IMG/VR virus record: IMGVR_UViG_3300027283_000007
Location: 1 to 28,685 of that record
Strand: one strand, 5' to 3'
Source of the DNA: a virus
Lineage: Duplodnaviria; Caudoviricetes
Length of the DNA stretch: 28,685 nucleotides
Part shown: one piece after another, positions 1 through 28,685 of the stretch
Position numbering within the stretch: position 1 is the first letter of the stretch
Layout of the letters: the number at the start of each line of letters is the position of its first letter
Translations under genes and position numbers: made by a program
The notes under the pieces: generated by a model
What the model saw: the letters and a program-made list of their open reading frames with translations, nothing else
Databases searched by the model: none
What the model was told of the DNA's origin: nothing

Positions 1-1208
1 CATACGAGCGTAACGGTGATGTCGGATGCGCTAATGGTCGGCACCTGATCAATACCCACTTCCACGCTGTTTTGATTGGCTGAACTAGTGCCCAGGTCAA
101 TATCAAGCACTCTTGTATAAGTGCTCGTCGCACTGACGCCGCCATAAAACCGGCCGGCAAAAAGGGTTGAGCCGATACGCGCTCGGCTGCCGCCATCTGT
201 GCCATTAAACGCGGCGATAATGGCATCTTTGACCAGATCCGCGATATTGGACGGCAAGTTCGGATTGTTCTGAATCTGCACCGAAAACAAAATGGGCAGC
301 GCGTCCGGACGTTGAAACTTAATCGAATAGGATGGATAGGGGTAATCGTATCCGCTCGCATCCTCTACGGTTTCGGTGGTATTGCCGTTCATGTCGCAAC
401 CCGGTGACTTTTTAGTAAAAATCGCATGGGCAATATCCGCCGAAAGACCTCCGACCGCCGCAACATAAATGGAGTGTTCCGCTAATTCGTAATCAGTCGA
501 GCCGACCGTGACCGGGGCGCCGGTGAAATTCTCATGGACATAGGCATCAATCACGCCATCGGTATTCAGCACGGCGGCATAGACGGACGCCAGCGAACCC
601 TGAGCATTGAGCGCGACGGACGCACGGCGCCGAGCCTCATAATCCGCGCGGGTTTCTACATCGCGGCCCACCGTGCCGGCGTCAGCATTAGTAATAGAGT
701 CCCAGCCCGGTATCGCTTGATAAATCGTGTTGAGCGCACCAATGGGGCAGGCAATAGGGCCGGTGGTCGTGCAGACGAATGAAAGTTCTATACTGCCTCC
801 TGTCGGTATCGTGCCGGCCTGCGTGCAGGTATAGATATTGCCTGATGTGTCCTTGGCCTTGGCGCCGACCGGGATAACGACGCCGGCCAGCCCGGTACAG
901 GTTGCTTGCACGGCGGTCCCTTGTGCGGCGATGCGGTCAATAAAGTAAATGCGCCCGATAGCGTCCTGCCATTGGCCTTCCGCGTAATCCGGATTAACCT
1001 GATTGGCAACATAGGCAATCTGGCTGTTTTTGTCGGCGATGATCGCGGCCAGCGTGGACGCAAGTTGTCCCTGTGGCGTTTCCAGCGAGAGGTTAAGATT
1101 GCCGCCGAATGCCGTGTTATTGTCGTCTAAGACGCCGGCTAAAATGTCGGTCTCGGCCGGGACCGTGACGCCGGTTTGGGTAAATTCCAGTTCTGGTACG
1201 CTTGTCAT
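1..1208 (-). CDS. Baseplate J-like (Mu gp47-type) wedge protein; stop codon falls at the window edge
   Basis: Not in the ORF track. ATG at 1208 overlaps the TAA of the upstream gene. I read the N-terminus MTSVPELEFTQTGVTVPAETDILAGVLDDNNTAFGGNLNLSLETPQGQLA and, in the same frame, the C-terminus SASDITVTLV followed by TG at the edge (about 402 aa). The ETPQGQLA motif and the position after a gp46-like gene fit baseplate J. Confidence 0.88.
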   Translation of the reverse strand, partial: MTSVPELEFTQTGVTVPAETDILAGVLDDNNTAFGGNLNLSLETPQGQLASTLAAIIADKNSQIAYVANQVNPDYAEGQWQDAIGRIYFIDRIAAQGTAVQATCTGLAGVVIPVGAKAKDTSGNIYTCTQAGTIPTGGSIELSFVCTTTGPIACPIGALNTIYQAIPGWDSITNADAGTVGRDVETRADYEARRRASVALNAQGSLASVYAAVLNTDGVIDAYVHENFTGAPVTVGSTDYELAEHSIYVAAVGGLSADIAHAIFTKKSPGCDMNGNTTETVEDASGYDYPYPSYSIKFQRPDALPILFSVQIQNNPNLPSNIADLVKDAIIAAFNGTDGGSRARIGSTLFAGRFYGGVSATSTYTRVLDIDLGTSSANQNSVEVGIDQVPTISASDITVTLV

Positions 1209-1558
1209 TAAAAGGTAACCCGGTTGATGGCGCCTGTTGTGTCGATAACTTCAACATCGCCGGTTAATTGCCTGTCTTTCAATCCTAAATTGACCACGCG
1301 AGCCTGTACCACATTCGGCACGGTTAAGGCCGCCGCCACGAGCCGCGCCTTGATCAGCGATTCAGGCGGGTATTTGCCGAGTATTTCTGAAAAGTAGGGG
1401 ACACCTGGCGCCGTGTTGTACCAAAGCTCGCCCTTGAACAATTTGATCGCACTGGCCACATCCTGAGCAATTGAGTAAGGGTGTGACGCCATGGCGATAT
1501 TGCCGGACGTGTCGAGTACCAAATCCCATTCCACGGTATCTAAAAGAAGCGTGTTCAT
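1208..1558 (-). CDS. Baseplate wedge subunit (gp25/GpW/Mu gp46-like)
   Basis: 116 aa with WDLVLDTSGNIA...IAQDVASAIKLFKGELWYNT.PGVPY; lies between the spike and baseplate J genes. Confidence 0.8.
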   Translation of the reverse strand: MNTLLLDTVEWDLVLDTSGNIAMASHPYSIAQDVASAIKLFKGELWYNTAPGVPYFSEILGKYPPESLIKARLVAAALTVPNVVQARVVNLGLKDRQLTGDVEVIDTTGAINRVTF

Positions 1559-2229
1559 ACGGGGACCCCTGTATTGCTGCTGCCGCCCTGTACGCCGCTG
1601 TGAACGTGATCATGGAGACTGATGCCATTACCGATCACATCGACGGATGCGGTTATCTTGCCGGTATGCGTCCATTCCCCGGTTGAATTGATGGCTGGAG
1701 CGTTGATGGTTACGGTTGTCGGTGAAATGATGCTGATGCCGGATTGATTAAACTGCACATATTGCACGGGCGTTCCATTAAGGCAGCCACCGATATAAAT
1801 GCCGTCCTCGGGCGAGAACTTGCGCCGGCTGCCGGGGTTGGCTGGCCCCCTTGCATCGGTCATGGCGTTGGCTTTAACGGCTGATATGTCGGAATGGGCA
1901 AAAATGGCAATGCCGATATCGCCTACTTGCGGGTCAATAATGACCGCATCCGTGCCGCCCTGGATGCGCACATACGGTAAATGATGCAGAACGCCATGAG
2001 GAATAGCGTTGTCAAAACCGTCAAGCTGGTTAACAAGGGGCAAGGCGTCAACAAAGCCGACAGGTGAAAGCTCGCCATTATTCGTAACTCCCTTAATTTG
2101 CACCAGAATAGCGACATTGGTTTGCCCCAGTATTTGGCGAATTAGAAACGCATTCGCGTTAAAATCACTGCCGGCGGATTCCGGTTTTGCCGTGGTTTGA
2201 TAACCGGCCTCAATCTGTTGATTCGACAC
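1555..2229 (-). CDS. Central baseplate spike (GpV/gp138-like)
   Basis: N-terminal OB-fold-like region (IIDPQVGDIG), beta-rich C-terminus, and HDHVHSGV carrying the HxH metal-binding tip motif. Confidence 0.85.
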   Translation of the reverse strand: MSNQQIEAGYQTTAKPESAGSDFNANAFLIRQILGQTNVAILVQIKGVTNNGELSPVGFVDALPLVNQLDGFDNAIPHGVLHHLPYVRIQGGTDAVIIDPQVGDIGIAIFAHSDISAVKANAMTDARGPANPGSRRKFSPEDGIYIGGCLNGTPVQYVQFNQSGISIISPTTVTINAPAINSTGEWTHTGKITASVDVIGNGISLHDHVHSGVQGGSSNTGVPV

Positions 2230-3079
2230 GCCCCGATCCTTCTATATAGGTGAACCACTGTCCGTTCGGTGTTTCGCTTTCCAGCGCGTGGACCACGCTA
2301 AAGATCCCCCAGTTGCCGTTGGCCATGGGTAATTCGCTCCCCTCAATAATGAACCGCCCGCCGAGTTCGGCAGCCGGGTTAAAAATGCTGGTGATGCTGA
2401 TGCCGTTTGATGAGAGTTGCGGATAGCCGACCAAGCCGTTTGACGGTCTCAAGGTGATCGGCTCGCCTTCCGCATGGCCGCCGACCGGCCAGATAGACAA
2501 CACGTTTTTATCGATGCTGTATTCAATGTTCGCGTCTCGGGCGCATTTGCGGATTTGCTCAAGTTTCGTGCCGTAAAAATAGGGGTTCGACAGCGTGACC
2601 TTGACGCCGCCATCCTTAAATGAATAACCCGCATCTTGAGCAAAACCGGCCATGATTTCCGCCACATCAGCCGCCCCTTTGAATGAAGCAGGGTCAGCCG
2701 GACGCGCGGCGGCTGCTGCAGCGGAATAGGCGACAATCGACAGCCCTACGTCCGGCGCTTGGTTGAATTCGCCATAGGCCGTGAATATCTGCCCGACAAA
2801 GACCGTTTTCAGCGTCTCGCCATCGTCGCCGGCCTTAAGCGTCAGCGTGTTTTTGCCCATAATCTGGTTCTGATTCGGGCCTATCGTGGTCAAGCGGTTA
2901 ATGGTCGAAAGCGGCAAGCCGTAAATAATGCACTGGCATTGCCCTTGCGCTTCCCCGCCGACGGCGTTGATGTGCGCGTGGACGCGGAAGCCGGTCAGAT
3001 CAACCGTGTCGCCTTCCTGTTCGCCGAAGCGCCCCTCGCCGAGCGTGATCGTGATATCAATGCGCCTACGCGATAGCAT
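2210..3079 (-). CDS. Baseplate hub protein (Mu gp44/T4 gp27-like)
   Basis: 289 aa immediately upstream of the spike gene; GLVGYP and HALESETPNGQWFT motifs are typical of this myophage group. Confidence 0.75.
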   Translation of the reverse strand: MLSRRRIDITITLGEGRFGEQEGDTVDLTGFRVHAHINAVGGEAQGQCQCIIYGLPLSTINRLTTIGPNQNQIMGKNTLTLKAGDDGETLKTVFVGQIFTAYGEFNQAPDVGLSIVAYSAAAAAARPADPASFKGAADVAEIMAGFAQDAGYSFKDGGVKVTLSNPYFYGTKLEQIRKCARDANIEYSIDKNVLSIWPVGGHAEGEPITLRPSNGLVGYPQLSSNGISITSIFNPAAELGGRFIIEGSELPMANGNWGIFSVVHALESETPNGQWFTYIEGSGRVESTD

Positions 3080-3377
3080 CCGCTTCCTCCGGTGTCAGGT
3101 AGCGCAATTGATAGCGGCTGCCGAGTTCGTCATAAACCGGGTCGGCTGAGTCCTGTGTATCGTGAAAGACCAGATCGCCAATAAACCCGAGATAGGATTG
3201 ACGGACCAATAGGACGCCATTCAAGCACAGGCGGCCGGTGATGATAGGCGCATTATCGACCAGCAGATCCAGATACAGGCCGGTTGATAGGGTGTAAAGG
3301 TTAATGCGGCAATACTGGCCAGCCAGGACTACCTTAAATGTTTGATTGGGCGTAGCTTTGATAGGGATAATGTTCAT
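3066..3377 (-). CDS. Small baseplate protein
   Basis: Likely start at MNIIPIKATPNQTF (ATG 3377, ATGA overlap with the upstream stop), not the ORF-track start at 3476; 103 aa. Confidence 0.7.
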   Translation of the reverse strand: MNIIPIKATPNQTFKVVLAGQYCRINLYTLSTGLYLDLLVDNAPIITGRLCLNGVLLVRQSYLGFIGDLVFHDTQDSADPVYDELGSRYQLRYLTPEEADAIA

Positions 3378-3940
3378 GCCGCTTTTACCGTGCCCTGGTC
3401 CTGGGTTTCGCTGGCGGTCGGTGATTTGGTGTTGCTGTATTCGGCAGTTGCTTGTCGGATCTCGATAAACTTGCAATTAGCAATGATGATGCCGGCCCCG
3501 TTGTCGGTTTCCCGGCGATAATCGAAGGTTTCCAGATTCACGTCGGGGTACACTTTCTCGGGCGTGACAATCGTGTATAGGTCCAGGCTTTTTGACAGTG
3601 TGCCGAGTGCTTCCAGGAACTCGTCACGATCCTCTTTGCTGCCGCCCTTGGCCACTCGTACCCAGCAGGCGAATGGATTATTCACCTTGTTGTAGCTGGC
3701 AAATGCGCCTTGTTCCACCGGGTAATTCGAGATATTGAAGGCGTTTTGAAACTCAATGCCCAGGAACGAATCCGGCGCCAACACTTTATTATTGTCCTCG
3801 TCAAATACCCCCCAGGTCTGGTCAAATAGCGACAGGAAGCGGGAAACAATGGGCGAGGCGATCACGGCAACCGGCGCCAGGATGTCACGCGCAATTGGCG
3901 GGACGCCGGGCAGATCGGGTACATTCGGATAAAGACTCAT
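3374..3940 (-). CDS. Tail tube initiator / Dit-like baseplate protein
   Basis: 188 aa directly after the tape measure gene, with an ISNYPVEQGAFASYNKV motif. Confidence 0.7.
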   Translation of the reverse strand: MSLYPNVPDLPGVPPIARDILAPVAVIASPIVSRFLSLFDQTWGVFDEDNNKVLAPDSFLGIEFQNAFNISNYPVEQGAFASYNKVNNPFACWVRVAKGGSKEDRDEFLEALGTLSKSLDLYTIVTPEKVYPDVNLETFDYRRETDNGAGIIIANCKFIEIRQATAEYSNTKSPTASETQDQGTVKAA

Positions 3941-5925
3941 TGACGCATCCCTGAGGCCGCGTTAAATGTCTGCGTCCTCCGCTCAATCGCTGCCGGTATT
4001 TCAGCGGCGACGCGCTTTGGATCGGTGGCCGGCGTGTGAATCACGATCTGGCCGATTTTGGTTTCCGAGGTTGAACTGTTGCTGACGGGGTTATTGTGCG
4101 TCGTGTTGATCGTTGAATGTTTCGCGCTCATGGCCTGACGGACCGGGGAATGAATGACGGGCTGCGCTTTGATATCAGGCGTCTTAATGTCAGGCGCTTT
4201 TGCTACCTGCCGGCCCTCCATCTGATAAGCAATCGTTTGTCGTTTTTCGGTATCGGATGCCCGGTTTTTTGGGTCGGGGCGCTCATAATGGATCTGTGCG
4301 GCATTGGTTGCTTCGGCGGCTGTTTTTGCGGATCTGATCTTGATTGCGGCGGCTTTCTCGGTCGTCTCCAGTTCGTATTGAGCAAACGCCAGCTGCTCAT
4401 TCAGCGATGAGCGCCTAATATCATGACCCGACCACTGCTTGAACCGCTCCTGCCGATCCGGATGCCATTGAGCAATGCCGTAAGCCTGTCCGCCATCGCC
4501 CACCGCATCCGTTTTCAAGCCGCTTTCAGCCTTGAAATTAGCCACGATGCCGATTGCCTGCTCTTGCGTCCAGCCTTTGCCCTTGAAAAAATCAATGGCT
4601 ATTTGTTCTTTCTGGCCGGCCAACCCTTCCTTGAAGCGTCCGTATTTCTCTTTAGCGCCCTGCATCACGTCATCGTAGGCGTCAAAAATAGAGGACTGCG
4701 GAGCGGCACCGCTATCGATCAGGGCTTTTTTTGCCTCCTCGCTGCCGAAGGTTGCCATAAAGCGAGCAACCCATTCACCGATAGCGCCCTTTGTTGTGTC
4801 TGGCAGCATTTCATCAATGTATTTGCCGATACCGTAGCCCGTGGCCGCCGCCGCACTCACTGCAAGCAGCGCGGTGGATACGCCGGTTAATGCGCCAGTC
4901 AGCAGCAATAACGGCGCCACAAATTCGGCTACTTTCAGCGCCAGCAGGCCGGATAAGACGGTTTTCCAGCCGCCTATCGTCTGAACAAATTCGTCGGCAT
5001 GGCTCGTGAAGCTCTTAACTGCTTCGGCAGACTCTTCCAGCCATTTTTTAAACTGATCGGACTTGACCCAGGCCGAGAACTCATTGAGTTTGGCAATCAG
5101 CTTGTCGAGATAGGGTGTCAGGTTGAACAGGATCTCGCGCCCGGTGCTTTCGAACGAGGCTTTGAGATTGTTCCACTTTTCAAACAGCATCTGCGCCTGT
5201 TGCGCCTGCTTCTCATTGATGCCGGTCAGCTTTTCGCTTGCCGCCATCTGGGCGCTTAATGCCTCGGGACCGCCTTTCAGGATGTTGAATAGGTTCCGGC
5301 CAAAGCCCATGCGCTGCGCAATCGATAGCGCAGCCAGTTCGCCGCGCTCCTCCATGGCTTTTTTCAGGATGGCGGAGACGGCCAGCAGGTAGGATTCAGT
5401 ATCTTGCAAGCCTTCGTTAGTGCCGCCCCATTGGAAGAATGACGCCACTTCCTCGCCGCGCATACCGAGTTGAAAATCAGCCACGACTTTAGCCGCCCGG
5501 CCCACGGCGCCCATCATTTCCTCAGCCGACCCACCGGCATTCTTCGCCATCAGGTTCAGCGCGGCCAGCTTGGATTCGGCCACGCCGGTATTTTCTGACA
5601 GCCGACCTAGTGCCGCCGTAGAGCTGATGGTGTCGGAGGTGAAGTTACTAACGCCTTTGCCCGCCGTAAACACGGCAAACAGGCTTAAGGCTTGATTGCG
5701 TATTTTTGCGAACGATTCAGCCGCTATTTTAGCCCTGGCATTCAGTTCTTTAGCGCGGTCCGATTGCGCCTGAGCGGATTTCTTGCCCAGGTCATCCAGT
5801 TCGGCATTCTGCCGGCGCGACTGATCGACAAAGCCGTCTTGCACTTTGCCTGCTTCTTCCGTGCCGCGCTTAAAGCCGCTATTGTCTAAGCCGAGCGTTA
5901 CGACCAACTGATCAATCACGTTCAT
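3937..5925 (-). CDS. Tape measure protein with a C-terminal phage tail lysozyme domain
   Basis: 662 aa: helical Ala-rich N-terminus, hydrophobic central segment, then GWTQEQAIGIVANFKAESG...GDGGQAYGIAQWHPDR (Phage_lysozyme2-like). Confidence 0.9.
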   Translation of the reverse strand: MNVIDQLVVTLGLDNSGFKRGTEEAGKVQDGFVDQSRRQNAELDDLGKKSAQAQSDRAKELNARAKIAAESFAKIRNQALSLFAVFTAGKGVSNFTSDTISSTAALGRLSENTGVAESKLAALNLMAKNAGGSAEEMMGAVGRAAKVVADFQLGMRGEEVASFFQWGGTNEGLQDTESYLLAVSAILKKAMEERGELAALSIAQRMGFGRNLFNILKGGPEALSAQMAASEKLTGINEKQAQQAQMLFEKWNNLKASFESTGREILFNLTPYLDKLIAKLNEFSAWVKSDQFKKWLEESAEAVKSFTSHADEFVQTIGGWKTVLSGLLALKVAEFVAPLLLLTGALTGVSTALLAVSAAAATGYGIGKYIDEMLPDTTKGAIGEWVARFMATFGSEEAKKALIDSGAAPQSSIFDAYDDVMQGAKEKYGRFKEGLAGQKEQIAIDFFKGKGWTQEQAIGIVANFKAESGLKTDAVGDGGQAYGIAQWHPDRQERFKQWSGHDIRRSSLNEQLAFAQYELETTEKAAAIKIRSAKTAAEATNAAQIHYERPDPKNRASDTEKRQTIAYQMEGRQVAKAPDIKTPDIKAQPVIHSPVRQAMSAKHSTINTTHNNPVSNSSTSETKIGQIVIHTPATDPKRVAAEIPAAIERRTQTFNAASGMRQ

Positions 5926-6152
5926 GATTTAGCGTTTCTCTTGATAATCAAATCTTGGTTGTAGGCATCCACGTTCACCACTTCGAGCAGGTTGTAAACA
6001 TCCTCAAGACTGTAAACGGTTTGGAGTTCGTGCAGGGTGGCCACTTTATGCGATAGAGCAGCCCCGATTAGCCGGGGCACGTTCTGGTAGTTCATTAATC
6101 CATCATCGCCGCCGTCGCCCGGTCCGAAGTCGAGCGGGCGACGGCGATTTAA
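5922..6152 (-). CDS. Tail assembly chaperone extension (gpT-like), probably reached by -1 frameshift
   Basis: Not in the ORF track. The -1 frame from the chaperone stop reads LNRRRPLDFGPGDGGDDGLMNYQNVPRLIGAALSHKVATLHELQTVYSLEDVYNLLEVVNVDAYNQDLIIKRNAKS*. Its TGA overlaps the tape measure ATG. An internal ATG at 6095 would give a 57-aa standalone product. Confidence 0.8.
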   Translation of the reverse strand, partial: LNRRRPLDFGPGDGGDDGLMNYQNVPRLIGAALSHKVATLHELQTVYSLEDVYNLLEVVNVDAYNQDLIIKRNAKS

Positions 6153-6532
6153 AAAGCGACGTGCAGATCAAAGACGGCCTTGCGCAGTTTCAGTTTAGTG
6201 GCCACTTCTTCGATATCGCCGGGGAATAGCGCCCTGGCCACGTTCGGTTTTGCCGGGTCGGGGATGATCTGAACGCAGGTCATCATTTCATCGAGCAATG
6301 GCCGTGCCGTTTCATAATCCACCTTGCCCAGCGCATTAAGCCCTGCCGTCGCAATACCAGCAAAGCCCAGATCGGCCAAATTATCGGGAACGTCAATACC
6401 GGCATTCATGATTGCGAAAAACGCCTTGAGCGCCCAGGCTTCCGCTTGGTCGGCGCTCATTTCCTCAAGCTTGAATACCTTGCCCTTGTCGCGATTGTCG
6501 GCGGTTTCGGTGTAGGTTGATGTTTTTCTCAT
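6149..6532 (-). CDS. Tail assembly chaperone (gpG-like)
   Basis: 127 aa between the tube and tape measure genes, ending GCT TTT TAA. Confidence 0.8.
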   Translation of the reverse strand: MRKTSTYTETADNRDKGKVFKLEEMSADQAEAWALKAFFAIMNAGIDVPDNLADLGFAGIATAGLNALGKVDYETARPLLDEMMTCVQIIPDPAKPNVARALFPGDIEEVATKLKLRKAVFDLHVAF

Positions 6533-6533
6533 A

Positions 6534-6965
6534 TCAAACTGGCGCTACGGTCATGCGTTCAAAGATGATTTCGAATTTGCGAGGCTGCAAAACCTTTTTG
6601 GCCGCCGCCATGGGGCTGGCTTTCTGGATGAATCCGCGCGTGAAGGTGTAAAGGCGATTTGTGGCCGGCAATAGAATCGTTCCATTCAGGACGTATTTTT
6701 CTTTCACTAGCGCTTCGGCGGTCATCAGCGTTTCAAAGAAAGCCATTGACGCGGAGTCTGCCTGCAATGTGATTTCCAGTGGGACCGGATAAGGCGTGAA
6801 GCCGCCCGACAAATGCCCATCAACGCCCATCAGCGTTTCGCCGGTCGTCACGTCCTGAGCGGTAAAAGCGTCGTCCGCGGCGTAACCCTCGATGCGAACG
6901 GGTACGTTAAACAGAGAATCGACGCCGAGATAAAGCGTGCTATTTGCGGAGGTAATTGTTGCCAT
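6534..6965 (-). CDS. Tail tube protein
   Basis: 143 aa after the sheath gene; MGVDGHLSGG and ITLQADSAS motifs. Confidence 0.82.
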   Translation of the reverse strand: MATITSANSTLYLGVDSLFNVPVRIEGYAADDAFTAQDVTTGETLMGVDGHLSGGFTPYPVPLEITLQADSASMAFFETLMTAEALVKEKYVLNGTILLPATNRLYTFTRGFIQKASPMAAAKKVLQPRKFEIIFERMTVAPV

Positions 6966-6977
6966 GGTTGTTAATCC

Positions 6978-8474
6978 TTATTGAATGACGATTGAGGCTA
7001 AAACGATGGCATGTACAGAGCCTCCGTCGGTATACCATAGGGTCAGAGGGAAAGAACCCCGTGCCGCCCTGACCTGCGCCGTTGCGTCATTGACCTGCAA
7101 ATACCAGCCACGTGTGCTTAATACGCCATCGATAGTTATGCCTGCCGCCGAGTTAACCTGTGCCGCCTGCGATGAGGACAGAGCTACGCCTTCGCGGATC
7201 ATGCCAAAGTTCAACGCCTCGTTAATCGGGTCCATCAACGCAGCGCGAACGAGCGTTTTTCCGTCGTCGTTGTAGGGGATGGAATTAACGCTGGTCAGTA
7301 AAACCATAGCGGCCAGCTGCAACTGGCTATTCAGATAAATCTGGTTGACGTACTCATCCAAAAACAAATAATCGCCCGATACACTGCCGGGATAGAAGAA
7401 CGTGAAGTCATCATTCGCAGTTGCATAGTTGCCCACGAAGTTGTAACCGTTCGTTTTCAGGTTGCTTGCGACAGTGGCATCGGTCACGCTGGCCAGCAGG
7501 CCGGACAGGTATTTAAACGCATAAGTAATGCGGCCATTCGTTCTGGCAAAGTCGAGGCTTGCTGTAGCGCCCAAGATGAACGCGGCCACGTTGGCCGTAG
7601 AATCGACCGAGCTATCAACATAAATACCGCAAGTGCCGGAATAGCCTGCTGCGATGATTTGCGCCATTGACGACGTAGTATCGGGCACGGTCAGCGCCGC
7701 CACTTCGGTTGACCACATCACATACGCAAAGCGGTTGTTTTGTGCGTTCGTCCAGTCAGCAAACAGCACTTTATCCGCTGCCGATGGTTCAAACGTGGTC
7801 ATGAATGTCGCCCAATTCAGTGTTTGAGCAATAACGGCATTCATGGCCGTGTTAGGTGTTGCCGCGTCTGCGCCTTGTGACAATACGGCGCCGGTCGCCG
7901 TGGTCAGTTTCAGGCTCGCCGCTAGTGTGCCGGTGGCTTCCGTGATCGTGGAAGCGGCGCCCGTTGAATCGGTCGTAAAGACAAAGGCATCCCGAACCGC
8001 GTCATAAGTAACTGCAAAGGTCGGCGTGGTAAAGCCCGCCTCGATCTTGGTCGCCGCATCCGAAAAGCTGGTGGCGGTCGCAAGGTCAATGGCTGATGAC
8101 GTGATCGGCGTACCGTCAATGCTTAGTGTTAATGTGCCGGAAAATGCCTGTAGTTGCGTCAGTGTCGTGGATGCCATGCTGCCGGAGCGTAAATAAGCGG
8201 CGACCGCGGCGGCGTTGTATTGGACGAAATACAATAGGCCGGGCGTTAAAGTGGCGTTGTTGCGGCCTCTGAAATACGTTTCGGCAAGTTCTGCCTCGTC
8301 TGAGTCATCACCAAAAAATGCAGCAACAGAGGCGGCAGTAGCAAACGACTGAACGGCTCCGATAGGAACGGCGGTATCGTCGGTTAAAATGACACCATTG
8401 AGCGCGAGGGCGTTACCGCCGCCGCTGATGACGCCTGGATTTACGGTTACTATTTGTGAAGCAGGAATTGCCAC
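6978..8474 (-). CDS. Contractile tail sheath protein (DUF3383 family)
   Basis: 498 aa; begins MAIPASQIVTVNPGV and ends SIPYNDDG...LWYTDGGSVH; precedes the tube gene. Confidence 0.88.
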   Translation of the reverse strand: MAIPASQIVTVNPGVISGGGNALALNGVILTDDTAVPIGAVQSFATAASVAAFFGDDSDEAELAETYFRGRNNATLTPGLLYFVQYNAAAVAAYLRSGSMASTTLTQLQAFSGTLTLSIDGTPITSSAIDLATATSFSDAATKIEAGFTTPTFAVTYDAVRDAFVFTTDSTGAASTITEATGTLAASLKLTTATGAVLSQGADAATPNTAMNAVIAQTLNWATFMTTFEPSAADKVLFADWTNAQNNRFAYVMWSTEVAALTVPDTTSSMAQIIAAGYSGTCGIYVDSSVDSTANVAAFILGATASLDFARTNGRITYAFKYLSGLLASVTDATVASNLKTNGYNFVGNYATANDDFTFFYPGSVSGDYLFLDEYVNQIYLNSQLQLAAMVLLTSVNSIPYNDDGKTLVRAALMDPINEALNFGMIREGVALSSSQAAQVNSAAGITIDGVLSTRGWYLQVNDATAQVRAARGSFPLTLWYTDGGSVHAIVLASIVIQ

Positions 8475-8497
8475 GATAAGTTTCCTTATTTTTAGGT

Positions 8498-8523
8498 AAA
8501 AAAAAGCCCACCGAAGTGAGCCT
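8498..8523 (-). terminator. Intrinsic terminator after the HNH gene
   Basis: Minus strand reads GGCTCAC-TTCG-GTGGGC followed by eight Ts. Confidence 0.85.
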
Positions 8524-8548
8524 TGTTTGTTTTAAATCTAGTTTATGT

Positions 8549-9289
8549 TTACGGCATGTCAGGCCAATAGCGATTGGATTTCATGACATTCTCTAAATAT
8601 GGTATTACCTGAATGTTATTCTCAACGTGAAGTCCGCACACTAATTCTGAATTTATCGGAACGATATGATCAACATGCCACTCTAATCCGGTCAGTTTTG
8701 TCCTTAATCTAGCTAAGTCATAAGCCTCTTCTATAAAAAATTCATTAGCCCATGGCACCGAAGCATTTTGCATCAAGATTCTTCTGGTTCTATACCAAAA
8801 ACTGACCTTATCGGGATTGCCTTGCCTGTACTTTTGACGTATAGCCTTTACTTTTCCCTTGTTTTTAATCTTCCATTCTTTTTTTACAGCATAGTATCTA
8901 TCTTTGTTTAAAGAGTAAGCAATTCTGGCGCAATATCTTCTTCTTTCCTTTCTAATTTCAGTTAGAAACAACTCTTTCCACAACAGAACATGAGACTCAT
9001 GAAGCGATTCAAGAAAAGATTTTTTCTTGCTTCCCAGTCTTAATTTCCGTTGTTGCGATATTTTTTCTTTATTCCAATAATAGTGCCTGTTTGAATCCGC
9101 TCTTAATTTTTCTCTGTTTTCGTCGGCATACTGACGTCGACTATCCTTTCTTCTTGCATGGACTTCTCTCTGATAAGCTGGGTAGCATGTTTTGCATTTG
9201 TTGCCAAACCCGTCTTTTCTGCTCTTGTCTTTGTTGAATTGAGATACGTGCTTTTGTTCTTTGCATATGCTGCAAGTTTTTTGATTCAT
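8549..9289 (-). CDS. Free-standing HNH homing endonuclease
   Basis: N-terminal CxxC...CxxC, basic helical linker, C-terminal WHVDHIVP...CGLHVENNIQVIP...N..KSN; AT-rich relative to its neighbours. Confidence 0.88.
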   Translation of the reverse strand: MNQKTCSICKEQKHVSQFNKDKSRKDGFGNKCKTCYPAYQREVHARRKDSRRQYADENREKLRADSNRHYYWNKEKISQQRKLRLGSKKKSFLESLHESHVLLWKELFLTEIRKERRRYCARIAYSLNKDRYYAVKKEWKIKNKGKVKAIRQKYRQGNPDKVSFWYRTRRILMQNASVPWANEFFIEEAYDLARLRTKLTGLEWHVDHIVPINSELVCGLHVENNIQVIPYLENVMKSNRYWPDMP

Positions 9290-9391
9290 TTCTGATTCCT
9301 TATATCAGACCTTATTGAATGGTGTGCGGAAAGACAGTAAGGTGCTGTCTTTGTCGGTCGGCCAACCTATCCGCACAATGCAATTATATCA
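9290..9391 (-). promoter_or_regulatory. Extended -10 promoter plus structured RNA leader (copy A) of the HNH gene
   Basis: TG-A-TATAAT (TATAAT at 9388-9383). Closing stem TGTGCGGA/TCCGCACA encloses GGTT-GGCC-GACC and AAGACAG-CACCTTA-CTGTCTT. Two TAAGG sites follow before the ATG. Confidence 0.75.
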
Positions 9392-9401
9392 CATACTCTA
9401 G

Positions 9402-9920
9402 TTAAGGCGGATACACCCGATCAACACTGATCAAGCCGGGTTCTAATTCGTTGGCTGTTTCTTGGGCCAGTGTAATCAGCGGGTTCAATTGCATGGCGCA
9501 TTCAAACGACCAGCGCTCGATATACTGTTCTTCGCCCGATACGATGGGCATTTGCCGCGCATCTTCCGCATACAGCGGCGCCATGTCATAGCCCGAGGCT
9601 TTAAACGACTGGACCGCAATAGCATCCCGAAACAGCGTTGACAGTACTTTGGCCCGGTCGCCTGCGCGGGCGCCGTAGCAATCAATCTGTACGCCGAATT
9701 GATCAGGCCGCAAAATGGTCTGTGTCGTTTCCGTGTAGTTGTGCGTGTTGGTGGCCAAGGGTGACAGCGAGACCGGCGACATAGCGACAAAATCACCGTC
9801 GGGCAACGAGGCACGATTAGCCGGGGTTCGGATCACCTCGCAATCGACCAGCGACAAGATAAACGTCCGGAGCGCGGTTAATGCGTTGGTTTCGGTAACG
9901 CTTGCGTACACAGCGGCCAT
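9402..9920 (-). CDS. Tail completion/terminator (neck) protein
   Basis: 172 aa with a VQIDCYG motif; last neck gene before the sheath. Confidence 0.7.
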   Translation of the reverse strand: MAAVYASVTETNALTALRTFILSLVDCEVIRTPANRASLPDGDFVAMSPVSLSPLATNTHNYTETTQTILRPDQFGVQIDCYGARAGDRAKVLSTLFRDAIAVQSFKASGYDMAPLYAEDARQMPIVSGEEQYIERWSFECAMQLNPLITLAQETANELEPGLISVDRVYPP

Positions 9921-9930
9921 CAGCTATCCC

Positions 9931-10078
9931 GCGCGGTGATTTGGTACATTTTGGAAACAATGCCTATATCAAGAATCATGCCAGTGTTTAAACGATTGAA
10001 TTGCATTTAAAAATAAGTTGTTGGCATGAAATCATGCTAGGGCATTGATTGTTTACTGTTTGTGACATATCACCACGC
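9931..10078. repeat. Long nested imperfect inverted repeat filling an intergenic gap
   Basis: On the minus strand the nested pairs are GCGTGGTGAT/ATCACCGCGC, CAATGCC/GGCATTG, TCATGCCA/TGGCATGA and TTTAAA/TTTAAA. Confidence 0.6.
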
Positions 10079-10079
10079 C

Positions 10080-10445
10080 TCAATCCAGTTGCATGGTCAC
10101 GCCCACGGCGCACCAGTCCGGCCAGCGCTCTAACACGACGGTAACGAGATAGGTTCTGCCGCCGAAGATCAGCAAATCGCCGCCCTTTTCCAGCGCTCGG
10201 AACTGTCCTTCATAGTTGCCGTTCAGGTAAACTTTCTGCACTACGCCCTGAATATTAAGCCCTTCGATGCGCTTGATGTCGCTACCGGATAGCGCCTGCA
10301 CCTGTCCTGTGGTCGACGATGTGGAGTAAGTCGGCGTTTGCGATCCGTCGGCGCCGGTCGTATAGCCGGTGCTGGTCTTGATCGTGATATCGATAAACGG
10401 ATTAACCGCGGCGATAGCCCCGGAAACGATGCCGTGCAGGTTCAT
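10080..10445 (-). CDS. Head-closure / head-tail joining protein
   Basis: 121 aa, beta-rich, ending YLVTVVLERWPDWC; lies in the neck gene block. Confidence 0.7.
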   Translation of the reverse strand: MNLHGIVSGAIAAVNPFIDITIKTSTGYTTGADGSQTPTYSTSSTTGQVQALSGSDIKRIEGLNIQGVVQKVYLNGNYEGQFRALEKGGDLLIFGGRTYLVTVVLERWPDWCAVGVTMQLD

Positions 10446-10903
10446 TCCGTATCACCTTCAACGATGTAGGAAACTGCCCTTATCATGTTGGCCGTGTCAA
10501 TCAAAGGTTTTGTGAAGCCCTTTTTGGCCACGGTGACAGGTGACAGGGCCGGTTCATTGGTCTCGTTAATCGACCGCTGCAACTGGCCCTTGATACCCTC
10601 GCCCATGAGATTTAACGCTTTCTCGCCGTCGAAGTCGGTGCGCTCCAGCATGTTTCCGAGCGATTCGCCCCACCTGGGCGACTTGGCTTTCACCATGTTG
10701 CTGAAAAATGGCCGGGGCGGAATGCCAGCTGCCGGGGCGCCGAAGTTCTGAATGGCTGCAACCATGGCCACTTTAGTTCCGTCCGGATAATCGGCATCGG
10801 CCATGAAACCCACTTTCAGGCTTTTGGCGTTGCCGGTCTGGCTGGCAATCTCCTGCAACTTGGCTTTCAGCTTGCCGCCGCCTTTAAAGCTGATGCTCGT
10901 CAT
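10442..10903 (-). CDS. Neck / virion morphogenesis protein (HK97 gp10-like)
   Basis: Likely start MTSISFKGG at 10903; motifs AAIQNFG, IPPRPF and KPLIDT. Confidence 0.75.
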
Positions 10904-11292
10904 TGTACATACCTTGGCGCATAACGAAACGTCCGGTAAGGAGCGGTGGCTTGCCAGTAAGCCGCACCATAACGCGACTGCATGAACCAAGCCTGTGAGC
11001 CGGTCATCGGCCCCACGTCGGTTGTGACGGATACGCTACCCTCAGTGGCCGAGGCAATGCGCCCGACCAGTCCGGAGTTAGCCGAACTGGATGAGTTCAA
11101 AAAGGCAATGTGCGCGACCAGCATATTCAGCAGAACAGCCCGCTGAGCTTCATCCGTAACCGGGCTGGATTCGGTATTGTTTAAATAGATCGTCGCCTCG
11201 GTGAAATAGGCCGACAGCACCGCGCTGGTCAGGGCTGCAAACTCGGGATACCGCGCTTTAAAGGCGGTTTCATCAAAGACGACGACAGCCAT
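10900..11292 (-). CDS. Head-tail adaptor (DUF4054 family)
   Basis: [27 protein letters not shown] and SRYGAAYW motifs. Confidence 0.85.
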
Positions 11293-11621
11293 TAAACGTC
11301 AGCCTTCTCGATGCCCTTGACCTTTTTACCGGGCTTGTTGGGGTCGATGCCTTCAAAGCCGTTTTCGAGCGCTTGCTTATCGCTGGCTTCGGCTCTCGCG
11401 TTAACCTCTTTTTCCTGTGCGAAAATCAATCCCTGTTTCAGTGGCTCGAAGTCCGCATGGGCTTTGCACCAGGCATCAAAGAAATCTTTATCAACGCCAT
11501 GGGTTAGGCCATAGCCTCCGATAATGTTTGATGAATTGGAGCCATTGAGGGTAACGCGGATGCCGTTATGATCCAGATGCAGGCCTGCCGGAAGTTTGCA
11601 CCCTACTGTAATTGTTGCCAT
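11292..11621 (-). CDS. Conserved phage virion-module protein
   Basis: 109 aa starting VGCKLPAGL, between the capsid and adaptor genes. Confidence 0.7.
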
Positions 11622-11641
11622 TTTATGAAGTCCTTAAAACG

Positions 11642-11664
11642 AAAAAACCCGCACGAGGCGGGTT
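11642..11664 (-). terminator. Intrinsic terminator after the major capsid gene
   Basis: Minus strand reads AACCCGC-CTCGT-GCGGGTT-TTTT. Confidence 0.85.
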
Positions 11665-11688
11665 ATTGAATGCTTGATTGATGCTTGA

Positions 11689-12717
11689 TTACAGGCCGAT
11701 CATTTGAGCGATTGCCAAAGGCTGCTTGATGATTGCGCCCCATGTGCCGGATGTCTTTTTCTGTGCGAAACTGGACAGATCAACCTTGATCGGATGCGCT
11801 CTCAACTTCTCATTGAACGCACAATAGCCGGTATCCTGACCGTCGATGCTTTCAACAATCAGTTGCATCAGCTGGCCGGCAGCAGTCGCATATTGCGTGG
11901 CCGTTTCGATGCGGATGTTCGGAAAGTTCTTTTTGATCTGGTCAGTGACATTGACGTTGTATTGGTTTGTCTTGGTCATGTTGACCTCCATTTCTGGAGA
12001 CATGGCGAGGCACATACGCGCATCACGCTCGACCAGGCCTTTAGTCTGAGTAACCAGCTGACCGAACAACTTGACGATATCGCCATAAATAGCGGCGCCG
12101 TCTTTCGTGCTCCATAACGTGCCTGAGCTCGCGCCGGTAGCGTCGGGAGCAATCGCCGCTTGCAAGGCAGGATCATTCAGAATGCCGTAGTTTTTCAGAC
12201 CATCAACGCCGTAGAAGTGCGATGCGTTCATGAACTTATCGAGCACCAGCGTAGACGCTACGTTCAGGTTCTGCGCGTAATTGATCTTCGCCTCGGCGGC
12301 AATGGCCAGTTCACGTTCGCCCCATTGGGTCACGGTCTGGAACAGATAGGATTCACGGCTGACCCAGTTCGCATTTGAGCCTACAGAACCGTTAGCGTCA
12401 AAATCGCCGTAAGAAGCTACCTCGCCCGTTGACTCAACAACCGGGAACATTGCTGTTTGCGTGGTCCAGTCGCCCTTTTTAGTCTCGCCCAGGATCGAGG
12501 CCGCCTTATTAGGCGTGACCAGAATGCGGATGATTTCAGGGTCCAGGTAGTTAGTCAGGAAAGCCGGAACGCCCGCGTTCGATGCGGTGACCAGTGCCGG
12601 CTGGGCATCCATGGCCAGTGAAATATCCATGGCCAGTTCGTGAGGCTCTAGCAGCCCTCTAGCCATCGGAACATGCACACCATGCCGGGCTAATTCATTG
12701 TGATTGATTTGTAGCAT
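11689..12717 (-). CDS. Major capsid protein (DUF2184 family, HK97 fold)
   Basis: 342 aa with GETKKGDW, YGILNDP and QKKTSGTWGAII motifs; followed by a terminator. Confidence 0.88.
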   Translation of the reverse strand: MLQINHNELARHGVHVPMARGLLEPHELAMDISLAMDAQPALVTASNAGVPAFLTNYLDPEIIRILVTPNKAASILGETKKGDWTTQTAMFPVVESTGEVASYGDFDANGSVGSNANWVSRESYLFQTVTQWGERELAIAAEAKINYAQNLNVASTLVLDKFMNASHFYGVDGLKNYGILNDPALQAAIAPDATGASSGTLWSTKDGAAIYGDIVKLFGQLVTQTKGLVERDARMCLAMSPEMEVNMTKTNQYNVNVTDQIKKNFPNIRIETATQYATAAGQLMQLIVESIDGQDTGYCAFNEKLRAHPIKVDLSSFAQKKTSGTWGAIIKQPLAIAQMIGL

Positions 12718-12721
12718 TTAA

Positions 12722-13663
12722 TTAGCCTCGTGTTGAGATTTTGATAAGTTCGTTGGCGGCGCCGTTAGATTCCACATAGAAATCGGTCTCCACGTTGCCT
12801 GTAGCAGCAATGGCCGTGCTCGTTACCACGGTAGCGGAGTCAACGATATAAGTGCCCGAGCCGCCGGTGCCGGTGCCCAGTGCGGTAATGACCGTGCCCG
12901 CATCAACGCCGGTGCCACTGATAACCGCGCCTACGCCAAATGAACCTGTCACCGTGCCGCCGACAGTCAGAACGCCATGAGCGCCGGTGATTGTGGTGCT
13001 AGCCACGTCTTGCGCAATAGAAACTTCATAAGTGCCTGCGCCGCCGGTCGTGCCGCTCAGTTGCTTAACAATGCGCGTGCCTGTGACAACGCCTGTACCA
13101 GACAGCAGAGCGCCGGGAACGATAGTGCCCGTGACAGCAGAGGCCGTCAGAACCGGAACGCCTTCATCGCCAGAGGGCTGAGTTGTACGGGCAATAACGC
13201 CGGTAAACGACAGAGTGGCGTTAGCCGCAACACTCGACGCAGAGCCAGAGCCGCTTGACGTGGGTGAGCCGGTAGCCGCCGTGCTGAGTGCGCCGGTTGC
13301 CAGATTCGCGTAAACCTTCTGGCCGCGAATGCCTTGAGTTGAGGATTTAGCCCAGAAATCGCCCCGGTTATACAACGATACCGGGCGCCCGGCCTGAATC
13401 AGCTCAGAGCTTTCGGCAAGCCATGTGGTGATGGACGCTTGCAGTTCATTGGCCACAAAACCAATCGGTGCGCCGGCGCCATGCTGGACCACTTCCTTAG
13501 TAAACGGGTCGATCCAGGCAAAACGCCCAACAGTGACGCCATCAGTGCCAGCGATCAGGCCACCAGGGCCGGACAGAACAGAGGCCCGCGGGTTGTTGCT
13601 GGCGAAATCGCCGGGCTTACCAGGAGCCGGATTAACATTAATTGCAGATTGAAAACCAGTCAT
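12722..13663 (-). CDS. Head decoration/cement protein with two inserted Gly/Thr-rich beta domains
   Basis: GDFASNNP, VGRFAW and GDFWA core between DUF2213 and the capsid gene; internal 60-aa tandem repeat. Confidence 0.75.
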   Translation of the reverse strand: MTGFQSAINVNPAPGKPGDFASNNPRASVLSGPGGLIAGTDGVTVGRFAWIDPFTKEVVQHGAGAPIGFVANELQASITTWLAESSELIQAGRPVSLYNRGDFWAKSSTQGIRGQKVYANLATGALSTAATGSPTSSGSGSASSVAANATLSFTGVIARTTQPSGDEGVPVLTASAVTGTIVPGALLSGTGVVTGTRIVKQLSGTTGGAGTYEVSIAQDVASTTITGAHGVLTVGGTVTGSFGVGAVISGTGVDAGTVITALGTGTGGSGTYIVDSATVVTSTAIAATGNVETDFYVESNGAANELIKISTRG

Positions 13664-13674
13664 TATTGGCTCCG

Positions 13675-14733
13675 TTAGATAGATTTAAGCTTTGCAGCGG
13701 TAGGGAATTGTGTTGCGAAATCAGAAGCCGCCGCCGCATCATGCGCCATTTTTGGCTTCTCGGCTTTTGCTGTGGCCAGTTTGATTATCGATGGATAGGC
13801 GGACGGGTGAACGCCGGTCACATCGATGTTCAGATGATCAAGCGCCAGCTTATAAACGGCTTCGGCGCTATCCATCGCGGCCACTTCGCCAATGATCGGC
13901 GCCACATCCTTTTCGGCCTGACGGATGGCTTTGAACTTATTCATCGCGGCATCGTGAGCGGCGTTGATAGCTGCATCCATGGCTTTTTTGTCGTCCTTCT
14001 CTTCTTCTTCGTCGTCCTCATCCTCGGCAACGGCTTCCTCTTCTTCGGTCTCTTCCTTTTCGGGCTCAGCGTCGCCAGCCAGCATTTTGGCGAGTTCTTT
14101 CGGATCAATAGCCGCGTCTTGCGCCAGCTTCAGCGCTGCGGCCAAAAGTTCTTCTTTGGTCATTGGTTTGTTCTCGGGTTGTTTAAAAGGGTCTGAATCG
14201 GAAACAACACAGTCGCGGCCAGCTCTTCCAAGCTCCACAATCGCCACATGATTCCCGATGATATTGCGCATCACTCCATCGAATTTAACGCCTTCAAACT
14301 CTCCTGGTGTCATATCGGGCGTGTAACGGTAAGCACAGGACAGTTCACACTGTTCCTTGGTCTCAATGCCGGCAATCGCCGCCGCATCCCAAACCACAAG
14401 CGAGTTGCGAAGGAACGGCTTAACGAACTCGGCATCAGTACCGGTACTACCGACTACGTTTTCCTTTTTCGGGTCGTCAGCGGAAACCGGGACATGCCGA
14501 TCCAGCAAAGGGATGTGATTAAATGAGGCGGCGCCTTTGGCCAGTTCTTCCGGATCACGCAGCAATTGATAAATTCGGTCGGCATCCAGTCCGAGTTCTT
14601 TATGCCCCGGTATCTCGCGGCCATAATAAGGATTAACGGTGGCCTTACTGATGTTCGACATAGCCACATGCAAGCGGCCATCGGCATCGACTGTGCGTGA
14701 CGAGCGATCAAAGGCTAGCAGTAATTCAGGCAT
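13675..14733 (-). CDS. DUF2213 prohead protease/scaffold-like protein
   Basis: NPYYGREIP, ELSCAY and GNHVAIVELGRAG motifs, followed by an acidic/helical scaffold-like C-terminus. Confidence 0.85.
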   Translation of the reverse strand: MPELLLAFDRSSRTVDADGRLHVAMSNISKATVNPYYGREIPGHKELGLDADRIYQLLRDPEELAKGAASFNHIPLLDRHVPVSADDPKKENVVGSTGTDAEFVKPFLRNSLVVWDAAAIAGIETKEQCELSCAYRYTPDMTPGEFEGVKFDGVMRNIIGNHVAIVELGRAGRDCVVSDSDPFKQPENKPMTKEELLAAALKLAQDAAIDPKELAKMLAGDAEPEKEETEEEEAVAEDEDDEEEEKDDKKAMDAAINAAHDAAMNKFKAIRQAEKDVAPIIGEVAAMDSAEAVYKLALDHLNIDVTGVHPSAYPSIIKLATAKAEKPKMAHDAAAASDFATQFPTAAKLKSI

Positions 14734-14790
14734 GGCTAGGCTCCATCAGCAAAAAATCCGTGGATACCCCTATAACACATGCGCTATCGG

Positions 14791-14825
14791 TGCTATATAA
14801 TCGAGTTTCAATCATCAAAGTGGAG
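14791..14825 (+). promoter_or_regulatory. Promoter -10 and RBS of the opposite-strand moron
   Basis: TATAAT at 14796-14801 and GGAG at 14822-14825 before ATG 14832; no clear -35. Confidence 0.55.
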
Positions 14826-14831
14826 TACGAA

Positions 14832-15209
14832 ATGTTATTAGGAATTTTGGCGGTACTATTCGCCGCAGTCTTTTTCAGAGAACTGAAATTACTGCTGGTT
14901 CTCTTGTTGTTGGTACTGGTCTGGAATTTTCCGACCGCTCAGGCCGGGCCGGTTGTCGATAAAGAGTTAGAGCAATGCGCCGGTATTGCGGCCATGGCCA
15001 GTACCGTGGCCAGCGTAAGAAACAATCAATTGCCCGCACAGGCGGCGATGCAGATCGCCACAGGGCAGTTTGGATCAGGGTCTAAATGGAATTTCCCAGA
15101 AGAGGGGATTCAAGGGGTTGTTGATATCATTTATGACTCAGGATATGCGAGTCCGGACCAGGTCAAAGAGTCCGTGTTTAATGAGTGCTACAAGCCGGCT
15201 AATCGTTGA
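14832..15209 (+). CDS. Moron: membrane-anchored or exported protein (125 aa)
   Basis: Start moved from 14697 to ATG 14832 because of the RBS. Two hydrophobic segments, an AQA signal-peptidase-like site, then a helical domain bracketed by two Cys. Confidence 0.75.
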   Translation: MLLGILAVLFAAVFFRELKLLLVLLLLVLVWNFPTAQAGPVVDKELEQCAGIAAMASTVASVRNNQLPAQAAMQIATGQFGSGSKWNFPEEGIQGVVDIIYDSGYASPDQVKESVFNECYKPANR

Positions 15210-15984
15210 ATCCGACCAGAATAGCGGAATCGGTACATCTGCAATTGTTTTCCATTCCTGGATGTGTCCATTTGCCATCCAGGAACATGCCCTTACGAAT
15301 ATCGTAAACCTCGCCATCAGCTTTCAAGTGTGACGGTCTCGGGGTTTTACCCGCGTGTGAATGATGCCAACGCGCGTGGGTCAGGCCCATATCAAGCCGC
15401 CGCGTTCTGTTGAGCGTGGCAGTGGCCTTGTTGCTCTGGTCCTGCGCGATAAGAATCGCCCGTTTACGCGTCAATGCGTAGCGTTTCTGTAACTCATCGG
15501 TCAACGTTGACAGCTTTCGGCCTTGCTGAACCGACCGCATCACCAGCCCCTGTACGTCCGTCAAATGCTGCTGAGCAATCGACTTGATTAAGCCGACCTG
15601 CTCATTGATCACGGCAACATAGGCGTTCTGCATCGATTCGGTCATTGTGAACTTCACGGCAAAGCCCGAATCCTTAAGGATTCGTTGTAGCGATCCGTCA
15701 GAGTAATTCTTCGTCTTTTGCGCGAACCAGAGCGCCAGCTTTTCGGCGCCCTCGTCAAAGTTTTTCAGCCATTGCTTGGCCAGCTTGTCCATGACTTCTT
15801 GAAGCGCGTCTGCTGGTATAGCATCGTCCTGGGCAATACCGGGATAATTGGCCTTGTAGGATGACGTCAGCCAGTACGCGATTGATTTGTGCATTTCACG
15901 CACCAGCTTTTTAAGTCGGCGTTGGTATTCGGCGCTGATGCCGGCATTGGGATAGACGGGCTTAAGCGTTTTTGTGTTTTTCAT
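15199..15984 (-). CDS. Head morphogenesis protein (MuF / SPP1 gp7 family), short form
   Basis: RAILIAQDQ, W.HS....PRPSH...DG and PG..NNCRC motifs; no C-terminal toxin extension. Confidence 0.9.
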   Translation of the reverse strand: MKNTKTLKPVYPNAGISAEYQRRLKKLVREMHKSIAYWLTSSYKANYPGIAQDDAIPADALQEVMDKLAKQWLKNFDEGAEKLALWFAQKTKNYSDGSLQRILKDSGFAVKFTMTESMQNAYVAVINEQVGLIKSIAQQHLTDVQGLVMRSVQQGRKLSTLTDELQKRYALTRKRAILIAQDQSNKATATLNRTRRLDMGLTHARWHHSHAGKTPRPSHLKADGEVYDIRKGMFLDGKWTHPGMENNCRCTDSAILVGFND

Positions 15985-16138
15985 TGAGTAATGAAATGCA
16001 ACCGGCCAGCACGACCTTAAACAAGTCAGGTTTATTGTTAAACCAGTTGTTTAAGGTCTGAGTGCTGACACCGGTTATTTTTGAGACTTCGGCAAGGTTT
16101 TTAAGCCCTGCCGACCTTGCCGCTTCTGATGCGGTCAT
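15962..16138 (-). CDS. Small HTH regulator (Aca-like context), 58 aa
   Basis: MTASEAARSAGLKNLAEVSKITGVSTQTLNNW; ATG 16138 overlaps the stop of the acidic ORF (ATGA). Confidence 0.8.
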   Translation of the reverse strand: MTASEAARSAGLKNLAEVSKITGVSTQTLNNWFNNKPDLFKVVLAGCISLLNEKHKNA

Positions 16139-16293
16139 AGTGTCACGCCAACCTGATTCCATTCATCATCACATAACGCAACAAGGAAACCGCGCGTCTT
16201 ATAATCATCAACAGCTATATCAAATTGATCTTCGTCGTCAATGTCGATTTCTTCAAATATTTCAGAGTCTTTAAAATATGCCTTTGCTTTCAT
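16135..16293 (-). CDS. Small highly acidic protein (52 aa), anti-defence candidate
   Basis: Below the ORF-track cutoff. MKAKAYFKDSEIFEEIDIDDEDQFDIAVDDYKTRGFLVALCDDEWNQVGVTL has 15 D/E and 5 K/R. It fills the gap exactly and is translationally coupled to the HTH gene. Confidence 0.75.
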   Translation of the reverse strand: MKAKAYFKDSEIFEEIDIDDEDQFDIAVDDYKTRGFLVALCDDEWNQVGVTL

Positions 16294-16309
16294 GACAATT
16301 CACCGTTCC

Positions 16310-18328
16310 TTAGTAAGTCAAGTTATTTATCTTTGCAATTCGATTGTTTAAATATAAAGACAATCCGTAGTGCTTATCATGTTTAGATGCTTCTTCATCA
16401 AACTCTTCAAACATCTTCAACATTGCTTCATTTGTGTTTGTTATGTTGTGCCGCTTTGCCACATCCCTAAGAACTGTTTTCACATAAGGCAGAGGCGAAC
16501 CGTTTTTCAAAAATACAACATGATTTACGGCCTTATTAAATTCTTCTGTGGCTTGCTCTGTAGTTCTCATTTTCTTACCCTCATCGGCTTTGTTTGATTC
16601 GGGTTTATTATTGCTCTCTTTCCTTGTTTCTGTCAAATTATTTGATGCTTTAGGGGCAATATCCTTCTTTTCAACATCCTTTGACTTGCTCTTAACCTTA
16701 GAAAACGTCTTGCCATTCAGCTTTCCGCCAGCGCCGCCAATAACCTTGCCTGAGCCATCGATCAACACTCGCTTGCCGGTGCGCTCGCCATTATCCGGAT
16801 CTTCGCCGCCATTGACCGTAATCCAATGCGCGGCATCCATCGCGGCCTCCGCTTCATCGTCGTCGTCAAAATCCGCTTCCCCGGTCAAGCCGTCATACCC
16901 GCTATCGGGATCATTCGCGATGCGCTGCCGTGATTCGTCGGGGCTGATGACACCGCCATCAATCAACGTAACATCGGTATCCGCATTGATCTTCCTGATA
17001 TTGGCTTTCTGCTCATCGCTCATTTCTTCCAGGCTTTCAAAATCGAAGGTGATATCGTCGTCAATTTCCCCGAACTCGGAAAGCTGAATGATATCGATAA
17101 CCTTTTTCAACGGATCTCTTAACAGCGCCTCTTGAGCTGATGCAATGTCGTCGTAGAAAACTTTTATTTCGCCATCACTGGAGGCATTGAGGCCGCTGGG
17201 CGTAATGCCCAGAAACTTAACCAGCGGAATGCTTGACACAGAGCTCATATGTTCCTGTGCTTGGGCCTGCAACTCATGAATGCCAGATAGCGGCGTATTG
17301 AACTGGAAAAACTCCTCAGTATCCTTGTCCAGCAGCATCAAGCCGCGATTATCCCGCAAGTTGTTGAACAGCTGCGCACGGGCGATAAACTGCGCGTCAT
17401 CCATGCCCGACAACACGCCCGACATGTTGGTCATAATGCCGGAGACTGAAAACGAGTGCAGCAGATCGGACACGGAGTCACGCGTACGGGTCCAGTTATT
17501 CACATACGGTTCGGCCATCTGCGTCATTGAAAGACCGCCGAAGTTGTAGGCCGCTTTCAGCAAGTCTGGCACTTCCCGGCTTACGAATGTCAACAAGCGC
17601 GAACTGTGAACCGTTTTACCAAGTACATACCACGCGGACGGACGGTAATAGTTCTGGGCCAGCGGATCGGTAGAATTGTAATCGCTCGGATACGTCCAGA
17701 CCGGCTCAATCACTTTGAAACCGCGTAAAGCACCCTTTTTGATCTTCGCTTTATCAACCAGCAGAACGGTTTTTAGCTCTTCCGGGTCTTCCGACGCCAC
17801 GCCACCATTCGGCGTTTTAACATCGATGTAAATTTGTGCGCGGCCATAGAGACCGTCAAGCTCTATTGCCTTTTTGAACAGGTCCTTAATTTTGTGCTTT
17901 TTTAGGGCGCCTTCAATGGCCTTGATTCTCTCGTCCTTGTCGCCTCCCGTGGACTGTAACTTAATCCATTTACGCGTCATCTCCTTGGCCGGTACTTCGC
18001 TCATTTTCCGGTATTCCGGCAATGTGCCCAGAACGGCTAAATTCTGGTAGCCCTGAAAATGATTGCCGGCATACGCCTGATTCACGTAATCATAGGGCGT
18101 TGAGTCCATAGCCAGCGCCTGCGAGCGCTCATCCGCTGGAATAACGCCTGCCGGTGGCTCATAACGGGTAATGAGTGCTAATTCCTCATCCTGCTCCGGC
18201 AATGTTCTTGCTAATGCCGATAAGCTGATGCCCTTGCGCCGCACTTCAGCCGGAACTGGAGCGCGTACCGTTACCGCCTCGGCTTTCTTGCTCTTGCCGA
18301 AAAGTTTCTGTTTCAAGCGTTTGATCAT
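16310..18328 (-). CDS. Portal protein (DUF1073 family) with a ~175-aa C-terminal extension
   Basis: Follows terL; VHSSRL and KFLGITPSGLNASSDGE motifs. The core ends in an acidic tail near residue 495, after which an unrelated extension begins. Confidence 0.88.
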   Translation of the reverse strand: MIKRLKQKLFGKSKKAEAVTVRAPVPAEVRRKGISLSALARTLPEQDEELALITRYEPPAGVIPADERSQALAMDSTPYDYVNQAYAGNHFQGYQNLAVLGTLPEYRKMSEVPAKEMTRKWIKLQSTGGDKDERIKAIEGALKKHKIKDLFKKAIELDGLYGRAQIYIDVKTPNGGVASEDPEELKTVLLVDKAKIKKGALRGFKVIEPVWTYPSDYNSTDPLAQNYYRPSAWYVLGKTVHSSRLLTFVSREVPDLLKAAYNFGGLSMTQMAEPYVNNWTRTRDSVSDLLHSFSVSGIMTNMSGVLSGMDDAQFIARAQLFNNLRDNRGLMLLDKDTEEFFQFNTPLSGIHELQAQAQEHMSSVSSIPLVKFLGITPSGLNASSDGEIKVFYDDIASAQEALLRDPLKKVIDIIQLSEFGEIDDDITFDFESLEEMSDEQKANIRKINADTDVTLIDGGVISPDESRQRIANDPDSGYDGLTGEADFDDDDEAEAAMDAAHWITVNGGEDPDNGERTGKRVLIDGSGKVIGGAGGKLNGKTFSKVKSKSKDVEKKDIAPKASNNLTETRKESNNKPESNKADEGKKMRTTEQATEEFNKAVNHVVFLKNGSPLPYVKTVLRDVAKRHNITNTNEAMLKMFEEFDEEASKHDKHYGLSLYLNNRIAKINNLTY
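16607..16645 (-). promoter_or_regulatory. Sigma70-type promoter embedded in the portal CDS, with a palindromic operator over the -35
   Basis: TTGACA (16636-16631), 18-nt spacer, AATAAT (16612-16607). Perfect inverted repeat TCAAAT-n-ATTTGA at 16633-16645. GAGGG RBS before the in-frame ATG at 16570. Confidence 0.7.
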
Positions 18329-19752
18329 CGGGCGGTTCGTTTTAGGGTTTCGGCGGAAATCTGTAGAGGTTTAGCCAGCATGGAATCGACGTAAGCCATG
18401 ATGAAACTGTCACCCAAATTGGGTGAATCAATCTCGCGTTTAGCCAGATCCTTCTTGCTCTCGACCTTTACCCGGCCAGCCAGGTCATAATCCCGTTTAG
18501 GCGTGCAGAGCTCGTCTATTAACTGGTCAAGATGCGGCATGGATGAGTCGATAAAGATCATTTCATCATCGCGGAACTGTTGCCCGTTCTTGACTGCGTT
18601 ATAAGTGTTGCGCAATCGGTCAGCCACCAGCCACCACGCTTGAGCCTTGATGTTCGAGAAGAAGTCCTTGTTCTTAATCTCAGTGCCGGGATATTTAGCA
18701 TCGGGCTTATAGACGGCGCCACCGGCAAAAAACTTGTTATGCATGACGCGCTCATGCTGCAAAACACCAATATTCAGCTCATTGAACTTGGCGCCTGATG
18801 TAGCCCCGACGCCGATAGCATCATAGATAATGGATGCTTTACGTTCTCTGGCTGAATGCCATACCCGCGTACAGGACTTAAGCAACTCGTCCTCTTTGGC
18901 TTTCCACAGATCAGCCCAGACAGCAAGGGAGCCATGCGCGTATATCTGAGCGCAAGAATCCTCGCCGGCGTCGGCCACATCGAACCCGATGCGCCTAGAG
19001 CCTGTGACCTCGATGCCGAGCGTTTTATGCGCATCAATCGCGGACATCAAGTGAGAACGCCGAATGATTGCTTCGTCGTCGTCGTCTTTCGGGACGCCCA
19101 GATAAATATGGTTGTACTCATCCTCATCTTCGGCTTTAGCATCTGCAATAACCTTTCGCATTGTAGATGAAAGATAAGGGTTTTCATCGTAATTTATCTT
19201 TCTTGTTATCGCCCCTTCAGGGGGATTTGTTACAAAGCGACGATATACCCAGTCTGTTGAGAATCGCGGATTAAATACGATGAATATCTTTGAGTTCTCG
19301 GCTCGGATTGTTGGCATAATGATTCGCCATTGTTCCTCGCTTAAATCCTCAGCTTCTTCTATCCATAATATTTCTACACCAGCAATACCTTTGATCTCAT
19401 TAAGGTTTCGCTGAATGCCTAAAAAGGTAAAATTCGATCCGGTTCTTTTGTGTACTATTGAGTTTTCAGTTATCTTGAACTCGTCGCGCAATCCTTTTGC
19501 GTCAATGCACTCTTCTATTACTGTCTTGACTGAATCTGATATGCGGTTTTGGAACTGCCTGACGCATAAAAAGTTTATCTTATGCGTGCAGGCAAGGAAT
19601 ACACAGAAACCGGCTGTATGATACGTCTTGCTTGATGCTCTGCCACCGTACAAGACGTAATAACGATGATTTGATTCGTAAAAACCTTTGAGATTAGGAT
19701 TTAATAAAGGGATGCTTTTAACCGGCTTGTAAATATTCCCATTTATATCCAT
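18325..19752 (-). CDS. terL: Terminase large subunit (PBSX family)
   Basis: Walker A YGGRASSKT, Walker B ILWIEEAE, FNP coupling motif, and nuclease motifs GFDVA and SPNLGDS. Confidence 0.95.
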   Translation of the reverse strand: MDINGNIYKPVKSIPLLNPNLKGFYESNHRYYVLYGGRASSKTYHTAGFCVFLACTHKINFLCVRQFQNRISDSVKTVIEECIDAKGLRDEFKITENSIVHKRTGSNFTFLGIQRNLNEIKGIAGVEILWIEEAEDLSEEQWRIIMPTIRAENSKIFIVFNPRFSTDWVYRRFVTNPPEGAITRKINYDENPYLSSTMRKVIADAKAEDEDEYNHIYLGVPKDDDDEAIIRRSHLMSAIDAHKTLGIEVTGSRRIGFDVADAGEDSCAQIYAHGSLAVWADLWKAKEDELLKSCTRVWHSARERKASIIYDAIGVGATSGAKFNELNIGVLQHERVMHNKFFAGGAVYKPDAKYPGTEIKNKDFFSNIKAQAWWLVADRLRNTYNAVKNGQQFRDDEMIFIDSSMPHLDQLIDELCTPKRDYDLAGRVKVESKKDLAKREIDSPNLGDSFIMAYVDSMLAKPLQISAETLKRTAR

Positions 19753-20476
19753 AAGACTTGTTTCTCTTTCCCGTCAGGCAAAACCAAATGCCTGTTCTTG
19801 TCGCCTTACTAGACCCGTTATCCCTTAACCATACTGCGGCATTTTCAATGCTATCAAATACAATACCGTTATCAATGCACTTAACTTCTCTTTTGTTTGG
19901 CTGGCTGTCAGACATTTTTTGTCTTGCTTCGGCGCTTCTCTTCTTGCCTCTGTGCCAATCAGCTACTTTCTTGATTGTTTCAGGGCTTGGCTTTCTTCCT
20001 TTGCGAACAATAGACATTTTTAACCTTGTCTCTGCGCTGGCCTTTGTTCCTCTATGTGATGCAGCCGTTCTTTCAACGGCATCCCTAGGCTGTTTCCTGC
20101 CTCTATTTGCAGCGGCTCTTTTCTGAACTAATTCCAAGGGCTGCTTCTTTCCCTTGTGCGCTCTTCTAATAGCCTCTCTTGTTTCAGGCGAATGTCTGTG
20201 CCCGGTTATGCCATCGCCGCCATTTGTGCGATTGCACAAAACAACCCCTTCCTCTTTAAGAAATTCTATTGTTTCGACTTCAATATCAAATGCTTCTTGC
20301 TCTGTCAGTCCTGAAAACAGTATTTCAATATTAAGGCCATGCTTTTTGTATGTACGATTCCAAAGCTCACTTCTTCCGTGAGTATTAGAGGCTCTTCTAC
20401 CTCTACCTTTGCCGACATAAAAAGGGTAATTGTTGCTAGCCTTCCGATGAAGGTAGACATAAAAATCATTTTTCAT
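19718..20476 (-). CDS. GIY-YIG-like homing endonuclease with NUMOD3 repeats
   Basis: FYVYLH...FYVGKG...R, N.T.GGDG, repeated HSPETREAI/SAETRLKMS/SAEARQKMS units, and a C-terminal NUMOD1-like HTH; overlaps the terL start by 35 nt. Confidence 0.88.
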   Translation of the reverse strand: MKNDFYVYLHRKASNNYPFYVGKGRGRRASNTHGRSELWNRTYKKHGLNIEILFSGLTEQEAFDIEVETIEFLKEEGVVLCNRTNGGDGITGHRHSPETREAIRRAHKGKKQPLELVQKRAAANRGRKQPRDAVERTAASHRGTKASAETRLKMSIVRKGRKPSPETIKKVADWHRGKKRSAEARQKMSDSQPNKREVKCIDNGIVFDSIENAAVWLRDNGSSKATRTGIWFCLTGKRNKSYGYKWEYLQAG

Positions 20477-20576
20477 TTTGAATCCCTGAACATGGGTGAA
20501 CTATTGAGTTGGTGCGGTGCTGGCTGTTCAGTTCCAGACGGGGCAATTACTCCCTCACCGCATGAATATTATAGCA
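20477..20576 (-). promoter_or_regulatory. Extended -10 promoter plus structured RNA leader (copy B) of the GIY-YIG gene
   Basis: TG-C-TATAAT (TATAAT at 20573-20568). Closing stem TGCGGTG/CACCGCA encloses GGGAGT-AATT-GCCCC and CTGG-AACTGAACAG-CCAG. GTTCA and TGTTCAG sites follow before the ATG. Confidence 0.72.
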
Positions 20577-20587
20577 GAACTTGCGTA

Positions 20588-21052
20588 TCAGTTATAGAAG
20601 TCGCTCAGCGTTGGAATGCTAGATTGCGAGTTATTGATCTGAATGGCCGTATCAGGTTGTTTGCCTAATACCGTTTCCTTGCCCTTGATGATGGTATCGG
20701 CACGGGCCTTGAAGTCCTGCTGCCCTTCGCACGGCGCTCTCAACGCTTCTTGAACATTCTGGACAGCAGCATCAGTGAAAAACTGAATGTGTTTTGTTCG
20801 CTCGTCTACCGCTGTTTCAATCGCATTTGCAATGTGAGCAGACTGCTCACGATGAGTCGCTAGCCCTTGCTTGTATTGAACTCCAGCGCTCACAATAGCG
20901 CTCACGTCCTGCTCAACACCTTTTGTATATTTGGCGACCAGTCCTGCGCTAACCTTAAACTTTTTGGCCAGTTCTCGCTGGCTATATTCGCCCGTCCTCC
21001 AGGCCGAAACAATCTTATCAACCGTCTCTTTAGGCGTTGCTTTCCCTGCCAT
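20588..21052 (-). CDS. terS: Probable terminase small subunit
   Basis: N-terminal HTH (YSQRELAKKFKVSAGLV), helical middle, TAIQINN tail; upstream of terL. Confidence 0.75.
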   Translation of the reverse strand: MAGKATPKETVDKIVSAWRTGEYSQRELAKKFKVSAGLVAKYTKGVEQDVSAIVSAGVQYKQGLATHREQSAHIANAIETAVDERTKHIQFFTDAAVQNVQEALRAPCEGQQDFKARADTIIKGKETVLGKQPDTAIQINNSQSSIPTLSDFYN

Positions 21053-21055
21053 AAA

Positions 21056-21325
21056 TCACAACCTCACACCAACAGAATGCGCAATCGCTTTGACAATCGC
21101 TGCCATGTAATCCTGTGCCCATAACCCAATAGCCCCGGCCATCGAAATAACGCCCCATCCACATAACTGACGGCGGATATCTTCCCACCGCTCAGCCTTG
21201 ATTCGCTCTCTGTCAATCCACTGCTTAATAAACTCGTGGTGCTCTGCGTGGACCTCTGTATCAATTCTCGGCCTCTCATCTAAAACTTCATGCAGGAGAC
21301 GGCGAAACTTGTCGTCATCCATCAT
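21056..21325 (-). CDS. Single-TM membrane protein, holin/antiholin-like
   Basis: Charged N-terminus followed by a hydrophobic segment (LCGWGVISMAGAIGLWA). Confidence 0.5.
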   Translation of the reverse strand: MMDDDKFRRLLHEVLDERPRIDTEVHAEHHEFIKQWIDRERIKAERWEDIRRQLCGWGVISMAGAIGLWAQDYMAAIVKAIAHSVGVRL

Positions 21326-21558
21326 TTAGCCGCCTGACTCTTTAACCAAGCCACAGCTAATTCAATGCCCAGATTCAACAGCCATGTTGCCAGATCGAGA
21401 CCAATGCTTCTTGCCTCATCAAAAGCTGCCTGTCTTTTCTGGTCGCCGCTCAGCTCTGAATTGTCAATGTTAGCGACAACGCGCTGAATGCGTTTGAACG
21501 TTAATCCTGATAGCAGGAAAGAGGCGAATTGTTGAATGGCAAATTGTTTAATATTCAC
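21322..21558 (-). CDS. Lysis-cluster protein resembling the LL-H-type holin C-terminal region
   Basis: SGDQKRQAA...LNLGIELAVAWLK pattern. Confidence 0.5.
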   Translation of the reverse strand: MNIKQFAIQQFASFLLSGLTFKRIQRVVANIDNSELSGDQKRQAAFDEARSIGLDLATWLLNLGIELAVAWLKSQAAK

Positions 21559-21754
21559 AGGAGATACCTGGCATGACGTTGTAAAGGTTTAACTGATCGG
21601 GATCTAGATTATCCTCTATCAGCATGACGGCGGGGCGGCATGGGCTATTTATGACGCTTTTTAGGGAGCAGCTTGGCAAGCTTGTCGTCAGGAGAACCCA
21701 TAAGAGCCATGCCGAATAGTGTGATGGCCGCTTGTTGTGTATCCGATAGCTCAA
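21548..21754 (-). CDS. Possible lipoprotein overlapping the holin gene out of frame
   Basis: Basic residues, WLLWVLLTTS and a lipobox-like LPSC. The start is uncertain (TTG 21754, or ATG 21850). Confidence 0.35.
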   Translation of the reverse strand: MSYRIHNKRPSHYSAWLLWVLLTTSLPSCSLKSVINSPCRPAVMLIEDNLDPDQLNLYNVMPGISCEY

Positions 21755-21833
21755 ACCCGAATGCGCTCGCGACAGCAAATGCGCCAATCCATGTAAACGG
21801 CTCTCGAAATCGGTTGAGAAGAAATTGAAACAA
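21645..21833 (-). CDS. Putative holin (62 aa)
   Basis: TTG start after GGAG; LNRFREPFTWIG motif, two short hydrophobic segments and a basic C-tail; first gene after the late terminator. Confidence 0.65.
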   Translation of the reverse strand: MFQFLLNRFREPFTWIGAFAVASAFGFELSDTQQAAITLFGMALMGSPDDKLAKLLPKKRHK

Positions 21834-21850
21834 TGCTTTTCTCCAGGCAT

Positions 21851-21887
21851 AAAAAAACCCCGCTGGAACTGATCAGAACGGGGTTTT
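21851..21887 (-). terminator. tR'-like intrinsic terminator
   Basis: AAAACCCCG...CGGGGTTTT followed by further Ts, about 35 nt downstream of the late promoter -10. Confidence 0.8.
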
Positions 21888-21922
21888 GTTTGATTCTGTA
21901 GGCAAGTGCCTAGTATGCGCTA

Positions 21923-21951
21923 TTTATACCGAATTTATCGCGCATGAGCAA
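21923..21951 (-). promoter_or_regulatory. pR'-like late promoter
   Basis: TTGCTC-N17-TATAAA immediately after the Q-like gene and before a terminator. Confidence 0.7.
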
Positions 21952-21958
21952 GAGTTTT

Positions 21959-22372
21959 TTAAAAGCACTCAGCAATCACGACAAGCTTAGCCTTATGGAC
22001 TATGCGATAAACCCTATCCTTTGACATACCCATTCCAGAGGCTACTTCCCTTTGCGACATGCGCCGAATATAAACCCCTGTTAACGCGGCGAATTCTTCA
22101 ATGCTGACATGTTTCCTGAGCGCCACATGCACCGCATCGGCATAGGGGTTTTCGTCCTCGGCAAACGAGCCGCCCCGCCTGGGCCTCAAACAACTCTTTG
22201 CTCGCAGTTCGCTTAAGCTATTGCCCCGCGACTGGAACTTACCCCAATCCCTGAGCCTTAAGTCAGCCGACACCAGCAGCGCCGGCATATCGCGCCGGTC
22301 TGCAGACATATCAACCGCCATATTCACTCTTGTATTGACTGCACCGCTTGCCATGCTCTCTTGACTTATCAC
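21959..22372 (-). CDS. Q-like late antiterminator (start uncertain, probably near MAVD/MSAD)
   Basis: RLRDWG N-terminal motif and C-terminal HTH (MSQREVASGMGMSKDRVYR); followed by a promoter and terminator. Confidence 0.7.
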   Translation of the reverse strand: MISQESMASGAVNTRVNMAVDMSADRRDMPALLVSADLRLRDWGKFQSRGNSLSELRAKSCLRPRRGGSFAEDENPYADAVHVALRKHVSIEEFAALTGVYIRRMSQREVASGMGMSKDRVYRIVHKAKLVVIAECF

Positions 22373-22484
22373 AGTATTTCACTCCAAATGCCTGCCGCTC
22401 AAAAATGCATCCCTTGCACGTTCTGGATTCCATCCGTTCAACAATCTCTGCCGGGTCTCGATATTGCCAGCGTTCCAGAGGCAT
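22311..22484 (-). CDS. Small Cys-rich (Zn-binding) protein, 57 aa
   Basis: YRDPAEIVE...TCKGC...C...C; the ATG overlaps the endolysin stop. Confidence 0.65.
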   Translation of the reverse strand: MPLERWQYRDPAEIVERMESRTCKGCIFERQAFGVKYCDKSREHGKRCSQYKSEYGG

Positions 22485-23041
22485 TACGCTAAGAACTCCC
22501 TCGCTCTGTTCTCCCATCCATTCAGGAAAACGATTTGACTCGGATCTCGCTTAACGATGTTGCGATAGAATTTAATACGCTCTTCGGTTATCTGCTCAAT
22601 AACAAAATTATCGTCATGAAAATTAGCCAAACCTTTTGCTGATTTGATAGTAACAGGCCCTATAATGCCGTCAATACTGGTTTTTCTCCAGTACCTATCA
22701 ATCACTGCTTGGAATATCTTTATCGCCTGCTTTGGCCCCATATTGACAGCCATATCAAATACGACTGGCTGTAATTCTATCGGTAACTTGTCGATATTTG
22801 GCTTAGCGTAGTAGTTGTGACGATAGATCAATGATGATTCTTTTTTCGTCAGCCTACGAACATCGTCTACGCCTACCGGGCGCCTACGCCAATTTTCTAG
22901 CGTTCTGATTGTAATGCCGTATTTAGTAGGACCGCCCTTATCAGCCGGATGATTTACGAATCCGCCTTCCCTGCGGATTATGTCGCCTATCATTTCGTCA
23001 ACGGTTTTCACATTAACACCTTTTAATTCAAATACTTTCAT
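22484..23041 (-). CDS. Endolysin: glycoside hydrolase family 108 plus a peptidoglycan-binding domain
   Basis: REGGFVNHPADKGGPTKYGIT, FDMAVNMG, DGIIGPVT and FLNGWENR motifs; alternative GTG start at 23011. Confidence 0.92.
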   Translation of the reverse strand: MKVFELKGVNVKTVDEMIGDIIRREGGFVNHPADKGGPTKYGITIRTLENWRRRPVGVDDVRRLTKKESSLIYRHNYYAKPNIDKLPIELQPVVFDMAVNMGPKQAIKIFQAVIDRYWRKTSIDGIIGPVTIKSAKGLANFHDDNFVIEQITEERIKFYRNIVKRDPSQIVFLNGWENRAREFLA

Positions 23042-23168
23042 AACGTAATGTTATCACATAACGTATGATTTTTAAATGAATTGCCACGCTATTTTTGCGC
23101 CTTAAATGCCGTCATCGCGGCAAGATAGAGAACGATTGCAGAACGTGTGACTGACGATATTACGCACT

Positions 23169-23381
23169 TCATTCCGGAAACCTCCCGCTATGCAGATAAT
23201 ACAGGAACTCTCGCTCTTTGACAGCGGTCTCGCATCTTTCAGCGCTTCTTCGATAAGACGCCTCACGATCCCTATTGCATTGCGCTAACGATCTAAAAAA
23301 ATTAATCTCACTTAACTCCTCCTGCCTCGGAGCATTCCATAGGCAAATTGGTGGGAAAACTAAATCAGGCCACTTAATCAT
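23169..23381 (-). CDS. Hypothetical phage protein (70 aa)
   Basis: Starts MIKWPDLVFPPICLW; overlaps the upstream ORF end. Confidence 0.55.
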   Translation of the reverse strand: MIKWPDLVFPPICLWNAPRQEELSEINFFRSLAQCNRDREASYRRSAERCETAVKEREFLYYLHSGRFPE

Positions 23382-23550
23382 TAAATTTATCTCCGTTTGA
23401 AATGTGCTTATCAATGCACTTTCTTAAATCGTTTTCGTTATACGGGCAGATCATATCAAACCTACCGTGATCGCAACCGTCATAACCTGGTGGCTTGTAC
23501 TCTATTACGTTTTCAATTAGCCAGTTGAGTCTGTCTGTGTCGGTTATCAT
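23374..23550 (-). CDS. Hypothetical phage protein (58 aa)
   Basis: MITDTDRLNWL...LRKCID pattern common in phage accessory ORFs; ATGA coupling. Confidence 0.6.
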   Translation of the reverse strand: MITDTDRLNWLIENVIEYKPPGYDGCDHGRFDMICPYNENDLRKCIDKHISNGDKFND

Positions 23551-23666
23551 AATCCCACCTGTGCTTTCCAATTGTGATATGCGATTGAAGGTGTATTTCC
23601 GCACCCCATAACACGACCCAATGAGCAAACCCACCAGCCTCCATGCTTTCTAATCTTCGGCTTCAT
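23547..23666 (-). CDS. Hypothetical phage protein (39 aa)
   Basis: Not in the track: MKPKIRKHGGWWVCSLGRVMGCGNTPSIAYHNWKAQVGL; ATGA-coupled at both ends. Confidence 0.6.
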   Translation of the reverse strand: MKPKIRKHGGWWVCSLGRVMGCGNTPSIAYHNWKAQVGL

Positions 23667-23845
23667 TGATTGAACATCTCATTAAATACCCGAACCCTGG
23701 CATCAAAAATACCTACACCATCGCTCTCATGCCCGCCCACTTTTTCCTTAAATCGCTCAATATCGGATTCAGTCGGCGGGGCCATGTTCATGAATGATAA
23801 TGTCCATCTTAGCCATGCTTCATCATCCATAGCTTCACCAATCAC
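23663..23845 (-). CDS. Hypothetical phage protein
   Basis: Tiles between its neighbours; about 55-60 aa. Confidence 0.5.
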   Translation of the reverse strand: MIGEAMDDEAWLRWTLSFMNMAPPTESDIERFKEKVGGHESDGVGIFDARVRVFNEMFNQ

Positions 23846-24029
23846 GGGCCATCCTCTTTTGAATCAACACCTCAAGATAATTGACCAGATCCATCGCCTC
23901 TTCTTGTGCATGTATCAGCCAGTCCAGTTCCGTTAAATCCGTGCGCTCCAGCGTTGTGCCGTACTTTGCCAATCCGACAGCGGCCCGGGCCCTGATCTTG
24001 CGGCAGACTTCATCTTCAACTTTGCTCAT
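23835..24029 (-). CDS. Small all-alpha protein, MazG/NTP-pyrophosphatase-like
   Basis: R..VGLAKYGTTL...WLIHAQEEAMD...Y carries an EExxD acidic motif. Confidence 0.6.
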   Translation of the reverse strand: MSKVEDEVCRKIRARAAVGLAKYGTTLERTDLTELDWLIHAQEEAMDLVNYLEVLIQKRMARDW

Positions 24030-24195
24030 CGATCACCCTCCACCATCCAGAGCAAATCACTTCTTTTCCGTCGCCGGCCGGTACATAACTAAATTTTTGA
24101 ACACTGACAGTCGATTTAGTCGGCTCCTGTCCTCGCCTGCATTGGTGCCTCACCGGGCATTTTTTGTTTGCGCAAAACGTAATATCGTTATTCAC
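24016..24195 (-). CDS. Small Cys-rich protein (59 aa)
   Basis: GTG start: MNNDITFCANKKCPVRHQCRR...ICSGWW; overlaps the upstream stop. Confidence 0.6.
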   Translation of the reverse strand: MNNDITFCANKKCPVRHQCRRGQEPTKSTVSVQKFSYVPAGDGKEVICSGWWRVIDEQS

Positions 24196-24311
24196 CTCTC
24201 ACCCTCCAGCGCAGCTAAAACATCATGGCTCGCCGCGCCGACCAGTAGCAGCAGCGCTAAAACTGCTATGGCCATGATGGCGGCGGTTCTTGCTATTGCG
24301 TTAAAAGCCAT
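24192..24311 (-). CDS. Small membrane peptide (39 aa)
   Basis: MAFNAIARTAAIMAIAVLALLLLVGAASHDVLAALEGER. Confidence 0.5.
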   Translation of the reverse strand: MAFNAIARTAAIMAIAVLALLLLVGAASHDVLAALEGER

Positions 24312-24318
24312 TGTCGCC

Positions 24319-24519
24319 TTATTCAAAACTACGCATTGCTACCACGCGGCTGATAGAATCCTCTTCATCCATTGCTGTGCTTATCACTTTTCTAGCCAGT
24401 GCAGGAATATCGTCAGCATCGGTTCCAGGCAGTTCTTGCTTTATCAATGTAGCTGCTTGATCATACGCTGATTCATAACCTAATTGCTTTGCTGTTAATT
24501 CTAATTGTTGTCTGCTCAT
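24319..24519 (-). CDS. Hypothetical protein (66 aa)
   Basis: Start MSRQQLEL at 24519 with GGAG upstream. Confidence 0.6.
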   Translation of the reverse strand: MSRQQLELTAKQLGYESAYDQAATLIKQELPGTDADDIPALARKVISTAMDEEDSISRVVAMRSFE

Positions 24520-24532
24520 CTTCGTTCTCCGA

Positions 24533-24718
24533 TTAATTATTCCAGTTATAATAATTCCGCAGTGCCCGTTCAATCTGGTCCGACTGCGATTCACCAGACT
24601 CCTTTAGCCGATCGATCAAATCAGTCGGCAGGCGAGTAGATAGCATTTTGCGTCTCATCGGGCCTTTCGGTTTAGCGCCTGCTCCTGCCCTGGCGCCGCC
24701 GCGTTTTGATTTAGCCAT
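24533..24718 (-). CDS. Ribbon-helix-helix-like regulator with an RGGAR.GAG N-terminal arm
   Basis: MAKSKRGGARAGAGAKPK followed by MLSTRLPTDLIDRL...SQSDQIERAL. Confidence 0.75.
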   Translation of the reverse strand: MAKSKRGGARAGAGAKPKGPMRRKMLSTRLPTDLIDRLKESGESQSDQIERALRNYYNWNN

Positions 24719-24883
24719 TTAATCAATCCAATAGTAATTCCCATTTTCTACTACTATAGCTCCGCTTAATCCTGCATCAAGAACTGGATCTACTCCAATA
24801 ATAACCCCAACAGTAAGGTTATTATATAAAAGGACGGTATATCCGGTTACCCCGTCTATTTTTTTTGTTAATAATTTTTTCAT
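24719..24883 (-). CDS. AT-rich small ORF (54 aa)
   Basis: Not in the track: MKKLLTKKIDGVTGYTVLLYNNLTVGVIIGVDPVLDAGLSGAIVVENGNYYWID; AGGAG RBS; the stop abuts the RHH start. Confidence 0.65.
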   Translation of the reverse strand: MKKLLTKKIDGVTGYTVLLYNNLTVGVIIGVDPVLDAGLSGAIVVENGNYYWID

Positions 24884-24926
24884 TTCGTATCTCCTAAATG
24901 GCTTGAGAAATTCAAACCGTGAACAT

Positions 24927-24955
24927 AGTATTTCATGCCTGTTAGATTATGTCAA
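24927..24955 (-). promoter_or_regulatory. Sigma70-type promoter of the small-ORF/RHH operon
   Basis: TTGACA-N17-AATACT with a TG extension. Confidence 0.65.
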
Positions 24956-24978
24956 TACTCTTTTCATACACAGATGAA

Positions 24979-25416
24979 TTATTTTCCTCTCATGCCAAAG
25001 CACATCATCGCCGCATCTCGGCTGTGCGAATTCGTCACGCCTTGCCAGCCGGTGACGCGCTTGAAATAAGCGGCGTCAACCTTGCCACGTGGATGCTGCT
25101 TGATTACTCGTATGCCATGATTCTCCAGATATTCGACAATCAGTTCAGCTTTGTCAATTACAGTGCCTACATTAACCGCGGTCCGGTCCTTAGCTCCTGG
25201 TGTCTTAGCCTTTTTGTGCCAAACTGCCTTGGTCGTCGGCAATTCAACAACAGCGGCCAACTCATACTTACCCGGCATCGAATGCGCTATCAGTACATCA
25301 ATTGCAGCGATAGCGCCCCAGAATGTCGTTGAGTAGACGTTATCAAACTGGCCAGTGTCTGTGTCGTAGATTGCGAGGCCGGTTGATTTGCCGGCGTCTA
25401 TGCCAATCACTTTCAT
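24979..25416 (-). CDS. RuvC/RNase H-fold nuclease (Holliday junction resolvase-like)
   Basis: MKVIGIDAGKSTGLA, VVE and HSRDAA acidic catalytic pattern. Confidence 0.75.
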   Translation of the reverse strand: MKVIGIDAGKSTGLAIYDTDTGQFDNVYSTTFWGAIAAIDVLIAHSMPGKYELAAVVELPTTKAVWHKKAKTPGAKDRTAVNVGTVIDKAELIVEYLENHGIRVIKQHPRGKVDAAYFKRVTGWQGVTNSHSRDAAMMCFGMRGK

Positions 25417-26045
25417 AGCGACCTGCCTATAACTCTGACTGGAGTTGTCATTGTTTTTTCAATACTCCAACCGTATTTTAATCTGGCTAACAATGTATCT
25501 GGATCAACGCCTAACTCGCTTGCCCATGCCGAAACACATTGAACTTTTCCATTAAACTCGATATTCCTTGTTCTGGTAGTGTTTCGCATCTGCTCTTGAC
25601 GGCTCGCCCACTTGCAATTACCTGGCTCATAGTTTTTGTCGTTATCAATTCTTTCGATAGACATTCCGACTTCGCTTTCGCCCATGTCACTTAAAAAGTT
25701 ATCAAAATTATGCCAACGTTCACAAACCATAATCCCCCTTCCTCCATACGTTTTATAGCGCTTATTATTCTTGTTATAACACCGCTTCTTCATATCCTCC
25801 CATGCTCTATAAGTCTTAGTTCCAGTCATTCCATGAGTTTTTCTTCTCCTACTGGCGCCCTCTCTTTGAAAGCATCCGCATGACGATGTATTTCCACTTC
25901 TTAAATCATAACCAATGACAATTTTTCTATTTCCACAATCGCAAACACAATCCCATGTAACAGAATTTTTTCTAGTCCTTCCATGTTCAGAAACAACTGT
26001 CAACCTTCCAAACTTCTTTCCTGTTAAATCTATTTTTGCACGCAT
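25413..26045 (-). CDS. HNH homing endonuclease (IDLTG-FGRLTV type)
   Basis: CVCDCG, SCGC, YGGRGI.VCERW and SIERIDNDKNYEPGNCKWA..EQ..N motifs; AT-rich. Confidence 0.85.
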   Translation of the reverse strand: MRAKIDLTGKKFGRLTVVSEHGRTRKNSVTWDCVCDCGNRKIVIGYDLRSGNTSSCGCFQREGASRRRKTHGMTGTKTYRAWEDMKKRCYNKNNKRYKTYGGRGIMVCERWHNFDNFLSDMGESEVGMSIERIDNDKNYEPGNCKWASRQEQMRNTTRTRNIEFNGKVQCVSAWASELGVDPDTLLARLKYGWSIEKTMTTPVRVIGRSL

Positions 26046-26057
26046 GATTAATCCCTC

Positions 26058-26516
26058 CTAGAACGAGATATCGTCATCAAAATCGTCATAATCAGGCGGC
26101 TGCGAACTGTTCTCCCGTGCTGGCTGTTGCGCCGACTGCTGCCCATACGCTGCCGCCTGCTGCTGCGCTTTAGCCTCATTGCCGCCGCTGCGCTGACCGC
26201 AAAACTCAAAATTGTCGATTACAATTTCGGTTGCCCAGTGCTTGACGCCGTCTTTTTCGTATTCACGAGTGCGCATCTTGCCTGAAATGTAAATCTGACT
26301 GCCCTTTTTGAAATACTCGCCAATTACCTCGGCGCGCCGCCCAAATGCTACCGCGCGTATCCATTCTGTATTTTCTTTGATTTCGCCGGACTCTTTATCT
26401 TTCCAGCGTTCGCCGCAGGCAATAGAAAGATTCGCCACCGCCCGACCATCAGGAAGATAGCGAATATCTGGATCTTGCCCAAGATTACCCATGCATTGCA
26501 TTAAATTCAGTGCCAT
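26058..26516 (-). CDS. ssb: Single-stranded DNA-binding protein
   Basis: GNLGQDP, TEW and KGSQIYISG motifs, with an acidic DFDDDISF tail. Confidence 0.95.
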   Translation of the reverse strand: MALNLMQCMGNLGQDPDIRYLPDGRAVANLSIACGERWKDKESGEIKENTEWIRAVAFGRRAEVIGEYFKKGSQIYISGKMRTREYEKDGVKHWATEIVIDNFEFCGQRSGGNEAKAQQQAAAYGQQSAQQPARENSSQPPDYDDFDDDISF

Positions 26517-26541
26517 TTGTATTTATCCTGTTGTTTGAAAA

Positions 26542-26841
26542 TCATTTAACTACCAGCACACCCGCCAATACCGCCCGCTCGATCATAAGCAAGGCGTGCC
26601 GCTGCTGGTCTATCATGTTCTGGTTCTGATGGATCAATCCGTGGCACTTCCTGCAAGTGGGTATGCAAAAAATATCACTGATCTTTGTCCCCATGCCGCC
26701 GCCCAATGATTGCCCTATCACATGATGCGCATCCATGCCGTTGACGTGCGCCGGAATGCCGCAATTAATACAGGCGTGTTCGCGGACGAATGCGAGGTAT
26801 TTTTCAGAGCGCCAGGGTTTTTGTTTGAAAAATGGAGTCAT
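26542..26841 (-). CDS. DUF968-like Zn-binding HNH-type protein
   Basis: WRSEKYL.FV...CINCG...DAHH...GMGTK.SD...IP.CRKCH. Confidence 0.75.
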   Translation of the reverse strand: MTPFFKQKPWRSEKYLAFVREHACINCGIPAHVNGMDAHHVIGQSLGGGMGTKISDIFCIPTCRKCHGLIHQNQNMIDQQRHALLMIERAVLAGVLVVK

Positions 26842-26843
26842 GG

Positions 26844-27506
26844 CTAGTGACTCAGTTTAAGCGTTGCCCGATCTCTCAATATCTCTTTCCGTTTTTGATA
26901 CGGGATATCCTGAGCAATCAAAGTGGCGTTATATCTTTGCAGGTCGCCAACAAGCTTTAAATCCGATGCCGATAACGCGTCTCGATTAAGTCCTTCGAAT
27001 CGACCAGACAAAACTGAATTCACTAAACGCGCTTCATTTGAATAGTGGAATGATTTCGTCTCTTTGCCCGATGCTTCGCGCTGCTCTTTTAGCGTGTCCG
27101 CCATCCATTTGAAGCCGACTTTTGTTTCGCCCCTGATGGCCTTCCAATCTGGATCTTTCTTTTGTTCTTCCGCACGATGATATGCAAGATAAGCATCGAC
27201 AAGCTTCATCTGGCCATCCATTGCTTTCTTTCCGCCCAAGAAAGGCATAACGATTAATGCCGCTCTTTCCTCAAGCCAATAAAGCGGCCTTTCCTTTCCT
27301 TGATTATCCTTGTAGGTCTCCGCAAATACGTGGACACCTAATTGCTCAATGACAACTTGACGAATACTTCTTAATACGCTGTCATGTCGTCGACCAAATA
27401 ACTCAGCAATAACCAAGCTTGAAACCATTGGTTTGTTATGCTTGATCTCTACCAAATCGGCGTGTTCTATATTTTTTGATGGTACTTTGATATGATTCTT
27501 TGGCAT
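26844..27506 (-). CDS. rha: Rha family phage regulatory protein
   Basis: VSSLVIAELFGRRHDSVLRSI and YKDNQGKERP motifs. Confidence 0.85.
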   Translation of the reverse strand: MPKNHIKVPSKNIEHADLVEIKHNKPMVSSLVIAELFGRRHDSVLRSIRQVVIEQLGVHVFAETYKDNQGKERPLYWLEERAALIVMPFLGGKKAMDGQMKLVDAYLAYHRAEEQKKDPDWKAIRGETKVGFKWMADTLKEQREASGKETKSFHYSNEARLVNSVLSGRFEGLNRDALSASDLKLVGDLQRYNATLIAQDIPYQKRKEILRDRATLKLSH

Positions 27507-27586
27507 TTTGTTACCTCTGTACTAGGTTATGAAGTGTAGTACCGGGACAGCTTCCAACAGCTTTCCCGGTGCGTCCAATTATAGCA
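27507..27586 (-). promoter_or_regulatory. Extended -10 promoter and hairpin leader of rha
   Basis: TG-C-TATAAT (27586-27578); hairpin ACCGGGA-A-AGCT-GTTGGA-AGCT-G-TCCCGGT; ACCT/AGGT pairing over the RBS. Confidence 0.6.
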
Positions 27587-27623
27587 GAAAATGAGCTTAA
27601 AGTCTTATTTTTCATAGACTTTT

Positions 27624-28142
27624 TCATGATTTTTCGGCGCATTTTTCCCGCTCCTTAATGCGCACATAGTGGCCATTAATCCCGCTCTTAATCAGCATGG
27701 CATCGTCATGCTCTCCATAAGCGACCAAACAGCTTGGAGCGCCCGCATTACTGTCCGCCCGGCTTCCATCTGGCAAATGAAAATAAAGCCTCCCCTCCAA
27801 AAACAAAACGCTGGTCGCCTTTCTCCATACCGTCTCAAAAAACCATGCCGTCTCAGTTCTTGCAAAGACTAAAGCCGTTCCCTGCCCATGATCGGCTAAT
27901 TTTCTAAGCCATTTCACGGCCTCTTTGCTGTACGGAGGATTTAACCAAACGCGGCCTTCCCATTCCTGTGAAAGCCCATCATCAACTTTCGAATAGTACT
28001 TTGCCGCAGTTGGCCAGGGCATAACTGGCGGGCAACACGGGTCCAAATCAAAATCGCCCAACGCCTTGATAATTTCCGGCGGCGTTAGCCATGTATCAGA
28101 TTTCATTCTGGCCGACTGGTGGCCGCTCATTCCTTTACTCAT
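27624..28142 (-). CDS. Phage DNA N6-adenine methyltransferase (Dam-like)
   Basis: W.TP, FDLDPC, DGL...W and VWLNPPY motifs; likely start MSKG at 28142. Confidence 0.88.
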   Translation of the reverse strand: MSKGMSGHQSARMKSDTWLTPPEIIKALGDFDLDPCCPPVMPWPTAAKYYSKVDDGLSQEWEGRVWLNPPYSKEAVKWLRKLADHGQGTALVFARTETAWFFETVWRKATSVLFLEGRLYFHLPDGSRADSNAGAPSCLVAYGEHDDAMLIKSGINGHYVRIKEREKCAEKS

Positions 28143-28560
28143 CACCAATACCCATTTCTTCCGCATACCGCTTCGATACCGGCACCTTGACGCCCTTCTC
28201 CGCTGCCGCCCAATTCAAAAATGCGATCCACTCGGGCCATTCTTCTTTCGTAAATTCCCGCGTTCGGTGTCCCAGCATCACAACACCGCCGTCGAAGCCT
28301 TGTGCAATGCGTGTCATTTCCTGCCGGTATGCTGCCGTCAGGATGTCTTTCCAGTCCTCCGCGCCGATGTATTGCATTGCTCCGTTGATTGGCCATTGCA
28401 ATTGCTTTGCAAATGCGGCCAGAATTTGCCACTGAGCGCGATTTTGAGCAATAGTCCTGGTGTCGGCCTTAATCTCGACTAAAAACCCGTCAGGGGCGCT
28501 CAGAATCGCCTGAATGACGTGTTCGCGTGACTGCGTGAGCTTGTAGGTTTGTTTTTTCAT
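28135..28560 (-). CDS. ninB: NinB family recombination protein
   Basis: RT.AQN...W, EDWKD and G.RT..F motifs; likely start MKKQTY at 28560. Confidence 0.85.
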   Translation of the reverse strand: MKKQTYKLTQSREHVIQAILSAPDGFLVEIKADTRTIAQNRAQWQILAAFAKQLQWPINGAMQYIGAEDWKDILTAAYRQEMTRIAQGFDGGVVMLGHRTREFTKEEWPEWIAFLNWAAAEKGVKVPVSKRYAEEMGIGDE

Positions 28561-28685
28561 TATTCCCCCATCGCATCCGAACTGCACCGCTCCGGATGCG
28601 CTGCAAACGCCGTGCACGGATCGCGGCTCATGATTAGCACGTTGGCGTAGATGAATATCGCCACGGTCAGTAGTGTGTAGGTGAT
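28560..28685 (-). CDS. 3' end of a small membrane protein (truncated by the window)
   Basis: ...ITYTLLTVAIFIYANVLIMSRDPCTAFAAHPERCSSDAMGE*; its TAA overlaps the ninB ATG. Confidence 0.45.
   Translation of the reverse strand: MTYTLLTVAIFIYANVLIMSRDPCTAFAAHPERCSSDAMGE

Follow-up and report, generated by a model that had tools for sequence, protein, structure and literature searches.

The P3 loop of a structured leader RNA, encoded ahead of an HNH/endonuclease VII-like gene in a phage contig, very probably pairs with two sites downstream of it and controls the gene, as judged from the way loop and sites vary together among relatives. Each of the two sites covaries with the loop, and selection therefore acts on both pairings. 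This covariation is evidence of pairing; it gives neither the sign of the control nor whether the pairing occurs in cis or in trans. The stretch of DNA analysed, called the window throughout, is 28,685 nt long.

The leader and its cassette

In the window the portal, neck and tail-sheath genes all lie on the minus strand. Between the neck gene (56% GC) and the sheath gene (54% GC) sits an AT-rich stretch of 927 bp (8475-9401) with 37% GC, in which the leader has the neck gene upstream and the HNH-like gene downstream. Neck and sheath genes are 24 nt apart in three relatives (L444-L446, neck protein 53% identical), and the stretch is therefore an insertion. Its elements are an extended -10 site, the leader, one gene of 246 aa and a hairpin resembling a terminator. 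The gene (8549..9289, minus strand, 37% GC) is free-standing and matches phrog_1035, 'endonuclease VII', with an E value of 1e-17; many cultured-phage relatives of its product carry the annotation HNH endonuclease. No Pfam family matched the gene, and a sequence search of the PDB with the protein gave nothing significant. By its family match and the insertion missing from relatives, it is a predicted HNH/EndoVII-like homing endonuclease. An intrinsic-terminator-like hairpin followed by a T run (8495..8524, minus strand) closes the cassette. Two other small inserts were noted among the head genes: one is a plus-strand ORF (14697-15209) that has a TATAAT site of its own, the other a short HTH gene on the minus strand (15962-16293). 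The portal ORF (16310-18328, minus strand, 672 aa) extends about 200 residues beyond the Pfam portal domain, and this tail matches phrog_62 weakly.

The leader runs from 9377 to 9290 on the minus strand and the ATG of the gene is at 9289. A sequence-only reading had described a three-way junction, its loops, two target sites and a Shine-Dalgarno (SD) hairpin here, and all of these were found on the minus strand where it had placed them. Upstream lies an extended -10 promoter-like site, TGATATAAT (TGnTATAAT type; 9383..9391, minus strand), from which transcription would begin close to the 5' end of P1; a sigma-70 scan detected no -35/-10 pair at the leader promoter, only the extended -10. The int-alpA-like three-way junction (9323..9377, minus strand), delimited by fold, by model score and by pair counts, consists of P1 (9377-9370 with 9330-9323), P2 (9367-9356) and P3 (9350-9345 with 9337-9332). 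The P2 loop, GGCC (9360..9363), is self-complementary and a candidate RNA-RNA dimer loop. The P3 loop, CACCTTA (9338..9344), is predicted to be unpaired and is the variable guide loop. It is followed, after P1, by a G-free linker of 8 nt, predicted single-stranded (9315..9322), and by the proximal target T1, TAAGGT (9309..9314), predicted unpaired and able to form 6 bp with the P3 loop. The distal target T2, TAAGG (9298..9302), is the SD itself and can form 5 bp with the same loop. T2 lies in a hairpin, P4, of 6 bp and -4.1 kcal/mol (9309-9304 with 9296-9291), whose 7-nt loop ATAAGGA (9303-9297) holds the SD, and the last base of T1 is a base of P4 in the window copy. The SD is predicted to be unpaired within the P4 loop, not buried in a stem. 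All these elements are on the minus strand. The fold of the leader region beats shuffled sequences (z -2.70), with 2/200 shuffles equally good. The best ViennaRNA fold shifts the register of P2, giving the loop CCGA; the GGCC register proposed earlier is backed by the family alignment.

Covariation of the loop with two downstream sites

Relatives were collected with a scan pattern that fixed the junction only; the loop and the downstream sequence were never specified. The 313 pattern matches (scan repeats included) yielded 187 representatives with less than 75% identity and sufficient downstream sequence, of which the 176 with a single P3 hairpin were retained and 11 dropped. Since the pattern requires a G at the base of P3 and the window copy has A-U there, this copy was added on its own. 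A match of at least 5 nt to the loop was present in the proximal interval of 128/176 cognate pairs against 9.3% of non-cognate ones, and in the distal interval of 103/176 against 14.1%; a far control interval gave 6/174 against 5.3%. The best match of a loop within its own next 45 nt averaged 5.57 nt, compared with 4.00 in the regions of other members, and two sites of at least 6 and at least 5 nt were found in 82/176 members versus 3.3%. In a permutation test the summed score was 10.03 against 6.89 +- 0.12, the maximum in 10,000 permutations being 7.42. The signal is also present in 29 members that share no loop 5-mer (proximal 20/29, distal 16/29) and in 62 loops without an anti-SD word (proximal 40/62, distal 27/62). 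In the 40 nt upstream of the leader the loop match is at background (3.83 versus 4.00 non-cognate), as is a sense control. The cognate region ranked first for only 39/176 loops, because many relatives share loops, and was in the top 5% for 108. Covariation between loop and targets among homologues, on which the sequence-only reading had staked its proposal, is therefore strong at both sites. The two-site score of the window loop was reached on only 5/176 downstream regions of other members; this rarity, together with the family-wide covariation, indicates that its match to the targets exceeds chance. Of the 176 members, 40 fall short of two sites; the 136 two-site members considered below, with 101 distinct T2 words among them, include the window.

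The positions of the two sites are also alike across the family. T1 lies 5-17 nt after P1 in 127/136 two-site members, the window included, and starts 8-12 nt past P1 in 110/136; the linker has a modal length of 7 nt and contains 5% G. Longer P3 arms go with a slightly larger T1 offset (rho 0.22, p 0.011). In 116/127 members an ORF begins no more than 25 nt past T2; among these, T2 overlaps the best SD pairing in 94/116 and misses it in 22/116. The starts of T1 and T2 are 11-15 nt apart in 92/116. A stem of at least 5 bp surrounds T2 in 56/116, against 12.1 in spacer shuffles and 6% in chimeras, so that the SD held in a hairpin loop, already pointed out for the window copy, is on these predicted folds a family trait. 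Pairing with the anti-SD is stronger in the T2 region (-7.40 kcal/mol) than in the T1 region (-4.64). T1 is longer than T2 in 81 of the 136 members, equal in 32 and shorter in 23. The idea that T1 is the thermodynamically stronger site found no support, as the duplex energies do not differ (loop:T1 -8.54 and loop:T2 -8.27, p 0.24; T1 stronger in 59 and T2 in 50 of 116); energy therefore gives T1 no preference as the cis site. Finally, a -10-like hexamer is found 4-22 nt upstream of the leader in 58/176 members, versus 5/176 at a control position.

Relation to int-alpA, distribution and cargo

The window leader is, by its junction and model score, a divergent relative of int-alpA (RF02996), below the cut-off of that family. 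The int-alpA motif is reportedly among the candidates of Weinberg et al. 2017, and its name presumably reflects an integrase/alpA gene context, unlike the HNH cassette seen here. Rfam, which types int-alpA as 'Gene; sRNA', gives it the same three-way junction with the junction letters UA / GAnAA / (C)U, and the window copy shares both, with a compensatory A-U at the base of P3 where most members have G-C. Further, the Rfam consensus has a CCUU loop and ends in AAGGG, that is, at T1 and complementary to its own loop, so its authors may have noticed the loop:T1 pairing, and the 2017 study may already show it; the model itself contains no loop pairing, and neither P4 nor T2/SD nor the start codon is part of it. 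The available part of the main text of Weinberg et al. 2017 (PMC5737381) does not name the int-alpA motif. A literature search with most subscription papers outside its coverage found no published account of a function for int-alpA or RF02996, and no description of a two-site or dimer mechanism.

An Rfam scan of the window locus returned no c4, c4-2, c4-a1b1, IsrK or int-alpA match, the first four being the families that the sequence-only reading had named for a check. Against int-alpA, whose gathering cut-off is 35.8 bits, the window copy had no match at E <= 10. We built a model, R1, from 50 relatives with the window copy excluded; it scores the window copy at 56.8 bits (E 1e-14), the next match in the window being at 10.3 bits. 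Three sets of hand-picked relatives contained 10/20, 6/10 and 6/10 sequences passing the int-alpA cut-off, and another set 0/10, with two at 32-34 bits. The novelty expected of the leader holds only in part: the window copy itself is without an Rfam match, but relatives of it exceed the int-alpA cut-off. In 101 model-aligned matches, 83% of cells pair compared with 66.4% in shuffles, and two-sided changes occur at 13/17 pairs, both figures coming from an alignment that leans to the model and in which the P1 and P2 cores are fixed by the search pattern. The members fall into two junction subtypes, GAAAA with a 2-nt 3' junction strand and GACAA/GAUAA with a 1-nt strand, and an A-G mismatch closes P1 in 33/176 of them.

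Scans with junction patterns found at least 120 viral and at least 120 genome loci, and one strict pattern gives estimates of about 380 viral and about 220 genome stretches. The record titles, many of them of MAGs and with labels taken as given, name Alpha-, Beta- and Gammaproteobacteria, Planctomycetota, Acidobacteriota and Desulfobacterota. A first pattern, made from the window copy, matched nothing beyond an identical record (L057). A BLASTN search of cultured phages with the leader gave only chance-level pieces, and no E. coli homologue of the L103 leader was found. At 51.9 bits, a leader was located before a homologous nuclease gene in the cultured Aeromonas phage 62AhydR11PP (MH179474; L454:611-707). 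The loop of this leader is not anti-SD-like, yet it matches two downstream repeats, and the phage is a usable test system.

Of 49 loci searched upstream of genes related to the nuclease, 4 had the leader; the starting set numbered 56, from which identical and nearly identical records had been removed. Behind the leaders of the family we collected 111 downstream ORFs, many of them cut by locus ends. A Pfam match was obtained for 25: 15 to HNH, NUMOD, GIY-YIG or AP2 families, 3 to helicase or AAA, 4 to HTH, and one each to replication protein O, DUF559 and CapR. A PHROGs scan of 46 of the 86 ORFs without a Pfam match gave 6 nucleases, 4 families of unknown function and 36 ORFs with no match. The leader is thus portable, and it is often, not always, ahead of nucleases. 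The proposal of a loop antisense to its own RBS and to a second site accordingly stands as regards the covariation and the conserved SD hairpin, but by Rfam match and target layout the element is not of C4, CI or IsrK type, and it is not specific to nucleases. Upstream of nuclease relatives in five loci (L016, L017, L034, L038 and L042) there are other structured leaders, unmatched by R1. This distribution suggests that leaders are exchanged among these nuclease cassettes. Two leader copies per contig were seen in L059/L060, L138/L174 and L334, with different loops in every pair; we do not count this as evidence, because unrelated pairs rarely cross-match.

Possible modes of action and a second leader

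Two sites for a single loop call for either two states or two molecules. A cis pairing with T1 is in keeping with the short, fixed linker and with the weak dependence of T1 offset on P3 length, and a palindromic P2 loop with the docking of a second copy. A palindrome of at least 4 nt is present in 46/77 distinct P2 variants (116/177 members), where shuffling of the loop letters gives 27.9 +- 3.8 (0/5000 shuffles as high), a significance that is overstated since the variants are related (16 carry GGCC). The tetramers are of 14 kinds, GGCC, GATC, TGCA and CGCG among them; 31/77 variants have no 4-nt palindrome. P3 loops are depleted of palindromes (21 versus 37.3). Two sites occur in 98/116 members with a palindromic P2 and in 38/61 members without one.

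The reading that we prefer, tentatively and as somewhat short of an even bet, is that the leader represses translation in a self-limiting way, with a second copy of the RNA blocking the RBS. On a new transcript the P3 loop would reach back across the G-poor linker of about 7 nt to T1, the earlier-transcribed of the two sites, leaving the SD open and allowing an incoming phage a short burst of protein. As leader RNA builds up, a second copy, full-length or trimmed, would pair its P3 loop with T2 inside the P4 loop, probably after docking through the self-complementary P2 loop, and the loop:T2 pairing would lock the SD and stop translation. The presence of two sites would then reflect two loops, one from each molecule, and the variable loop would act as a separate address for each cassette. 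In favour of this reading, besides the covariation and the P2 palindromes, are the P4 CI precedent for a processed RNA that acts in trans on the transcript it comes from (PMC4825925) and the identified cargo of nuclease, replication and HTH genes. Against it stand the equal duplex energies at the two sites, the P2 variants that lack a palindrome, the members without two sites or with T2 off the best SD, and the want of an evident route to a short RNA. The more specific proposal of a recodable, RNA-only feedback device of mobile DNA, in which a palindrome-mediated dimer clamps both sites over the RBS with two guide loops, is possible but on the whole doubtful. If it were true, each selfish cassette would gauge the number of its transcripts and switch itself off, the loop serving as an orthogonal address; the orphan int-alpA family would gain a mechanism unlike C4, CI or IsrK, and a second leader in the window, described below, would be another scaffold for the same logic. 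Beyond any one mechanism, the pairing gives the catalogued int-alpA motif a covariation-backed target; the motif is also extended by a further target, by a hairpin around the SD and by a self-complementary loop. It offers a possible answer to the question of how promoter-bearing homing-nuclease cassettes inside phage operons limit their own expression. An element of about 90 nt with a swappable code of 5-7 nt lends itself to testing and might be used as an orthogonal part for translational control.

A purely intramolecular two-state switch or timer, in which the loop pairs with T1 when the SD is open and forms a kissing contact with the P4 loop at T2 when it is shut, is unlikely, though it asks for nothing beyond the anatomy seen: two covarying sites, fixed spacing and near-equal duplex energies. 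Co-transcriptional folding would give such a switch a brief translatable period. It leaves the enrichment of P2 palindromes unexplained, and it gives no reason for the high diversity of the loops, for which neutral drift is possible.

We consider distinctly less likely a free antisense RNA in the manner of C4 or CI, in which a processed junction RNA of about 55 nt would bind T1 and T2 in trans, with no dimer, and block translation or trigger termination. P1 starts at the predicted transcript start and closes a compact domain, Rfam types int-alpA as an sRNA, and there is a precedent in P4 CI, a processed RNA whose pairing with seqA, on its upstream side, and with seqC, on its downstream side, brings about termination (available portion of PMC4825925). 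Phage P1 C4 is described, in the available portion of PMC8198154, as required for full ant repression. As far as these sources describe them, both resemble the window leader as structured phage RNAs at the 5' end of an operon that pair with two sites of their own transcript. The CI targets, however, flank the RNA and act on termination, whereas here both targets of the single loop lie downstream, one of them on an SD in a hairpin loop, and the loop has no upstream target. A terminator-like U run follows P1 in only 30/176 members and the excess of CCA after P1 is weak (21 versus 11.6), so there is no evident route to a short RNA; in the window no terminator-like site was found between P1 and the gene. 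The narrow spacing of T1 and the P2 palindromes would also go unexplained. By analogy, then, the window leader would work like C4 and CI without being a member of either, since it fails their sequence and layout tests.

Activation of the IsrK kind is more improbable still. IsrK of Gifsy-1 is, like the window leader on the preferred reading, both a leader and a trans regulator of its own downstream gene: its short form, made by a terminator, activates its own long transcript in trans by pairing over about 30 nt (available portion of PMC4825925). Transferred to the window, P4 or a cis loop:T2 pairing would be the off state, and another copy bound at T1, beside the 5' arm of P4, would open the SD; the base that T1 shares with P4 would suit such an arrangement. 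The pairings here are of 5-7 nt, a loop directly on the SD would block and not free it, and the locus has neither an IsrK match nor an IsrK-type terminator. A different comparison is offered by the T4-type homing endonuclease genes I-TevI, segB and mobE, whose RBS is buried in single stems that are bypassed by a late promoter (available portion of PMC2988022). In those genes the translation of a homing endonuclease is held down by RNA structure at its RBS, as it would be here; unlike those hairpins, as far as that source describes them, the window hairpin holds the SD in its loop, as the target of a separate, recodable guide loop.

That the loop is merely anti-SD in character, with repeats derived from local duplication or a DNA-level site, is very improbable and largely refuted by the covariation tests, for although many loops hold CCU or UCC and the window loop is anti-SD-like, covariation is still seen when the loops lack anti-SD words and when the comparison is with non-cognate SDs, neither the sense nor the upstream control rises above background, and the helices covary, G-U pairs included.

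The window contains a probable second leader, copy B (20477..20576, minus strand), before a GIY-YIG/NUMOD3 gene and with a different junction; its loop (20533-20524) matches sites of 5 and 7 nt near 20501-20497 and 20492-20486, a sum reached on 0/176 downstream regions of the family. The suggestion that this copy and the first (copy A) belong to one sequence family was abandoned: copy B scores 5.4 bits on R1, the two share no repeat family, and their loops do not cross-match. Probably copy B shares with copy A only the logic of one loop and two sites. It had no Rfam match, a pattern scan for it returned a single stretch (L430) without the downstream design, and no leader of its type was seen by eye in 12 GIY-YIG relatives. 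Among GIY-YIG relatives, L435 and L436-L438 carry int-alpA-type leaders. A third structured leader headed by TGnTATAAT lies at 27507-27586; the opposite strand of this stretch has a weak Rfam match to PtaRNA1 (28.4 bits, E 0.071, cut-off 47). The leader itself, on the minus strand, precedes a Rha-family gene and has a short anti-SD hairpin over the RBS.

Follow-up and report, generated by a model that had tools for sequence, protein, structure and literature searches.

The tail of the portal gene in the analysed DNA (the window, 28,685 nt of a Caudoviricetes virus) encodes what appears to be a swappable cassette of two small cargo genes followed by a gene for a helix-turn-helix (HTH)-like protein. 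We give an even chance to the reading that this cassette is a self-repressing early operon whose first cargo protein is, in addition, packaged in the head as a portal fusion. The same layout occurs in six distinct phages (the window and five others), whose portals fall into four lineages 15–26% identical. A preliminary description of this DNA, which had proposed an acr-aca-like anti-defence operon hidden in the portal frame, is thus partly supported: the fusion of the first gene to the portal recurs in five other phages.

Layout of the cassette

The promoter, palindrome, internal start and three small genes named in the preliminary description were all found in place on the minus strand (Table 1). 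ATG 16570 is in frame with the 672-aa portal ORF and yields 86 aa, a segment with 16 G or C among 60 nt at 16321–16380. The ATG of the 58-aa HTH gene overlaps the stop of the 52-aa ORF, and its own stop overlaps the MuF start. A longer, 66-aa version starting at 16162 was dropped, as the start of most homologues coincides with the MTAS residue. A terminator-like site (16016–16004) was also discarded, as it does not exceed the chance level. Contigs from run X6 span 14987–17375 with zero differences, so the locus is no assembly error; this run carries the study code of two possible source runs and is therefore non-independent.

Table 1. Features of the portal-tail cassette and its surroundings in the window
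Feature	Position	Strand	Basis or remark
Portal ORF, 672 aa	16310..18328 (18328-16310)	-	PF06381 core and C-terminal extension ending in the 86-aa cargo
AMDA, portal residues 496–499, likely prohead-protease site ahead of the extension	16832..16843	-	Motif class
WIT domain (HWITV...VIGGAGGKLNG)	16700..16834	-	phrog_62 N-terminal match, E=7.8e-5, and alignment
Operator palindrome TCAAAT-A-ATTTGA	16645-16633		TCAAA-N3-TTTGA form; right half is the -35
Sigma70-type promoter: TTGACA 16636-16631, 18-nt spacer, AATAAT 16612-16607	16607..16636	-	Sequence
Switch point in the promoter spacer of close relatives	16619		New -10, leader and downstream sequence beyond
RBS GAGGG 16582-16578 and internal ATG 16570	16568..16582	-	Sequence
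Cargo 1, 86 aa, net charge +1, four predicted helices	16310..16570	-	Portal C-terminal domain, probably made in free form as well
Cargo 2, 52 aa, net charge -10	16135..16293	-	ORF
HTH-like protein, 58 aa, predicted dimeric operator repressor	15962..16138	-	Weak profile matches and model
Accessory block, WIT domain to HTH, 876 nt	15972..16847		Lacking in close relatives; contig joints
MuF minor head gene, right flank	15199..15984	-	PF04233, 50.4 bits
DUF2213 protein, taken from its position as prohead protease and scaffold	13675..14733	-	Six AxD[AS] motifs inside
AMDA, major capsid protein residues 35–38, cleavage-motif reference	12604..12615	-	Pa193 alignment

Operator and promoter in relatives of the HTH-like gene

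Within the window alone, palindrome and promoter are at chance level: ten perfect 6-1-6 palindromes occur in the 28.7 kb, and 14700–18500 holds 5 promoter-like sites vs 4.2 ± 2.2 in shuffles, the cassette promoter having the top score (11/12). Their significance comes from relatives. As the -10 (AATAAT) lacks its first T and the spacer has 18 nt, the promoter may not be a strong one. Five operator-like sites with one mismatch lie elsewhere in the window.

The exact motif TCAAA-N3-TTTGA was present in 19 of 113 upstream regions (900 nt) of HTH relatives, compared with 0/103 downstream and 0/77 far upstream regions; with one mismatch allowed, the counts were 54/113, 6/103 and 6/77, respectively. 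These upstream and downstream counts tie a conserved inverted repeat in the core promoter to the family of the 58-aa protein. A combined operator-plus-promoter detector, built on the same loci as it scored, responded in 53/98 upstream regions vs 5/98 on the opposite strand, 1/91 downstream and 1/71 far. In the relatives, operators sit inside sigma70-type promoters and are followed by small, very variable genes. Upstream sequence of 900 nt or more was available for 136 HTH loci, and in 49 of these the operator-promoter was not detected. The Aca-like architecture proposed earlier, in which a sigma70-type promoter with a conserved operator precedes small variable genes and an HTH gene at the end, is supported, including the linkage of HTH homologues to variable small genes on which that proposal had been staked. 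That the motifs arose by chance in an AT-rich portal tail, or by an assembly artefact, would fit the counts within the window and is refuted by the relatives, namely by operator enrichment, in-frame sites accompanied by an HTH gene, a scan for the WIT domain and contigs from other runs; we consider it practically negligible.

The leader's last 15 nt are identical to those of the free-standing cassette L129. Judged from sequence, the internal start at ATG 16570 is supported as real, and we expect with good confidence that a free 86-aa product is made.

The small terminal gene follows small co-oriented genes, and its designation as HTH derives from weak profile matches (Pfam HTH_3, E=0.001, below the family cut-off; phrog_409 transcriptional regulator, E=3.5e-6) together with a model of four helices. 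Modelled as a homodimer, the protein scored 0.65 vs 0.01 for the best of 3 controls (pLDDT 85, contacts agreeing 100% across runs); of 30 solved pairs, 20 attain the mark applied here, as does 1 of 23 single chains. Structure searches returned zero matches at E<=0.001; by Z score the best were ribosomal L20 domains (Z 6.4), with Aca10 and AcrIIA1 at Z 3.8, none of them significant. We consider autoregulation through the operator highly probable.

A PDB profile search with the 58-aa protein found no Aca up to E=1. Five family motifs had 0 matches in the supplement of Shehreen et al. 2022 that lists Aca1-10 sequences, and 0 matches in eight AcaFinder supplementary files, which are not confirmed to hold protein sequences. 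By motif search and by eye the family is set apart from Aca1-10, whose representatives look unlike it.

Cassettes embedded in other portal genes

The six embedded loci share a portal core, the WIT domain, an operator and -35 read as S-N-N/S-L-T (S-N-N-L-T in the window), an RBS and ATG, unrelated cargo and an HTH gene; RBS and ATG are intact and the HTH is retained in 6/6. Four of the embedded HTHs are 57–71% identical, vs 15–26% between the portal lineages. A DNA-pattern scan that made no use of the HTH returned 37 distinct sites: all five lying in frame in a long ORF have an HTH downstream, two of them new, vs 0/32 of the others (four of which had less than 1 kb). The sixth locus, L366, came from the WIT-domain scan. 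In the three loci found without the DNA pattern, the codons TCA, AAT/AGT, TTG and ACA are exact, with chances of 0.026, 0.026 and 0.006 by the codon use of each portal; two of the embedded loci, L021 and L366, are kin.

Close relatives show that the block can be missing. A joint of 15971 to 16848 was found in one X17 and one X14 contig, and a joint of 15968 to 16852 in runs X10, X11, X12 and X14. Other close relatives carry different cargo: their sequence matches the window through the operator and the -35 and departs from it within the spacer, leaving loose ends at 16619 in 4/4 runs of one study. In X10–X14 most of the two cargo genes is uncovered, and only joints and loose ends were used. 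By these contig joints, the 876-nt block is a swappable insertion. Neither this nature of the block, nor the WIT domain, nor the likely protease site ahead of it was part of the preliminary description, which had otherwise recognised the fusion.

Fusion is not obligatory, since in L075 the cassette lies unfused between portal and MuF and in L324 the fusion is broken. In L324, operator and -35 are kept behind a stop that separates them from the WIT domain, with no HTH in the 1057 nt available. No HTH was found in the portal-core relatives L170–L248. A real self-repressing early operon might have inserted at the portal-MuF junction and lost the portal stop, with only the free proteins mattering. 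L075, L324 and the close relatives lacking the block agree with such an incidental fusion, as does the observation that, even in free-standing cassettes, the frame of the first gene extends without a stop back across the operator in 9 of 53 cases. Against it, S-N-N/S-L-T is in frame with the cargo ATG in six loci of four lineages, always after the WIT domain. Furthermore, just 16 of 65 free-standing promoters have a frame that stays open from the -35 to the -10, and the embedded copies all use another geometry, a codable layout with the operator placed on the -35 that occurs in 0/65 free-standing promoters; this embedded form may stem from one event. In L257 the linker occurs twice in succession, each copy being in frame and the second having a decayed operator and -35. 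We therefore regard an incidental fusion as rather unlikely and selection on the fusion, as read from these sequences, as fairly probable.

The opposite reading treats promoter and internal start as relics, so that the 86-aa domain would be produced solely within the portal while the downstream genes ride on a late transcript; it would suit the imperfect -10, the 18-nt spacer and the decay seen in the second L257 linker and in L324. It is highly improbable given the codons retained in three loci, the RBS and ATG intact and the HTH retained in all six and a leader end equal to a free-standing one.

Portal extension and predicted processing

The portal core (Pfam Phage_portal_3, 313 bits, residues 95–452) is homologous to the portals of Pa193 and E217 and is followed in frame by a variable domain, as in portal-fused effectors. 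The WIT domain also occurs near the start of very long phage proteins, with 64 further distinct carriers; when the WIT region of the window served as the sole query sequence, a scan retrieved only the window itself.

The pattern A[MFQHLG]D[AS], defined post hoc after AMDA had been spotted, occurs 9 times in 1940 aa of head proteins vs once in 5710 aa of others (shuffle maximum 4), and is looser in the other embedded loci. The capsid AMDA aligns to AMDS 62–65 of the Pa193 major capsid protein, adjoining the start of density in E217, whose capsid protein is visible only from residue 66. The AMD motif ahead of the WIT domain thus corresponds to the site at which capsids of this class of phages are probably matured. 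From its position, we take the DUF2213 protein to be the prohead protease and lean slightly towards cleavage and packaging of the cargo piece. In Pbunaviruses E217 and Pa193, which share the homologous core, the C-terminal part of the portal points into the head, as proposed here, residues 529–765 lack density, and the N-termini of portal and capsid protein are possibly cleaved (PMC10329688, PMC11456595); cleavage of a C-terminal extension is not shown there and is proposed here.

Cargo genes

Across the HTH family, 112 cargo ORFs from 68 loci fall into 90 clusters (median 60 aa), nearly all lacking a family name; such turnover fits an arms race. Even leaving the fusion aside, the HTH family and its operator would provide a new guilt-by-association handle on these clusters. 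Only 40% of the family cargo is net negative, hence it is not mainly acidic. Of the two window cargo genes, the 52-aa ORF is acidic, with the net charge of about -10 that the preliminary description claimed for it, and the 86-aa protein is not.

Among 196 neighbouring ORFs, scanning gave (as raw counts) one clear Acr, two Lar-like proteins below cut-off and one further weak Lar match. The Acr is AcrIF11 (NF052490, 120.7 bits, cut-off 50), which lies between promoter and HTH, directly ahead of the HTH gene, in the only scanned HTH-family locus (L125) adjoining a known Acr. The window cargo matched no recognisable Acr in Pfam, PHROGs, NCBIfam, atlas or fold searches, and the cargo of all six embedded loci matched no Pfam or NCBIfam family, including no Pfam match to known conflict domains (PBECR, 2H, InPase, ART and the like), of which distant members are possible. 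The 86-aa protein has no homologues by word search, atlas or tblastn across all fetched loci; its single-sequence model reached pLDDT 80 in the best of five and 50–64 in the rest, found nothing at E<=0.001 among viral structures and had a best, non-significant Z of 5.4 in the PDB. For the 52-aa protein the sole relative is one 98% identical record, all atlas matches being below 0.8. New Acrs are usually without homologues.

The two cargo proteins are consequently not established as the anti-defence effectors that the preliminary description saw in them. Regulation and fusion may be as described here while the cargo acts in taking over the host, in superinfection exclusion, in competition between phages or in some further accessory function; the single clear Acr, the mixed charges and the two window proteins devoid of homologues are in keeping with this, and only 15% of Aca-like homologues adjoin known or candidate Acrs (Shehreen et al. 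2022, PMC9410906). On the other hand, AcrIF11 and Lar-like proteins are the sole functionally named matches inside detected cassettes, conflict domains occur on portal tails (Iyer et al. 2017, PMC5512222), and turnover is extreme. We hold such other roles to be unlikely and, by analogy, marginally favour an anti-defence role.

Proposed mechanism and known systems

In the reading to which we give an even chance, host sigma70 polymerase would fire the internal promoter early, after DNA entry, and ribosomes would initiate at ATG 16570 to make the free 86-aa protein, then the 52-aa protein and the HTH protein. HTH dimers on the palindrome over the -35 would shut the promoter and thereby also limit read-through into MuF and the head genes. 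Late in infection, the 672-aa portal would enter the procapsid with its tail pointing into the head, where the DUF2213 protein may cut at AMDA 496–499 and leave a WIT-plus-cargo piece of ~174 aa, predicted to be carried to the next host. The cargo would most likely counter host defence, by analogy with the AcrIF11 and Lar-like family neighbours. More tentatively, one DNA stretch might deliver a counter-defence protein twice, as an injected protease-released tail and then fresh from a linker-encoded, repressor-controlled promoter. Recombination with one end at the operator and the other at the HTH or MuF gene would swap the cargo, and the HTH would represent a new Aca-type marker family.

The cassette resembles acr-aca operons (Aca1-Aca10, PMC9410906; Aca7 and Aca11, PMC12658196) in its consensus-like sigma70 promoter, which comes with one inverted repeat or two and has one of them within the core promoter, its small variable genes and its terminal single-HTH gene of ~60 aa; like Aca5 and Aca7, the cassette HTH family has AcrIF11 as a partner. 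In contrast, neither motif search nor inspection by eye places its HTH among Aca1-10, the window cargo is no known Acr, and a structural gene contains, and is translated across, the promoter, operator, RBS and start. For the portal- and MuF-fused effectors of polyvalent proteins, Iyer et al. (2017, PMC5512222) described variable domains attached to the C-terminus of the portal, suggested that these are packaged and injected, and proposed proteolytic release in the case of P1 DdrB; an internal promoter, start and repressor are not described there ("promoter" appears 0 times in the main text), and the window cargo is none of the Pfam-modelled polyvalent domains. Full-text literature searches, which covered few subscription papers or bioRxiv supplements, found no account of a portal gene that contains a promoter under repressor control; the HTH might be listed as a predicted Aca in those sources.

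One coding stretch would combine acr-aca operons with portal-fused effectors, strategies that have been described apart from each other. In general, anti-CRISPR proteins are synthesised only once the phage DNA has entered the cell, so that first infections often fail. A protein both packaged in the virion and expressed early under a repressor would, if this is true, close that entry gap. The internal start is likely missed by gene callers, so that such cargo hides in "portal" annotations. The HTH family comprises 1,309 clusters at 50% identity and, if the reading is correct, marks many further candidate anti-defence genes; in GTDB genomes it was found at 11 loci, 3 of them strong, all in metagenome bins.

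A recurrent cassette inside the portal gene

The preliminary description proposed a hidden operon in the window whose promoter and first gene lie inside the portal reading frame, comprising a promoter overlapped by a palindromic operator (TCAAAT-N-ATTTGA), an 86-aa ORF, a 52-aa ORF and a 58-aa helix-turn-helix (HTH) gene. Every element was confirmed at its place, and the portal-embedded cassette is real, recurs in the portals of other phages and is richer than first described. The window covers part of the genome of a tailed phage, with minus-strand genes for terminase, a PF06381 portal, MuF, DUF2213, cement, major capsid, DUF3383 sheath and baseplate proteins. The best annotated relatives of the portal belong to Klebsiella, Aeromonas and Pseudomonas phages (42–55% identity, in the core only); E217 and Pa193 have homologues of both the portal and the capsid protein. 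GC content, 0.51 over the portal core, drops to 0.35 over the cargo, i.e., the genes between promoter and HTH, and contigs of one sequencing run (X6) cover the region with zero differences. Taken by themselves, the palindrome and promoter signals are weak; 10 palindromes of the operator's type lie within the window, and promoter-like sites are no commoner there than in shuffled sequence.

Two relatives reached via the HTH (L014 and L021) show the same arrangement as the window and carry unrelated cargo. A DNA-pattern scan for operator and promoter, which made no use of the HTH, returned 37 distinct sites, five of them in frame in ORFs with >400 codons upstream. An HTH followed downstream at 5/5 in-frame sites vs 0/32 others (four of the 32 with under 1 kb), and two of the five (L253, L257) were new. 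A sixth embedded locus, L366, came from a scan with the WIT domain, the portal tail segment preceding the operator (best 80 of 91 matches; 64 distinct besides the window); a variant DNA pattern recovered L366 together with six other sites lacking an HTH. In all six embedded loci the promoter is translated as S-N-N/S-L-T and followed by the −10, an RBS and an in-frame ATG, with an extended −10 in three. The portals represent four lineages of only 15–26% mutual identity vs 57–71% for the HTHs of the window, L014, L021 and L366, suggesting that the cassette has been transferred between portals.

L257 carries two tandem linkers, the second with decayed operator and −35, and its first cargo has 73 aa in common with the L014 cargo at 52%. 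A short GTEKQ-type motif common to its second cargo and the L021 cargo was noticed by eye.

Eight portal-WIT fusions, window included, were found among the best 80 of the 91 WIT matches, five of them with the full cassette; L318 and L353 contained neither operator nor HTH. In L324, the WIT domain is followed by a stop and then by operator and −35, with no HTH within the 1057 nt available, and in L075 an ordinary cassette with two operators lies unfused between the portal stop and MuF. On account of these two loci, fusion at the portal-MuF junction can be called common but not obligatory.

Other long portal extensions were seen in L176, L177, L182, L189, L191, L194, L197 and L210; many begin with a repeated HPR...GKF motif in place of the WIT domain, and some look enzymatic by eye. 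Elsewhere in the window, two ORFs are likely homing endonucleases (Table). The antisense ORF has a hydrophobic N-terminal part, a weak match to phrog_2315 and its own promoter-like site, so that translation probably begins downstream of the listed GTG. Small antisense ORFs follow MuF in L021 and L366, too.

Table. Coordinates of features in the window and in two related loci
Feature	Locus	Coordinates	Strand	Remark
Operator	window	16645-16633	-	right half overlaps −35
86-aa cargo ORF	window	16310-16570	-	internal ATG at 16570
NUMOD3-containing ORF	window	19718-20476	-	immediately upstream of large terminase
HNH-like ORF (by eye)	window	8549-9289	-	ahead of sheath gene
Antisense ORF	window	14697-15209	+	between MuF and DUF2213
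Promoter-like site of antisense ORF	window	14772-14801		
Portal, 1174 aa	L257	1632-5156	-	each promoter-linker followed by RBS, ATG and differing cargo
Gene after MuF	L075	4188-5960	+	N-terminal NUDIX-like segment fused to protease-scaffold region (by eye)

Operator, promoter and HTH family

A profile built from 15 homologues found an HTH family of 1,309 clusters at 50% identity (E ≤ 0.001). We took 169 loci (best 80 of 108 viral matches, best 80 of 302 metagenome matches, 5 from the first scan and 7 of 37 annotated phage records), leaving 136 after removal of exact duplicates, with close kin still counted singly. When the window's own copies were excluded and only regions of at least 700 nt considered, the exact operator core (TCAAA-N3-TTTGA) occurred upstream in 19/113 loci, downstream in 0/103 and far upstream in 0/77; allowing one mismatch, the counts were 54/113, 6/103 and 6/77. 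An operator-plus-promoter detector, designed on the same loci it was scored on, was positive in 68/136 loci and at equal lengths in 53/98 upstream regions, 5/98 on the opposite strand, 1/91 downstream and 1/71 far upstream. Of the loci it missed, 49 offered 900 nt or more of upstream sequence; the other 19 were short. The operator lies within the spacer, next to the −10, in 65 loci, and a second copy often stands ~30 nt farther upstream; Shehreen et al. report this pattern of one or two repeats for acr-aca promoters (PMC9410906). Regulation by operator and HTH is well supported by sequence comparison. Three near-copies of operator-promoter upstream of the HTH in L019 (about −1018, −747 and −258) suggest stacked cassettes.

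The operator overlaps the −35 in three detected loci, all inside portal genes. The common free-standing promoter has, as read from its consensus, stops in all three frames, and the frame over −35 to −10 is open in only 16/65 loci. The embedded form evades these stops by shifting the operator onto the −35, which we take as a sign of selection keeping reading frame and regulation together; it may have arisen once. The last 15 nt of the window leader, ATG included, are identical to those of the leader in the free-standing cassette L129.

The HTH monomer was modeled as four helices (pLDDT 91), and a structure search with this model gave no significant match. The homodimer model scored 0.65 vs 0.01 for the best control (contact agreement 100%, pLDDT 85), a mark reached by 20/30 solved pairs and 1/23 single chains. 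The predicted homodimer fits a palindromic site, DNA binding being likewise a prediction. In six longer members (P0013-P0016, P0066, P0068; 125–231 aa) the domain is repeated in tandem, with two to four matches per protein. By motif search and by eye, the HTH is none of Aca1–10; on thin evidence, the family qualifies as Aca-like by association. Aca7 and Aca11 are covered in PMC12658196, and motifs of this HTH had 0 matches in eight AcaFinder supplementary files (PMC9765179).

Empty and swapped alleles

In one X17 contig and in contigs of runs X10, X11, X12 and X14, the portal end is joined straight to MuF, 876–883 nt being replaced by 18–19 others (two studies). Other contigs, from four runs of one study, track WIT domain, operator and −35 up to 16619, with no difference among those listed between 16619 and 16655, and then depart from the window sequence over as much as several hundred letters. 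In the 30 loose letters beyond 16619 the frame is open and TAAAGT stands at a 17-nt spacer; pieces of an HTH homologue are also present. Empty joints and divergence at 16619 together indicate that the block is an optional insert, whose cargo is apparently swapped at a point within the promoter spacer.

Cargo and known systems

As anticipated, variable small genes lie upstream of the HTH homologues: 112 ORFs in 90 clusters between promoter and HTH, with a median of 60 aa and 40% net acidic. In the window, small acidic cargo held for the 52-aa ORF; the 86-aa product has a net charge of +1, and acidic therefore applies to the 52-aa ORF only. We scanned 88 cluster representatives and 108 further proteins (105 of 107 ORFs farther upstream and 3 embedded cargos) for families. 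The one clear anti-CRISPR was AcrIF11, the sole gene between promoter and HTH in L125. Two Lar-like matches fell below the cut-off (L047, L156), a third Lar match was weak (L082), two dUTPases came from loci where no promoter was detected, and a few proteins matched unnamed families. Sequence and structure searches with the window's 86-aa and 52-aa proteins found neither relatives nor a significant fold match. Among the 14 best structural rows for the 86-aa model, five (6hmj, 4akk, 6wsh, 1sd5 and 1qo0; Z 4.5–5.4, below significance) are presumably ANTAR RNA-binding regulators, no more than a lead. The cargo may have an anti-defence function.

Pinilla-Redondo et al. (PMC7648647) describe how acr and anti-restriction genes cluster together. 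The cassette appears to work as an acr-aca operon would if placed in the slot of portal-fused effectors, which the accessible parts of Iyer et al. (PMC5512222) describe without promoters. Our literature search yielded no account of a repressor-controlled cassette embedded in a portal gene.

Candidate cleavage site and WIT domain

The motif AMDA (portal residues 496–499), a candidate prohead-protease site, directly precedes the WIT domain, and looser A/M/F/G-D-A/G motifs occupy this place in the other embedded loci. The pattern A[MFQHLG]D[AS], chosen after the motif was seen, occurred 9 times in 1940 aa of head proteins vs once in 5710 aa of others (at most 4 in 2000 shuffles). Its copy at window capsid residues 35–38 aligns to AMDS 62–65 of the Pa193 capsid protein. 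In the available text, the E217 capsid protein is seen only from residue 66 and the C-terminal barrel of its portal projects into the head (PMC10329688), and the Pa193 portal has no LC-MS peptides for 1–93 and no density for 529–765 (PMC11456595); cleavage of the portal tail is shown for neither phage in these parts. Dual delivery of the cargo, early as a free protein and late as a portal fusion, is proposed, and our guess for the WIT domain is head loading. This domain matches the N terminus of phrog_62, and many very long proteins carry it close to their start. Among the loci L317-L387, many such ORFs are open for >1,200 codons; in L312-L315, it stands near the start of ~550-aa ORFs.

Follow-up and report, generated by a model that had tools for sequence, protein, structure and literature searches.

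A phage portal protein with an optional, swappable C-terminal cargo behind a predicted head-protease site and a conserved module

Introduction

What is a portal protein doing with a long in-frame extension behind its conserved core? To our knowledge, how proteins are chosen for loading into the head and co-ejection with the DNA is known for few phages (T4, P1). The DNA analysed here (the window) is a 28.7-kb virus record from IMG/VR (28,685 nucleotides), 58% complete, and a preliminary description of it proposed that the portal carries modular cargo behind a putative cleavage site. We used gene content, related alleles, profile searches, and the published literature to evaluate what the extension is and how it might be used. 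We lean, with modest confidence, towards a reading in which the portal tail is an optional slot for swappable cargo that would be cut at an AMD motif by the DUF2213 head protease, with about 12 copies of module plus cargo ejected with the DNA, and in which a promoter inside the frame would also make free cargo.

Results

Portal frame and gene neighborhood

The window contained a minus-strand myovirus head-tail block of terminase, portal (PF06381), MuF, DUF2213 protease/scaffold, cement, capsid, sheath, and baseplate genes, with the portal gene between the terminase and the MuF/protease/capsid genes (Table 1). The portal frame (18328-16310, minus strand) ran stop-free for 672 aa. PF06381 (Phage_portal_3), which we take to be the former DUF1073, covered residues 95-452 (E 1.9e-93; 313 bits against a cut-off of 33.8), and the nearest solved portals in the PDB were those of the Pbunavirus phages Pa193 and E217, plus Pam3. 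All portal elements named in the preliminary description were found where it had placed them: DFDDDDEAE at 486-494, AAMD at 495-498, HWITVNGG at 501-508, GKRVLIDG at 518-525, GGKLNG at 534-539, and Met587 at 16570. GC content was 0.51 in the core, 0.56 in the module, 0.37 in the linker, and 0.35 in the last 86 aa.

Table 1 Features of the portal gene and its surroundings (positions are those of the window)
Feature	Position	Strand	Basis or remark
Portal body, residues 1-494, acidic tail 486-494 at its end	16847..18328	-	PF06381; PDB homologues; 90-96% identical relatives stop here
N-terminal A-M-D (73-75), predicted head-protease site	18104..18112	-	Sequence; AMD also at 70-72 of the Pbunavirus SN portal
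A-M-D (496-498), predicted head-protease site releasing 499-672	16835..16843	-	Only silent changes in two related alleles
Conserved module H-W-I-T…R-V-L-I…GGAGGKLNG (501-539) and basic tail to K550	16679..16828	-	24-sequence alignment
Low-GC Lys/Asn/Ser-rich linker (551-586), predicted also to be cargo promoter/leader DNA	16571..16678	-	GC, promoter scan
Candidate operator, palindrome TCAAAT-N-ATTTGA overlapping the -35 box	16633..16645	.	Sole such site in the window
Predicted sigma-70-like promoter TTGACA-18-AATAAT, 11/12	16607..16636	-	Consensus scan
GAGG within the E-G codons, resembling a ribosome-binding site for the cargo start	16579..16582	-	Sequence
Swappable 86-aa cargo ORF (587-672), predicted four-helix orphan	16310..16570	-	AF2 pLDDT 80
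Acidic 52-aa ORF, second in the predicted operon	16135..16293	-	Weak PHROG match, E 0.007
58-aa HTH gene, candidate autorepressor, Aca-like position	15962..16138	-	HTH_3 below cut-off; phrog_409
MuF head protein	15199..15984	-	PF04233; directly after the portal in empty alleles
DUF2213 head-maturation protease/scaffold, predicted cutter	13675..14733	-	PF09979; PHROG head maturation protease; five A-[MQFL]-D sites
Major capsid protein	11689..12717	-	AMD at 29 and 35

An assembly error, through a lost stop codon or a chimera, is scarcely credible as the origin of the fusion. The evidence on frame intactness consists of assembled contigs, and the full-length copies may come from the window's own source, as is possible for the 49-kb contig X4, which spanned the portal stretch with 0 differences. 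However, 10 contigs from three sources encoded the identical 672-aa protein (P0161), and in a run of a different study (X17) two contigs, differing at 0 and 12 positions, covered the greater part of the cargo gene. The same in-frame junction was also seen in divergent alleles of other studies, and the changes across that junction were biased towards silent ones. The preliminary description had called for a check for a lost stop or chimera; neither was found, and the 672-aa portal frame is confirmed as real.

Empty and filled alleles

The portal's own 90% cluster (7 members, among them P0160 and P0162-P0165) contained portals with and without the extension. Four of these (P0160, P0163, P0164, and P0165; bodies 90-96% identical) ended at the acidic tail with 498-503 aa. 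P0162 kept the AMD, the module, and the linker as far as EGKKM, followed by an unrelated 180-aa cargo, and P0008 had a third cargo behind the same module and linker. The three cargos were all joined at Met587 and had no mutual similarity (best cargo-cargo BLAST E 0.095). The spacing to the cargo Met in P0008 and P0162 was the same as in the window (33 residues), and although the last ~20 linker residues of P0008 differed, they had the same length and no stop. One empty and three filled allele types in near-identical portals constitute a natural series. The cargo is therefore modular and swappable, as the preliminary description had suggested, and its proposed comparison of homologues found the region past the module variable among relatives, with the unrelated cargos beginning at the same Met. 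An in-frame C-terminal domain that varies among relatives is also what characterizes portal-fused effectors.

A contig joining 16852 to 15968 was found in three soil runs of one study and, read by hand, gave a portal ending in DELPGA-stop, compared with the DELPNA ends of P0160, P0163, and P0164. Since the short side of this joint has <30 letters, the alleles' proteins are the stronger evidence. More broadly, among the 76 related portals that reached the C-terminal region (from the best 80 of 115 loci), 59 ended within 100 residues past the core, 16 had longer tails (one identical to that of the window), and one was cut off.

Codon changes across the AMD, the module, and the start of the linker in two related alleles were 11 silent vs 4 changed and 17 vs 2, counted from the 16/18 and 20/23 differences that were listed and assigned to contigs by depth. 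These codon counts show purifying selection on the AMD and the module.

AMD motif and head protease

AMD also occurred at the capsid N-terminus (29, 35), at the portal N-terminus (73), and through the protease/scaffold. The five head proteins contained 6 AMD in 1,940 aa vs 2 in 6,485 aa for the 37 other proteins (p 0.003), for a motif chosen after AMD had been seen in the sequence, and for the broad A-x-D the excess in head proteins was not significant (21/1,940 vs 42/6,485, p 0.07). A[MQLNG]D was present in 14/16 long-tailed portals vs 1/59 short-tailed ones, in search spans of ~110 and ~30 residues respectively and with several long-tail loci being near-duplicates. Asp stood four residues before the module Trp in 92/173 hits (background 6%), a count biased towards x-x-D because the module profile held the upstream columns.

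The motif before the module varied with the head genes nearby in contexts seeded by GGAGGKL (151 loci, 109 distinct: 56 K-A/S, 41 Asp, and 12 other). It was x-x-D in 5/5 contexts with a DUF2213 protease and Asp in 18/18 with any PF06381-type head gene. With a Mecenats66-type protease it was hydrophobic-x-K-A/S in 18/18 contexts, and with any Mecenats-type head gene the K-A/S, Asp, and other classes numbered 21, 2, and 3 of 26, in a classification that gave the K class priority and of which an Asp-priority pass moved some Mecenats-type contexts to the Asp class. In the 1,988 aa of Mecenats66 head proteins, M-x-K-A/S occurred 10 times and A[MQ]D was absent. The motif type before the module appears to track the head protease type, an association that amounts in essence to a single contrast, between two phage lineages.

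Cleavage at AMD is likely, since AMD also marks the capsid, the scaffold, and the portal N-terminus and the motif tracks the protease type. We therefore regard AMD (496-498) as a likely head-protease site, and the putative cleavage site of the preliminary description gains support from recurrence in head proteins, covariation with the protease, and the long-tailed portals. As in T4-type processing, a single motif recurs in this phage's propeptides of capsid, scaffold, and portal. An N-terminal targeting propeptide that is removed, another T4-type feature, was not seen here; a conserved module lies downstream of the motif.

Pbunavirus proteins offered a comparison. AMD is at 62-64 of the Pa193 capsid, residues 1-65 of the E217 capsid are missing in the structure (passages of PMC10329688), and residues 1-93 of the Pa193 portal were absent by LC-MS (passages of PMC11456595). 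AMD as the edge of those 93 portal residues proved wrong, with the AMD of the SN portal at 70-72. The Pbunavirus portal-InPase fusion lacked A[MQFLHNT]D in the stretch from portal to cargo, which fits a reading that we think rather improbable: the extension would be packaged but stay attached, or be cut and kept in the head, with a role in DNA retention or head assembly. The basic tail after the module is in keeping with such a role, as is the contact of the E217 portal C-terminal barrel with packaged DNA (passages of PMC10329688). However, unrelated cargos and empty alleles suit a structural role poorly, and in other proteins the module stands ahead of enzymes whose predicted site of action is the host (passages of PMC5512222).

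Distribution of the module

The ~40-aa module W-x-T…GGxGGK, searched as a profile of 24 sequences with the upstream columns included against 1.84 billion representatives, matched 1,333 protein clusters at E<=0.001 and 293 at 1e-10. It had no Pfam, PDB, or ESM Atlas match, its only PHROG matches were the N-termini of phrog_62 and phrog_25904, and its predicted beta strands were of low confidence (single-sequence model). This 58%-complete record contained one copy.

The module was found on three portal families (PF06381, PF06074, and PF04860) and on the head protease DUF2213. Carriers in the profile scan, which covered 137/149 new proteins in the top 150 (excluding 11 shorter than 150 aa and one of 4,150 aa), had PF06381, Mu-type, and HK97-type portals, DUF2213, ADP-ribosyltransferases (ART), ddrB-ParB, InPase, LPD1/3/5, NUDIX, PBECR3, and SNF2 helicases; short carriers were mostly without a family. 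Motif and module were repeated before each unit in several polyproteins, and the first module was <=60 residues from the N-terminus in 85/153 proteins. A DNA scan for GGAGGKLNG found 44 viral loci, with the peptide in frame in 36. The window's own extension matched no cultured phage by tblastn, but other module variants did, including the portals of Ralstonia phage PQ43W and Aeromonas phage DH1 and the head-cluster helicase of Morganella phage Mecenats66. Among the matches listed, which were mostly open literature, no paper dealt with this module, with a cleavage rule of A-x-D type, or with promoters inside portal linkers.

Predicted embedded promoter and internal starts

The Lys-rich linker is predicted to be promoter DNA read in frame, a point absent from the preliminary description. 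The promoter was the only site in the window with a match of at least 11/12 (0.375 expected per shuffled window; 0/5,000 linker shuffles), and linker residues S-N-N-L-T encode both the palindrome and TTGACA. E-G-x-K-M was kept in all three cargo alleles. The P0008-type allele, read by hand, had TTGACA-17-TAAAGT, the same -35 with another -10 box. A 15-base palindrome/-35 scan of IMG/VR returned ~340 stretches. An embedded promoter as a general trait of module cargos was rejected (1/80 modules vs 1.13 expected), and by this count the promoter is local to this lineage. Its place ahead of the cargo Met supports the internal start at 16570 listed among the possible products in the preliminary description, and we predict that the cargo is produced as a free protein as well as in the fusion.

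A second internal start proposed there, Met497 (16840), did not hold up. GGAGG lies 5 nt before it, and a site of this kind was present at 2/76 internal Met codons in nine large ORFs; a module and cargo made separately from Met497 could be packaged by the module alone with no need of cleavage, in keeping with the many modules that lie close to an N-terminus. Yet a silent E494 change (GAG-to-GAA) turned GGAGG into GGAAG in both related alleles while AMD was kept, and Met was missing from the 12 residues ahead of the module Trp in 13/19 portal-fused homologues (6/19 had one). A start at 16840 is not supported given this silent loss in relatives, and we consider separate production from Met497 very unlikely.

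Downstream of the cargo, the predicted operon continues with a small acidic ORF and an HTH gene. HTH homologues were present in 33 phage records, and small variable ORFs were mostly just upstream of the HTH in the five of these records and three IMG/VR loci that were inspected. A promoter of at least 10/12 was found 350-420 nt upstream of the HTH at 3/8 other loci examined.

These cassettes raise the question of whether the fusion is a read-through passenger, in which promoter, 86-aa ORF, 52-aa ORF, and HTH gene sit behind an older module, only the free cargo works, and AMD cleavage trims the portal. The linker is predicted promoter DNA, genes of this HTH family also come after small variable genes in cassettes that stand free, 3/8 of them with such a promoter, promoters behind the module are not general, four close alleles have no extension, and the chance of an in-frame, stop-free capture of the promoter stretch is ~6%, all of which would suit a passenger. 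Against it, the AMD and module are under purifying selection in alleles with this promoter, and three cargos keep the frame, including that of P0008 with its differing linker end of the same length. On balance we judge a passenger unlikely, though it is the rival that we take most seriously.

Cargo

The 86-residue cargo was predicted to form four helices (AF2 pLDDT 80, single sequence). No Pfam, PHROG, or NCBIfam family matched it or the cargos of P0162, P0008, and P0004. Homologues were absent from the ESM Atlas and from a word-index search among proteins of 47-151 aa, and IMG/VR contained only two identical copies and two 15-17-residue matches. Foldseek against viral structures found no fold at E<=0.001, and the best VIA fold match (Z 5.4, rmsd 2.9, 57 aligned) was within the range of common helical arrangements. 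No Acr matched the cargo by sequence or showed clear similarity in fold, no Aca was among the PDB sequence hits of the HTH at E<=5, and no tie of the cargo to any defence system was found. A recognised conflict domain, as carried by portal-effector fusions, was not seen in this cargo but was present in more distant module carriers. That the cargo counters a host defence is our guess, drawn from how the operon is laid out, from low GC and turnover, and from the domains that accompany the module elsewhere.

Discussion

Our preferred reading of a cleavable, swappable portal slot can be set out as a sequence of predicted events. The fusion would be built into the dodecamer portal with its C-terminus inside the head, where the DUF2213 head protease would cut after D75 and D498 and leave ~12 copies of a 174-residue module-plus-cargo piece (499-672). 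The module would stay on the released piece, because each polyprotein unit starts with motif and module, and it may retain the piece in the head or pilot it out. Module plus cargo would then leave the head with the DNA, transcription from 16636 would supply free 86-residue cargo, and the HTH would repress that promoter at the palindrome. The net result would be a dose of cargo ready-made at entry, then an early burst that limits itself.

More tentatively, and with less confidence than we place in the slot itself, the portal tail may be a dual-expression gene trap, in which any small gene arriving at Met587 would become virion-delivered and would at the same time lead an early operon under HTH autorepression, whose promoter lies in the linker codons. 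The module would act as a portable, protease-matched tag for head cargo in more than a thousand phage protein clusters.

The locus offers a candidate cleavage rule for DUF2213 proteases, after A-x-D. The 40-residue module, which has no name, could be a retention or ejection tag, and it flags candidate injected proteins across its 1,333 clusters. The rule, the module, and the natural series of empty and filled alleles are all testable. If dual expression is true, a counter-defence protein would be present at entry, before any phage transcription; if the gene-trap reading is true, the module's downstream partners would be a catalogue of injected counter-defence proteins.

Comparison with known systems

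Acb1 is a 2H enzyme, and the Acb1-like fusions that the preliminary description named for DUF1073 portals would connect to published ones through that kinship. Its broader mention of effector fusions is partly borne out. Fusions of portals to 2H, PBECR, and InPase domains have been published, and effector domains on portal or MuF proteins are predicted to be packaged and injected (passages of PMC5512222). The module here sits on the same repertoire as those polyvalent proteins (ddrB-ParB, InPase, LPD1/3/5, ART, and SNF2). Processing there is assigned to an MPTase domain, however, and the head-protease motif, shared module, empty and filled alleles, and internal promoter found here were in none of the passages compared (PMC5512222). 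The cargo here also differs in matching no family.

In T4, a capsid-targeting sequence on IPI-III and Alt is cut by the prohead protease gp21, and IPI counters a restriction enzyme (passages of PMC9026906). Variable cargo in the prohead, head-protease processing, and ejection are shared with T4, although here they are predicted. The T4 signal is a propeptide of 10-19 residues removed by cleavage (passages of PMC9026906), whereas the module here follows the predicted cut and so would remain attached to the cargo; the portal itself serves here as carrier.

An N-terminal signal of 30 residues packages the large helicase-methylase effector DarB of P1 (passages of PMC9024508; the signal is also in passages of PMC12810830). 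The module here heads SNF2 helicases in the Mecenats66 head cluster and matches the phrog_62 N-terminus, but the portal fusion and protease-matched motifs seen here were in none of the DarB passages compared (PMC9024508).

The Pbunavirus portal gp19 (E217, Pa193) belongs to the same portal family and head module and is a dodecamer with its C-terminus inside the head (passages of PMC10329688 and PMC11456595); the E217 C-terminal barrel projects into the head (passages of PMC10329688), and the C-terminal 237 residues of gp19, unresolved in the structures, were found here to hold an InPase domain. AMD in the capsid and portal N-termini is a further likeness. Unlike here, SN and WFH had no visible module and none of the A[MQFLHNT]D variants ahead of the InPase.

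The layout of the predicted operon matches that of acr-aca operons, in which small genes and then an HTH gene follow a consensus promoter whose core contains an inverted repeat (passages of PMC9410906); here the promoter has its repeat, and the HTH follows same-strand small genes with short gaps. No Acr or Aca homology was found in this operon, and it departs from acr-aca in that the promoter lies inside the portal frame and the first gene is also a structural-protein fusion. Portal-effector fusions and protease-processed head cargo were already known; what appears to be new here, among the matches listed, is the module and the predicted promoter in the linker.

Alternative modules in portal tails

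After A-x-D, the predicted head-protease site, 11 of the 16 long-tailed portals carried a different short module resembling E-x-x-H-P-R…G-x-F, so at least two tag families occupy the same slot. At locus L088, three separate copies of the W-x-T…GGxGGK module lay within 6 kb beside MuF, each with A-M-D ahead of it. In Morganella phage Mecenats66, which has another protease type, M-x-K-A/S occurred ten times in five head proteins versus once in ten others, and this motif is a candidate cleavage rule for the second protease type.

Other genes and promoter-like sites of the window

Besides the linker cassette, the window contained a second cassette of promoter, small ORFs, and regulator, in which a 61-aa ORF looks by eye like a small DNA-binding protein. 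The cement/decoration protein was about twice the length of the Pfam domain, and its C-terminal part matched phrog_21413 and the tail-fibre family phrog_38233. One homing-endonuclease-like gene separates the terminase subunits, while the other sits amid neck and sheath genes. Two database copies of the window's portal (P0002 and P0003) each lacked an 11-residue block, though not the same one; these gaps are probably assembly artefacts.

Locations of features in the window and in related loci (L numbers)
Feature	Location	Strand	Details
Second cassette	24955-24319	-	
Promoter-like site	within 24955-24319	-	TTGACA-17-AATACT, 10/12 match
54-aa ORF	24883	-	behind this promoter
61-aa ORF	24718	-	basic, Gly-rich
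Additional small ORF	within 24955-24319	-	
Homing-endonuclease-like gene	19718-20476	-	
Homing-endonuclease-like gene	8549-9289	-	
MuF/protease gap	14733-15199		465 bp
Promoter-like site in gap	14772	+	10/12 match
Terminator-like hairpins in gap	near 14850		
Cement/decoration protein	12722-13663	-	313 aa
Portal tails with the different module	L015, L039/L040, L049-L052, L055, L058, L059, L069		
Portals with C-terminal InPase	L127:7440-9737; L128:2662-5037		PF18823

Comparison with Pbunavirus and Wifcevirus portals

The consulted passages of two cryo-EM papers on Pbunavirus portals (PMC10329688, PMC11456595) make no mention of an InPase identity for the portal C-terminus. In the portals of both Pbunavirus and Wifcevirus, an InPase domain (PF18823) makes up the C-terminal stretch left unresolved.

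Follow-up and report, generated by a model that had tools for sequence, protein, structure and literature searches.

The window analysed here, the whole of a 28.7-kb phage record judged 58% complete by CheckV, carries its packaging and structural genes on the minus strand. An ORF ending at 20588, read as terS, is separated by 111 nt from a 252-aa ORF, and the leader that is the subject of this work (copy B, Table 1) lies within that interval. The 252-aa product is a free-standing GIY-YIG/NUMOD3 endonuclease that matched the homing endonuclease family phrog_314 with an E-value of 1.6e-27, and its gene overlaps the start of terL by 35 nt. Residues Y6, Y20, R28, E66 and N82, which we take to be the GIY-YIG catalytic set by analogy with I-TevI, were invariant across 13 homologues. 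When 28 loci of terL relatives were compared, 4 of them being left out for want of usable upstream sequence, a terS-like ORF was seen by eye to abut terL directly in 20 of the 24 informative loci. The GIY-YIG cassette between terS and terL is therefore likely an insertion. The genes for the two closest relatives of the protein (51% and 48% identity) also lie just ahead of terL, and no such leader was found upstream of either at this same terS/terL site, so that the gene can exist without a leader. A search of species genomes with the single GIY-YIG protein as query gave no match, and one 280-nt contig covers only the middle of the gene.

The elements of copy B, including the CCC-ATGTTCA-GGG hairpin, had been listed in an earlier note on this DNA, and each was found where it had been placed. 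The extended −10-like box begins 12 nt past the terS stop and ends 5 nt ahead of P1; its pattern, TGnTATAAT, occurs only three times in the window. The predicted three-way junction is followed by CCA..TCAATA and by two short sites complementary to the P3 loop. The final two bases of site 2 are the first two of a Shine-Dalgarno-like AGGG, which lies 7 nt before the ATG (20476). An AUG inside the P4 loop opens a six-codon frame (window 20493-20473, minus strand) whose stop overlaps the nuclease start (ATGA); this frame has no evident Shine-Dalgarno sequence and was not seen by eye as a feature common to related leaders.

Table 1. Features of the two leaders and of the genes behind them, in window positions
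Feature	Position	Strand	Details
GIY-YIG/NUMOD3 endonuclease gene	19718..20476	-	252 aa, free-standing; between terS and terL; Pfam NUMOD3
Copy B leader	20576-20477	-	read directly from sequence
B extended −10-like box	20568..20576	-	TGCTATAAT (TGnTATAAT); predicted leader promoter, from sequence
B three-way junction (P1, P2, P3)	20513..20562	-	predicted; minimum-energy and centroid folds agree
B P1	20562-20556 / 20519-20513	-	TGCGGTG / CACCGCA, 7 bp
B P2	20554-20552 / 20543-20541	-	GGG / CCC, GUAA loop
B P3 guide loop	20524..20533	-	10 nt, AACTGAACAG, as RNA AACUGAACAG; stem CTGG/CCAG (4 bp)
B site 1	20497..20501	-	GUUCA, single-stranded linker; 5 bp with P3 loop, about −5.2 kcal/mol
B site 2	20486..20492	-	UGUUCAG; 7 bp with P3 loop, about −9.6 kcal/mol
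B P4 hairpin	20484..20496	-	CCC-AUGUUCA-GGG; Shine-Dalgarno-like sequence in 3′ arm
HNH/EndoVII-like endonuclease gene	8549..9289	-	246 aa, behind copy A; phrog_1035, E 1e-17
Copy A leader	9290..9391	-	TGATATAAT; canonical int-alpA-like; 11.2 kb from B
A P3 loop	9344-9338	-	CACCUUA
A site 1	9314-9309	-	UAAGGU
A site 2	9302-9298	-	UAAGG
A P4 hairpin	9308-9292	-	CTGAT/ATCAG, holding site 2

When the 40 nt downstream were shuffled 20,000 times, about 0.07% of the shuffles scored as high as B itself, with its 7+5 Watson-Crick loop/site pairs (p = 0.0007). A sequence-agnostic descriptor, written post hoc once the elements were known, matched only copies A and B in the window, and gave 1 match in 6 locally shuffled windows. 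The fold of B alone was not significant (z = −0.2 to −1.6, and −0.8 to −1.6 for the junction itself), and P4 alone (3 bp, −3.2 kcal/mol) was no better than shuffles (z = 0.05, p = 0.3).

Two neighbouring features of the window were also noted. The third TGnTATAAT stands at the head of a different leader (27586-27507, minus strand), which precedes a Rha-family gene and has one strong hairpin (z = −2.6); on the opposite strand there was a sub-threshold match to the PtaRNA1 antisense RNA (28.4 bits, cut-off 47). A third endonuclease-like ORF (25413-26045, minus strand), recognized by eye and without a Pfam match, overlaps the start of the next gene and has no such leader.

Copies A and B and the int-alpA motif

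Copy A carries the int-alpA junction consensus and has a significant fold (z = −3.1 to −3.2). It gave no match to the Rfam int-alpA model (RF02996; cut-off 35.8 bits). With an HMM for which both window copies had been withheld, it scored 46.6 bits (E = 5e-14); it is homologous to leaders that do pass the Rfam cut-off. On sequence grounds, copy A and its relatives belong with int-alpA.

Such leaders were met unsought upstream of protein relatives, at 4 of the 48 loci of HNH relatives, at 2 of 10 loci of GIY-YIG relatives and again at 7 of 100 further GIY-YIG loci (113 fetched). A pattern combining the promoter box with the conserved core, and containing no loop or site letters, found 69 loci with 45 distinct leaders. 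Seventeen of 20 leaders tested matched RF02996, 14 of them above the cut-off, and 4 of 6 protein-found loci did so, one above it. The portable RNA family proposed in the earlier note exists, but is one already catalogued as int-alpA. One related leader matched 62 GenBank phage records, mostly from Gammaproteobacteria. Model R1, which was built with copy A, was applied to the window together with 12 protein-found loci and 35 of the 45 distinct leaders from the pattern search, and yielded 47 matches (L085 was missed). In an alignment fitted to the model, the three stems co-varied, with 12 of 14 pairs changed on both sides and with G-U substitutions among the changes. The motifs TAGG and CCGA were invariant in 30 leaders of the A type, an invariance partly fixed by the search pattern.

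Variation at the junction also showed some order by eye. Where GACAA preceded P3, P1 was mostly topped by A-U and P3 was mostly followed by a linker of 1 nt; where GAAAA did, the linker was CU and the top of P1 mostly C-G. Such a correlation could reflect a tertiary junction contact. A different-looking three-way-junction leader, which R1 misses, precedes an HNH relative in locus L046 (about 1170-1272, plus strand), with a loop complementary, by eye, to one site near the start codon.

The cargo of 28 pattern-found leaders, some of their genes being cut at locus ends, was compared with protein families. Nineteen matched endonuclease families, some by an N-terminal segment only; the remainder comprised one primosomal-protein family, two unnamed families and six genes without a match. 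The idea of nuclease cassettes as the cargo therefore describes most of these leaders, but not all. Near-identical leaders were found ahead of different genes (L097 and L098; L070 and L083), which bears out the portability that had been claimed for the leader. By eye, two int-alpA-like leaders precede other kinds of gene, a terminase-ATPase-like ORF (L397, G039:C1:10420-10484, minus strand) and a Rha-like ORF (L396, G035:C1:12899-12962, plus strand), from which it would seem that core phage genes may use the leader too.

Copy B stood apart from all the models. It gave no Rfam match to RF02996 at E-values up to 1 or 10, and the 35.8-bit gathering cut-off was not reached. With filters off, R1, which scored copy A at 52 bits, did not list B at E-values up to 10, and the HMM built without the window copies missed it at E-values up to 20. 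Model R2, built from all 47 matches, aligned only P1 of B (3.3 bits, E = 2.4). The conserved int-alpA junction (UAG after P1, GA(A/C)AA before P3, CU or U after P3) was not found in B, whose tight junction, lacking UAG and GA(A/C)AA, reads G-AGG and CGU with no linker. By architecture, B does conform to the family: its predicted three-way junction has a P1 of GCGG/CCGC, P2 is short, and P3 carries a loop of about 9 nt. It also shows the defining complementarity of that loop to two sites, of which the second falls in a hairpin ahead of the start codon. Promoter spacing, P1 letters, loop length, site positions and P4 are all common to B and the family, and other members of its nuclease family carry canonical leaders.

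The description of B as a second copy of A holds for the layout only, there being no detectable sequence homology (best score 3.3 bits). Nor could the A-to-B change serve, as had been proposed, as compensatory evidence within one genome, since B is unalignable beyond P1; the evidence for covariation comes from other genomes. B would work like int-alpA, and its descent from that motif is plausible; the core could be an int-alpA that has diverged strongly, or else a sibling scaffold. B is an atypical and so far unique variant with the same logic, and only its atypical core is new.

Searches for relatives of B were extended to several collections. In viral contigs, degenerate B-type patterns gave 0 matches in one search, 68 with further patterns, chance-like on inspection, and 30 with another, none of which had a B-type fold. 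The single match to a B-type pattern in metagenomes was an identical copy of the same phage, and in species genomes there were 2 and 12 matches, none combining promoter, fold and sites. Comparison of B with phages and plasmids by blastn returned short chance matches only. No independent B-type relative was found by the sequence-agnostic descriptor in 822 kb of fetched loci, or by eye upstream of the genes in 125 GIY-YIG relative loci. Loci L013 and L206 hold the same phage sequence in two other public assemblies, and are not independent evidence. In L285 (666-721, plus strand) a canonical core is joined to a long P2 with AGUAAUU as in P2 of B, a possible link between B and the family. A variant leader in L378 (from 2236, plus strand), which R1 misses and the descriptor finds with a two-site score of 14, has a junction that deviates from the consensus less than that of B.

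Co-variation of the P3 loop with two downstream sites

The set for covariation analysis consisted of the 47 R1 matches and B, without L078, which was too short, and was reduced to 27 leaders sharing no loop 6-mer; B was kept and A was dropped as redundant. Two non-overlapping sites, with at least 5+5 Watson-Crick bp, were found for 18 of 27 cognate pairings versus 9 of 702 non-cognate ones. The summed loop/site score was 290 for the cognate pairings versus 190 ± 7, and none of 20,000 permutations came up to 290; the cognate partner was strictly best in 17 of 27 leaders and best or tied in 25. Allowing G-U pairs weakened the contrast, though it held (21/27 versus 120/702). In six copies found later, the best cognate site was at least 5 bp in every case; the strict 5+5 test was passed by one, and by all six with G-U pairs. 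The loop had been claimed in the earlier note to change in concert with both targets, and homologues without consistent complementarity were named there as evidence to the contrary; co-variation with both sites was found, and the homologues did not show such a lack.

The arrangement of the sites was also regular. Measured from the end of P1, median positions were +8 for site 1 and +21 for site 2, with site 2 ending 7 nt before the ATG; the corresponding values for B were +9 to +11, +20 and 9 nt. Mean site pairings in the family were 6.0 and 4.7 bp, versus 7+5 for B. At least three loop bases were common to both sites in 27 of 28 leaders. A stem of at least 4 bp enclosed site 2 in all 28 leaders versus 18.6 expected, and a lenient test for P4 was weak (27/28 versus 22.7 expected). 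Anti-Shine-Dalgarno-like CCU, UCC or CUCC was present in 15 of 27 loops. The proposition that site 2 is always the stronger was rejected: the two sites were equally strong on average, and site 1 was the stronger in 17 of 28 leaders.

Loop sequences were diverse, with 40 different loop windows among 47 leaders. Five of 47 records held two or three R1-detectable copies, all with different loops, many records being fragments. Cross-pairing between A and B amounted to 3+2 and 4+4 bp, versus 6+5 and 7+5 bp for the cognate pairs, and none of 16 same-genome cross pairs, A/B included, passed the 5+5 test. At the background rate of 9/702, about 0.2 passes would be expected among 16 pairs, so the result neither shows nor excludes selected orthogonality. 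Cross-talk between cassettes, which the specificity codes had been thought to prevent, matters only if the RNA acts in trans.

Other parts of the leader were compared with expectation. A 4-nt palindrome was present in the P2 loop in 16 of 24 distinct P2s versus 9.1 expected (p = 0.003, ignoring relatedness), that of B being AAUU. CCA stood close behind P1 in 7 of 28 leaders versus 2.8 expected, and A and B each have it. Only 6 of 28 leaders, A and B not among them, had a U-rich run behind P1; a shared terminator for the family was accordingly rejected.

Candidate modes of action

Our preferred reading, to which we would give about even chances, is that the B leader damps translation of the GIY-YIG endonuclease in cis, through the P3 loop and the two sites. 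The leader would be transcribed from its own extended −10 promoter and would fold as a three-way junction, the P3 loop of which could pair with only one of the sites at any moment. The linker, with site 1, would be made first, and a loop paired there would leave a weak P4 for the ribosome to open, giving a leaky ON state. A loop-loop contact with site 2 would instead lock P4 and the edge of the Shine-Dalgarno sequence, giving an OFF state, and the balance of the two helices would keep the output of a DNA-cutting protein low. For B the OFF helix is predicted to be the stronger (−9.6 versus −5.2 kcal/mol).

Several observations count against such a damper. The fold and P4 of B were not significant on their own, and the two closest GIY-YIG relatives do without the leader. 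Lacking the junction bases that are invariant in the family, B may fold or act differently, or may be decaying. Because site 2 is not generally the stronger (site 1 was stronger in 17/28), a simple one-way timer cannot account for every member, and copy A is among the exceptions. The great diversity of loops (40/47) is also harder to explain for a purely cis contact.

That diversity is one of the points in favour of control in trans or by dimers, in the manner of the C4 and CI antisense RNAs, which we regard as possible but rather unlikely. Here the loop of a second leader would let both sites be occupied, self-repression would depend on concentration, and the variable loop would serve cassettes or phages as an immunity code towards one another. 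That a single loop has two sites of equal strength, and that all 16 same-genome cross pairs fail, is what such control would lead one to expect; in C4, a 4-nt change separates P1 from P7, according to the available text of PMC5320573. The excess of P2 palindromes (16/24 versus 9.1) lends weak support, the lineages not being independent, and CCA behind P1 (7/28 versus 2.8) is a weak hint of release by RNase P or in a tRNA-like manner. Against this, zero cross pairs is also the chance expectation (9/702), and only 5 of 47 records, many of them fragments, are multi-copy by R1. CCA was absent from 21 of 28 leaders, and 22 of 28 had no terminator-like U-rich run, which speaks against a small RNA that is terminated and free. 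Intermolecular pairing would, moreover, be expected to need longer helices than the 5-7 bp that one loop provides. A stronger proposition, which we consider unlikely, is that B is the first example of a second scaffold of a widespread reprogrammable riboregulator. One guide loop would read both tandem sites, these would be filled together only when two leader RNAs meet, with self-complementary P2 loops helping, and each cassette would count its own transcripts under a private code unreadable by other cassettes or superinfecting phages.

The position of the sites could also be read as serving activation. Sites abut or invade the P4 arms; in B the 5′ arm directly adjoins site 1, and the top G of the 3′ arm belongs to site 2. 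Loop pairing might in this way strain or open P4, free the Shine-Dalgarno sequence and switch translation on; the short IsrK RNA does so for its own message, according to the available part of PMC4825925. Site 2 nevertheless overlaps or adjoins the Shine-Dalgarno sequence, 15 of 27 loops contain an anti-Shine-Dalgarno-like sequence, so that pairing would block the ribosome, and the cargo consists mostly of genes that need a low level. Activation is thus improbable.

It is equally doubtful that B arose by decay of an int-alpA leader, with regulation lost and the pairings left as remnants. The lost junction consensus, the score of 3.3 bits, the weak z-scores for folding and the want of an independent relative would all fit decay, but B retains an intact promoter box, all three stems and the full 7+5 bp of pairing with its two sites, and its nuclease has lost none of the invariant residues. 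Damage confined to the junction is not what random decay would produce. A reading in which the three short boxes act as DNA, forming an operator bound by the encoded nuclease or by some other protein, is very improbable: site 1 is repeated directly in site 2 and inverted in the loop, beside a promoter, but the stems co-vary with G-U substitutions, G-U pairs lengthen the loop-site helices, and near-identical leaders precede different proteins.

Known RNAs and implications

The int-alpA motif was reportedly first described by Weinberg et al. in 2017. It is typed in Rfam as 'Gene; sRNA'. Like B, it is a three-way junction of the same size, with P1 of GCGG/CCGC, ahead of a gene; B differs in having no Rfam match and no UAG or GA(A/C)AA junction. 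The Rfam consensus itself has a CCUU loop and a downstream UAAGG, though in its printed form it does not extend to the second site or P4, and loop-site pairing is not drawn. In the literature, covered largely outside subscription journals, we found no description of loop-site pairing, only incidental mention of 'int-alpA', no mention of 'RF02996' and no test of int-alpA function. The portion of the main text of the 2017 paper (PMC5737381) available to us does not name int-alpA. The supplement of the 2017 work may mention pairing of the loop with the Shine-Dalgarno sequence already, which would bear on novelty.

Among other phage RNAs, C4 (P1/P7) and the CI RNA of satellite P4 resemble B in being three-stem RNAs whose unpaired bases pair near a downstream ribosome-binding site, with small changes giving separate specificities, as set out in the available parts of PMC5320573 and PMC4825925. 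In those accounts, C4 pairs through two unpaired regions, a′ and b′, and acts in trans once RNase P has released it, and CI RNA has targets upstream and downstream. The leaders described here differ from C4 in that one loop faces two downstream sites using the same bases (27/28), and in that only 5 nt separate the promoter box from P1. Membership of C4 (RF01695) was rejected, as neither A, B nor any of 26 related loci matched its model.

Homing endonucleases of the T4 type are held down by hairpins over the ribosome site, as described in the available text of PMC2988022. According to the same text, I-TevI, I-TevII, I-TevIII, segB and Aeh1 mobE resemble B in having RNA structure over the Shine-Dalgarno sequence of a GIY-YIG or HNH gene, and an internal promoter; these structures are single hairpins, avoided by a late promoter that starts inside the structure. 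In B, by contrast, the predicted promoter precedes the entire structure, and the variable guide loop would come from a branched domain of its own.

An orphan Rfam motif, int-alpA, gains a concrete candidate mechanism that is cheap to test, in which a variable loop is matched by two co-varying sites at the translation start. B, a single example, suggests that the loop/two-site logic can persist without the conserved junction, in which case current models would undercount the class. If they act in trans, the loop codes would constitute a natural library of small orthogonal translation switches. The leader also suggests how selfish endonuclease cassettes may bring their own promoter and brake into late operons such as terS-terL.
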